The notes beneath the pieces are model-generated. The model had not been told where the DNA came from and did no database searches. It saw only the letters and a program-made list of their open reading frames with translations. A stretch of DNA of 64,000 bases from Pseudovirgaria hyperparasitica (lineage: Eukaryota), in NCBI GenBank assembly GCA_010093815.1, contig ML996573.1, one strand, 5' to 3'. Position numbers and translations under genes: made by a program. Below, piece after piece: positions 1-64,000 of this stretch (position 1 is its first letter; every line of letters starts with the position of its first letter).

Positions 1-1472
1 AACGGATGAGATTCCGGTATGCTGTCAGAGGCGATCCGGAACCGGACGCCGGGTCAAAGATGTGTGGGTCAGGAATGCTGAGAAGCTAGCATCGGCATCT
101 TGCCGATCTGGTAATATCGAGTCTCTCGCAGGTGCGCTCACGAGGTGCCTGAGGCTAAGATCATAGCTATTACATAATCGAACATTGTTCTACTAGGGAT
201 GTGAATCGACGCTGGCTGCTTGGACGTCAAGATTTGAACTCCGATAAGCGTATTAGAGGAATGGTCACGAATAGTCTATTACGAGAGGTAGCTTTTAAAT
301 GTCTATAATTGCAGAACGTTAGCAGAGGATGCGTCCTATTCAGGATAAAACGCTCTATACAGCCTTTCATACCAGCGGGTGCAACACAAGATATCTGGTT
401 TTGGTGAGATTGGCCGTGTCCAATATATTCCTGGTCACTATAGGGCCCATATAGCCCTGACACATTGTGGTGATATCGGACGTAAGCATGATTATCTGAT
501 AAGGAAGTCATTGATGCCGTTCGCATATTTGCTTGTTGACTCTCAGTGACGAGTGCTGCAGTCGAAATTTACGATCAGTGTGGTGCCCGCGCGCGAAACG
601 ACACTTGCATGTCGGAGAACGGGCTGATCAATCGATTCGCTCTTCGCCCAGCTCTCAATCCAGGACTTTGATAGCTGCTGACTAGTGACCGCAGTGAAAC
701 CATGAATGCTAAGAATACGGTGAGGCTAGGAGGCGAAAAGGTGATGTCTCGAAGTTGATCAACGCAGGTCGCAAGTAGACGATGTCAAGTTAATGACTTC
801 GCGTCGTCGTCCCTTGGTTAAGCGAGGGACCCAAGTGGGCACGGGCCATGCGCTTATCCAGTTTGACGCTCATTCTTTCATTATGCATAGCTTCGTCCTC
901 GATTTCTTGACATCTCCAATCTCTTCGAATCTCGTATTTTACGCGCGATATATTGTGTTCCTGATGAGAAACGTTCATATCAGCAGTTCTGTCCCCGTGA
1001 TCGAAACTATAGTGAGCTAAGCCTGCTCGCTAAGATAGCGAAAGCTCGGTATGATGCCGCCGCGTCAAATGCACTATGCGAACATCCAACGTGCTCCACA
1101 ACCCGCTGAACTATTAGTGTCACACTATAGAAGTTTACTCCACTCGAGCTCGGCGAATTCAGTATAGATGCGCGTATTTGTGATGCGAGCCGCTACCGGC
1201 ATCCGGTTTAGTAAGTCCGTATAAAAATGCGAGCAAGTCACGGCGTAGAATGCCGTTGGAATACGCGTGGTACTTAATACATGAACTGACTATGTCAATG
1301 ACCTGTTAAATGATGATATGGTAGCCTCCCGTCCAAGGTCACTGAATCCTCATCACGCCCAGCAGCTCAATCAGATTGCGCCCGCTACAGCTTTGCAAAA
1401 ATCGCTAGCATACTCGACAGCCCAGCAACCGGTACTTGTCACAAGATCCTCGGTTCAGCCACCAGTACCACG

Positions 1473-3065
1473 ATGGACATCAAGACCGATCCAGCCGTCC
1501 AAATCCCTGACCTTGCCCAATCCAAGGATACAGACCCAGTGACGAAAGACATTGAAGCGAAAGCAACCCATATCAACGGTCTCGATCTCCTAAACGCTAC
1601 GCCCCAAGAACTCCGCCGTGTTATCAGGAAGCTAGACTTTTACCTTCTCCCATTGTTCTTCATCCTGTATACGTTCTCTGTACTTGACCGCTCAAATCTC
1701 GGAAACGCTCGTCTTGTCGGTCTTCCTGAGGACATTGATGTCTCTGGCAATCGCTATGAATGGCTTGGAAACACATTCTATATTGCGTATATTGTGTTTC
1801 AATTCAATGTGCTGGGATGGAAGATCTTCAAAGCACATAAGTGGGTAGCGTTTGTTGTTGCGTTCTGGGGCATTGCGAGCACGCTTCAGGCTGCGTGCTT
1901 CGGATATGGTGCGCTGGTGGTGTGTCGTTTCTTTCTGGGGTGGGCGGAGACTATGTTTGGGCCGGGCGTGAGTTTGTATTTCAGCTACTTCTGGCCGAGA
2001 GAAGCAGTGAGTCCCCGCGCTTTGATTTGTTTGACAACGCTGATATATGATAGCTGGGTCTGCGCTTTGGGTTCTTTCTCTCCGGTGCAGCACTTGCAAA
2101 TGCTTACGGCGGGGCTCTGGCATTCGGTTTAGGCAACATAAATTCCGGTATCAGTAACTGGCGCTTGCTCTTCATCATTGAGGGTGCGCCAACAGCTCTA
2201 CTGGCTATAGTCTGCTGGTTCTACGTCCCAGACTCGCCCTCAAAAGCTCGCTTCCTAAATGAGCGCGAAAAGCAAATAGCGCAAGCATATGCAAACAACC
2301 AACCCGGAGACTTCAAGACTGAGGGTCTAAACCTCAGTCAACTCGGCGACGCATTCAAAGACTATAAGAGTGCGTGTGCCTTTTTCTTTAGCGTATGAAC
2401 ACGCGACTGACACTGTTCCAGACTGGCTCTTCGCGCTCATGAACTTCTCCGTCAACGTCTCTTTCGCCAGCCTACCTCTCTTCCTCCCTACCATAATTTC
2501 TGAATTCGGCTCCTTCTCCCGCATTGAGTCGAACGGGTTTTCCGCACCACCCTATGCGCTCTGTTTCATCATGATCATAGTCACCGCCATCGTATCCGAC
2601 AAACTCAGATTACGAGGTCCATTTGTATTCTTTTTCGCGCTGCTGTCGGCAGTGGGATGGTTGATTTTAGCCACAGCAACCACAGCAGCAGCGCGCTATG
2701 TGGCCACTTTCCTTGCAGTACTGATCTTTGTCAGCGTGGCTATGCTACTTACATGGACTGCGAACACCAACGAGACAAGCTCGAAACGTGCGGGCGGGCT
2801 GTGGATCGTACAGACAGTGGGACAGTGTGGGACGGTACTGGGCACGAATATGTTTCCCAAGAGCGAGGCACCGTATTACAGGCGTGGTATGTGGGTGGGC
2901 TGTGCGTTCAGTTTCATTGTCATGTTGTCTGCAGGAGTGCTGAGTTTCATGTTGTGGAGAGAGAATCGAAGGCGTGATAGGCGACATGGAAGGCCGGAGG
3001 TCGGGGTACAGGTTGATATGAATGATTTGGAAGATGTAGAGAGAAACTTGCGGTATATCATCTGA
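1473..3065 (+). CDS. MFS transporter, anion:cation symporter (Dal5/Tna1 allantoate/nicotinate permease) family; 2 introns (~2007-2053, ~2370-2421)
   Basis: Motifs RKLDFYLLP, LDRSNLGNA, WRLLFIIEG and PDSPSKARFL; about 12 hydrophobic helices; GTGAGT..TAG and GTGCGT..CAG introns join three ORF pieces in frame. Confidence 0.9.
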
Positions 3066-3688
3066 GTCGACAGTACGTATAGGCAAACAGGCCATGTGTT
3101 CAGGAGATAGCATCGCAGTGGCTTCCACTAGACGAGGCCTTCCTCGCTCGCACTCACAGGCTCAGCTTCGTGACTCTGTGCGTTCCTACTACATCCATGC
3201 TTATTAGTTCCTACGTCACTTTCTGTTACATCCGGCATCGAGAACAAATCCCCTGCGCTGATTAGTCGACTATTATAAAGGGTGGGGACAGTTTCGAAGC
3301 AGCCTGGCCAAATCCATCCACAGAGCCGACGGTCTTCTCGCCTGAAGCTGAAGCTGCCAGTCAAACTCCGAGCACGGTATGTTCATGAATGCATTGTCCC
3401 TCGACAAGAGCTAGATAGTCTATATTAGTGGTCTAAGTGTTCTTCGTTTTGGGACCTCTAATGTGGTAATAGACTTTACACTGAATCATAGTCCAGTATC
3501 AGTGTTAATGATGGAAAGCATATAAAGAGACTTGTGGGATAGAATTCGATTGACAAGACGTATAAAACTTCCCGTCTGATATAAGCGAGTATAAGCTGTA
3601 GACTACTGTAATAGACAATGCCAATATCACACCTGTCTAAGCTACCTTCCGATTCCTATCTCTACCTTTCTCTAGTGATCTCGCTTGT

Positions 3689-6600
3689 TTACAAGCTCAG
3701 GGCACTCAGCTGACTCTCGAGCTTCTTGCATGCGGCTCCTACATCACTGCTGGCAAACCCATCGCCCAAAGCCGCCATGCCGACCCATCGACTAACCTCG
3801 TCCGCTCTCCATTTACCACTCTCCATCTCCCCAACATCATTCTCCGCCTTCTCCTCATAATCGCTTCTACCCTTGTTTCGCACACGACGCCCCTGGTGCC
3901 CACTCGAATGTTTCCCGGCAATTCGCCTTGCGACCTCGTTCGCCTCGAGAAGAGACACCAGCTTACGCTTGTGCGGCCTAGATGCGAGCTTCTGACACAG
4001 CGCATACATCCTCTCCGACGGTGAGTGGGATATGAGTCTCTCACCGCCGGGAGGAAAGACTTGGGAGGCACAGTTTCGATCCCTGAGACGTGATCGTCGT
4101 AGACTCTTAGGTAGCGAATAGACCACGCATGTTGTTCGGGAAGTTGTGTGTTCTTAAAACAAGAGCTGGACCATGCGTCTTGTGCTAGCTCGACAGGCGT
4201 ACTGCCTGTTGCGTTCTCGCGGTACAGAAGATCGGGACGACGGGCGAACATCATCTTCAGCACGGTTGGGAGCTGGTTGCGTACGGCGAAGTGCACGGGA
4301 GAGTTCCCTGAGCCATCGAGAATACCGAGGTCTTCGTTTTCTGGCCCTGCGAGGTCAAGCAGCGCGTTGAGAATCAGGTGGTTTTCTGTGATGCAGTCCT
4401 TACTCTGGGAGACTATCGGCTGGACGTAAGGTTCGAAGGGTTCGTTTGTTTCTCGAAGATTACTACACTTGTACAACCAGAGCGTAAGCGGAGTCAGGGA
4501 GCCAGGGTCAGCGATGTTAGACCGCTCGGTCAGCATGGATGGGAGGAGTCGCTTGTCGATGAGACTGAGCATCTCTTGGAAGCCAGTAGTGAACGCAGAG
4601 ATGCTGAAGCCATTCCCGGCAAGTAATAGATGGAGCAGGTTGCTACCGTTGTAGTCCCGGATACTTTGGTCAGCGCCAGCAGCGACAAGAACTTTCGCTA
4701 TAGCGGTCCGCTGTAACATGAAAGCCAAAGATAGCGGAGTGTATCCATCGACCGATCGAACCTCCAACAAGTCGGCATTCTGTCTCAAAAGATAAGACAC
4801 TAGTTGCTCACTCGCCTCTGACGGTTCTGCCATGACAGCACAATGGAGCACAAGATTACTTCTTGAGTCTAGCCAATCCGAAATCGCTCTGTCGAAACCT
4901 CCCTGAGCTTGTGCCAGTCTCTGAAGCATACTATCATCCTTATTCGCATCCGCATAGTAGTTATAATGTCGTAAGGGCGACGTACTGGAAAAGTACTCCA
5001 CAGAATCGATATTCGAGTGGTAGGCAGCAAGTAGAAGCGGCGAGTCCTTGTGTTGAGGACGTACGCTCATGTTTCGGCCTGCATCTGCCCAGTCTTTGCG
5101 TTTCTTCCCATGAATGGTGAGTCCTTGGTAGTATTTCGGCTTCTCCTTGGATGGCACACCAGATTTATCTACGATGACTTCCAATGGAATACCTACACCG
5201 GTCTGTCTTATCATATGGGACAGCAGGCGAGTTCGTCCTTTCCATATGGCACGTAGAAAGTGGTATTCATCGATCTTCAAGCCAGAAGATGGACTGAACT
5301 CAGACCCTAGTTCGAAAGCGGTCTCAAGCAATTCCAGGTCATCGGCCTCCACAGCGAGCGATATGATATCCACTATGTCATTGTCTTCGGGATCAGTATC
5401 TCTGAGCTTGGCATAGGTCAAGAAATCACTGCCGTCGTTCCCAAAACAACCCAAGGGAAATTTCCATAATAGCATTGTATTTGGTGCGACATTACTCTTG
5501 ACTTGATTCGCAAGTTCCTGGACTATATCGACCGTGAAGCGCTCGTCAACGATCTCAGAGTCTAAAGAAAACGATTAGACGCGTGGATGATACACCGGGC
5601 TGTGTACTTACAAATCTGTATCTCGTCGTCATCACTTTCGCCTTCGTTTTCGCAAGTATCTGCTGGATTCATACTATAACGAGCACGGGCGTCTACTTCC
5701 CGTGGTGAGTATTGAGCGCGTGCGATTTCAAGAATTGCCTTGGCAGTACTAAAGTGACCACGGAAGAAAGCCAGTGAGAATGGGCTGTAGCCTAAGTTGT
5801 CAGTCACGGCTATATTTAGAGGTTGGAACTCCTTCTTCGGACCCCAAGCCGCCAGGGTCAGTTTCTTGATACAAGCTAGATCGCCAATGGCAGCGGCATC
5901 GAAACTGTAGACCAGGTAAGCATTATCGTCAGAGATTATTCTTAATAGCCTCAACTTACAGGTCAAGATAAGCCTCTTTAGTTGAGTCGTTGAGATCTGG
6001 TAAATCGAAAGTGAACCTGAGTTCAAACGCGGCTGCATTCTCGTACGTATGTTCCGAATCGGAATAGTTGTATTGCTTCTGAGGTTTCTTGATATTGGGA
6101 TACAAGTCATAAAATTGCTTTGCGCCGTTTCGCACCAGTTCGGCATCGAGAGTCTCAAAAGCATCAATCATCTTGGCGATAGCGGCCTGTTTCTCTCTGA
6201 CTCCTTGACGATCATGCCATTCCGTTAACTTCCTTTGGCACTCGCTGAGATCTCGGTCGTAGGCTTCTCTTGCCTTTTGTATTTTACGTTTGGCCATCCA
6301 GAGGCGGTAAGGACCGTCTTTCAGGTTATCAAGATATCGCGCGTCTTCGTATGGCTCAGGCATGATAGGTTTCCAGTTTGGCGCTACTTCTTCGTACCCC
6401 TTGAGAGCTTTTAACCTTTGTCTTACGCGATCCAGGACCGTCTCCCCATTACGATGGTCTCTGTACTTGTCATTGGCCTTCACGAGGTAGCCGCTGGGGG
6501 TAGGTGTGTTGGGATCCGCGCCATGTCGTAGTAGCCCGAGAGCAATCTCTGGTAGATCTGACTGGACTGCTTGGATGATTGGCTGCGAGAAAGATTGACC

Positions 6601-9600
6601 ATAATCCGCCATATTTTGCTCATTAGATCTATTTGCAACTTCCTGGAACTTCAGCATGACAGATTTGATATAGTCAGCAAACTCGATGCGAGGATTCGCT
6701 CCCCCAGCAAGTAATTTGAGTGCACCTAAGGTGCTCTTACCTATGATAGCGGTCATGAGTGGAGAATAAGCTGATGGGCTCCGTGTCGACCCTTCCACAG
6801 CAAGATGATTTATTGCACGTGAGACGGCTGGCCCGTCTTCATCGAACAAGACCTGCAGAAGCTCTGGCTGTTTGACGGAATAGGCATGCAATGATGTTGC
6901 TTGATTTAGATCCGCCTGAGCTGCAGAAGCCCCTAGTTTGATCAACGCAGTGGCCATCTCTTTGGGGTTCGGAGAAGCCAATGCTAGGACTAATAGCAGG
7001 ATCGCACCTTCTGGAGATCTGTCGTAGTCGTTGAGCAATTTGATAGGCAGGAGGACGTCAGCACCGAATGACCCAATAAGCTCTTTGACAACTTCGACAT
7101 GCCCACCGATGACTGCGAAGTGTAGTGGCGACGCATTCGAATCCCATGCGAGCACGTCCACATTGTAGATATCTGGGTCCTCCCTGCTCTCCTCGTCTAG
7201 CAAGTTGTCGACTTTAGAAGTATCTGGTCTGACTTTGACGAATGAACCAGTAGTGAGTGAAATCTCATCCTCATCATCTGTATCTAGATCTTCCTCGTCG
7301 TCATCTATGACTTCGGTCTCACTCATTCCTGGATCCTCGGATCTGGCCTTCTCGAGTTTAGCAGTCACTCTTGCTTTCAATGCTGCCGCACGACGTTGCT
7401 CTGATCCAATTGCTTCTTCCTCTGCGTTTAATTCGCTTCTAAGAAGTAGGGTCTTGACGATCTCTGCATTGCCTCTGGCAGCCGCGAGATGGAGTGCGGT
7501 GCGGCCATCAGCAAGTCTGGATATCATGCGCGCTCCGTTGTCGACCAGACACTTCACAATCTCGGGACTCGACAACATACATGCAAGGTGAAGAGGAGTT
7601 CGCCCAGTAATATCGCGTCTGTTTGGGTCAGCGTCCTCCTGCTTCAACCAATCCCGGACATGCTCCAGGTCGCAGTCCACGATCGCTTGACACAAGCGGG
7701 CGGTATTGCCAACATAGGCCATCTCAGTCCAGTCGGTATTCGTAATCGGATTGAAGCTTCCAATAGCCTGTCGTCCTGGGTTATCTTTGATGAACTCAAT
7801 GTCACCAGACACGTATATATTGCTCTCCTCTTGGGCAACCTCTTCTTCTTCCAAGGTCGCAGGCTTCGGACAGCATCCACAGCAGTCGCCAACGATGTCA
7901 TGGATCGAGCCGACGAACGCTGGGTCTGTCCAAGTGTCAGCAACAAGATTGTACGGATGTTTGAGACTACATACGGCGATGCAAGTTGACCTCTCGGTCC
8001 TTCTTGTTCCACTCAGCATTGAGAAGCAGGTCTTTGGTATAGAGCAACTTCTCTATCTTCTTCGCGTGAAATTTCTCCCCGTACGGAATCGTAAACGTAT
8101 GGTAGTTGCTGACTTCATCCTGTTCGAACCATTCGGCCACTTCATCGTCATACTGGTCTTTGATATTGCCGTGCATAGTATATCTGAATCTGGTGTTGCG
8201 ATTGATCTGAGGCCTCCCGCGCTCTCTGCGGCGCTGGTCAATGTAAGCATCACGTTCGCTGGAATTCGGCAGTTTCTCAAGTATCAAGAGGCGAGCTAAA
8301 CCAACGCTACGCTTAAAGGACCTTTCGAATATAGTCTGTATGCAAATGTCAGCGAAATGGAGGGTTGACTCGAGCTCGCCGGAATCGCAACGGATGGAGA
8401 GAACTCCTCGCCAAAGGATCTAGTCCTTGAGCAGCTCAAATAAAGCTAAAAGACTCGCTTTAAAGAAAGTCACGTACGGGGTCAATGCGTTGCCTGTCGA
8501 GGTCCGAAAACATGATCTCAAATCCACGACGTGAATATTTCGAAAGTCGGTTTTCATAAGACGGCGAGCGTCTAGAAATATCGATATGATTAGTCTGCGT
8601 GATATACGCAGCAACAGCCCTCGGCGCAAGCCATATCTGTTTTCCGTCGTATGCAGCGCAGCTATAACAATGTCAATATGTGTTGATACCTATTAGTTAG
8701 ATTGCTTGTTGGACTTTGACTTACCTGCAATCGACTATCAAGCTGTTAGCGGCTATTGACCTGATTAATCAAGGGTACGATGACTTACCATCAAATCCCG
8801 TCAAGATCTCGGCGATTGACTTGTAAATGCGTAGCACGATCTGGACGTGACGCGTTGGATAGCGAGAAACGATTGTGATGGCGTTCTTGGTTCGTATAGT
8901 GGCTTCGTGGTCGTCATTAGCGTATTCAGTTCGACAAACGGAGTCACGAAACTGGCGGGCTGAGTGATTCAGACAGGGGACTCGACTTACTCGTCTCTTC
9001 AAGGATAGAATCACGAATACTTTGCTCGATCTGTTTGATCTTCTCAACAGCTTGGTATTCAGTAAGATCATACAAGAACAAGTCAACGTCAGACGCGGGC
9101 GCCAGTTGCTCATGATAGTACGTCCTCAGGCCTCTCTTCGAGCCTCTATACGCATCTGGAACCGGCAGAAGCGAGGATACCACAGAGCTCCCTGCCGCTA
9201 CTACATTATTCCAGTCTAGAGCCGACAGCGAGCTCTCCGAGAATAGGTTAAAGTTGGTCTGGAATTCCTTGAGATTATCGACCAGCGCAGGACTTCCACT
9301 CGGTTTGCGAAGATCATCTGCAAGTGGCATGATGTACTTCTGCCGGACATTTTCGGACTCCCTGGCAATATCACGGGCACGGATCTTTATGTCTGCTCTT
9401 CTCTTCTCCGTATAAACGGGGACGACGTTGACATGGTTGTCTTTGATTGCGGGATGCGATGGCTCCTGGGCAAATATCTCTCGAAGAACGGAGTCGTACG
9501 CTTTGTACGGCTGGAGCAACTTGATCATAGGGACATCAGGGTTTTTGTCAACATAGAAGAGGAAGTCTGAGTGCGGCGCTGGCAGAGCCGGAAGCTCACG

Positions 9601-9621
9601 TGGCTTATGCATTATAGCCAT
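3689..9621 (-). CDS. Large multi-exon ankyrin-repeat protein with an N-terminal nucleotidyltransferase-like domain
   Basis: Spliced N-terminus reads VVAAGSSV..PASDVDLFLY..HVQIVLR..GFDVDCSCAAYDG..YENRLSKYSRRGFE. Ankyrin repeats GRTPLHLA, GRTALHLAA, ASPLHFAV, GYTPLSLA, GNSPVHFA. Introns near 8990-8903, 8788-8735, 8724-8652, ~8478-8336, 7974-7926, ~5959-5908, ~5611-5562; frame change near 4013-4044. Confidence 0.8.
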
Positions 9622-10434
9622 TGCGTCTGGTCGGCTGTGATGGCAGGGGGTGAGGTCTGAGTAGAAATGATTGATGCCGGAGACAGTGAACAGTGAACCA
9701 ATGAAAGATATCTCGACTTGGAAAGGTAAGTAAGGAAATCTAAAGAGACAGTAAAGGAGATTCGTGACCGCTTTTAAACACGCAAGATATGTATAATGGA
9801 AGTGAGTGAGCCATCTCGGGGCCTGGCGCTAGTACCGTTCGAGACGCGTGTCGAGCGCGACGGAGGCATCAAGCAGCGTGGACATTTGGAAAGAGATCGA
9901 CCCCAGCCGATGCTCCATAGACCTTGCGTTGTGTGGATCAGCGACAGGGGCCTTGACATACTTCTGCCTATTGTCGCTAAGATATTCTCGCGATGTCTCA
10001 AAGGTATGAATCGATGCCTCAGGCGCCAGTTACAGCCTACGAGGCAGAACAAGAGTCATAGTAGAGTACATCCATGGCGTGGTGCGAGTATACGCAAAGC
10101 TCCAGCAGCACAATGGACCAATGAAGATGGCATCGTATCAGCGAACAGGCTGTAGGATGAACTATCGTGCGTTGGTTGCAAATCCATCAGAACAGGTGTG
10201 AATCTGTATAGTTCAGGACCCAAAAAGGACAATTCAAGGGTTTCCTTGCGGTCCAGCTGAGCCAAGGCACGACATTCTGGTCCGTTCTTGTCGCTCATCA
10301 GGCGAGATAATCCATGGAAAAAGCCACTAAGCTCAATTTGAACGTGTCGCTTCGCCTGCTTATTACAAACAAATGCAACAATCGCGAAACTTTGACTAAT
10401 TACTATGAAAGCACGCTGATGCCCGTCTGGAGAA

Positions 10435-13400
10435 TCACTCATCGTCTGATTCCATGACACTACTACCACCGCCTTGGTTTGCGAACCACGTCAAAGCCGA
10501 TGGCTTCTCATCAAACTCGATAGTGACCTCCTCCTCGGCTGCAGGGTCTTCAGGCCGATTAATGATAACATTGTTCATCTCCTTTTCGCCTTCCTTGCCA
10601 GCAACTGTCTCAATGCTCGAAGATGTCAATTTCTCATCAGGTGTGTCCGACTCAGCTGCCATCGGCGCCTTGTCAAGCCCGATGGAAAAGTTGTCCATCA
10701 AATCTACCAGGTCATCAAATGCCGAGGGCGTTCTTGAAGTATTTGCCAGAACGTTTGAGGTTGGTGTTGTTGAGTAAACACTGGGAAAGGCATATTCCCT
10801 CTGCTGCATAAACACCTCGTTATCCACCTCGTTCTTGTAGGAAGCTTGGAGTGCAGCCTCAACATCCTCCTGTGGTTCCCAGTGATCTCGCTCCGGTGCC
10901 ACAGAGGATTTACTATGACCTTGTGCTACGCGGAAGCTATGCACTCTATTCTTCACCGCGTTGATGATTCCGGCATTCTTTTGTGTGAATTGGTCGATAT
11001 CCATGCTCTGTCCAACTCTCTCGGCATCTTCAAACAGCTCCAACTTATCGCCGCGATGAGTGATACCCTGAGCAGTCTCAAGATCATCACTGATAATAGT
11101 TGGTGTCGCCTGCATCTTGTTATGTGGATGACGACGTCTTGCACCCTGGTGTGCTGTCACCGACGCCTGTATTCTATGCTGACCAGCGGTCGCAATGAGT
11201 CCCATTTCTTTGTAGAATATCCATGGAAAGCTCATCAGTGGCATGCGTATGTCCGAGGTCTTCTCATCTGATAGGTCGGTTGGATCGGAGACTGCATTAG
11301 CTTTCCGCTCGGCAAGAGCCATTTCCACTTCCCTCGCAGTTACTGTATACATGGCTGCAACAAATACGCCAAGCTGCTCAAAGCTTTTTCCACCTGCTTT
11401 CTCGATGCAACGTTCTGCATAGTGTTGTCTTAGCGCACTAATGCTGCTACCGATTTCTTCGTGGAATTGGTAATCTTTACCAGCGTTGTGGGACAAAACA
11501 AATGTTGACCACACTTCGAACTCAGTAGCGATAGCATACTGTGCCATAAGTCTACGAATCGCTTTATCGTATCCATTTTTGATGTCAGCGGCGTCTTTGA
11601 GTATGCTCTCAGTCAAGCTATATGCTTCGAGTACCCTTTTGTCAAAAGGCTCATCGTAAAAGGGATGAAAGTCCTCTCGCTGGACCTGGTCGTATAGTTG
11701 ACCCAGGATCTTTTTTGATGTATAGACACTCTTGTTGCCAAATTTAGGCCTCATAAAGTGTGGCTTACTTGGAGGTCGAAGCTCTCTGTTCATCCTGGCA
11801 GGAATACCTGATTTCGGGAAGTCGACAGCACAGGAGTGAAGCTCCGCCAGCTTTAGGCAGGTTTTGCTCCTGATTCCATCTTCAAGCCGATCAGCCTGAG
11901 CTAAATGTGCTGTAGCAATAGTACCAAGTTGATCATTCCGGATGTAGTTTACGAAGAATGACGACATGTCATCAATGGTAACCTTGTTTTTCTCAATCCC
12001 TTTCGGAGCAGTGAAATCCATTGGGGGATGATTTATCTCCTGAGGTATGAGCTCTTCATCCCAAATGATCATGTAGTCGTCACCATCGAGGTCACCACCA
12101 GAACACATATTCGCGATATCACGGTCGCCAGTTTGGGGTAAAACCACGACGTTCTTCAGATGATGGAGCGCGGCTTTGTCTCTAGCCACGACAATGCGAA
12201 TATCTCCAGGGTGTAATGAAGGATTTCGTGCAAGAACACAGACGCCCTCAATGACCTTGTAGCTATTTTCATGTTTGATTTGAAGGAAGATCTCTGGTAA
12301 ACTGGCTAATCTGTCATTCCGCGTTGTGTTTAGATCGTTTGATTGTTGGTCCTCGTAGTGACCTTGCAGTTCACCTGTCTCGTCCACACATCCGAACAGG
12401 AATGCACTCTTGGTGACCTTTATCTGTGCCTTCTCTTTGAGATTCTTCAATCTCCAAGTCCTCCACAGCTGTAGTACAGACAGAGTAAATGGGTCTTTAT
12501 ACTGCATGAAGCCGTCTCGGATGATGCTTGCCAGTGTCGTGGTCATATGATTGAAGTCAATAAAGTGTTCTAGTTGATCCAGGGCCGTTGACTCCTCGAT
12601 CATTGCCTCGTCCAGCTTTTCAAGTTCTGTCTTCATTTTGTTGACAAAGACACTGTCTGGAACTCCAAGATTTGAGAGAACCATGATGACTTGGCGGTTG
12701 AGCTGAGCTGTCACATAGTCGGAGACCCTGATGATCTCCAGCCCCGAGTGATTAGCAGGAAACTTGTACTGGCTACGTCGGATGACGATCTCCTTCGTTT
12801 TCAGACCGTGGGCCAACACCAGGACACCTTTGCAGCCTCCTAGACGGAATTGGACGAGGGAAGGTGGATCCCCATCGCAGTCTAGTGGAACACCCCAGTC
12901 TGTGGCTACCGCCATGAGAAGATACCTTGAGATCTTTCCAACTCCATCTGAGAATGTGTAGCCATTCCGCTGGATATCTTCCGCAGTACTGACCTCAATT
13001 GTGCCGCAGTTCATCGCACGAGTCGTAGAGAAGCACTGACCGATGCGTGCACAGTACTTTGCAACAACCTTGATGTCTTCAAAATCACCCATGTGCTCGC
13101 GCATCTTATCGGGATATACCTGATCATTGGGCGGCGAGAAAAAGTAGGCGCCATTCTCTCGGAATTGAGAGTTTCCGAATGCAAGAAACTCATAATGTCG
13201 ACCTCCAATGTCTATTCCGTTCGTCATCGTGAGCTTCACACGGTTGAGAATTGCTGTAATTTTGCTGTCGTCCGTACTCTGCAACTTTCCCTCTGGGATC
13301 TCATCCATGAACTTTACCCGCAAGAATCTGTCCGAGAACTCTGAGTATTGTCTCACCACACGGTTCGAGATCTCTTGCGTAGGAGTTCCAATGTACATTG

Positions 13401-15186
13401 TCGTGGGGGTAATTATGGCATTGTGCATGAAAACATAATGTGAAGCTAGTTTCGGGGCTGATTTCCTCGGTACTGGAAGGCTGAAGATACTCATCGGATT
13501 GTAAAATCGAGAGTTAGCATCAGCCACTTTCACAAGAAGAGCTTTGGCGGTGGCCTTTGGCAACCCACTGATCTGCACAAGAAAATCTCGATCGATGTTA
13601 TGGTCGCACAGCTTGCCCTTACTGATGCAGACTTCCAACTGGTAGCGTACTGAGAAGTCTAAGGGGGCGAGGTCAGACCCGAGGTGCTCCAATGCCGTAA
13701 GCTGGAGGTTACTGGCGCTCTCAGCTTCCTCAAGCAGGCTCCAAAATTTTGATTCTTGTCTCGGGTGAAGAATTCCATCTGGATTAGGGATGATTCTAAC
13801 GTTGTAGTCGGTAAGCGCACGGAGAATGGGTTTGTAGTTGACGAGGTCATTGGCGCTTCGTTCAAATACGAGTCTGTAAGTGGTCCAGCGGCCTGAGTAG
13901 ATTGATGTTAGGTCTTATTCACGTGTCTTACACTTAGGATGCACTGACCAGTGTCGATGATAGAACTATTTCTGTGTAGTGTCGTGGGACTTCGCATCAT
14001 CTCTCGCCGCTCTTTATCGTGTTCAATGTGGGTCTGTCGAATCCATGTCTGCCAGTCGCTCCATCTTCTTCCGTCGCCCTCTGCAAAGCTCTCTTCTACG
14101 TTAGGGTTTCGGCGAAAGTATTTGGGTGGCGATTCCAGGTGTATACGTAGAGCGCGATCATCTGAGTCGCAACGTTCCTCGTATATCTGCTCGAGTTGAA
14201 ACAAAGGTATTCGGAACTTGAAGTCTGTCTGTTGACTGGAGGGGTTTTTGATCTGGTCTTCGGTCTCTGTGTATGTCATGGTAAGAGAGAAGGACACCTC
14301 CACAAACTTCAAGTACAAATCCAATTTGAACGTTATCTTTGACTTCTGGCCAGGCTTCACAGTTCTCATTACCATCATCGATCTTTCGTCGAACATGAAG
14401 CCGAACTCGACAGACTTCGCTGATAGTGTCTAAGTTTGTGTTTGTCAGCGCATGTGAAGACGCTATGCATATCTGGATTGTACTTACCATCTTCTCTGGG
14501 TACCGCTGATTGGGATCGATCGGGCTCGGTTGCGTCCGGGAATTTGTCCGCATCAAATCGATGCCTAAGGAGTGCCCAGGTAGAATTCGTTTTTTCTCAT
14601 TCCAGAATGGACGGTTCGGCGGAGGGCTATATCGAGGGTTAAAAACACCTTCACTTAAGTCGGTAGCAACTCACCAAAACGTTACAATTGCTGTTCTTGG
14701 AGAGCTCTCGACCTCTATACGTGATATGTGTCCATACGCATGGAACATACGATAAATAGTCTTAGGAACTGCGGGCTGGGGCACGTTCGTTACCCTCACC
14801 TTCACCTCTTCATTCTGCTGCCATTCGTAACGAGGTGCCCGAATTCCCCCATTGTGTCTGGCCCAATCGCTCTGTCTCACAGCTTCTCTTTGCGCTTCGG
14901 GCGATCTGACGCGCCGGTCATTGAGACTTTGTACAATGCTTGTATCTCGTTCTCTGGATGCAATGGCAGGCTTTGAAGGTGGAGATAGACTAGAAAGCCC
15001 GGCTACTGCGCATTGCTGTGGGGAATCGCGTGCTGAGGGTGCCGTATTAAATGCTTGCGCTCTGTCCACGGCGATCTGTGGCTCAGAATCGAGAAGCCAT
15101 GACATTACGGATGGGCTCTGCGTGTAGCTCATTTTTTGTGGCTTGGATGGCCCAGAACTCGATTGCGGTCTGCTCGCGGACGACAT
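10435..15186 (-). CDS. sad-1: Eukaryotic RNA-dependent RNA polymerase, SAD-1/Rdp1-like clade; 3 introns in the 5' part
   Basis: Catalytic CSGGDLDGDDY, plus RNPSLHPGD, FSDGVGKIS, QFRLGGCKG, FLAFGNSQFRENGAYFF and VRYQLEVCIS; RRM-like N-terminal exon (VKVRVTNVP..GHISRIEV). The clade call rests on my recall of motifs. Confidence 0.88.
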
Positions 15187-15704
15187 GAATTGAGGTGCGA
15201 GAAGCGCTGCGTTCCAGAGTATCGGTCATTCGGTTCGCTTACGTAGATCGAAGAAGATTAAGATTAAGTATTGACTGGCAGTAACGGCGGATAAATGATC
15301 GACAAAAGTAAGTGAGAAGTTGCGTAGATACACCCAAGTTTGGAAGGTTTTGGTGCTCCAAGGCAAGTGACTTTGCCGCGCTGGTCGCCGCTGCCGGGTT
15401 GGTTTAACTTGAGCGTGACAAGGTTGACAGATGCTAAATTTCAGGAACGAGCCATTGTTATAGAGCTTGGCAAGCGGAAACAATGTGAAGGATCTGCAGG
15501 TGTTCACCCTCAGCTGTGTCACCATCATAAAAAATAGAATTACGTCCGATCAACGCGGAAATCAAGAAACAAAGCAATAAGATCTCGTAGGATCAAGAAA
15601 TATCAAAATGCGCGGGCATAAATTGAGAACCATTTTGGTTGCTGTCAAATATGAGACCTAGAGTCATGCTAGCAGTCCCAGAAAAGCAAACGGGCAGGCC
15701 AAAT

Positions 15705-18700
15705 CTACAATTCATCCACGTCGACAGTCTCATTGTCTTGTTGTTCACCTACCTCATTCATGGCATTATTTCTGCCAAGACGTGGAGTCAAAGGCGTGCT
15801 TGTGAACACATTGCTTGTATCAAATGAAGTGATCTCCATGACTGGAAGCATCTTGCGCAGCTGTTTGCCCGAATTCTGTGACATATTGCTCTTGAACAGA
15901 TCGTCCGAAGGTCGTAAGGCTGCACGTACAGGTGACATATTTCCGCGACCGGTGGAGACATCAAATAAGGCTTGTCGAAGAGGAATTGTGGAAAGCCTGC
16001 CTGGCTGTGTGATGATATTGACACTTACAGATGGAGGAGTCCTGGATGGAGACCCTTCGGCCGAGTCCTCATCTACTTCACATTGCCTCGTAACATTCAA
16101 TAGAGAGCGCCGTGCCCTTGGGGTGTTAGGGTTCTGCCTTCGGATCAGTGGCACACGAAAGCTTTTGCGCGGCTTTGCTCGCTTTGGGGTTGGTCCATCT
16201 TTCGAAGAGCTAGATCCAAAAGATGTGTTCATGTCTGTAAGCTGAGACACGTCCGGCGCTGTAGTAGATGTCCGCGGCGCCTTGATTGGTGTGCTACGTG
16301 CGGCTCTTTTCGGGTGCTTTGCCTTCTGTTCCACCAAAACATCCGCACCAGGCCCGCCCTTCACACCAGGCATCATGGACACGAGTTGTTGTTGCCAGGC
16401 TTTATATTGAAAGATCTCAGCGTCCTTTGAGGCACATGTTTGATCCAGTTCCACGATGTGTAGCCTGAGATTCTCAATCTCAGAAGAATGCTGTTCGATT
16501 TCCTCCGCTAGGTTTCTCCGCTCCTCCTCAAATTTGGATTTGGCGTGGTTGAATTCAGAGGTTTCCTGATCCAGTCGGCATTGTATGTCGTCAAGATGTT
16601 CTTCATATTCAAGCTCTTTACATCGCAACTCTGCCGTTGCCTGTGCATTAGCTTCCTTCGACAATCGGTCTTGGTCGGCTAATTGTTCCCGTAGTTTATC
16701 TGCTTCTGCAGAAACCTCATCAAGGCTGGAGCGAGCGTGGCCCAATTCAGCGCTTATGATTTGCTCACGACCCTTAATTACTAAGATCTCCTTGTCCTTG
16801 TGTGCACAACAATCAATAGTATGCTGGAGTTTCTCACGTGACTTTTCCAGTTCTGCTTCAAGAGTAGCCATTGCTTCCAGCTTTTCACTGAAATCAGCCC
16901 GAAGTATTTCCAATACTGAGTTGTCTTCCGAGATTTTTTCTTTCAAGTTCACTATCTCTGTTCTCTGCTCCTGGACGAGGTCTGCTTTCGATGACACTGT
17001 GACTCGAAGATCTGTAACTTCGGCATCGAGAGCTTCCTGGGCGGTGAGCAGGTTGGTATGACCAGCTTCAGCCTTCTTCAACTCATTCTGTATGGCTTCT
17101 ATCGTGCCAGACAAAGTGTTGTTTTCCGACGCAAGGTCCCGCACGACAGCCTCGACATCTTGTAGTTCAGACTCAAGGCCAGAGACAACAAAGGTCTTGT
17201 CGTTCACCTCGGTACTGAGCTCCTTTAATCTAAATTCTAGAGCATTGCATTTGTCCGCAAGCTCTTTGCTATGTGCTTGTTCATTTCTCAACGGTTGCTC
17301 CGAGAGCTCACAACGTTGTTCCAAATCACGACAAATTTGCGCGATTGTTTGTAGCATGTTTTTCTGCTGGGATGAATTGTGGAGTTCTAGCTCTCGAGCA
17401 ATCTTCGACCTCCAGTCCTCATCTTCAAGGTTCAGTTGAGTACACTCCTGCTCTATGATGCACAATAAGCTCTTCTGACTTTGTTGAGCCATTTTCGCGT
17501 GAGTACAGGGGAAGTGAATGTTCTCAAGGCGGTGCTGCATGCGAAGAAGTTCGGACCATACTGAGCTCCTTGCATCTGCGTTATCTTTGAAATGATAGAG
17601 CCTCCCTCTCAATAGCATAGTTGACACGCTGATGGCCGTAGAGCGCTGAAGATTGTTCATTGCCGACGAGCAATGACTGACCGCTTCAGGGATGGATGAT
17701 CCAGTATCAGGGAGAACCTCCAAAAACTCTCTGAGCTCTTTATGGACCTTCCCAGAACCAAGTGTGGAGACGATCGAATCACTGAACGCCGAGGAATGGG
17801 GCAGTGAGTCAGCGATGACTTTGGCGATAGACCGGGCGCGCAACAGATGTACCGAGTTCGAGGGTTTCGTGGATGTTACCAAAAGACTAGACATTAAAGC
17901 CGTTATCGATATGTCGTCTAGCAATTTCTACCACTATTAGCGCCTTCCGCATCTGTGGCGTCAGATAGACTTACAGAGTACCTGGTCAAGGCTTGAGTCA
18001 ACCAAGAAAAACTGATCTCTAGGCTGATCATCAAGTTTCGGAACAGATCACGAAATTGACGGGTGATCTCAGCTGGAAGGTGATCTGCATCAACGAGGCA
18101 CGATATATATGCGATTGCCTATAGCTATTAGTTTCAGTAAAAAGTTTCATCGAATTGTGCTCACCTCGCCTTGTAGAGATGCGCCCAATGTAGGCTTTGC
18201 CACATATTGCAATAGCTTTGAGAGAATTTGGTCACTGTTCTGTGTCCTTTGTGCGCTCCAATCTTTCGTGCGTTCTTCACCTATCGTGGCAATCACCCTC
18301 CTAGCGGCCTGAACTCGTGCAATCGAATCTGCAGTAGAGGATGAATCACCCTTGCAAGCATCAATTACATTAGAATTGATCAGGTCAATCTGCTTCAATG
18401 CATTCGCTCCGTGGAACAGCATGGTAGCTATAGTCTTCTCAGAGTTGGATGTAGTACATTCATTCCGCGATAGGAGACACAGGAGGTCTACCGCGAAAAG
18501 ATCGAACCTGCGATTCTCTGGCGTGGGTGGCTTCTTCATTTGCAGGATTCGCTTCACATTGCGCTCGAATTGTGTAACGAGATTGGCTGGTAGAAGAGCG
18601 GGTAAGGAAAAACATGCACCACGCGTAAGTGTGTGGGCTCTACGCAGATTCTCGAATGTAGGCGAACTGGCAAGATTATGGAAAACTTGCACAAAGAAAT

Positions 18701-19314
18701 CATGCGCCGATGCTGGTAAAGCTATAGTTGGAGGTAGTATCTCTGACAGCAGTAATATGCAGATGTGGGAGTACTGCAGCCATCAGTGTTTGATACCTCG
18801 CGGCAGTGGCGTATGACCCACTCGATCAAAATCCGGTGCAGAGAACACGGCTTTCTGCACGAAAGCATCAAGAAACGAGGAATGCTGCCTCAGGAACGTC
18901 TGTAGGAAGCTCGCAGCATGTACTAATGCAGCAGTGATCAGCATGACATTCCATATTTCTAGCAGATTGGTCCTTCTTACAGAGCCTCTGTAATAAGTCC
19001 AGCGCGAATGGCCACAACGAGAGAGCGTCAGACACAGCGATAGCAAGCCTCGACAGCTGGCACGGGTTGTTGTAAGCCCATATCTGAAGTGTCTCAGTGT
19101 CTACCCTGGTGACAAGATTATGAAGTTTCTATACGGCCAATGCAGTGATCAGCAGTCGTTTCATAGACCATGAGAGATAGATCAAGGTCTGGCATGGAAT
19201 GGGATTTGAATGGGATTTGAATACCTTGAGCGACACGGGATACGGTGACATGATGATCCGGTCAACTTCATCCCGCAATTGCTGCTCAATGGCTGGATCA
19301 CCCGTAATGGACAT
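15705..19314 (-). CDS. Hypothetical protein: helical N-terminal region, ~370-aa coiled coil and basic S/T-P-rich C-tail; multi-exon
   Basis: 739-aa terminal ORF with an E/K/L heptad-rich region; upstream exons (MSITGDPAIEQQLRDEVDRIIMSPYPVSLK, KLHNLVTRVD.., VFHNLASSPT..) separated by GT-AG introns. Confidence 0.75.
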
Positions 19315-21606
19315 GGTGACAAGATCTGTTAATTATTGAAAAGATGATGCAGGTGTTGTTGAAGCATCAAAGTGAAATTGTTTTAATGTTTTGTTCCTGT
19401 TCCCCCCAGCAACGCGCCTTCGTCCCGACTGGCCTCAACCTCAGAACTTCCTGCCTGCACTGAAAACCTCATCGCATCCACGATCACACACAGTACACAA
19501 TCTCGTTTCAACGCCTATTCAGGTCACGGTAGCGCAGTCCTCTTCAGCTGCAATTCTTACTCGAACCTAAGCTACTTGGCATCGTAGTAGCCCAGTAAAA
19601 CCTGGAGTGGCTTTTTCGCCCGCTAGACTTCCTGTGGCAACACCGAGGGCGTTTCAGCATGGGACGACTATGTGTGATGTAGCGAGCTTTTCGCACGCCA
19701 CACGAAGCATAATACTCCATCAGAGCTAGGGAGCCTAGCTGCGGCGACGACATTTGGTCATAGCCAATACGTGATCACATCTCACTCTACATCACAACAT
19801 TACCAAGGTGGCGAAGAGACGATGGACTAGCTGCAGACCATACAGCGCACTTAATCTCCTCACCGCTAGATGGCGGATTCTAAAGTCGAGACTAAGGTTG
19901 AGTCCAACGTCAGACTGATCATCCAAGTCATGAAAGCACTAACTGTTACAATTTTGAGTCCGGGGGTGGATCCGGAGAGATGGGAATCCGTCTCCGCATT
20001 GTGTAGCCCTGCGGAGCAGCTGACGACCTGCTTGACTGGGCACACACTCACTTACTGTAGGTTGACCATCAGATGGGCGCCATGGGCAGGCAGCAGTGCA
20101 TTCTTCCTCGCAGAGCCGCCCTGTTCCCTGTCGACTGTTTACTGTCGGCACACGCTCTACACAGCTCTGGCACCAGCCTCTCAGGTTACGCTCAATCGCC
20201 AATGCATTGCATCCCTGCAGGTTCTGTCGGAACAAGAGCCGGACCGCCGATATCTGGACCGCTGCATTAATATGATTAACCAGAGTATATGACATGACGG
20301 TAAGCTCCTCAATACCCATCTGGGCATAGGTCAGCTGTCAGCTATCTACTTACCTCCGTCGCCCGTCCATCATGCACCTTTTTCGTCCTCAAACAAGCGC
20401 TAGAAACGTGGGCCAACGTGGGAGGATTGAAGACGCCTAGATTTTGGGAACGTGAGCCTCACCTTCGGCACCCTCGACTTATCCCGTATCCTAGACACAG
20501 GGAGACAGGGGGTGAGGCAGAGAGGCGTCCTACTGTACTACATACCTGGGTATAACCCCGCCATTATCTTGACCTCAACGTTGAGCCCCACAGACATGTT
20601 ACATGGTGATGTCTATACCAGTGTCGCGTTCAAAGCAGAAGCCGGATCATCATCAGCATCGTCACCGTCATCATCAGCATCGTCACCATCATCATCATCA
20701 CAACCACCAGACACGCGATCATCGCTACGGAAGTGATTGTTTTGTCGCCGTAGCCGTAATCGCTTCGTTCTCCACCACCACCAACACTGTCCGTATCGTC
20801 GGCCAGTGCCGCTTCGCAAAGGCGATTCGCCGTCTCTCTTGTCTCTCTGGCCGCTTCTGCAACGGTCGAGCAATCATCACACAGAATACCTAGCACAGTG
20901 GCCGATCATGTAGGCGTTCCCCGCAAAGGTTGGCCTCGACATGTACCGCTTGCCCCTCCCCTTACATCCATCCCGTCCTCAGTCGATCATGCACAATGCA
21001 GCCCTTTTTGCTCCTGCATGCGAAAGAAGTCGCTATCGATGGTCGGCTGTTCGCTCGGATGTCCCTAGGTAGGTCGCTCAACATGCAAGCCTGCGCCTCA
21101 TCTCATCATACGTGGTTCCTAGACGCAATACGCTCACGGCTAGTCGAAGCTGCTCCTCCTGCACCATTATTGCCAATAGGATCCCTGTCAGTCCTTCCCT
21201 AAGGTGCCATTCAGCCTACGGACAGATATCCTGGATTCGTATCTCGCCGACGTGCCTGATTCTGGTGCTGGTGTTGGTGCTGATGCTGGTTTTGAGCTGG
21301 CGTAGTTCCCGTTTGCGTAATATCTATTTGCTGCACCTAGTCATTATTGCACAGAGCGGTGCGCCAACAGCGTCTACTCTCCCTTTCCCTACTTCTTGAC
21401 TCTGACAAACACTGGATCCCCACCACCATACAAAAGCTGTCATGAGCCCCGCTGCCTTATCTGTCTACTCCACCTCTACAGGCCTTTTGACTTGCCGCAA
21501 TCTAATGGCGCCTTTAAGTCTCTGGCAGGGCTCAGCTATATCACCATTGCTCCGGTCGCCAAAGCGTTATATCGATTGCAGGTAGATCTTCTCCAACTTG
21601 ATCACC

Positions 21607-23713
21607 ATGTTCCGCTCGGCGCGGATTATGTCCCGACGCCTGCATACATCTCCTGTAAAGTGGGGCTTCTCCGGAACACGCGACGGCCAGCATAGCAACG
21701 TACTATCACAAAAGTCTTTCTGGACCGCTAGCCGCGTATTACTGTTCACCTCATTCACAGCTTCATTGACATACGCCTACGGTCTTAGTGATACCAGCCC
21801 CCATTTTCATATTCCATGGCTTAGTGCGGCGAAGCCACGATATGGCAACAAAAAGCAGATGGAAATGGTAGATATTGCCCAAGACTTAGCAGAACAGCTT
21901 CATTGATTTCTTTAGGCAGTTGAAGAGCTTCGATCGGTCTTAGGTGCAGATGCCGTCAGTACCGACGATGACGATCTATTATTGCACGGATATTCAGAAT
22001 GGTCATCAATCAATATCGATCAATTGCCAGTCGCCGTGGTATACCCGAAATCCACAGAGGAGGTCTCGCGGCTTGCCAAAGTATGCCATAAGTACAGAGT
22101 TCCAATGAGTATGTAGTATTGGCATACCCACGACAAACGATTGATTCTGGCTTTTAGTTCCGTATTCAGGCGGGTCTAGCCTAGAAGCAAATTTTTCTGC
22201 GCCGTATGGTGGTATGAGCGTGGACTTTGTTCACATGGATCAGATCGTGGCTTTACATGAAGACGAGTAAGATTTAACCATCAGCGGCGGCACAGAAAAT
22301 AGTACTGAACTAGCTACAGTATGGATGTGGTTGTTCAGCCAGCGATGGCGTGGATGAACCTGAATGAACTCATCAAAGATTCCGGGCTTTTCTTCCCTGT
22401 TGATCCTGGGCCATCTGTGAGTTGGTGTTACTATGCTGAAGCTTGCAGAATAAATCTGATGATTTCCTAGGCTAGGATTGGAGGTATGGTAGGAACTAGC
22501 TGCAGGTGAGAAAGGATCTTGAGAAAGAGTTTTGCAACCTACTAACAAATCGCAGTGGAACAAACGCTGTCCGTTACGGTACCATGAAGGACTGGGTTAT
22601 AAATCTAACCGTCGTGTTAGCTGACGGTACCGTCATAAAGACGCGGCAACGTCCCAGGTCAGCACCTTCCTAAACATGCCAGGCTCGACGTTTTACTTAC
22701 AACAGTAAAGAAAATCATCTGCAGGATACAATCTGACCAGTCTATTCATTGGATCAGAAGGAACATTAGGTTTTGTTACTGAAATCACGCTCAAGCTTGC
22801 CGTCGTACCACAGGAGACAAGCGTTGCGGTCGTCACGTTTCCGACAATACGTGACGCGGCGGCAGCAGCTTCTAAGGTTATGCGATCAGGGATCCCTGTG
22901 GCGGCAATGGAGTTGATGGACGAAGTACAAATGTCTGTTATCAACAAGACTGGCTCAACAACGAAAAAGTGGAGAGAAGAGCCTACAATGTTCTTCAAGT
23001 ATGTGTTCGGCTCCTTGATAGATGCCACCGACTCACTCCAAACAGGTTCTCAGGAACGAAACAAGGAGTATGCATGCCCTTACTTCCAGGGAACTGGCAA
23101 ACATCTAACCAGCTCATAGGTACAGGAAAACATCAGAGCAGTGAAATCTATATCTAAGCAGCACAAGAGCGCCGAGTTTGAGTTTGCTATGACTCCCGAA
23201 GAGCAAAAAACTCTCTGGTCAGCACGCAAAGAGGCTCTCTGGAGCATGCTCGCCCTGCGCAAAGATGAAGGCTCCGAAGTGTGGTCCACTGACGTGGCCG
23301 TTCCTCTTTCTCGCCTGCCCGACATCATAGGTACACCACCAGGTATCTACCGCACTTTATTAATCAGCTAACATGAGCACCTAGAAATTTCGAAGAAAGA
23401 GATGGATGATCTCGGCCTCTTCGCTAGTGTTCTTGGGCATATCGGCGACGGCAATTTCCATGAAAGCATCTTGTATAACAAGAACAATCCCAAGGAGCGC
23501 GCAGCTATCGAGCAGTGTGTCCAACGTATGGTGGATCGCGCATTGGAAATGGAAGGGACCTGCACCGGAGAGCACGGGATTGGTCTTGGGAAGAAGAAAT
23601 CGCTGGTGAAAGAATTGGGCTTGGAAACCATTGAGGTCATGAAGAGCGTCAAGCATGCCCTTGATCCGTACTGGCTCATGAATCCCGGGAAGATCATGGA
23701 CTTGCCAAATTAG
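21607..23713 (+). CDS. DLD1: Mitochondrial D-lactate dehydrogenase (cytochrome), FAD-linked oxidase; about 9 introns
   Basis: Presequence-like [12 protein letters not shown]; spliced motifs [53 protein letters not shown] and LMNPGKI. Confidence 0.9.
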
Positions 23714-24121
23714 ATCGGAACTGTCGACCTCAAGGACAGTTTCAGTTTCCTTACCTATTCCCTGAGATGAGATGAGTATTTGCATAGGAACGGCTTTCTG
23801 ACAGCATTTTGGGTCGCGATCAGCCTAGGTGACATTTCTAGCTGACTCCCGTTACATTGTGCTGGGTTCCCTTTAGATCTATGGTAAAAAGTCTCCGTTC
23901 ACTTGAGACTAGATCTAAGATGGTTCCACAATATCAGTTGACAGAAAGATCATTCTTAGATCCACGGGCATAACGAATCTGAAATCGGCCTGTGTAGTAT
24001 AGTAGTCACTCTGATGGATAAAGCCGATTGGCCAGCTGGTATTATTACATACATCTATCTATCGATAAAGAGCTCCCCGCCTTGCCCCACACTGTTGGTG
24101 TTACCCTTTTTTCCCCCTCCG

Positions 24122-24136
24122 ATGACTGATGACTCT
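24122..24136 (+). promoter_or_regulatory. Overlapping Gcn4/CpcA-like elements upstream of HOM2
   Basis: ATGACTGAT (24122-24130) overlaps ATGACTCT (24129-24136); both are near-matches to ATGACTCAT, ~120 bp before the ATG of an amino-acid biosynthesis gene. Confidence 0.5.
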
Positions 24137-24249
24137 GCTGAACCCCGCACGCGTGTCTTTCGAACTTTCGACCCAATACTTGGAAAGGTAGGTACTTAAG
24201 GATATAAGATACAATTGAACTGGTACCAGCCAGAGATATCTTCTAAAAC

Positions 24250-25538
24250 ATGGACGCCGTATCATTCTCATCTAGCAAGCCGCAATTCCCCAAGAAGAAG
24301 TGCGGTGAGTGATACTGCAGTGTCCAATTAAACATGGCAGTTCTCAAACAAACTGATACGGTCTTATAGGTGTCCTTGGAGCAACAGGCTCTGTCGGCCA
24401 ACGATTCATCCTTCTTCTTGCTTTACATCCTCACTTCACTCTTCATGCAGTGGGTGCCTCAGAGCGATCGGCAGACAAAAAGTACAAAGATGCGGTACGG
24501 TGGAAGCAGGCATTACCGATGTCGAAAGAACTGGGTGAGCTGGTAGTGAGGCGATGCACGCCAGAAGAATTCAAAGACTGCGACCTGGTATTCTCCGGGT
24601 TAGACAGCGATGTCGCAGGAGACGTTGGTATGTACAGGGCCGAGAAAATATGATTGTGACTTGTGCGCTGACTGTCAACGCGAGCAGAAATGGCATTTCT
24701 CAAAGCCGAACTCGCAGTTTTCTCCAATGCTAAGAACTATCGTCGCGATCCCCTCGTCCCTCTCGTCGTTCCGACCGTAAATCTTCCTCATCTCGACGTT
24801 CTCACGCACCAGCGCAAACACTATAATCTGAAGAAAGGCTTCTTAGTCTGTAACTCGAACTGTGCAGTCATAGGGCTCGTCATTCCATTCGCGGCACTAC
24901 AGGCTAAATTCGGCCCGGTCGATTGTGTGAGCGTCGTCACCATGCAAGCCGTGTCGGGAGCAGGATATCCCGGTGTAAGCAGCATGGACATCATAGATAA
25001 CGTAGTGCCATTAATATCTGGCGAGGAAGATAAGCTAGAAACTGAAGCACAGAAGATTCTAGGGAATGTCAACAGCGACATCACAGGGTTTGAGGACCAG
25101 AGAGATCTGCGGGTGAGTGCGGCGTGCAACAGGGTACCTGTGCTAGATGGCCACACCGCTTGCGTCAGTTTGAGATTTGCGAAGAGACCTCCTCCAAATG
25201 CGGATCAGGTCAAGGCTGCGATGCGGGAGTATGTGAGTGAGGCTCAGAAGCTAGGATGTCCGAGTGCGCCCAAGAATGCGATCGTAGTTATGGAGGAGCC
25301 CGATCGGCCTCAACCAAGATTAGACAGGGAAACCGACCGAGGCTATGCAGTCAGTGTAGGTCGCATCCGGGAAGATGAGAGTAGGATTTTCGATATCAAG
25401 TTTGTTGCGTTGAGTCATAACAGTAAGTCCCCAATCGACGATGCTTCAATATATACTTACTGGAGAGCAGCTGTCATTGGCGCTGCCGGGTCTTCAATAT
25501 TGAATGCTGAAGCGGCTGTGCTCAAAGGATACGCGTAG
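24250..25538 (+). CDS. HOM2: Aspartate-semialdehyde dehydrogenase; 3 introns
   Basis: Spliced [13 protein letters not shown]ossmann motif, VCNSNC catalytic Cys, [18 protein letters not shown] and [12 protein letters not shown]. Confidence 0.95.
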
Positions 25539-25820
25539 ATGAACTCTGGCAATTGCATGTGGATGAATTGGATTATTAGAATTATAGCATATAGATAAAA
25601 GCATAATACTAGTTGTTGAACTCTGAACTGTAGAGCAGGCCCGTCGGACGAGAGCTAGTGTTCGAGTTTGGACTAGCGTTGCTGAGTAAGTTCGCCGTGC
25701 GCACAGAATTCGCTTCGCGAAAATCCAAATTGCTAGTGGAGAGACTCGTTCTTACGACTTCAACGCCCAACGACAACCCACGACAAATTCCTTTCGACCT
25801 TCCTTGATTATATCGCAATC

Positions 25821-26965
25821 ATGGGTCGTGGACCGTACGTACAGCCTGAAACACCCCATCATCACTCTTCTGTGCGCCCTCGGCGGACACCGGCAGTCAA
25901 CCTGGTTGCTGAGCTGGTTCTCACACGAGGAGTGCAGAGTGTGCACTTCGAAGAGCTTTTCAGCTAATTACAATATGTTACAGAAAGAAGCACCAGAAGC
26001 GCCTCAGCGCTCCTTCACACTGGCTCTTGGACAAGCTGTCCGGTGCCTACGCTCCTCGTCCCTCTGCAGGTCCTCACAAGCTCCGTGACTGCCTACCTCT
26101 CATCGTGTTTCTGAGGAATCGGTGAGTGAGAAATGCCATGTTATCAGCAACATGAACTGATACAACTTCTTCTCAGCTTAAAGTATGCCCTCAATGGACG
26201 CGAAGTCAAGGCTATTGTCATGCAGCGCTTGATTAAGGTTGATGGCAAAGTCCGCACCGACCCTACCTACCCAGCCGGCTACATGGACGTCGTCTCTATT
26301 GAGAAGACTGGCGAGAACTTCCGTCTGATCTACGATACTAAGGGTCGCTTCACCGTCCACCGCATCACCGAAACCGAGGCAGAATACAAGCTTGGCAAGG
26401 TCAAGAGGGTACAACTGGGCAAGGGCGGAGTCCCATTCTTGGTTACGCACGATGCACGAACGTGAGTTCCCCTGCATCCATCAGCCGTTGGACCAAGATT
26501 TGGTTTTGATTCCACGGAAGAGGGAAATTATAAAATACTAATGGGTATCCATAAAATAGGATCCGTTACCCAGACCCATTGATCAAGGTCAACGACACTG
26601 TCAAGATCGACCTTGCCACGGGAAAGATTACCGATTTCGTCAAGTTCGACACTGGTGTCATTGCCATGGCTACTGGTGGTCGTAACATGGGACGTGTCGG
26701 TGTCATCACTCACCGTGAGCGCCACGATGGTGGCTTCAACATCGTCCACATTAAGGATGCCGTTGACAACGAGTTCGCTACCCGGGAGAGCAACGTCTTC
26801 GTCATTGGCCGTGAGAAGCCATGGATCAGTCTGCCCAAGGGCAAGGGTGTGAAGGTAAGCTAATCATGAATGCCAATATGCTTTACAAGATTGCTAAGTC
26901 GCATTTAGCTTTCGATTGCGGAGGAGAGAGATCGTCGCCGGGCTCACGCTTTGGCTGGACAGTAA
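25821..26965 (+). CDS. RPS4: 40S ribosomal protein S4 (eS4); 4 introns
   Basis: Spliced [70 protein letters not shown]. Confidence 0.97.
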
Positions 26966-28218
26966 GATCACCTCGTAGGCTAGGTCGCAGACTCTACGGG
27001 CATGAGTTGGGTTATGGACGAGTGAAAAGATCGGAGGCGTATTCTGGGATTGCCGCTCTACGTAGAGCTGCGGAGGAGCACAAAAAGCCCCCGATAGAGC
27101 TACTCGTTGGCCTCTGTAGTGATCTATGGTCGAATAAAATCAAGATCTGTACACTCAGTCTATGATCGCGTATTTGTGATGAGACCGTCCACTTTTCAGG
27201 ATATGCTGAATGATCTCTCTCACATACTTTGGACGCAGAAGACGGATAGAGCCTAACGACAAAATCCTCCTGAAATTCGGTAGACGAGGCGAGCGCCCCA
27301 GACAGGGATGCTGCCCCGAAGCTGACATTGGCGTTCTAGGATGAACGAACTATAACGTTGTATTATTTTAGGCACAGGGGCTGTCTAAAGATGTCATCGC
27401 ATACAGAAAAATCTCAATGGTATACTCATCAGAGCTGGGCGGTATGGTGTTATGTACGTGCCCGTTTCAAGCACAGCAAAAGTGGCGCTCAGACGAGAAT
27501 CAGACCAACGAGCTCGCAGCACAGTGTCGCATATGTTACCAGTTGGGGTTTGTCCGTTTTCATGCACCAGCTGCTGCAATATCTTCCCACAAAAAGCACT
27601 GAAGGCTATCAGATCCCGTCGGGAAATTACAGATGACACATGGTAACGATTACAGTACATAGATTTGGAGCGTATTGCCCGGTGCCGGGATATTATTTTG
27701 TTGTGGAGTATCGATATTGCAAGCGAGATTTGCTACAGCCGTTTAGAGCGGGAATGGATGGCTGGAGATAATTGCTTATTATTATTAGTATCATCAGCGA
27801 GGAATGGCGTCTCGATAATATATGGGCATTAATTATTGTTGCATGGGAACATGCCATCTATCACTGGCCTGGAATCTGGGACCTGGCGGCACGGAACACG
27901 CTACAGGCGACTTTGTCTTGTTGTGGACTCTTGTGGGGTGTGTTTTGTCTACACAGCAGGTTTAGCGGTAGCTTGCACGTGCAGCGGGCCAATGAGACAT
28001 CATCATGGTCATTTAAGCTCTGCTCTAGACAAGGCGTTAAATTTGGGATCCAGAACAGCACTTGTAAACCATTAATTAGATGAGAAGTGATGACGGAGCC
28101 GTTCGGTTCGATGATATATATATACGACGAGATGTCGAGGGCGAAGATGGGTGAGTGAGGTTGGAACGGAATAGGAGAAATGTAGATAGGCACGGTCAGG
28201 TACATCATACACATTCAG

Positions 28219-28500
28219 ACACACACACACACATACATCCATACGTACAGTAGATCCAATGCATGATAACGACCTGCCGTAGCGCAATATAACCCATAAC
28301 CCATAACCCATAATCCAGACTATCAACTTTACCCACCACCAACGGGCCCCACGCCTGAGCCAACATCTCACGACATCCTACATCTCTTCCTCTTCCTCTT
28401 CTGTCTCTCTCTCTCTCTCTGTCGCCTCCACTCGCTTGCTCGCTTTGTTCGCCTCGTCGCCTCGTCGTGTCAATTCTTCTTCTTCTCTCTCTCTGTCTCC
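28219..28500. repeat. Microsatellite cluster: (CA)n, (ATAACCC)3 and (CT)n upstream of palI
   Basis: Directly visible at 28219-28233, 28289-28309, 28404-28419 and ~28475-28500. Confidence 0.8.
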
Positions 28501-28841
28501 CTGACTTCGCAACCCTCTGAGCCACTTCTGCCGCACCTTCCTCGTTCACGACTGCCGACTCAGCCACCTCGCACCATTCCAGGTAGCCAGGGAGACTCCA
28601 GAGACCAACAACACCACTGCACTGCTTGCCTTTACCATCTCTACTGTTCAATCTTCGCTGCTATCTATTATTCAGTCTGCAGTCTCGAAAAGCACACCTG
28701 CTACTACACGTTTCATCCTTCCAGCAAAATCGCATAGACGAGCACACAAAGGCCAGCTTACGTAGCCTTGTCGCGACTGGCCATCACTCCATTAATACGT
28801 GTATATCGCTGAGCAGGCGACTCTACTGAAGAGTCGCCGCC

Positions 28842-31182
28842 ATGTTGCGGCCTGCGACGCCGCTGTCGTTGTGTTTCCTCATCGCTTTCGTCTTATTGCT
28901 TCTTTCCGTCTTGTCGACGCCGGTCATCAAGGCCATACCGCTGGCAACCTACAAAGGCGTCAATTTTGGCGTCTTCGGATTCTGCGAGCCGGACAAATGT
29001 TCTGGCATTGTTGTTGGCTATGATACGAGTACGTATGGACGCTCATCTTGTGAATCGCAGGAAGCATACCGCGCTCAAGAACCGCTTACTGACTTTCATT
29101 CTTGAAGCTACACTGTTCGGCCAGAATGAGGACTTCACTCTGTCTGCAGGTACCCGTACCTCATTGTCCTCCATCCTGATAGTACATCCCGTAGCCGCGC
29201 TGCTTTGTCTGATATGCTTCGGTCTGGCCTTCGCTGCCCACTTCCACGCTCCATCGCATTCGCCGCGCTACCTTCTCGCGCTACTCATCCTCACATTTCC
29301 CACCCTACTCGTCACGCTCTTGGCTTTCCTAGTCGATATACTTCTATTTATCCCCCATTTGCAGTGGGGTGGCTGGATTGTACTCGCGGCTACCATTGTT
29401 ATCGTGGTTGGGATCGTCATGACGTGCGCCATGAGAAGGACTCTGGTAAGCAGAAGAGCACGGAAGCAACGTATCAATGAGAATGCAGATATGAATGGCT
29501 CCAATTTCTATGCCTCGCGCATGCCCCCACCAAATCCTCCTCCGCCATCAGAACCTACCTTCATGGACTCCCTACCAAGGGCGGAATCTCCACCCCCGCT
29601 ATCCGCCGGGAATACACTGGTCAATTCGGACAAGGGGCCAGACTTTGCGACATTCGACCTTCAGCAGCAAAAGAATGACGACCGGCAGCCTCTGAATCCC
29701 GTACGATCAAATTCAGACCGTGATGAGGCGCCGGGCAGATACTATGGGGATCGTGGGTTACATGGACCAGGAAATGGACAAGGTCCGCCGAGAGATCAAT
29801 ACGGAAATTCGGGTCCTCTAGACGCTTATGGCCAGCCGTTGAGACACCAGAACTCGAATGGAACAATGGGATCGCAAGGCTCGAGAGGGCCCCCTCCTCC
29901 AGGCTTCTTTCGCGGTCGTGGAGGACCGCCTAGAGGAGGCCCACGTGGTGGATTTGGCCCGAGAGGAGGTTACCGTGGAGGACCGCAAGGCATGAGAGGA
30001 CCACCGCCCCCTGGCTGGAATGGTGGACGAGGCGGAATGGGTCCAGGACCAATGATGGGCCGAGGCCAGAGAGGCCCACCTCCGATGTATGAGACGGATC
30101 AATTCTACGGCGGAGGACCACCGCCAGGTCGGAACATGGCCCCAGCAGGTTACGGAGCTGCATACACAGAGCCCCGAGATGTATCGCCACCGCGTGACTA
30201 CATGCAAGACACCGGCCCTATCGGACAAGCGATCGAGATGGATGCCGTCAATGGTGTCGTGCCACCACGCTCACCTAACGGCCCTGGCTACGGTCTGAGA
30301 GACAGTGACGGAGACGTACAGGGCATGATCGGCCTTCAACAACAGAGACTGGCAAACGATCTTCCGCCGTTAAGACCAGATGAGGGAGTCGCAAGCCCGA
30401 CGAGTGAATACTCTTCTCGTCAATCAGAGTACGTCTCGGCGCGCGTCCCTAGGGCTTACCACCACCTCCATTAACCATACTATCGTAGATTCGTTCCTGC
30501 CCGCGCAGCATGGAACGCTCCTTCTCAGCAGCAACAGCCGGTTCCACCTCAGCCGTTCCGCAACGAGCCATCGTCGGCGCGCGGCCTCTCTCCAATTCAA
30601 GCTTCGCCCATCGAGCTATCCGCAGGCACCCCGATGATGGCCCAATCCAAATCTCCCCCGCAGGGAAGCAGACAATCTACCGACTACTATGAGGACGTAG
30701 ACCCTCGCTTTGCCCCAGAAACCACTTCGCCAACCAAAATATCCTCCGGCCTCGCATCTTCGGTCGCTCTTCCAGCCACACTGGCGCCCTCCCATCCTCA
30801 CCAACTTGCCCCGCAACAAGTCGCCCTTGACCCTTCGTCGTCCTATGAGGAGCTTGCCGATGGCGCTCGCTCGCCCGCTGCTTCCGATGCCTCCCATTTC
30901 ACGTCCGTGTCCCAACGGCCTGTGAATCCAAACTGGGCACCCCCGCCAGGAGAGTACCCACCGGGTCCGTATGGACATCAGTCAGCGATGCAGAGCGCGC
31001 GACAGCCGCAGCGAGAAGACTTACTCGCCGCTAATCCGGACTTTGGGCTACCGGGTGTTGGGCCTCCAGGACGCGGTGGAAGAGGTGGTGGACATAGGGG
31101 AAGAGGTGGTGCTGGGCGGGGTGCATTTGGGCAGAGCGGACTGACGCCCGCTGGGAGATATCCTGGACCAAATGCGTTCTAG
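28842..31182 (+). CDS. palI: pH-response membrane protein PalI/Rim9 (SUR7/PalI family) with a long disordered tail; 2 introns (~29029-29108, ~30430-30489)
   Basis: MLRPATPL..LLLLSVLSTP, FGVFGFC, LSSILIVHPVAA, PSHSPRYLLAL, LAFLVDILLFIPHLQWGGW; tail motifs GQAIEMDA, DYYEDVDPRFA and SHFTSVSQRPVNP. Confidence 0.92.
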
Positions 31183-32164
31183 CCGCAAGGAAGATAACAG
31201 GGGGACAATGCGATATTATGATACCCAAAACTTACAACCTGCGCTTTTACGGATGGCCGCATACTGCAGACGACGCTTTCATGGCTGGTCTAAGTCTTTC
31301 TACTTGGCGAATATTGTTGTTTTCGGCGTCCTTTTCTGGATTCTTTTACCACGTTTAAAAATATACCTTCTGCGCACGCACCGAAAAGTATTTCATCTCT
31401 ACACAACACACTGCCCGGCTAGTCTTAGCTCTGTCTCCTTTCTCACTCTCTCGCACACACACACGAACGCACACTATACACAAACACTGCCTCATTGCCG
31501 CGTCCAGCTCACGCCTCTACGCAAAACCCGCTATAATCGTGCAAGGCCCGCTTCTTTTTTTTGTGTACATAATTGTTTTCTTCTTCTATTCTTTCTTCTT
31601 CTTCTCTTTCGGTCTTCTTCCAGTGGTTGAGATCTTCTGTTCAATGGCGATTGGGCAATATGGGTGAGAAATGAGAAATGGAACGGTTGGTTGGTGGGTT
31701 TTTTTTTTTTGGGCAATTCTTTTTGTTCGGAGCGATGAACAGGCGATTGGGAGGAGTTTAACTTGGTTGTGGAGGGATAGGGGGGGATGGGAGGGATGGG
31801 AGGATAGTTTCGCATGGGAAAAAGCGGTTGGGATTCATGGATGCGCAGTCAGACAGGCGGACGTGGACACACAACGAACACGCGCAAATTATGTGTTATG
31901 CTAATGGCCATGGTTTAGTATACATGTATGAAATACTACTAATTCAAAGATTGTTCTGTGGAGATTAATTGAAATGGGAGAAGGATGTGTGACCTACCTG
32001 CCTGCCTGCCTCCTTGCCTGCATTACTCCCTTCCAACAGTTCCTCTCTATCTCTCGCTTAGAACTATGGTATATGTGTGTACGTACGTACGTCTGTTTCC
32101 GTGCTTCTAGGGCCTCTGTGTATATATACATACTCTCATAAAAAAACAGTAAAAACATGATGCT

Positions 32165-32470
32165 ATTTACCTTTCTTTCCTTCTCCTTTTCCTTTCCCTT
32201 CCTTTCCTTTTCCTTTCTTAACCTCTTTTCCCTATCCTTTCTTTTTTTTTCCTTTTCTTTTTGTCTCTCTTTTTTCAAATAGGCCCTTTTTCCCTTTATA
32301 GGGGGGGATTGGGGGCCGGGTTTTTTTTTTGTTTTCTTTTCTTTTGCTTCGGGCTGGGCTGGCGGTGATTTTGGGCTGGACTGGCTGACTGGCTGGCTGA
32401 TTGACTGGCTGAGTGACTGGCTGGCTAAGTGACTGACTGGCTAAGTGACGACTGGCTGGCTGACTGACTA
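32165..32470. repeat. Polypyrimidine tract, G-runs and (GGCT/GACT)n tetranucleotide repeat
   Basis: T/C-dominated run ~32165-32275, G-runs 32300-32320 and a ctgg/ctga array ~32370-32470. Confidence 0.8.
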
Positions 32471-33498
32471 GCTAATTGACATTTGGTGAATTTAGTGCTG
32501 ATATCAATGCCAATATCAATTAATATCAACTATCAATTATCCATTCATTATCAACGTCAATGTCGTGCCATGGGGAGAGTAGGTATTGGTGTTGAGTGAG
32601 GTAGTGTGGACGATATGAGTGTTTGAGAATGTGAGTGAGTGCGTGAGTGCGCGAATGTATGTGAGTGTTTGCGAGTGTGAGTATCCAAATGTATCAACGC
32701 ATATATATGTATTGCAATGCACTAGATACCCCCATTATATCATGCATGCATAGCATCATCCCAAGACCCTTCTTCGGCAGCGTCCGTCCATGACTAAAAC
32801 ATTCCCGCCTCCCCCAAATCTACTACTACTGCTCTACTACTCTACTCTCCTTCTCTTTTCTTCTTCTCTCTTTTATCCAAACGTAGTGGCAGTCAATACG
32901 TACATGTATATATGTATATGTATATAGACACATACACACACAACAAGCCACTAGATATCCCAATACCTCAAAATGAACAGCCCCCCCAAAATAAACAACC
33001 CAAGAACAAGTCTCAGATCGAGCAGCAGATACAAAAAAAGAGTTGCTCAACATGTAGAGGACCTCCCAAAACGGGCTGACTGTGTACACGAAAGCGCGAA
33101 AACTGGGATGAGCTCAATATGAGCAGAGAAGAAGAAGATTGGTAAGGGAAAACAAAAAAAAACGGAATTATACAATTAATGCGCTTGCTTTCGTGGCAAT
33201 GAAACAGAGATGAGGAAGCTATTTGCACGCCGGCCCAATGCTTATGATTTTTGTATGCGAAGAGGCGTCGAAAAAAAAAGGACGGAAAAATGCAGGCGCT
33301 TGATGCTGTGGGAGAAATTCGGACTTGCTTGCTTGTTTCGCTAATGTATTCGAGCGCTCGTGTATACGCTTTTCACGGGATAGGTCCTGTCTCTCTTTTC
33401 GCTAATGTTGTAGTCGCGTTTTGATGTCTAGCTCTGGTCCATGTGTGAGCTGAGCTTAACCGAGACCGCCGGCAAACTGTCCTCTCTGTATGCACTCG

Positions 33499-36138
33499 TC
33501 AGTAACCACCATCCACGCTCGTTGGTATGAACCGACTGACCTGGCTTCCACGGCTGGGGCTCGTTCGGCTCCTCTCATCCTCCTCCAACACATCGCTTAG
33601 TCGCGTCGGATGGTGGTGTCTCTGCACACCCGCCCATTCGTAGCTTCCCTGTCCATATCCCTGGCCCTCGTAGTCTGGTTGTCCAGTACCACCGGCGCTT
33701 GAGACTGGAGGGCCCGCAGTACCCGTCGTGGCTGGATAGCGCTGACTTGGTTGTGAGCCATATCGCTGAGCAAGCTCACGCTCACGGTCCAGGTCAGCTT
33801 GGACATCGTAGCTGTCCGCGTCCGAGTCTATGCTACGGCGGGGTGGTCGATACGGGATAGGATTGCCGCGTTGGTCTCGGACGTAGTTCCCGTCGGCGTC
33901 TATGACGTATTCTTCCTCGTCCGAGATTTCGGATTCGCCTTCGACAGAGGGCACGTATGATTGACCATCATCACCAGGCTCGCTAACGGCTGTAGTCTGC
34001 CGCTGGTACTGCTGCGATTGTTGCGGCTGGGATTGTTGGGATGTAGACGGTTGACCACTTTGGGTAGTAGTGAGGTAGGTACCGGCATGCGTATAAAATG
34101 CCTCAGGGGTGGATGGCTCGGAGACTGGCGGAGCAGCTACACGCGACGGCTGTTGCTGAGCTTGAGACGTGGGAATCTGGGTACGAGGAGCTGTCGTTTG
34201 CTCTGTAGGAATCATAGTGTGAGTTGATGATGAGGTGGCTGGTGTACTTCCAGACGGGTAAGTGGCGTATCCACTTTGCCCCATTGCAGGAGCCTCTGGT
34301 TCATTACGAAGTGCACTTGTCGCACCACGAGCTGCCGCTGAAGCATAGGGATCGGTATCTGTCGGGGACTGATCATCGTACGAAAACTGCTGCCGCATCT
34401 GTGGATCTTGTTCCGCAAGACGCTCTTGGGTTGAAGGCCGCTGTGAGGTGCTGCCATGTCGTGACATGGTGGCTTGCATCGGAACAACTTGGACACCACC
34501 AACCAGAGTAGGATGTCCCTCGCGTAGAGACATTGTCCGATCCCGCTCTTCTTGCTCGCGTCGGCCCAGTTCTTCCCACGCGCGACGTGCCTCCTCAACC
34601 GAAATCTGTAGCTCCCGCCTTATCTCTGAAGTTTTCTTGCTATCCACATTCTTATCTCGTTCGGCCCTCTCAGCTCGTAACTCTGCATCTTTCCTTGCAG
34701 TTCGCTCGGCAGCCAGCGATCTCTCAAGCTCCGCTTGCACCTCTTGCATGCGTTCTTGTTCTTGTCTCGTCTCGAAGAACCACCGCTGAAACTTGCGCTC
34801 GGACGAGGCGCGCAGACGTTGCAGCTCCACAACAGCATGAAAAAGGTTTGCGCCTGCGGCAGACAGGTCGGTGATTTGTCTCGACATTTGCTGTGCTAGC
34901 GGTTCGCGCCGAACTTCTTCGGTATTGGCCTCGAGCCGCCGTATCCAATATGAGGTCAGCCCTTCCCAGTGGGACGAGAGTGTCTCCCACCGCTCGAATG
35001 CGTGAGGAAAAGAGGAGACATTTGAAGTTCGAGTTTGCGACTGAGGCTGAGGCTGGCTTGGGTCTACCGAAGGTTTCGGTATCGACTGTGCGGGTGCGGA
35101 TGATGTGCGTGCGTGGGGTTGCAGTGGCGCCGATGAGGTTGGGAGGCGTGGCACAGCGCCTGGCACTCGCGAGCTGCCGGCTTGTGCAGGAGACTGTTGA
35201 GGTACAGCTACTCGAGGCTGCCCCTGTGATAATGAAGACGCACGCGTGCGAGAGCCTGTCACTCCATCACCCCCGGGCGGTCTTCCTGTAGTAGGAATCT
35301 CTTGTCTTCCTGGCTGTTGTCGTGGCTGTTCTCCAATAACATAGCCACCATCTCCGGTCTGTCTTGACCTTCCCGTATCTCGTTGATAAGGTGCAGCAAC
35401 GCCAGCAGCAATAATCCTCCTTTCTGCAGCTCTTCTCGTCTCGTCATCTTGTGCTTGTTGTTGCTCTCTTTGTTCGGCTTGTCGAGCGGTGTCTTCCTGC
35501 TCTCTTCGCCGAGCTTCTCTTGCTTGTCGCTCATTCATGATATCCCGCGGCGTTCGTACACCGGCAGCTCCTGACCTTTGTTGTACAGGTACTGGGCCTG
35601 ATGCTGCTCGGGCGCCATTATTAGCTGCGCGTGCAGAGCCAGCGGCACCTCCTGGTAGATCCGACATTGGTGCGTTCTCTTCGACCAGGTCGGGTGTGAA
35701 GGGGTGGGGAGTACGAATGGCTTCTTCTAGTGTATAGAGGATGGCAGAAGCGGTGCGACGTGAGATGTGAAGGGCAGGATGTGGAGTAGGAGCTCGATTC
35801 GCAGAGGCAGCTCGCGGTCGCGACTCGTTTGGGGCAGGCTCTTCGGTGAGGTGACCAGCAGGTTTGGCTCTTACTGCAGAATCAAGAGAACCTGATCTGC
35901 GTCTTGTGACTGGTCTTGGCTCGGGGCGAGGTGTTCGACGAAGGCTCTGAGGGAGACTTCCGGAAGAGCTAGAAGGTCGCGAATAGTGCTGAGTGCGATA
36001 AAAAGCGTCTGCTTGCTGCTGGCGTTGCTGCAATGAGGAGATGTATTGGTCGTGAGCGTCTCGGTCGTGGGAATCGTTAAAGAATTGCGGAGACCCTGCT
36101 CGCGACACGTTTGGCAGCTGAGGCCCTGGGGACGTCAA
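33499..36138 (-). CDS. Intrinsically disordered protein with a central coiled coil; start uncertain (first in-frame ATG at 35667)
   Basis: 879-codon open frame; ordered core SSFPHAFERWETLSSHWEGLTSYWIRRLE..LFHAVVELQRLRASSERKFQRWFFETR flanked by Q/P/S-rich regions. Confidence 0.8.
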   Translation of the reverse strand: MTSPGPQLPNVSRAGSPQFFNDSHDRDAHDQYISSLQQRQQQADAFYRTQHYSRPSSSSGSLPQSLRRTPRPEPRPVTRRRSGSLDSAVRAKPAGHLTEEPAPNESRPRAASANRAPTPHPALHISRRTASAILYTLEEAIRTPHPFTPDLVEENAPMSDLPGGAAGSARAANNGARAASGPVPVQQRSGAAGVRTPRDIMNERQAREARRREQEDTARQAEQREQQQAQDDETRRAAERRIIAAGVAAPYQRDTGRSRQTGDGGYVIGEQPRQQPGRQEIPTTGRPPGGDGVTGSRTRASSLSQGQPRVAVPQQSPAQAGSSRVPGAVPRLPTSSAPLQPHARTSSAPAQSIPKPSVDPSQPQPQSQTRTSNVSSFPHAFERWETLSSHWEGLTSYWIRRLEANTEEVRREPLAQQMSRQITDLSAAGANLFHAVVELQRLRASSERKFQRWFFETRQEQERMQEVQAELERSLAAERTARKDAELRAERAERDKNVDSKKTSEIRRELQISVEEARRAWEELGRREQEERDRTMSLREGHPTLVGGVQVVPMQATMSRHGSTSQRPSTQERLAEQDPQMRQQFSYDDQSPTDTDPYASAAARGATSALRNEPEAPAMGQSGYATYPSGSTPATSSSTHTMIPTEQTTAPRTQIPTSQAQQQPSRVAAPPVSEPSTPEAFYTHAGTYLTTTQSGQPSTSQQSQPQQSQQYQRQTTAVSEPGDDGQSYVPSVEGESEISDEEEYVIDADGNYVRDQRGNPIPYRPPRRSIDSDADSYDVQADLDRERELAQRYGSQPSQRYPATTGTAGPPVSSAGGTGQPDYEGQGYGQGSYEWAGVQRHHHPTRLSDVLEEDERSRTSPSRGSQVSRFIPTSVDGGY

Positions 36139-37554
36139 TATGACTCGACCCCAGGCCCAAATAAAGGAAAGGTAAGCCTAAAAGGCTTTCTGCGTCATGC
36201 GCAAGCCCAGAAAATGGCCGCGACAGTTCCCTGGCGAGTCAATTGTGGTTCAGCGGTTGTAGCGTGGTTTGGGCAATATTCCTCGAGGCCGTGTATATAT
36301 TGCGCGACAGGGAGGCTCTTGGTGTGTAGACGCGAATGAGGTAAGGAGGCGATGGCGCGACAGTGGAATTCGCGTATATGCGGTGATATCACGCGTCGGA
36401 GATTTCACGTCGGAATGTGAAAAGATGACGGGGCGTAGGGTGTTAGAGAGAGGTGGTGTGGTGGTTGTAGTGGTGGTGGTATAGGTAGCGGACCGGCTCG
36501 GAATGTGGAGAAAGCTGGATATGGAGAAAACAGTTAGGATAGATAGTAAGATGGCAGGGAGAAAAAGGAGTGAGTTTGGAGTGTAGTGATTGTGTTGTGG
36601 TGGTAGTGGTAGTGGTAGTGGTGAGGGTGGAATATAGGGTGTGGCTGGAGAGGCTGGGAAGTGAAATTGGGTGGCAGGCGGCAGGGAAGCAGGGGAGATG
36701 CACAACTCACCCACCATCAAAGCAGAAAAACCAAGGAAATTCAATCTTTCGCATCCCCCGTCATAACGTTAAAAACGCCTCCGTGCCTTCTTTTGCTTTA
36801 TTATTATTTATTTTTCTTGTCGCTGCAGGTAGCGCACTGGCTGCGAGTTGAGGTTGTAACTTGTCCGCGATCCGTTCCTCGATGGAGGATGGAGGAGGAT
36901 GACGATGATGATTGATGATGGATTCTCAGGAGACGACTGTGCGCGCGGACGTCACGTCAATCCATGCGCCGCAGCAGGCAGCGTAACGCGGATGGAAAAT
37001 AGTGAAGAATAACGAGGCGATTGCGATTGCGAATGCATCGATATGCAGAAGAGATGTGCGCGCCAATTAGATAGAGGTGGTCGTGCAGCGCCTATTCCTT
37101 GGACGTGATGCCCAGTGGGAGATAGATGTAGGCAGCCAGTCAGGACACAAACAACGACACAGACGAAGACGAATTCAAGGACGAGGACGAGGACGAGAAC
37201 GAGGATGAAGAGTGCGACAGCTGCATGATGCCGTCCGGAAGATGTCGCAGTTCGCCAGTCGACTTTCATTCACTCTCAGTCCCAGTTCCAGCTCCAGCTC
37301 CAGCTCCACGTCCCGCTCCTCTCTGCTGCCAACGCATCATCCCTTGACCGACTGACTGATGTAGAGCCCGCAAGGACCGTGGCTGTTCATCGCTTGGCCC
37401 CCAGCAGACTTCAATCGAAGTAGACTTGACTACTAGCCGAAAGGAGCCACTTAGTGAGGCTGCGAAAGGCGAACAGTAGGCGTGCTGAACATCATTTCGT
37501 CTTCTTCTTCATCTCAAGATGGATGCGAGGCCAAGTAGAAGACGCAGAAGCTGC

Positions 37555-37685
37555 TCGAGATGAAGACGATGATCATGGTGATGATGATGATGACGACGAC
37601 GACGACGACAACGACAAAGGTGTCTACGGAGGAGAAGAATATGATGACGATGATGAGATGATGATGGAGAAGAAGAAGAGGAGAA
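37555..37685. repeat. (GAT/GAC/GAA)n trinucleotide low-complexity tract
   Basis: gatgatgatgatgacgacgacgacgacgac.. is visible; a similar tract lies at 20645-20700. Confidence 0.75.
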
Positions 37686-38303
37686 CTGGAAGACTCGACC
37701 ACGCTGTCGCATCCCAAACTTCCCCTCTTTGTCTCGAAGTCTACAACCACAAAAACCACAAAGAAGCTCTTATGATGCCTGATTGGTCGCGACTCCTCGC
37801 GCCCGCCGTCACGTGCATCTGCTAAACTTCATCATAGAACCTAACCACATCTCCACCATCTTCTTCCACCATCAACCTAATCTCATCCTCATCCTAGACA
37901 TCTCTTCTCGATCTCGATAATATGGCTTTCACCCAGTTCTCGCGTACCTCTTGTCCTGCGTCCATCTGGTTAAGCAGATGTAGCAGAAGTACACTCCAAG
38001 AACCGAGCCACCTCTACTCACATTTGGCCATGCTCACGTTGATCATCCTTCTCAATCCTCTCATAGGCGCATCCAACTCGCAGAGACATGCTACTTGATT
38101 CAGATCTCGTCGATATCTTGCATCTAACCCCCGCTCATTTCTGACCCCCTCCTCAAGCCTCCCACTCAGTCTTGCAATGATGGTTCGATCGTGCTGAACC
38201 ACCCGTACTATTATTCATCTCATATTGCCCATGTCTCTCTCGCACCTTCAATTAGCGCTGAATACTAACACCACAGATTACTGCCGCCACAGCAGCTAAC
38301 GGC

Positions 38304-40550
38304 ATGCCTCTTCCACAGATCACTGCCCCAACCAAAGGAGACATCACGGAAACCCACGAACACCACCTGGAAAGCTGGTTTGCTCAAATCGCTGACTATC
38401 GCAAGTCGGTCCGCTCGTCCATCGACTCGCAAGCAGCTTCGTATGCTCAGCCTGAGTCTGTCCATACAAAGGAAGGACCGTATACATACCAGCCGCTTAA
38501 CCAGCACGTGGACGAAATTCGTCTCGTTCGCATACTCCCAAATATTGACCGCAGCAGACCTTTACAGTGTGAAATTCATCATAGACCGCTCCAAAGCTCT
38601 GAACATTTTGCGCTCTCGTACTGCTGGGGCAAGGGACCGCCAACGAACGCCATCATTCTTGATGGCCATCGCTTCTCCGTATCTGACAACCTTTATTCGG
38701 CAATGCTGGAGCTTCGTCATCCAGAACAGGCCATAAATGTGTGGATCGACGCCATTTGCATGAATCAAGACGATTTGGAAGAGAGAAGCAGAGAAGTACT
38801 ACGGATGCGCAGCATTTATGCCGCAGCTCAGCTGGTTGTCATCTGGCTAGGGCAGGAAGAGTTTGACACCAAACGGGCCTTTGATCATTTAAAGGCACTT
38901 TCAAAACGACATAGGTATATCAAGTCTATGCCTCCAGTCACATGGACCAGTCTTGCAATAAGAATGGCGCGACTTCCTCTCACTCTAGCATATGCCTCGT
39001 GCCATGTCGCAGCAGAGTCTCCTCTCGCTGCTGGTTTCGCGTTATACTACACCTTCTCACTGCTGACCGAAGCTTCTTCCAACTGGACAGGGACTAGGAT
39101 ATTCCAATGGCTCGTCAGACTAGGTTCCATTGTCGCGTTATACAAGATCTTGAGGAGGTGGATAACAACGACACTCGCAGAAGACGATCGCATCCCAAAA
39201 GTCGACGTGTCCATCAACGACATCGCTGCTCTACGAGACTTCTTCGAATGCGCATGGTTCGACCGGACATGGATTATTCAAGAGCTGGCCGTTGCCCGAC
39301 GAGCAAGATTCGTCCGCGGCACCCAGGGCATAGACAGCGAATCCATCACAAGCGCATGCGCCGAGATACGACGCAACATAGCAAATAGCAGAGATAGTCC
39401 TTACATGCACACCAAGTATCAACGCTTCACCCACCTTGGCCGCTTTCAAGACATCCGGCACCACGAACACGGACCAATCTTCCAACGCTGGGGTCGATAC
39501 CAACAAAGCTTGTTGTATCTGCTCAGCGCCTTCTCGCCCATGGACTCAACCGACCCTCGCGACAAGGTATACGGCCTCCTAGGCCTATCCCAAGAAGACC
39601 GTCCCGGCACTCCAAACCCTACCCGCGTCGTCCCAGACTACACACGTCCCGTCGTCGACATCTACACCGACGTCGCCCGCTCCCTCATCCAGCGCACCCA
39701 CACCCTCGACATCCTCTCCGCCTGTCTCGGCTCCGGCAGCGTCTCCGGCCTCCCATCTTGGGTCCCAGACTGGACAGCCCCAATCCACCGTCCCATCCAC
39801 GTCCTGAACCAAAACTCCCCTCCCTACACCATCCCACTCCACACCCCACCCTACTCCTTCCCCAGCCCAACCCGCCTCCTCGTCCAAGGCTTCGTCCTCG
39901 GCACAATCTCCAAAGAACACACCGCCCTCCGCGCCCTCCAACTCCCCTCACCCTACACCCCCCACCTTCCCCCCATCACCACCCTCACCACAAACACCCT
40001 CTTCTTCCTCCTCCTCCACTACACCTCCCGTCTCCTCCCCTACATCGCCCTCCTCCCCGGCCTCACCTCACTACTCCGCCGCGCCGCCACCGCCGCCACC
40101 CCACTCGGCCTCGCCCACCTCTTCACATTCGCCTCCGACGTCCACGCCAGCCTCCTCGACAGCGGCACAGAATACATCTTCCCCAAATCATGGGCCGCTC
40201 TACAGGCTACATACACCGCCCCGCTGCACCCGCACCACACACTCGTGAGTAGAGGCTTCGCCGTAGATGTTGCGTCTGGTCTGAGCGTAGTGCCCGGGCT
40301 ATGTACGAGCTATGCGGCTGATGTCTCAGCGGGCGATTTGCTGGTCATGTTGCTTGGTGCGAAACAGCCGTGTATTGTGCGGGAGGTGGAGATGGGGTCT
40401 GATGCTGGGGGTGGTGATTGGGGGCGTTGTTATGTGTTTGTTGGGCCGGCTGAGTGTGGGGGTTTCTGGATGCATGCCGTTGCGTGGAGGAAGGTCCGGG
40501 AGGCCTTTGCGCTGGGTCGGATCCGGGTGCTTGACTTTGAGTTGTGTTGA
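38304..40550 (+). CDS. HET-domain (heterokaryon incompatibility, HET-6-like) protein, intronless
   Basis: HET blocks FALSYCWG, VSDNLYSAM, WIDAICMNQDDLEERSREVLRMRSIY..VVIWLG and WFDRTWIIQEL; downstream TDPRDKVYGLLGL and LPSWVPDW. Confidence 0.92.
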   Translation: MPLPQITAPTKGDITETHEHHLESWFAQIADYRKSVRSSIDSQAASYAQPESVHTKEGPYTYQPLNQHVDEIRLVRILPNIDRSRPLQCEIHHRPLQSSEHFALSYCWGKGPPTNAIILDGHRFSVSDNLYSAMLELRHPEQAINVWIDAICMNQDDLEERSREVLRMRSIYAAAQLVVIWLGQEEFDTKRAFDHLKALSKRHRYIKSMPPVTWTSLAIRMARLPLTLAYASCHVAAESPLAAGFALYYTFSLLTEASSNWTGTRIFQWLVRLGSIVALYKILRRWITTTLAEDDRIPKVDVSINDIAALRDFFECAWFDRTWIIQELAVARRARFVRGTQGIDSESITSACAEIRRNIANSRDSPYMHTKYQRFTHLGRFQDIRHHEHGPIFQRWGRYQQSLLYLLSAFSPMDSTDPRDKVYGLLGLSQEDRPGTPNPTRVVPDYTRPVVDIYTDVARSLIQRTHTLDILSACLGSGSVSGLPSWVPDWTAPIHRPIHVLNQNSPPYTIPLHTPPYSFPSPTRLLVQGFVLGTISKEHTALRALQLPSPYTPHLPPITTLTTNTLFFLLLHYTSRLLPYIALLPGLTSLLRRAATAATPLGLAHLFTFASDVHASLLDSGTEYIFPKSWAALQATYTAPLHPHHTLVSRGFAVDVASGLSVVPGLCTSYAADVSAGDLLVMLLGAKQPCIVREVEMGSDAGGGDWGRCYVFVGPAECGGFWMHAVAWRKVREAFALGRIRVLDFELC

Positions 40551-41067
40551 GGGTGAGTATAGGTAGGTGTGTGCGTTAGGTAGGGTGGGTAGATGGAGGG
40601 CGGCACAAGACGCATTCGACGACGAGACGAGAGGGCCTCCTCAGCTCAGTCCAGCTCAGCTCAATCTCAATCCAGCTCATACTCAATAATCAATTGGATC
40701 TATCTAGATCAACGCATCGCATGATCTAGAACCTTCCGTCCTGCTCTATCCGACCATATGACTAACCAACTATCTCATAATCCCAGCCCCTGAAATCGAC
40801 GTGTCTATCTATCTATCCATCAATAACCCGCATCCATTAAACCGCCAACCAAAAAAAAGCAGCATTCATGCGCAGTGCATAATGTGTGGATCACACTCGT
40901 GCTAGTCACGAAATAGATCGACCTAGATAAAGTTTCAGTACGACAATACTCATGGGGGGAAAAGAAACGATACTCGCTCCCAAACCAAGAATCCCGCAGC
41001 AGCGCCCATATGTCTAAACGCACTCCACGTCTTTTCCCATTACGCACTCCTTACTTTCCCTCTCGTC

Positions 41068-43362
41068 CTACAGTCCCTCGTCACTATCCTCTTCTTCCGC
41101 ATGGCCTCCAAACTCCACCTCGAACCTCCCCGGCTCACTCGTGACGTGCCCAAACACCTCCCTAGCCCACCCATGTAGCATAAACCCCCACGCACTCTTT
41201 CCCTCGCTCACGAGCGCGTTACCTGCGTGCACAAAGGCAATCACAATGGAGCGGGCGCAGCCAAACGGCACGATGGCGTGGGTCCGGTCCAGTGTCGGAA
41301 AGGTCGTCGGAGGCGAAGACGGCGGCGAGGGAAACCCGAAATCCAGTGGGGGCGATGAAGCAGGCGTTTCCGGTGGCGGAAAATCAATACCCCATCCAAA
41401 GTTCCGCAGTACTGACAGCGCTGCGAATGTCATGAGCATTGTGGATGAAGGAGACGTCGGGTGTGACGCAGCTTCGTGCATGAGGGTCCGCGCCAGGAAT
41501 GCGGGTGCGAGGCGAGGATACGTTGTTTGCCTTTCGCGTGGATATGTGTCCTCGAGCTCATGGATGCTTGTCTTGACATCCTCCATGTTCAACCTCCCTT
41601 TGGTCTCCGCATGTTCGTACCTGTCCAGTACTGCCGTCCTCATTTCCAGTACGTCCTCGCACACCGCACTCTCACGCATGCACAGTTCGCAAATACACTT
41701 GAACCCCCACGTCTTAGCCAGCCTCTCGCGACGCACTGACACGTCTGGATCCAGTACGCAGTAGGAAATAGTGATCTGTTCGCCCGGTGCGATATCCCGG
41801 ATGGCGCGAAGCATGATCGCGTTACCAACAAAGGAAACTGTAGCGTTGGGCGCACACGCATGGTTCGCATAACTAGCCTGTGGCCACACCCCGACGATCA
41901 GGCCCTTTGCGGTCTGTGCATCAGGGTCAATAAAATGTTCTCCAGACGGCGTGCCGCCGTTCTTGAGCACGATATTGTGGATGAGGAAGGTGTCGAGCAC
42001 CGGGTGTCCGTCAACGCGGTGAGTAGGTGCACATGCGGGTGCGTAGGATCCGGCGTAGAGATTGAGAAATTTCGTGGCCAGACAGGGGTTCTTTCTCAGT
42101 GTCTGGACGATGCTGATAAAGAGCGGTGGGCCATCGGATTCAGTCCAGGTCCTGGACTGTAGGTCCATAAGCACATGGCCGGCGGAGGCGGCGCTGGGGC
42201 TGGAGGTCGCGATTGGATTGTCGAGAAGGATGAGGCCACCTGGAGCGAAGGCTTGAACGGCGATAAGACCTCGACCAGCTCCTTCGACAGGACGCCCTGT
42301 GACGGCAGAGTGATATTGGGCGGGACAATAGGAAGGGTTGGCGAAGAGGTAGGCAAAGTCGTATATCCCGGAAGACTCGCGGAGATGCGTCAAAACGACT
42401 GATAGAAAGTGACGAGCAGATTCGTTGGTAGGATAGGAGGTAAGAAGTGTTTCAAGTTGCGCGCGAGACTTCATATATTGGCCAAGGACCAGGTAGGCTT
42501 TCGCGGAACGGAACAGAGCTTTTTCATCAACGGCAGAGTGCCCAAGGACGGAGAAACAGTCACGAAGGGCGTTTTCGTAATAGCCAGCGGAGAGGTAGGC
42601 TTGAGCTCGATTACGGTGTAGGTCGAGTGTGGTCGGAAGGAAGCTTGAGCGTCTAAAAGAGAGACCGTTTGTGTAGGCCCGTATTGCACCAGCATAGTCT
42701 CTATCTTTCATGGCCTCGTTTCCGATCATCTTCCACGTATCTGCATCGTCACGCACCGGCTTTCGTAGACCTTGAGGTATGCTGCTGTGTTTAGGGGGTA
42801 GTAGAAGCAGGTCTGAGACGTGATCTATCCTGATCATAGGCAGTTGGCCACAAGAGATCTCGTAATACGGATGCTTTATTGCGACATAGTCCCACCTTCG
42901 AAGGTATTGATTCGCTTCGATCGAAATGTCTTGATGCATAAGCATAAAGTGATGAGCATCGCCTGCGCTGTCTTCTATCACAGTAATAAGATTGGATCCA
43001 GTGAAAGTGGGATCACAGGCGATCCTGCCTAGAAGGACGCGTCCCTCGTTGTGGTCTTCGGCCTTGAGAGATTTGATTCCGATTGAGGTGAGTTCGGAGA
43101 GCGGCTTTGTGCAGGGATAGTAATGTTTGTGTATGATATATGGACGAAAACTGAACTTGTCGATATCTTGAGCCGGACCAGAGATGATGCTCGCAGCCTT
43201 TTCATCCTTGTATGCTTCAAACTCCTCGATCACTCTCTTTCTATCTTGACGAATCAACTTCTGTCCTTGTAGCTCTTCGGAGCGCCTGGCAGCCAAAAGC
43301 TCTTCCTGAAGCTTCTCTTCACATTGTGCGACGAAAGACGAGTGTAAAAGCCTCGGTGGCAT
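41068..43362 (-). CDS. TPR + SET domain protein (SMYD-like lysine methyltransferase)
   Basis: Three TPRs (WKMIGNEAM..AIRAYT, HRNRAQAYL..ALRDC, EKALFRSAKA); SET motifs GRGLIA, ANHACAPN and EQITISY; post-SET FKCICELC. Confidence 0.88.
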   Translation of the reverse strand: MPPRLLHSSFVAQCEEKLQEELLAARRSEELQGQKLIRQDRKRVIEEFEAYKDEKAASIISGPAQDIDKFSFRPYIIHKHYYPCTKPLSELTSIGIKSLKAEDHNEGRVLLGRIACDPTFTGSNLITVIEDSAGDAHHFMLMHQDISIEANQYLRRWDYVAIKHPYYEISCGQLPMIRIDHVSDLLLLPPKHSSIPQGLRKPVRDDADTWKMIGNEAMKDRDYAGAIRAYTNGLSFRRSSFLPTTLDLHRNRAQAYLSAGYYENALRDCFSVLGHSAVDEKALFRSAKAYLVLGQYMKSRAQLETLLTSYPTNESARHFLSVVLTHLRESSGIYDFAYLFANPSYCPAQYHSAVTGRPVEGAGRGLIAVQAFAPGGLILLDNPIATSSPSAASAGHVLMDLQSRTWTESDGPPLFISIVQTLRKNPCLATKFLNLYAGSYAPACAPTHRVDGHPVLDTFLIHNIVLKNGGTPSGEHFIDPDAQTAKGLIVGVWPQASYANHACAPNATVSFVGNAIMLRAIRDIAPGEQITISYCVLDPDVSVRRERLAKTWGFKCICELCMRESAVCEDVLEMRTAVLDRYEHAETKGRLNMEDVKTSIHELEDTYPRERQTTYPRLAPAFLARTLMHEAASHPTSPSSTMLMTFAALSVLRNFGWGIDFPPPETPASSPPLDFGFPSPPSSPPTTFPTLDRTHAIVPFGCARSIVIAFVHAGNALVSEGKSAWGFMLHGWAREVFGHVTSEPGRFEVEFGGHAEEEDSDEGL

Positions 43363-43864
43363 TATTGTTGGAATAAGGCGTCGAAGGGTGATGAATGAAC
43401 GATGACTGAGATTGCGAGACGACCGTAAACAGGGCTGAAGCGCGGATGGCGACCAGCTCAGGTGAGATCAAGCTTATGGAAAGGGGAAGTCCGTCGATAT
43501 TGCGTTCAGCATGTGAATATGAAGACTCAAAGGCCCATGCCTGAAGATAATAGTCTTGAGCGAGACCGTTCGGTGGGAATAAAGGAAGAAAGAAAGGAAA
43601 GGTGCAGCAGGACTCAAACATACCTGTGTATTTGTATTCTGACTCGGTGTTGAGCATAAATTATTGCAGGTAGTGTTCACTTGCTGAAGCGTCGCAACAC
43701 AGGCTATTGATATCTTTGTTTCTTATATGCGTGGTTTCAAGGGTCGAATATACAGCGATATGACACGTAAGGTGAGCACGCATACTTGGGTCAAGTCATC
43801 AAGTCAAGTTCATGGTGATAGGCATTTATTGTCGGTCATACCTAAGGTATCCGTACCTTCCAAA

Positions 43865-45016
43865 TTAGCAAACATCCTCAACTTCAACTTCACCGCCATC
43901 CCGTGGTCCCAGGTCAGAACGTAAGGCTCGGTTGAACAACTCGCGCAGCATCTCAAAACAAATGCCTGAGATGGCTGGATCGTATCGTCCTTTGCTCAGC
44001 TCATCGCGGATGAACGCATCTGATCGGGGTCAGTGAAAGTCTAGGAGCTCATCAAACAATGTAAACTTACGCTGTGCCCAAGCAATCTCGTAGAAGCTAA
44101 AATTCACTCCTTTGTCGTGAAGTGTTTTCCGGATCAAATCACGACCCGCAGGCGGAACGTGGTTGTCCATCTTCCCGAATATCTGTGTTTCGCCGATCAA
44201 CCAACCTTGAAATGCAGAACATTCAGAGCAGAAGGGGCTTGGGTTCATACCATGACAAGTTCACCCTTGATATCCCCCGCTCTCTCCAAGCTGTCGTCGT
44301 TCTTGCCTTCTCCCAGACTATGCGAGTGAATATCCGTGGCGAAATAACACACAGCGGCACTGACTCTTCTGTCAAGCGCACAACGATACGCTAGATGGCC
44401 ACCCAGACACATCCCTGTAGCTCCAATCTTATGTGGAATCAGAGTCCGGTACTTTTTGGTTAAGTAGAATACATACCTTGCCTGTACACGTCGGTAGAGA
44501 TAAGAGAGCATCAACAGAGAGTGTAGCATCCTCATCGTAGGCTGATACCTTCTTGGTAATCTTCCATTCGTTGCCTTTGTCAGTGCCGGGCCCATCGTAA
44601 GCCAAAGCTTCAGGGCCAGTGAACTCGTGGTATGATGAAGGAGCAGCGACAATGTAGCCCTGTGAAGCGATTTGACGAGCGAAGCGCTGAACAGGACCGG
44701 TAACTATCACCCATTCATGTCAACATGCAGAGGTTCAAAGAACGGGAGAGTAGGGTGCATGGCTTCTGTAAAAGGCCTTTTACGTCCTTCTTAGTCGTTC
44801 TTAATCCAAACGTACCTTGATATATCTCACTAAACACGACTACACCCGGGAATTTTGCCTTCGGGTAGTTTGCAATCGTGGGATGAAATATGTATATACC
44901 TATGGTCATATTAATTAGGATTGTAATGCGGAACAGGATCTATGGGCGTGTATCATCATACGCATGTCGCCGCCAGCCTTTGTGGCGACATCTTTGTGAG
45001 TCTCCTGTATGAGCAT
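43865..45016 (-). CDS. Dienelactone hydrolase family protein; about 5 introns
   Basis: Spliced GVVVFSEIYQVTGPV, nucleophile motif GATGMCLGG, DNHVP and AQHAFIRDELSKGRYDP. Confidence 0.9.
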
Positions 45017-45668
45017 TGTAGTGTGCAGAGACGAATGTCTATAGAAATACGATAAATGTCCAGATCCCTCTTGTACGGGACAATGTTTTGTCAAAAGCTC
45101 AGCTCAGCTCACTATGTATGTAAGTTTTGAATTGCTGCATGCGGTATGATGAGGGAAAAGGTGGGGGGGTTTTTAGGATGCGTGCCCCACATTTGAACGA
45201 AAGCATCAAGTAGACCGAGTAAAGGGAAACATTTTTATTGTCGAGAAGATCTCAAAAGAATATAGCACACTAAGCTACGCCGATAGATCGCCTAAGCATA
45301 GACTCGCATGCTACGAGCTTGAGTCGGCCAGCTCCTTATATCAAAGATTTTGTGCACCGCGTAAGCTATGCATTTTACGTCTTCCATTCGTCTCTTCCCT
45401 ATCATTTGGAACAGTACCACCCTCAACTTAGCTGTGCTACATACATAAAGCTAATAGACCTATGGTATATCTCGAGATCACTGGGTAGGTGCAATTATCA
45501 GGTCATCGGCAGGGCATATATCCAGTCCGTGGAGCACGTCAACGCGCAAAAGCTCACTTTTCCACCATGATAGATCTTTTTTGGTGTTTGGGGTTGGCCG
45601 TCCCTGAGCAGGAGAGCCTGGCCTGCTCTTAATTTTCTTTTAGCAGATAATGCTGTTGTTCTGGCTCC

Positions 45669-48415
45669 TCAGGACTTGATTTGTTGGTAGAACAAGATGT
45701 ATGCAACCTTGTTGTCCTTGTATCCGCTCTTGTCCTTTGGAGTGTGCTTCCCGGTGGTGCTCGGCGTGGCAGTACCATTGGCTACGCCGGTCCACTTGCG
45801 TCCGGGTTGGGCGTTGGCATCCTTCCATCCTCCCTCTTCTGCCCGTTCCTGCTCCTCACCAAGACCCTCAAAAAGGTTGCGATGCCTGCTTTGGTCGCGC
45901 TTGTGCTGTTCCAAGGCCGTAGCAAGGAGCTTGGGGTCTTCTTCGCTCCCTCCTTCCGCGACATCGTCGCTTCTGATACGTCGGATGATGGTGTCGTCAA
46001 TGCGAATCCATTCTCGTCCTTCTTGGCGGCGTACGTCGACGGTGTAATGACCTCCACTGGCATTCTTTCCGTGGTGATAGACTACACTGATCAAACGATA
46101 CTTTGGAGGACCGCCATGCGCTGCAAGCCCAGCACGCTTGCTGGGTGGGAACACTTCTTTGGGAACCTCAAGCTCCAGGGGATATCCGACCTTTTTCCAG
46201 ATCTTTTGCGTACCCCCGGCATTGTCGTACTGGAAGCGCTTTAAGTGAAGGATGAGCACCGGTGGCAGGCTGTCGATAAAGACTTGTTTGGTAGCCGACT
46301 TTCCTGGTCCGCGTGGAGAACTGAAATCACCGTGCAGTGTTTCCGGTTGAGTCAGGCTCCTCAAAGCATCGACGATGTTGCCAACATGAGGAGCCCCAAT
46401 GTCAAGCTGGAGCGGCTGATATGGCTCGAGAGTAACAGATGTTTTGGCACCTGGGACTCGGAGCTCTGAACGGAGTTTACCTCCAAATATTTTGGTAATG
46501 GGTGAGTCCAGATCGATGCTCCCGGAGGAGCGTGTGACTGCTGATTTCTGCTTGGGTCCGACTTCCAGCCAGCCTGCATCTGTTGAAGATGTGCTCGGAG
46601 GTGAGCTTACGTTGGTGTCCACAGCTTCGCCATTCGCGGGCAATCTCCCCATCACCTGCGCAATCTCATCGTGCAATCCAGTCAATAAGAAGCCCAGGAA
46701 CTCCTCTGCGTCCTGCTGATGTCCTCGGGGCATGTGAGCAAAGCTTGCTAGCCTTCGAATGACCTCGTATACATATTCTGGGGTGAAAGCCTCCCCGTAT
46801 TGTTCAAGTTCGGTATCTTTGAGCCGCATGCGGAGTTGTTCTACGGAAGTGGCTGAATCGATAACTTGGTATTCGCGGAGGAACATGATCCTAAACATAT
46901 TAGCCATAGTAAATATCGCAGAACAAAATACTCACATCGCGTCGATCAAAGGAGTGTCTGACTTGAAGCTGTGCGCAGCTCGCTTGCCGACCTGATCAAT
47001 GAAATCATAAAAGGGTACACAGAAAACTAAAGCTTGCAGAATCTAGTGCACGTTAGTTGCATATATCGCAAAAGGTTCACCATGCTTACAGAATTCATAT
47101 AGCACATATTGCCGGTATTCACGAGGCCGCGGGGCTCAAGAAAGGCAACTTTGTTGTCGGATTCGACGGTGTAGGCAGTGAGAACGTCAGAGATAGTGGC
47201 GTTCTTATTAATGGGAAATCCGTTCGATCCTGAAGCACCGTTCGCTGCTGCAGGCGATGCCTGAACAGCAGCTGCGGGATTCTTGAGACGTACTAGCTCA
47301 GCCCAGGATTTGGGCGCCGCAGGAGGTGAAGAAACTGTAGCTGCCTGCTCGCTCCCTACGACAGTGGATTGAGATGCAGCGAAGTCTGTCGTCGGCTCTG
47401 TAGAGCTGTCGGTAGCGTTTCCATTGACATTGGGACGGGGGGACTTTTGACTTTGTGGCACAGCAGGCCGCAAGGGTACTATTGGCACAGCAGGTATTGT
47501 TGAACTCCGGGTATGTGATTTGACAGTCGGAGTCTTGTCACTCTCGGGGGCTGTTGCCGAAGAAGGTGGCGTGGACGGAGCGATAGATTCGGTCTGTGAG
47601 ATGGTCTCGATCGAAAGCGTCTGATGTGCATCTTGCTCTGGAACCGCGTCTGTATGGACGGCATCCTGCCCCTGTGCTGGGGTAGCTGTCGAAACTATTC
47701 GCTCTCCAGAAGATAAGGAAGATATTTTGATTTGCTCTGTGATGGGCACTACGTCACGGCGCAGTCTCCTCCGTGGAGCCCGTGAAGGAAACTGTTCACC
47801 TTTATTGGAATACCATGGCAAAGGAGCCTGGAATGGCATTCTTCGCCCTTCGACAGATGGACTTGGTGTCTGTGTGTTCGGCTGCGCGGTAGACTGAGAA
47901 GGCGTTGTTACAGAACCTGAGGACGAGTCTGGAGGAGGAGGAGGCGTCGTAGCAGTTGTAGTTTCCGTCGTTGGTGTAGGTGGTGAAGCAGGCGCTTGCG
48001 ATGAGACTGAGGGAGTCTGAGGAGTTGGCGTAGCGGGTGGCGGAGGTTGAGAGGCTTGCTGAATTGTGGGCGGAGTATACGAAGGAGCGACCGGAGGAGT
48101 ACTCATCATGCCGCGATTCAAAGACGGCGAGTGTAGGTGCGGGTGACTTGAGACTACGACCGGGCCTCCATGTGGTTGTGGTTGTGGCTGATATTGTCGA
48201 GGAGGCATCGTGTACTGATGCTGTTGCTGGTATGGTGCATACCATTGCGGTTGCGCGTAAGGGTGAGGTTGTCCGAGGTAGGGCGCTGGAGGGTAGCCAG
48301 CATACATGTTCGGAGGCATGGGTGAGTGCGATTGCTGTTGATACTGGTAGTGATAGTCGCTCTGCCTCCTATGCGGATGCATGGGAATGGCAGGCGGCAT
48401 GTGAGGACCCGGCAT
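45669..48415 (-). CDS. UBP3: Ubiquitin-specific protease Ubp3/USP10-like; 2 introns
   Basis: Cys box PRGLVNTGNMCYMNS, QQDAEEFL, LPPVLILHLKRF, His box YHHGKNASGGHY and AYILFY; P/Q-rich N-terminus with PKSWAEL. Confidence 0.9.
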
Positions 48416-49398
48416 GTTGAAAGAGAATGTTGATAGTCGCCAGTCACCGCAGGCTGTCGCGAAGCCGGCGAGACGTGAGGCCACTGATATGACGATTGTC
48501 GGCGATCCGAGTCGGAATAGGTTTCACTGTCGGCTTGGAATGCTCATGTAGCAAGCAGCGTTTGGCTGGCTGTGTCGCGTGTTTGTTCAGGCTAAGCAGC
48601 GTGATGGTGAAGGGCGCGATGTTAATGGAGTCGAGTAGAAGCCCCGCGAGATAGCGTCGCAGCAGAGAGTACGCGAGGCATGGTCAGACTGCCATGCCCT
48701 TGATATGGATGAAGGATAGAAAAGAGGTGAAAAGGGCGAGAGGAAGGGCGCGATGAAAGTGAAGGTTGCGCGTTGGGAGTTTGTGGTGACGGCAGCGAAG
48801 GCACAATTCTACGGGCACGGACCACCCCCAAGATCCTCACTAACAACCGTTATGCGCAGCGCAGTAGGTAAACATTTTATTAGAGACTAGGTAGGTAATA
48901 GTCGCTTACGGAGCATTCTATCTATTCTACGCATTGGCTCTCCGCTACGGAAGAGAAGACTGGGTCACTAAAAGGTTACTTCAACGCATTTGATACGGCA
49001 CAGCATACACAATACATTCAGTACCTAGTACTGGGATGGAATAACATATTCTTCCCAAAACAAAGGATGAGCAGTTTGCTGACTTTGCTCGGTCGACAAG
49101 ACTTTCAACCAATCATGGAGATGCTTGGCGCACGGTCCTTGGTTCTGCTTATGTCATCGCGACTTCTCCCAGGTCCCCGCCGCCTCCTCGGAGCAGAGAA
49201 GCGTGAAATGAATGGATGACTCCCGAGTTGTGATGATAACCCACCTTCGGGCGGGCTCATGTAGCATATCCACACCAAGCAATTTCATTCTCTCCATCTA
49301 CTCAGTACTAGAGGCTTGCTGTTGCCTGGTGTACAGCTTCCCTCCTACTACGCGTTCGGGTCTGCACGTCATCAGGGCTTCAACGCAGAAGTACCGTC

Positions 49399-51739
49399 AT
49401 GTCGAACAACCCTCCGACTGCTATCTCTGCAACAAAGGCTGGTGGTAATAGCGTGCCGCAGCTCTCGCCTTTGCAGTCACAGCCCACTTCCTCTTCGACT
49501 GGTGACGGCGTTGGTCAAAGACGTAGCGGAGGTACTGGCAGTTTTGGAGCAGGTGCTTCGTCGCGATTGTCGCCGTCCCCACGAAACGCCCAGGCTACTC
49601 GGAAGCAACATAAGACCTCAAAGCGGTCTCGGCTCGTTGATGACGATGCCATCGTGCAATCTGTACGTCGAGAGCGATCTCGTAGTCTCATTGCAAGCGT
49701 ACTGATGTCTGGTAGGCCGCTATGCGCTCTACAAACAGTCGAAAGGGACAGACGTCCATTACCCATCTCATGAACTTCTCGCTTCCTCCTCGACCACAAT
49801 CACATCACTCATACGGCAGTCATCCACATGTACGACGCACCACGAGGTGGGGCCTGGGGTCTGGTTATCACGCGGTCGACAAAGCGAGGTATGTTTTGTA
49901 TTATGTTCTTTCGAGATAATGACTGACTGTCCGTCCCCAAGATATATACATGCCAATTACCGTTTCATTGTTGATCCTCGTGGCGATTACCATACACAGA
50001 GCATGGATGCTGACGTCCACCTTGATTGGAACAATGTATTACAAGTCCTGGCTTCAGCCCAATCCCAGGCAGCCTCATGCCCCATTTGCCTAGGAGTTCC
50101 GGTCGCTCCCCGAATGGCCAAATGTGGCCACATCTTCTGTCTTCCTTGTCTTCTCCGCTACATGCATTCCGAGGATGGCACTCCCGCGGCCGAGAAAAGA
50201 GCAAGGTGGAAAAAGTGTCCTATATGTGAAGACAGCATCTACGTTAACGAAACACGTCCGGTGCGATGGTACTATGGCCAAGAAGCCGGTCATCTCCAAG
50301 AGGGGAGTGATGTGGTACTCCGCCTAGTCACGCGTGCCACTGGCAGTACACTGGCTCTGCCGCGCGATGGTGCAGACGCCCTTGGGAAAGACGAGGACGT
50401 TCCATGGTACGTGGCCGCTGAAGTTATGGACTACGCCAGAATAATCAAAGGTAGCGAATCCTACATCAGTTCACAGTATGACAGTGACATACAAGAGCTG
50501 GAGAAGCAGGAAAAAGAAGATGAAGTGATGTTTGGCGAGGACAATGTTGAGTGGATGCGGAAAGCCATTCGCATGCTACGGGAATCGAAGGAAAAGCATG
50601 AGGGTATTGGCAATCCTCCAAATTTAGCGAAGCCGGCCGAGCCCAAGTCGAGGAAGCCACCTATCGTATATCATCAATCTGAAGGGCCTGAGATGTATCA
50701 CCTTCAGACATCCGAAACTCGCGGTCAGACCTCAGCGGAGCAAACAGCGGCAACAGAGGCAAAATCGATAATATCGACGGATGCCAGTCCAGACTCGGAC
50801 TCCACTCCGACAGGCCCAAAAGCATTGAATATTCATCCTTCAGCCAAGCCGAGCAACATATCTCGCCTCCACCAACAGCACAGTTCCAACCAAACACCTT
50901 CTGAATACTTCTTCTACCATGCCCTCTTACATTACTACCTATCACCTCTTGATATTCGAATCCTCAAGTCGGCGTTTGGGTCGTTTTCTTCCTTCCCCTC
51001 CACAATCCTTCCCCGAATAGAGCACATATCAACTGGTCACGTTGTTGACGATGAATTGCGGAAACGAACCAAGTATCTGGCCCATATACCATACGGCTGC
51101 GAAGTTGCCTTTCTCGAATGCGATTGGACTGATACAGTCAGTCCAGAGGTACTAGAGAAATTCAAGCCTGAGATTGAGCGCCGTCGTAAGAAGAATCAAG
51201 AAAAGGTCAACAGAGAAGAGAAGTCGCGTATCAAGGCGGAGCGAGACGAAACAGATCGCTACCGTCGTACGAAGCGACCGAGCTTCTCTAACAACCAATT
51301 TTCTGTTGATGACTTTGCACCACTGGTGTCTGCATCCCCAGGTGGCACCATATTGTCTGATGATGCAGAGGCTCACATGGATTCAGCCTCTACATCGCCG
51401 CCATGGCCCAACCGCCGCAATCAAGGTCAAGGATCCTCGTTTGCATCACTTGCATCACCCTCAACAAGTCCGTCTACAAGCCGAACAGTCTGGGGCACAG
51501 CAGCGATAGCCCCAAAATCACCGGTACTTTACTCACGTGCAGAAGGCGAACATGACGATGGGTGGCTGCAGGATTGGGAGCGAGACTTGCTTGATAACGA
51601 TGACTTGACCGCACAAGTACAGGCTCTGAGCATGGCAGGAGATGGTGCAAGTCAAAGAACAGGCAACGGAGGTATGGGAAAGAAGGGTAAGAAGAAGAAG
51701 ATCACACTGATGAGTACGAATGTGAGGAGAGGTGCGTAG
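49399..51739 (+). CDS. MAG2: RING E3 ligase Mag2/RNF10-like; 2 introns (~49663-49716, ~49889-49941)
   Basis: HLMNFSLPPR, DKARYIHANYRF, C3HC4 RING CPICL..KCGHIFCLPC..WKKCPIC, LRKRTKYLAHIP..FLECD and C-terminal KKGKKKKITLMST. Confidence 0.88.
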
Positions 51740-52198
51740 GATCGAAGTGTACGGACGAGCAGGCTGAGATGAGCGATTGAGCCACCAGCATAGAGAGACG
51801 AGAAGACATTGTGCATTTTCAGCGAGCCCTGAATTTAGTTACGGATAGCGTTGTTTATAGCCTGCGACCATATATATTTGAGGTTTTCCAATCCAGTGCT
51901 CCTATTCGCCAGACGTATGACCATTTGCATCCCGATCGGGAAAGTAGGGCCAGAAGAGGGAAGCACGGACCGTTCCGAGGCAATTACCCCAGGGACACGA
52001 AATTTGGGCAGGTCAACACCATCATCTCTACTCACATCGTGCATCCTCACCACAATTGGGCTTGCGTCTTTCGCTGCAGCCGCCGTTCTTGCTCATTCAG
52101 TTGCATGCGATGCTTTGATTGCGAACTTTGTATTATTGAGACCCATTTTCATCTGTAGTTTTGCGAGGATACTCAACCCCTGAGGCGAGAGGAAAAAG

Positions 52199-53907
52199 AT
52201 GTCGCAACGCGTTACTCGCTCCCAAACGGGGGCAACACCCAGGTACGTGTCCAGCTATTGGTCTGTGAGCCTGACTATTGCTGACATGGTATCGAATAGG
52301 AAATCACTCGCTCCTGGGTTCGTTGAAACCCCTGGTCGACAGCGCAAGCCGCGCCGATCTGGTGATGGCGACAACTCGGACTCAGATAGCAGCGCACTTA
52401 CGCGGTCGGTCGAACTCGAGCCAAAGCCTCAGAATGGAACGGCTAATGGTCATGCGAAATCGAACGGAACGGCCAATGGTCATGCGAAGCCAAGCAAAGA
52501 GCCCATGACTGGCGACCTCACACTATATAAGCATGAAGAGTTCGAGTTTGGAGGTCCGTATGGTCCACTTGGTATCATGATTGGATTCCCGGTCCTCATG
52601 TACTATATGTGGATTGGGGCAACGTACTACGACGGTGGTTTCCCAAGACCTTTGGCAGGACAGACCTACGTCGAGTTCTTCCAGCATATGGGCCACCTGA
52701 TCTACAAAGGTGCATTTCCACACGCAAAGGCGTGGGCAATCTACTGGGTATTCTTCCTGGTGGAGTGCGTCTTCTATGTCATCATGCCTGGTATCTGGAC
52801 CAAGGGCAAGAGACTGCCTCACTTGGGTAACGAGCCTCTCGATTACTACTGCTCTGGGCCATGGTCATGGTGGGCAACGCAGATTATTGCGGTTGGCCTC
52901 CATTTCTCTGGTCTCTTCCCGCTTTACACTCTGATCGACGAGTTTGGTCCTCTTATGTCGGTTGCAATTCTTTCTGGTATCGGTGTATCGTTTATTGCCT
53001 ACTGGTCTGCTCTATGGCGTGGTGCGCAAACTCGTATGTCGGGATACTTCATCTACGACTTCTTCATGGGGGCCGAGTTGAACCCGCGCATAAGCGTGAT
53101 TGACTTCAAGATGTTCTTCGAAGTGCGCATCCCCTGGTACATCCTATTCTTGACGACTGCAGGTGTCATAGCTCGGCAGTATGAGGACTATGGATACGTT
53201 TCTGGTGAAGCGTGGTTCTTGCTTCTTGCGCATTGGCTCTACGCAAATGCATGCTCCAAGGGCGAAGAGCTTATTGTCACGTCTTGGGACATGTACTTTG
53301 AGAAATGGGGCTTTATGCTGATTTTCTGGAATCTTGCTGGTGTACCACTCAGCTACTGCCACTCGTCCATCTACCTTGCCAACCACCCTCCTTCGCAGGT
53401 TGCGTGGAGCAAGCCGGCGCTGGTGATTTTCTTTGCCACGTATCTGTTCGCCTACTGGGTCTGGGACACGACAAACTCGCAGAAGAACATGTTCCGGTGT
53501 GAGGAACGTGGCGGGGCTCCCCAGCGCAAGGCTTTCCCTCAACTGCCGTACAAGTCGATCAAGAACCCGGTGACGATCAAGACCAAGACTGGGGATTCGA
53601 TTTTGTGTGACGGATGGTATGGCAAGGCGCGGAAGATTCACTATACGTGCGACTTGTACTTTGCAATCACATGGGGATTGATCACCGGGTTCAACAGTCC
53701 GTTTCCGTGGTTCTACAGTGTCTTCTTTGCGGGGATGATCATACATCGTGCGTGGAGAGACATTGTTCGCTGCAGAGAGAAGTATGGCGAGGCATGGCTG
53801 GAGTATGAGAGAAGGGTTCCGTACTTGTTCATCCCGGTGAGTAGCATGAACAGCCGAAGACAACCAATAGAAGGACCAAGCTAACGAAGTTCTAGTACGT
53901 TATTTAA
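52199..53907 (+). CDS. ERG4: Delta24(24(1))-sterol reductase (ERG4/ERG24 family); introns 52243-52299 and 53837-53895
   Basis: [62 protein letters not shown] and VPYLFIPYVI. Confidence 0.92.
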
Positions 53908-55205
53908 GAGAAGTAGGACATGAGCTGGTCTGCGAACTAGCTGTGCCTGTAGCTTGACGGTGAAGCATGAGTAATTAATGGTATGTTGAGAATGCATCGC
54001 TACTGGTCTTGACGGTCGGGTTGAAATGTTCAATTCCTGTACCATAATATTGTTACGAAGGTTAATTGTAAAGTACATAATGGGCTCCCCGGCCACTGTA
54101 TTGTCGGGAACCGCAAGTATTGTATAAATTACTCGTTATCATCACAGGTTGCTCTCATCGCGAACTTTGGGTATCAACATAGTGCACGGTCTTGAGTGGT
54201 AGCGCCATTGTCTTGAACTAGTATGACGAGGCGAGATGTGGAAGCTAGCTGTGTAGGACGGTGTTGAAGGCAGTCTGGAGTTGGAGACGGAGATGTTATG
54301 AATGTTGATCCCATCCCAATCCTCATTCCCCAGAATAATAGATCCCCACGTCCGCCTCCGCCTTCACCTCCACCCCCAACACACGCCACACTGCCGAGCT
54401 TTCTTGGACATGCCCAACAAAACAACCAATCAGATCGGTCGGCAGACGCACTCGGTCGGCACGGCGCGTGCTAGAGGTGCAACCCAACCAGCTGCTCGGG
54501 ACTCGTCTGTATCTTCTATCTACAAACCACAGCAGGCGTCTTTGTCGGAGAGTCTTGGCTACTCCTGGCTCGTGTTGGTTGGCGACGACAACGACGACGC
54601 GAGTGGTGGCTAATGTCTCGACATGCATCTATAGCCTATATATCGTCGACGTTTGCGTATCGAGCGGCGGCGGCGGCATGGCATCTCATGAATGAAGCCA
54701 GCCTATGTATGTATCAGTTATCTACTTGAAGACCTGTACTCGTCACGTCAGATAATTACTCCTTCATTTCCATCCCCAGCTTTGCCTCTGTAGTTCACGG
54801 TTCGCATTGCACGCAGCACACCTTTCCATAATAAGGACACCCTGCATTTGTCGCCAGTGCCACTCTTTGAGCCTGTGTCCTTGGCCCTGCTCTCACTTGC
54901 ATATTCAGCCTGACGCCTCTTCTGATAAGAGAGACGCTGCCAACACGGCGTTCTAGGCCAGACCTCGCGTCAGACCTTCCTGTTGTCCCTTCCAGCACTA
55001 TACTTGTCAATTAATGCACGCCGCATATTGATATAGATTATACCTCCCAGCACCCAACCGCTACATTCCACGAGCTCCGACTCGACTGCAGCGACCCACT
55101 CCGGAACAATACCAGACTTTGTGCTCGGGAGAGCCTATTTCGACTCCGCCTTGCTAATCCACCCTTGAAAGGCGGAGGACCCCGCAACGCCCACTTGCGG
55201 GCAGA

Positions 55206-57314
55206 ATGCTGTCGTCTGCCAAGGGCGGAAACGCCGCCTATGCGAATGTCCAGGGCGTTTATTCTCATGTCTACGACCCGAATGAGCGCCGTCGGCTTGC
55301 CCTTGCTGAGGTTGACAGAGCGCGGTTTAGCTGGTATCATGCGAGGCTGGTGGTGGTGACTGGGGTGGGGTTCTTTACGGATGCTTACAGTGTATGTCTA
55401 CGTACTCGAGAGAGAGCGGATGGACGGCAGGACGGATTACTGATTTGTGGTCGCAGCTGTTTGCTATCAACGTGACCATCGTCATGCTTGGTATGGCCTT
55501 CTGGCACGATTCGAACGCCGGTGTTATTCCTCATGGCGCAGATACCGCTATCAAGGTCGCTACCTCGGTCGGCACGATATTTGGCCAAGTGTGCTCCCTC
55601 GATCCTATCTGACAGACATAAGACTGCTCGCTGACACTTGTAGGTTGTCTTTGGATATCTCGCCGACGTGCTGGGCCGAAAGCGAATGTACGGCGTGGAG
55701 CTTGTTATCATCATCACTGCAACACTCGGCCAATCACTTTGCGCCCCCTCGAAAGCAATCAGCTTCGTCGGCATCATGGTGTTCTGGAGAGTGCTCATGG
55801 GCGTTGGGGTTGGCGGAGACTACCCCATGTCGGGAGTGATAACGGTATGAGACGATGGGGTTGGCTTGGACGAACAAGTTACTAACTCTATCGCAGGCTG
55901 AGTTTGCCTCGACGAAATGGAGAGGTGCGATGATCGGAGCGGTGTTTGCCATGCAAGGGCTGGGCCAGTTTGCCGCCGCCCTTGTTGCCCTTATCGTCAC
56001 TGTCGCATACAAGGATACCCTACAAGCGGCAGACACCCCCGGGAACTGTACCGGAGACTGTCTCGTGGCCATCGACACGATGTGGCGCATCATCATCGGC
56101 TTCGGAGGTATCCCCGGCTGGTTCGCTCTATACTGTAAAGTTCCCCCCCTTTTCCCCCTTTTATGCGACCTGATGCCCTCCCAACACACGATGTATTAAC
56201 ACCCACCTCACCAGACCGCCTCACCATCCCCGAGACCCCCCGCTACACCTTCGACGTCCTCCAAGACGTCGAACGCGCCACCGCCGACGCCTCACACTAC
56301 ACCTCCGGCAAACTCGGCCAGGCACGCCTAAACGACATCCACCACGCAACCACCCGCGCGGAAATGCGCAAATACCGCCGCCCACGACCCTCCCTCAAAG
56401 AAGCCCTCTCCTTCTTCTCCCGCCGCCGCAACGCCCTCCACCTCCTCGGCACCGCCGGCTCCTGGTTCTTCCTCGACATCGCCTTCTTCGGCCTCGGCCT
56501 CAACTCCGGCAGCGTGCTCTCCGCCATCGGCTACGGCGGCGCCGCAAACCCAGACCCCGATTCCACCCTCTACCACCACCTCCACTCCACCGCCACCGGC
56601 CAGCTCATCCTCATCTGCGCCGGCGCAATCCCAGGCTACTGGCTCACCGTCGCCCTCATCGACACCCTCGGCCGCCGCCCCATCCAGCTCGCCGGCTTCG
56701 CAATCCTCACCCTCCTCTTCGCCACCATCGGCTTCCTCCTCGACCGCCTCTCCACCTCCGCCCTGCTCGCCCTCTACATCCTCGCCCACTTCTTCTTCAA
56801 CTTCGGGCCCAACGCTACCACCTTCATCGTGCCCGCGGAGCTCTACCCGACGCGTCTACGCGCTACTGCGCATGGTGTGTCGGCGGCAGCAGGGAAGCTG
56901 GGTGCTGTGATTGCGCAGGTGGCGTTTGCGCCGCTGGTTGGTCGGGGCGCGGTGCCCGGTGGGGATCCGCATCCGTGTCTGGGCACGGTCATGCAGGTTT
57001 TTGCGCTGTTTATGTTTTGTGGGCTGGTGGTTTCGTTGTTGGTGCCTGAGACGAAGAGGAGGTCGTTGGAGGGGATTGCGGGGGAGCGGGAGGGGGAGCG
57101 GGAGGGGGAGCGGGAGGGGGAGCGGGAGGGGGAGNNNNNNNNNNNGAGAGGGAGGGAAATGGTGCGGAGGTGTATCAGTTGGCGTTTCGGGAGAGGTTTT
57201 GGATGGGTGGTGGTGGGTCGAGGGCCGGGGGTGGTTCTGGGAGGACGAGTGGAGGGAGTGAGAGGGGGCGGGGGAGGTTTTGGTAGGTTTGGGGGTGTGT
57301 TGATCTTGGGGTGA
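55206..57314 (+). CDS. PHO84: High-affinity phosphate:H+ symporter; about 4 introns; 3' end crosses an N-gap, so the stop is uncertain
   Basis: GGNAAY..DPNERRRLAL, GVGFFTDAY, LGRKRMYGVEL, GGDYPMS, WRGAMIGAVFAMQG, PETPRY, SWFFLDIAF, FFNFGPNATTFIVPAE and GVSAAAGKLG. Confidence 0.92.
57081..57145. repeat. 12-bp tandem repeat (GGGGAGCGGGAG)x4+ running into an 11-N assembly gap
   Basis: Directly visible; encodes GERE repeats; N at 57135-57145. Confidence 0.9.
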
Positions 57315-57872
57315 AGGGAGGGTGGAGGGGAGGGGTTTAATTAATGATAATAAAGCGATGCAGATTTAGCCTCGCGACTAATGATATGATAACACACATC
57401 ACACACCTTCCGAGGAGGGTACTTAATACTCAGTATCATAATTATCTTAAGCAAGAGACGTTAGGATAAGACTTGAGATGACACCCAAGATAAAGACAAA
57501 GACTGAACATATACTATACTATAAACTACAAGCGACAAGCCATATCGAGAGGACTAGGAGCGTCTCACACAGTATTCGAACCTCATGTTCTGGCTGCTCT
57601 ATATCTATGTTCGAGTCCGGAGTGGAAAAATGGCTAGCCATGCATTGCCAAAACAGGGGAGAGACACAACAGATATCAAAGCAGCACTCATCAAAGTCAT
57701 GACTGATCATTACCAATACCTAACCCAAGTCTCCATACCCATTCCATCGAGAAATCGTCCCATCCCAGCGCTCTCCAAGTCCAGATCACAACTTGCCGCG
57801 ACAACCTTCAAAGCTATTAGCCCACATCAACCCCCTCCCATTCCTGAACATTATCAATGAACAAACCCCCAC

Positions 57873-60081
57873 TTATCCCATCACAGTCTCCCAACCCTTC
57901 TCACACATAACATCCAACCAAAAAACATCCCTAACCCCGGCGTCTCCCCTCCTCCACACCTCCCTACACGCCTCCAACATAACCCTCATCGGCTTCGCCG
58001 GCAATTTCTTGGCAAAAAGCTCAAACTTGCCCTCCACAAACAGCCGTGCCCGGGTGACGGCGACATCCGCACGGAAGGAGCCCTCATCGAAAAAGTCCAG
58101 CTCACACATACGTCGCAGCTCCGCGGCCGCGGTGAGCAGCAGAATCGGCTGGATGCAGATCGTGCCCGAATCGCTGGGGATGCGGCCGAGGAGCGAGAGA
58201 ATGTGCAGGGCGAGGGAGTTGAGGAAGGCGGTAGCGTTGCGTGATGAAGACGAGTTCGCAAAGACGAATGTGTTCGTCCAAGACGGGACTGGGGCGCCGA
58301 GACGGGTGCGCAGGAGAGCTGGAAAGACGCGGTAGAGTTGTAGGAGGCCGGCGTAGCGGTATGCGTCCGCGACGGCGATGAAATGGGCCTTGTCGGTTCG
58401 CGGGTCGTGGATGTCGTTGATCTCAGATTCCGAGGGAATGGAGGCGGATAGCAGGGCTTCTTCGAGGTCAGATGCGACGGCGGCGGTCGTAGTCGTGCTG
58501 TAGGGATCGATATCGAGCAAAGGGTCGATGGGAAACTCCACGTAGGGATTGGAATGAGCGAGGATAGAGGAGTCCGAAGTGAAGGAGAAGTCCTCCAAAG
58601 GGTCGATGGAGAAGGAGTTGCTGTGGATTGCACTTTGGCGTTCGCGGCGGATGAGACGGCCCACTTCTGCAAAGAGCATCTGCACATGTGGTGCGATGCC
58701 TGTCCATGGATGAGGTGTGATCTTTCCGTCAGCACCCCTGAAGTCGGGCTGTGGTCGGTTTCCAGGTCGCGTCAGTGGTGCGTTAGAGGGCGTGACGAAG
58801 CCCATCAACATCTCCCAATAGATCAGGGACTCTTCATAGAACTGAGCGTCATGCGCTACCCCGTCCTCGACGGCGGGAGCGACCTCCAGTAGTTTGGGCA
58901 TGATTAATTTGCGTGCCGCTTGGAGATAGTACTCGCCGAGATCGTTCGATTTATGCCAGGCTGTCGTGAGTCCGAGCAAAAGAATAGCCAACATAGTCCT
59001 ACCACTGGCTGCAACGTTGTGCTTTGCCAACTCGAGTTCATGGTTCAGCATACTGTATGCCTTCTTCTGTAGCTCAACTCCCTTGGCCTCAAAGGAGGGA
59101 CTGTGGTTGGCTAGCTGAGCAGCAGCCATGGATTGGATTGCATAATAAATCGACGGAGTAGTAGTCCAAACATCTTTGACCGCGTTGCGGAACGGATTTA
59201 GGTCTGAATCAAAAGAAGAATAGATATTGCAAACATTGAAGAAGTAATAGTTGACCAAATAAGAGCTATCGTCAATGTACCCAACAGACGGCAAAGACGA
59301 CTCAAGTCGATAGAAAGCACGAAGAAGACTACGGGCTTGACTTTGTCGACACAAGTCCTGCTCACGCTGTCTTGTAAGTTCTGCAACCTCAGCTACTGCT
59401 TGAACTCCCAGAAAGTCGCCTGGCGAAAAGGACCGATCCTCGTCTGTGATGTACGAAAACTCGGCTATAGCTCCAGGTTGCGAGTCGAAGAACATGTCCA
59501 CTCCTGTCATAGACGCATCATCTACACTAGGTGAAGAGAAATCCACAGCAGCTCCTGCTTCCGGTGTTATGATACCATCAACAGGGACCGAGTCATTCTG
59601 TCCGCCCTTAGTGCTTGCAACACTGGACTTTTGGCGCTTCGTTTTCTTTTCGTGTGACTTTCCCTCCCCCGACAAAGTGTCCGAATCCGGCGAAGGATAA
59701 TGATCTGCTCCAGTGGTCGAAGCAGGTTCTTCGATACTAGGATTAACAGGGGTTGCGCCTATGGCGACGTTTTGAAATGCAACAAACTCCTGGGTAAGAT
59801 CCAGTTCCTCAGGCTTGAAAACCTCATATTTAGTCGACCACTTCAAGCATTTCTTGTATCCTGGACATGGAACCTGTCGGTTGACACAGTTCTGACACGC
59901 CGGCTTCTCCTCGCCGCATTTGAGCTATCAGGGTATCAGAATTTGTAGCTAAGTTTTGGCCATGTCGATTTGAGCGCACCCTTTTGAGCTTGCAGCGCTG
60001 GCAGCCATTGCGAGACTTTGTCTTTTTCTGAGAATCACAGGAAGATTTCGAAATCCCTTGTCCCTGGCCTTTATTTGGCAT
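57873..60081 (-). CDS. Zn2Cys6 transcription factor with a Fungal_trans_2-type C-terminal domain; 1 intron inside the Zn cluster
   Basis: Spliced KSRNGCQRCKLKR|LKCGEEKPACQNCVNRQVPCPGY; LVNYYFFNVC..FDSDLNPFR, PHPWTG and AGLLQLYRVFP. Confidence 0.9.
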
Positions 60082-60844
60082 ATGGAGCAACGAATACAGT
60101 GGAGGACGTCAAATTCGACAAAGCCTTGGGATCATGAGGAGGAGCCCAACCATAAGTGGGGAAGATCATAAGAGAAGACTTAAGACGTGTTGGCTGCATC
60201 TATGGGATATTAAGCATGAATTTGCCATCTTGTGACGAACCAAGTGCCGTGCTTTTCCGTTGCGAGGTCGGACATATTGATAACAGCAGCGATCCGATTC
60301 GCCTGAGTAAGTCTGGTCTCCAGCCAACGTATTCAAAGGTGATTGTTGGAGATGACAATCGTGGCGGTTCGTGGTTCCCAGCCAAGTCGTGCGATTTATT
60401 GCTGCTGTGCAGTAGTTGTAGAGGGGACCGTTGCATTGCTTATCTGTTGTGGGGTAACAACAGTCCTTCCACCACTTCCACGACATCCGCCATTCCGCCT
60501 TAGGCAAAAAAGTCCGTAACCTCCTCACTAACTCACGATGCTGCCAAATCATACTGCTCGTTGCAGCCTCATCATCTGCAGCTTGGTATAAGAAGCGACG
60601 ACAATCCAACGAACGCCTGCAAATCGTTGGTGGTAACAGTCATCTCATTCGTTTACGCAGCCGTAGTATCCGCCCATCCTACCGGCCCAACCCCCCAAAC
60701 TCCGCAACATCTTGACTCTTGGTATCACTGATAAAGACCCTCGATGACGCCCCCCCTTCAACGCCACCAATACCCAAGACTTCAAACGCCGAACCTTAAG
60801 ATAGCATGATAGACAAGAAGCACGAGATAAACTCGGCATCTGCT

Positions 60845-61796
60845 TCATGTACACCCTTCGATCTCCAGCATTTCCATGAGGCCCTTCTCTGCCGCGCGAA
60901 ACCATCGTCCTTTCTCTTCAAGCTCGTCTCCCATACCCTTTTCGCCCTCTTCCCGCCTCCTCCTTGCCTCTTTCGCGGCTGATATGACTCCTTGCTTTTG
61001 TGTCTCAAGGGGTTGTAGCTCTCTCTCCAGCCGCTCTAGGTCGCGCGCTTTGCGCTGGACACTCGGTTCAAGAGCAGCCAGCTGCGCGTTGATTGATGCG
61101 AGTTCCGCTTCTCGTTGTGATAGTAGAGCCTGTGTTTCAGGAAGTGGAAGTGACAACTCTGGATTCGTTGGGTGCGGCGCTTGCGAGTCGCGGAGAGCTT
61201 CTATACTTTGCTCCAACGCGGCGATCTCGGTAGGGAGCATCTGTAGCTCAGCTGTCCTCAATTGGATCGAATCATATCCTGTTGCACCATTCGTCAGCGT
61301 CGAAACGTGAAATCAGCCTAGATATCATGCGTACGTTCACTCAAGAGACGCGCCTGCTTCTCAAGCTCTTCGATGAATGATGCTACCTCGAGCTTCTGAG
61401 ACTTCAGGGACGATTTGGCCTCCGCGAGCTGAGCTTCTAACTCCACATTCTGTTGGTGTTCTATGAAGGGCGGATCGGAGTCTGTGATAGCTTGTAAGAA
61501 CTTCTCCTTGGTCATTTGCTCCACGTAAGAGAAGCGTAGTTTCGAGAACAGCTCCTACGTCTTGTATTTAGATTCTGATTGCTTCAAGTCATTATCTACC
61601 GTACCTTGTAGTGTGTCAGGTCTGCTTCTAGGCTGGCTGGCGTGGGACTGTCTCTTGGGGTTTCAGAAACGCCAGAGTCGCGCTTTTCTGCTTCATCTGG
61701 GGCGCGGAGGGACTCATTAAGCTCGATTATCTTGAGTGTTTGTGCCTTTTGCAAGATCTGAAGCTTGCGCAGCGTATCATGGGCATTCTGCGACAT
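60845..61796 (-). CDS. sos7: Kinetochore protein Sos7 (Kre28/Zwint-like); 2 introns
   Basis: Spliced TPASLEADLTHYK|ELFSKLRFSYVEQMTKEKFLQAI..NVELEAQLAEAKSSLK followed by a coiled coil. Confidence 0.8.
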
Positions 61797-62055
61797 AGTA
61801 TGTTTGTATGGCACGTCGACGTGAATGCTGGTGATCTCTTTGCGAGTGTTTGTCAACAATAATAGTGGAGCCTACCGCTAAGGACGCGCCCGCACTAGCA
61901 AGCGCATTGACCCACGTCACTCCATGGATGCACATTCTTTCCCATTGCCCTGCATGGCTGGAGTGTTCGTGTCCTGTCTCATCAAGGATTTCGATCGCAT
62001 GCACTTTTCTTAATGTCATGATTGGCCGACCCGGCTGTCGATTAGGAGGCAAAGG

Positions 62056-63259
62056 ATGCCTGCGGATGAACTGGACGACGACACTGTTGCGAATTTACTG
62101 AAAGAAGACGCGAAGACTGCGGGCGCAAGTTTCGGCTTCCTCTCGAGCAGGTAGATACGCGTAACATAGATATAGGTGTTCTTATTGCTAATGCCATAGC
62201 AGGCCAAGCTCGCAAGCGCCCAAGCCTAACACGAGATTTCTCAGAAATATCATCCGCGAAACAAATACCCACAATGCGGCCTTGCTGGCAAGAGAGGCCG
62301 AGGAGTCTAGGGCCAGGTTGAAAAGGCTTCGTAAAGATCCACATCCAAGAATCAGCGGGCGTAAAATAGAGGACGTCGCATCACGCGACCACCAGTCTAC
62401 CAAACGTAGGCGACACGAAAGTCCAGATGTGAAGGATGTTCGGTCCGACGCTCATAGACATGGAAGCAGTAGTCACAAGCGCAGCAGACGAGATGACAGG
62501 GAAGGAAATGACGGATTTAGAGGTCGCGATAGTCGTCGAGAGAGAAACGAGCCTTCGGACGACCGGCGAGGACATCGATCACAGCGCACCCATCGACGTG
62601 ATCGTACAGATAAAACTGCTTCAGACAGACATAGAGATGAAAAGTACGCCTCTTCAAGTCACGATCACAACAAGTCTCGTCGAAGGAGGTCCCACAGCAA
62701 AGAACGCTCACGGACCCGGTCCCCTCGGCGCCGAAAACGACATCAGAGTCGAAGCCGAAGTCGGACACGTTCACAATCACCTAGTGCATCTCATCATCCC
62801 CGGATAAGCCGAAAGAAGGGACAGTTGCCAACGGAACCGGACTCCGACTCGGATCCACTAGAGGCCATCGTTGGCCCGATGCCAGTATCCGAACCTACTA
62901 TAAAATCGAAGGGCCGCGGCGCTTACAAGAACTCCTCGGCAATGGATACTCATTTCTCAAAGAGCTACGATCCATCCGCTGACGTGCACATCAATTCTGA
63001 TTTGGAGGACGACTGGGACATGGCTTTGGAAGCGCTACGCGATCGGCAAAGATGGCATCAACAGGGTGCTGAGCGCCTGCGATCTGCGGGTTTCACCGAA
63101 GACGAAATCAGGAAGTGGGAGAAGGGTGGTGAGAAGACCGAGGACGATGTACGGTGGGCCAAGAAGGGCGAAGGCAGAGAGTGGGACAGAGGGAAAGTTG
63201 TAGATGATGCAGGTGACATCAATGTTAAGGTTGAATGGGGTAGATTAAAAGGTACTTAG
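62056..63259 (+). CDS. Arg/Ser/Asp-rich nuclear protein (possible splicing-associated factor); 1 intron (~62151-62199)
   Basis: MPADELDDDTVANLLKEDA..KPNTRFLRNIIRETNTHNAALL, RS repeats, DDWDMALEALRDR and GEGREWDRGKVV. Confidence 0.75.
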
Positions 63260-63556
63260 TGCTTGATTGGTCAAAGAATACTGGTCACGATAGAAAAAGA
63301 CATTTAAAAATGCCTGGTCCTTGAGTATTAAATGCTGCATTTATCGAGAACTCCACGTGATCGCATCCGGTGATACTTCGGCATGGTCTTGGCATTGCCC
63401 ACAAGCGAAAATTAGACGACACTATCCACAGAACTCACGAACTCGCCCACCGACCAATACTAACCTCTACCCAGCAAAGCAGAAAGGTATACAACCACAT
63501 ATACCGAATCAGTCAATCCGGTTGATAGCTAATTCTCGTGTAGTTCTCCGCCCAAG

Positions 63557-64000
63557 ATGAGTACGTTCGATCGACTAGCCATTCGATGGATGATTGCGAC
63601 TGACGGATTACCATAGCGAAGGGAACTTCAAGTTTTGGCAAGCGCCACAACAAGACACACACGCTCTGCAGACGTTGCGGTTAGTAATTTTTCATATGCA
63701 AAAGAGGAGGAGTCGACGTACATTGTTGGAGATATACACGCGAGATTGGATAGCCGAGACCAGTACTGACGGATTGACGCAACACAGGACGTCGCGCCCT
63801 CCACATCCAGAAGCACACCTGCGCCGCCTGCGGATACCCCAACGCCAGCATTCGCAAATGTACGTTCATACTCCCATCATGTCTTACTGGGTTTTCTACA
63901 AACGCTCGATACACCACACAACTAGACGCAACATGGAGAGGCTCTGTACTAACACACTTGCAGACAACTGGGGCGAGAAGGCTAAGCGCAGAAAGACCAC
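63557..64000 (+). CDS. RPL37: 60S ribosomal protein L37 (eL37), truncated by the window end; absent from the ORF track
   Basis: Exons 63557-63560, 63617-63679, 63788-63859 and 63964-64000 give [58 protein letters not shown]. Confidence 0.96.

Follow-up and report, generated by a model that had tools for sequence, protein, structure and literature searches.

Head-to-head genes for a putative USP10/Ubp3-type deubiquitinase and a putative RNF10/Mag2-type RING ligase are kept together across five classes of Pezizomycotina

A gene for a putative USP10/Ubp3-type deubiquitinase and a gene for a putative RNF10/Mag2-type RING E3 lie head to head in a 64,000-nucleotide stretch of DNA (here called the window) from Pseudovirgaria hyperparasitica (Dothideomycetes). 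This adjacency is kept across five classes of Pezizomycotina and in most of the filamentous ascomycetes sampled. With modest confidence, we regard the locus as an old conserved divergent pair held together by shared or interlocked promoters.

Results

Structure and transcription of the gene pair

The sequence-only reading had placed the two start codons at 48415 (minus strand) and 49399 (plus strand), 983 bp apart, and these coordinates were reproduced by open reading frame listing and splicing. Both genes are transcribed outwards from the gap between their ATGs (48416-49398), and with head-to-head starts less than ~1 kb apart the genes constitute a divergent pair. The main features are as follows.

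45669-48415, minus strand: coding sequence with stop of the predicted USP10/Ubp3-type deubiquitinase, 884 aa (ORF model, Pfam, transcript contigs)
49399-51739, plus strand: coding sequence with stop of the predicted RNF10/Mag2-type RING E3, 744 aa (ORF model, Pfam, transcript contigs)
50078-50227, plus strand: C3HC4 RING finger, residues 192-241 (Pfam, alignment; coordinates from the spliced model)
48416-49398, no strand: intergenic region shared between the two start codons (ORF list, gene models)
45223-48759, minus strand: transcript contig over the deubiquitinase gene (contig extent)
49231-51868, plus strand: transcript contigs over the RING gene (contig extent)
48760-49230, no strand: candidate shared core-promoter/UAS region, ~471 bp without contig (transcript contig ends)

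The deubiquitinase gene runs from its ATG at 48415 to a stop at 45669 through exons 48415-47090, 47042-46936 and 46890-45669, with introns at 47089-47043 and 46935-46891, while the RING gene is composed of exons 49399-49662, 49716-49888 and 49942-51739, with introns at 49663-49715 and 49889-49941. All four introns were confirmed by transcript contigs (two runs from one sample of one study), which skip exactly these segments with GT..AG or CT..AC ends. Spliced contigs from the same sample cover both genes, indicating that both are transcribed in one sample. The 5' leader extends at least 344 nt past the ATG in the deubiquitinase mRNA, whose contig from the second run ends at 48703 followed by adapter letters, and is at least 159-168 nt long in the RING mRNA. 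At most ~470 bp between the two mRNAs are uncovered, as judged from contig ends (48759 and 49231) that cannot fix true transcript ends, TSSs or levels. Transcript depth was 0 in the bin 48864-49117, and the uncovered stretch holds a CCAAT motif at 49109 and ATGCGCAGCGCAG at 48852.

Identity of the two genes

The assignment of the minus-strand gene to the USP10/Ubp3 type is supported by its closest named relatives, which are USP10/Ubp3 and belong to no other USP subfamily. Its spliced product has the length of the deposited P. hyperparasitica protein P0121 (884 aa, "cysteine proteinase"), and the queried exon is 100% identical. A UCH domain (PF00443, E 1.9e-34) was found by Pfam, in agreement with the Pfam annotation precomputed for that protein. 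This USP catalytic domain is C-terminal, the N-terminal ~440 aa being of low complexity; the catalytic Cys box NTGNMCYMNS closes exon 1 (Cys codon 47102-47104) and the His box GGHYTVDV is located in exon 3. Relatives from Xylographa, Pycnora, Talaromyces islandicus, Drepanopeziza and Rhynchosporium are called "ubiquitin carboxyl-terminal hydrolase 10", and one from Diplodia "hydrolase 3". Outside the fungi, the Atlas cluster that comes nearest and bears a name is USP10 of Chordata (score 0.89, TM 0.44-0.45), and such names and Atlas rows are leads to the assignment, not proof of it. The 442-aa N-terminal exon 1 matched no Pfam family, and its comparison with PDB chains at E values up to 10 gave no match, the Bre5/G3BP-binding peptide included.

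The plus-strand gene is likewise supported as a probable RNF10/Mag2-type RING E3. Its spliced product is as long as the deposited P. hyperparasitica protein P0001 (744 aa), with 100% identity over the queried exon, and it is matched by eight RING-type Pfam families, including PF00097 (C3HC4, E 2.7e-07) and PF13923. Cluster representatives matching this protein numbered 1259 at E<=1e-10 and 396 at E<=1e-30, and 23 hand-chosen diverse ones, down to 26% identity, align with it end to end. The metal ligands C192, C195, C207, H209, C212, C215, C238 and C241 are invariant in all 23. Conserved blocks were also found N-terminal of the RING finger (SIxHLxNF and NANYRFIV) and C-terminal of it (YFYQA..YLxPLDIRILK, KYLxHLP, FLECDW and TVWGT); by our reading of the alignment, which is not a curated rule, these non-RING blocks may define RNF10/Mag2. 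An Alternaria relative is called "RING finger protein P8B7.23-like", i.e. after S. pombe P8B7.23. The nearest Atlas clusters include "E3 ubiquitin-protein ligase RNF10" (Chordata, TM 0.48, 405 aligned) and, also at the level of a lead, "RING finger protein 10" (Streptophyta); the PDB search with this protein met no solved RNF10 chain.

Names, architecture, family-wide alignment and nearest named clusters thus support the probable orthology of both genes, and the identities proposed from the sequence alone were borne out at the family level.

Conservation of the linkage across fungi

The survey was based on 80 metagenome loci anchored on RNF10, which fall into 60 dereplicated groups at >=97% amino acid identity. 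These loci are the best 80 of 464 confirmed stretches, with RNF10 at least 48% identical, so that Sordariomycetes, early-diverging Pezizomycotina, Saccharomycotina and Basidiomycota lie outside the sample. Among the 31 groups whose upstream flank reaches 4 kb or more, 26 have the deubiquitinase gene upstream in the opposite orientation, in accordance with the head-to-head geometry proposed for the window, and five further positives have a shorter flank. The ATG-ATG spacing in positive loci is estimated at 451-2038 bp.

The positive loci span Dothideo-, Leotio-, Eurotio-, Lecanoro- and Candelariomycetes. Their best named deubiquitinase matches are from Pleosporales (82%), Cadophora (90%), Lachnellula (80%), Thermoascus (91%), Dirinaria (71-73%) and Candelaria/Candelina (57-59%), class labels below 65% identity being tentative and locus L074 being placed differently by its two genes. 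Annotated genomes agree with this distribution: in Kalmusia and in Pleosporales sp. CAS-2024a the two genes carry adjacent locus tags, and among species present in both relatives lists, the contigs of the two genes are equally long in 17 of 18. No earlier report of a Ubp3/USP10-Mag2/RNF10 linkage was found.

The pair is broken in five of the 31 informative groups (L051/52, L057, L060, L063/64/68 and L073), which include Aureobasidium and relatives, the L073 protein being 100% identical to one of Aureobasidium pullulans, and one lichen-fungus locus. The tags of the two genes are 61 apart in Sphaceloma murrayae and 43 apart in Trypethelium subeluteriae, Myriangium duriaei and Bogoriella megaspora carry the genes on separate contigs, and in Melanomma the two contigs are of unequal length. 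The linkage is dispensable in several lineages. In S. cerevisiae, UBP3 is YER151C and MAG2 is on another chromosome, and human RNF10 and USP10 are also unlinked, on different chromosomes. The S. pombe genes, ubp3 (SPBP8B7.21) and the RING homologue (P8B7.23), are two ORF numbers apart; as one ORF number lies between them and neither name has a "c" suffix, they are not head to head.

Neighbouring genes and rate of linkage decay

Two neighbours of the pair were identified in the window.

52199-53884, plus strand: ERG4/ERG24-family sterol reductase gene, downstream neighbour (PF01222, E 2.6e-137; contig joint 52240/52298, intron 52241-52297)
44245-44703, minus strand: exon of a dienelactone-hydrolase-family (DLH) gene, beyond the deubiquitinase gene (PF01738, E 4.4e-07)

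DLH, deubiquitinase, RNF10 and ERG24 make up a block of four genes that is loosely conserved; 17 of the 80 loci have DLH no more than 10 kb from RNF10. RNF10-ERG24 adjacency was found in 14 of the 37 groups with at least 2.5 kb of downstream flank; it is the sole comparator measured, and since it is co-directional it is not like-for-like with the divergent pair. Slower decay than that of neighbouring linkages had been set beforehand as a check on the proposed coupling, and relative to this one comparator it was observed both in the proportions of groups (26/31 versus 14/37) and in Fitch parsimony on one 31-tip tree, with two changes for USP-RNF10 and eight for RNF10-ERG24. Four groups show the order ERG24(-) USP(-) RNF10(+), in which the pair is inverted as a block. 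The pair has thus moved as a unit and is better kept than the RNF10-ERG24 adjacency.

Intergenic motifs and leader structure

The search for a promoter motif common to the classes gave none: conserved intergenic blocks are limited to Pleosporales-like loci, and the k-mer scan recovered only a hairpin in the deubiquitinase 5' leader.

48424-48489, minus strand: diverged copy of the conserved hairpin in the deubiquitinase 5' leader (covariance; model match 40 bits, E 7e-09)

This conserved and covarying hairpin is located 14-75 nt upstream of the deubiquitinase AUG. Its outer stem reads GUUGCC...GGCAAC in relatives and GUGGCC...AUCAAC in the window, whose own copy is weak (fold z -1.75). Matches to the model are limited to Dothideomycete loci, and different hairpins occupy the same position in Leotiomycete and Lecanoromycete loci. 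Deubiquitinase leaders have a mean z of -1.80 (23 anchors), against -0.21 (15 anchors) for RING leaders, in which uORFs are not conserved among the fungi.

Discussion

The locus is an old divergent pair, probably kept because its promoters are shared or interlocked, and the retained arrangement points to joint control of the two genes without proving it. The benefit could be coordinated transcription of the ligase and of the hydrolase that removes its marks from uS3/uS5 of the 40S subunit; the ligase:hydrolase dosage ratio may be buffered at transcription and fine-tuned by mRNA-specific features, such as the structured deubiquitinase 5' leader. A 2017 paper, cited in PMC12700985, reportedly described Hel2 and Ubp3 as balancing Rps3 mono-ubiquitination. 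The deubiquitinase most likely takes off the ubiquitin placed by its paired ligase on stalled 40S subunits.

The biology that the sequence-only reading had cited for the two families, a ligase marking defective 40S subunits and a hydrolase removing the marks, agrees with PMC12008924, in which RNF10 and USP10 regulate uS3/uS5 ubiquitylation as antagonists and the yeast orthologue of RNF10, Mag2, targets the same uS3 lysine. Human iRQC employs the same two families, and the balance between marking of uS3/uS5 by the ligase and removal by the hydrolase decides 40S decay (PMC12008924). Human RNF10 is tuned by uORFs in its 5' UTR, whereas the fungal RING leaders show no conservation of uORFs. The same families are represented in S. 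cerevisiae by Mag2, of 18S non-functional rRNA decay, and by Ubp3-Bre5, with unlinked genes. S. pombe has both on one cosmid-sized stretch but, as read from names alone, with one gene between them and on the same strand, unlike the window; this proximity suggests that the linkage predates the Taphrinomycotina/Pezizomycotina split.

According to PMC2871058, gene pairs conserved in fungi usually diverge over a short distance, and the conserved divergent ones are enriched for functionally related genes. RAD16/RAD7 and H2A/H2B (Davila Lopez et al. 2010, PMC2871058) are likewise head-to-head with a short spacer and act in one pathway, and pairs of this type are also conserved across fungal subphyla or classes. 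The USP-RNF10 partners are antagonists rather than subunits of one complex, and Ubp3-Mag2 is absent from its main-text table.

Passive retention is the chief alternative, with a considerable but clearly smaller probability: a short divergent spacer would leave little room for breakpoints, and the relation between the enzymes would be incidental, with no selected co-regulation. This is consistent with the many pairs without evident functional link that are common to Pezizomycotina and Taphrinomycotina in Table 1 of PMC2871058, with the repeated loss of the pair without evident cost, with the lack of a promoter element common to the classes in our search, and with the setting of the pair in a loose four-gene block. 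Against it, several loci have a spacing estimated at up to 1.5-2 kb, so that breakpoint room exists, and the RNF10-ERG24 spacer of the window is shorter (459 bp, against 983 bp) yet that adjacency decays faster, although it is co-directional and not like-for-like. The reported enrichment of conserved divergent pairs for functional relation (PMC2871058) and the marks shared by both enzymes (PMC12008924) also argue for a selected arrangement.

A more elaborate form of coupling, which we consider unlikely, would make the locus a compact self-tuning module of 40S quality control, combining common promoter input with hairpin-gated hydrolase synthesis. One promoter region would give the ligase and the opposing hydrolase the same transcriptional input, while a stable hairpin before the AUG would make hydrolase synthesis depend on scanning capacity; initiation stress would thereby tip the E3:DUB ratio automatically towards 40S marking and removal. 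Where the pair was split, in Aureobasidium and relatives, Myriangiales and Trypetheliales, such control would have been rewired.

It is very unlikely that coupling is instead purely post-transcriptional or physical, through a protein complex or structured-leader tuning, with gene adjacency as a by-product. The covarying hairpin just 5' of the deubiquitinase AUG, the other hairpins at the same site in two further classes, the more structured leader of the deubiquitinase and the translational control of human RNF10 through its 5' UTR would all fit. Such coupling by itself leaves the kept adjacency and orientation unexplained, and the hairpin model is restricted to Dothideomycetes, with a weak copy in the window. 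Misassignment, in which one gene would be a paralogue without Ubp3/USP10 or Mag2/RNF10 function and the writer-eraser reading would be void, is highly improbable: PDB searches matched generic USP and RING chains only and the Bre5/G3BP-binding peptide had no match, but independent annotators' names for relatives, full-length family alignment, RNF10 and USP10 as nearest named clusters, and the fitting architecture of a long disordered N-terminus with a C-terminal USP domain all speak against it.

Gene order is seldom conserved in filamentous ascomycetes, and the retention of this pair in five classes is therefore independent evolutionary evidence for Ubp3/USP10 and Mag2/RNF10 as a functional couple in fungi, for which the yeast evidence has so far been pieced together indirectly. 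Were the linkage passive, it would represent ordinary promoter entanglement. A natural experiment is provided by Pleosporales, Eurotiales and Helotiales, which have the pair, and the related Aureobasidium, Sphaceloma/Myriangium and Trypethelium, in which it is split, and the structured leader of the hydrolase mRNA may offer a handle on the ligase:hydrolase ratio under initiation stress, in parallel to the uORF control of human RNF10. The locus is an addition to the known class of conserved divergent pairs of functionally related genes.

Gene structure, transcription and identity of the pair

The sequence-only reading had described a UBP3-like and a MAG2-like gene diverging from 983 bp between their ATG codons, and the ORF and splice models confirmed this head-to-head arrangement in Pseudovirgaria hyperparasitica, a Dothideomycete of the order Acrospermales:

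48415 (start) to 45669 (stop), minus strand: hydrolase (deubiquitinase) gene, 884 aa, introns 47089-47043 and 46935-46891
49399 (start) to 51739 (stop), plus strand: RING gene, 744 aa, introns 49663-49715 and 49889-49941

The exon queries matched deposited P. hyperparasitica proteins of the same lengths (884 and 744 aa) with 100% identity. In two public runs, from one sample of one study, all four introns were precisely skipped with canonical ends in intron-less contigs, which are therefore transcript-derived, indicating that both genes were transcribed in that sample; the runs are not recorded as RNA, and contig depths were left out of any ranking of the two genes. The hydrolase contig ended at 48759 in the first run and at 48703, followed by adapter letters, in the second, the RING contigs started at 49231 and 49240, and contig depth was zero in the bin 48864-49117. 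The gap between the two mRNAs is at most ~471 bp, the true transcript ends lying beyond the resolution of the contigs.

A C-terminal USP domain (PF00443, E 1.9e-34 in Pfam) was found in the hydrolase, with the Cys and His boxes intact in the spliced product, while its 442-aa first exon matched no Pfam family and nothing among PDB chains at E up to 10. Its best 120 longer relatives are all fungal, several sources naming them 'ubiquitin carboxyl-terminal hydrolase 10' or 'hydrolase 3', and of the named Atlas clusters outside the fungi, chordate USP10 comes nearest. The RING gene product contains a C3HC4 RING (Pfam) and aligns over its full length with 22 diverse representatives at identities down to 26%; throughout this set 8/8 metal ligands are invariant and conserved blocks flank the RING on both sides. 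One relative bears the name of S. pombe P8B7.23, and chordate and plant RNF10 are among the nearest named Atlas clusters. Sequence searches of the PDB returned generic USP (USP15, USP2 and others) and RING (BRCA1, TRIM) matches, with no USP10, Ubp3 or RNF10 chain. On these comparisons, the two genes are very probably the orthologues of Ubp3/USP10 and Mag2/RNF10, a relationship that is supported rather than proven.

According to PMC12008924, ubiquitylation of uS3 and uS5 is regulated by RNF10 and USP10, 40S decay is caused by RNF10 excess or USP10 loss, and the yeast orthologue of RNF10 is Mag2, in agreement with the biology that the sequence-only reading had cited.

Conservation of the linkage

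A RING-protein profile searched against metagenome contigs gave 566 pattern matches, 464 of them confirmed; the best 80 of these were taken together with flanks of up to 10 kb. With an identity to the query of 48% or more in all 80, the sample covers only part of the Pezizomycotina. Dereplication at a RING-protein identity of at least 97% left 60 groups. Using the window's proteins in tblastn, the hydrolase was found in 38 of these best 80 of 464 loci, always upstream of the RING gene and on the opposite strand. Of the groups from these best 80 loci, 31 had an upstream flank of 4 kb or more, and 26/31 contained the hydrolase; five more positive groups had flanks shorter than 4 kb. Estimated start-to-start spacing ranged from 451 to 2038 bp, the longest spacers being able to hide a small intervening gene.

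The best named hydrolase matches were Paraphoma in Pleosporales (up to 82%), Cadophora (90%) and Lachnellula (80%) in Helotiales, Thermoascus in Eurotiales (91%), Dirinaria (71-73%), along with Lecanora and Caloplaca, in Lecanoromycetes, and Candelariomycetes at 57-59%. Positive loci span five 'leotiomyceta' classes, the labels drawn from less than 65% identity being tentative. Among named genomes, Kalmusia and Pleosporales sp. CAS-2024a have adjacent locus tags, and equal-length contigs carry both genes in 17 of the 18 species common to the two lists of relatives, the exception being Melanomma.

Other genes of the window were used as comparators or were noted beside the pair:

10435-13914, minus strand: RNA-dependent RNA polymerase gene (PF05183, E 8e-193), no synteny with the pair among related loci
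38262-40550, plus strand: HET-domain protein gene, no synteny with the pair among related loci
41068-43362, minus strand: SET and TPR protein gene, syntenic with the pair in 1/80 loci only
44245-44703, minus strand: dienelactone-hydrolase (DLH) exon
52199-53884, plus strand: ERG4/ERG24 sterol reductase gene

Where the downstream flank reached 2.5 kb or more, ERG4/ERG24 followed the RING gene on its strand in 14/37 groups. On one RING-protein tree, with 31 tips informative for both adjacencies, parsimony required 2 changes for the hydrolase adjacency vs 8 for that of ERG24. The pair thus decays more slowly than the one neighbour pair that could be measured, as coupling of the two genes would have it. 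The HET-domain, sugar transporter, fungal transcription factor and 892-aa ORF comparators (0/80 loci each) and the SET/TPR gene gave no usable adjacency. The order ERG24(-) hydrolase(-) RING(+) occurs in four groups (those of L019 and L075, together with L024 and L053), indicating that the two genes were inverted together.

In several classes the pair shares a loosely conserved neighbourhood of four genes with DLH and ERG4/ERG24, their order and orientation varying (window 44245-53884; loci L033, L009, L066, L067, L071, L073 and L063).

Loci in which the linkage is broken

The hydrolase was absent upstream in 5/31 groups (L051/52, L057, L060, L063/64/68 and L073), which fall in two places on the tree. 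The first is a clade of Dothideomycetes; one of its members, L073, matches a protein of Aureobasidium pullulans at 100% identity. The DLH gene, which in the window lies beyond the deubiquitinase gene, is directly upstream of the RING gene in the L063 group and L073, and likewise in L054, suggesting that in the Aureobasidium-like clade the hydrolase gene departed from an otherwise unchanged locus. The second place is L060, nested among lichen-fungus loci.

Among named genomes, Sphaceloma murrayae carries both genes on one contig with a tag distance of 61, Trypethelium subeluteriae has a tag distance of 43, and Myriangium duriaei and Bogoriella megaspora have the two genes on separate contigs. 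In S. pombe, ubp3 (SPBP8B7.21) and the RING homologue (P8B7.23) are near each other, with one ORF number between, but not head to head. UBP3 of S. cerevisiae is YER151C, and the two genes are presumably unlinked in budding yeast and human.

A hairpin in the hydrolase 5' leader

A hairpin of 55-60 nt that stops 15-30 nt short of the hydrolase AUG was found in 14 dereplicated Dothideomycete loci, and a weaker, degraded copy is present in the window.

Hairpins before the hydrolase AUG (locus:coordinates, minus strand)
Dothideomycete, set 1: L002:3652-3719, L004:9076-9139, L006:9110-9177, L009:8260-8327, L018:9235-9303
Dothideomycete, set 2: L022:504-568, L025:3872-3938, L027:681-747, L033:9116-9183, L034:893-960
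Dothideomycete, set 3: L038:4973-5038, L046:1045-1109, L058:3319-3383, L061:1600-1665
Window, degraded copy: 48424-48489
Other hairpins, Leotiomycete-like: L019:8460-8570, L048:8700-8810, L055:1297-1407, L053:6077-6187
Other hairpins, Lecanoromycete-like: L066:7843-7953, L067:6543-6653, L080:8387-8497

Across the 14 loci the outer stem GUUGCC/GGCAAC is invariant and the inner helices vary with compensation, four of the 14 consensus pairs showing double changes. Paired cells amounted to 93.3%, vs 23-55% with partners slid, and the covariation score was 0.252 vs 0.154 in shuffles, 0/500 of which reached 0.252. Four loci gave fold z values between -2.4 and -5.7, and the window gave -1.75. A covariance model detected no copy beyond the building sequences and their duplicates, and none in other classes; when 48300-49500 was scanned against Rfam at E<=1, the sole match was a chance-level snoRNA, sR10 (15 bits vs a gathering score of 45).

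The Leotiomycete- and Lecanoromycete-like loci have other short hairpins directly before the deubiquitinase AUG, such as CCGAUC..GAUCGG plus UUGGxA..UCCCAA, and GCCCCCUCUGGGGGC, and pre-AUG structure may be recurrent where sequence differs. Folding of the 110-nt stretch preceding the hydrolase AUG gave a mean z of -1.80 (23 usable anchors, phylogenetically non-independent, after six coding-looking ones were dropped) vs -0.21 for RING leaders (n = 15).

The hairpin may be an element of translational control; in a less likely, DNA-level reading its two arms (GTTGCC/GGCAAC in DNA) would be paired, RFX-like half-sites. The hydrolase-sense strand is favoured by G-U pairs and, for the most part, by lower energies. 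Human RNF10 is described as controlled via its 5' UTR, which is therefore a precedent for translational tuning of the pathway. The uORFs of the RING leader, considered with human RNF10 in mind, are not conserved, a complete uORF being found in 5/14 distinct groups (19 anchored loci). The window itself has a minimal AUG-stop uORF (ATGTAG; 49259-49264, plus strand) in the RING 5' leader, within the transcript contig and not conserved in related loci.

The shared intergenic region and the significance of the pair

A k-mer scan of the loci revealed no promoter element common to all classes, the top shared k-mers being the arms of the leader hairpin. The ATGAGCGCAG block is restricted to Pleosporales-like loci. 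In such loci (L002, L006, L009, L022, L027, L038 and L058) the shared intergenic region contains a conserved block of ~37 bp (…GGGTCATnGTATCAGnACGACATGAGCGCAGC) and a GGGGGACC block, both candidate promoter elements; at 48852-48864 the window carries a sequence of no more than loose similarity, ATGCGCAGCGCAG.

No report of Ubp3/USP10–Mag2/RNF10 gene linkage was found in full-text literature searches, and the pair is absent from the main text of the 2010 eukaryotic gene-order survey (PMC2871058), whose supplements may list it. Conserved divergent pairs of functionally related genes are an already known phenomenon. A serious rival explanation is passive retention, by which short divergent spacers resist breakage and the gene functions are irrelevant. 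The gene-order literature speaks for both views: in that survey, conserved pairs are divergent and closely spaced, and enriched for functional partners too.

The interpretation that accompanied the original observation is partly supported: the linkage and, at family level, the gene identities stand, while a shared promoter setting the E3:DUB ratio as a rheostat is a proposal. Under that proposal, we infer that interlocked or shared promoters would give coordinated transcription of the two antagonists.
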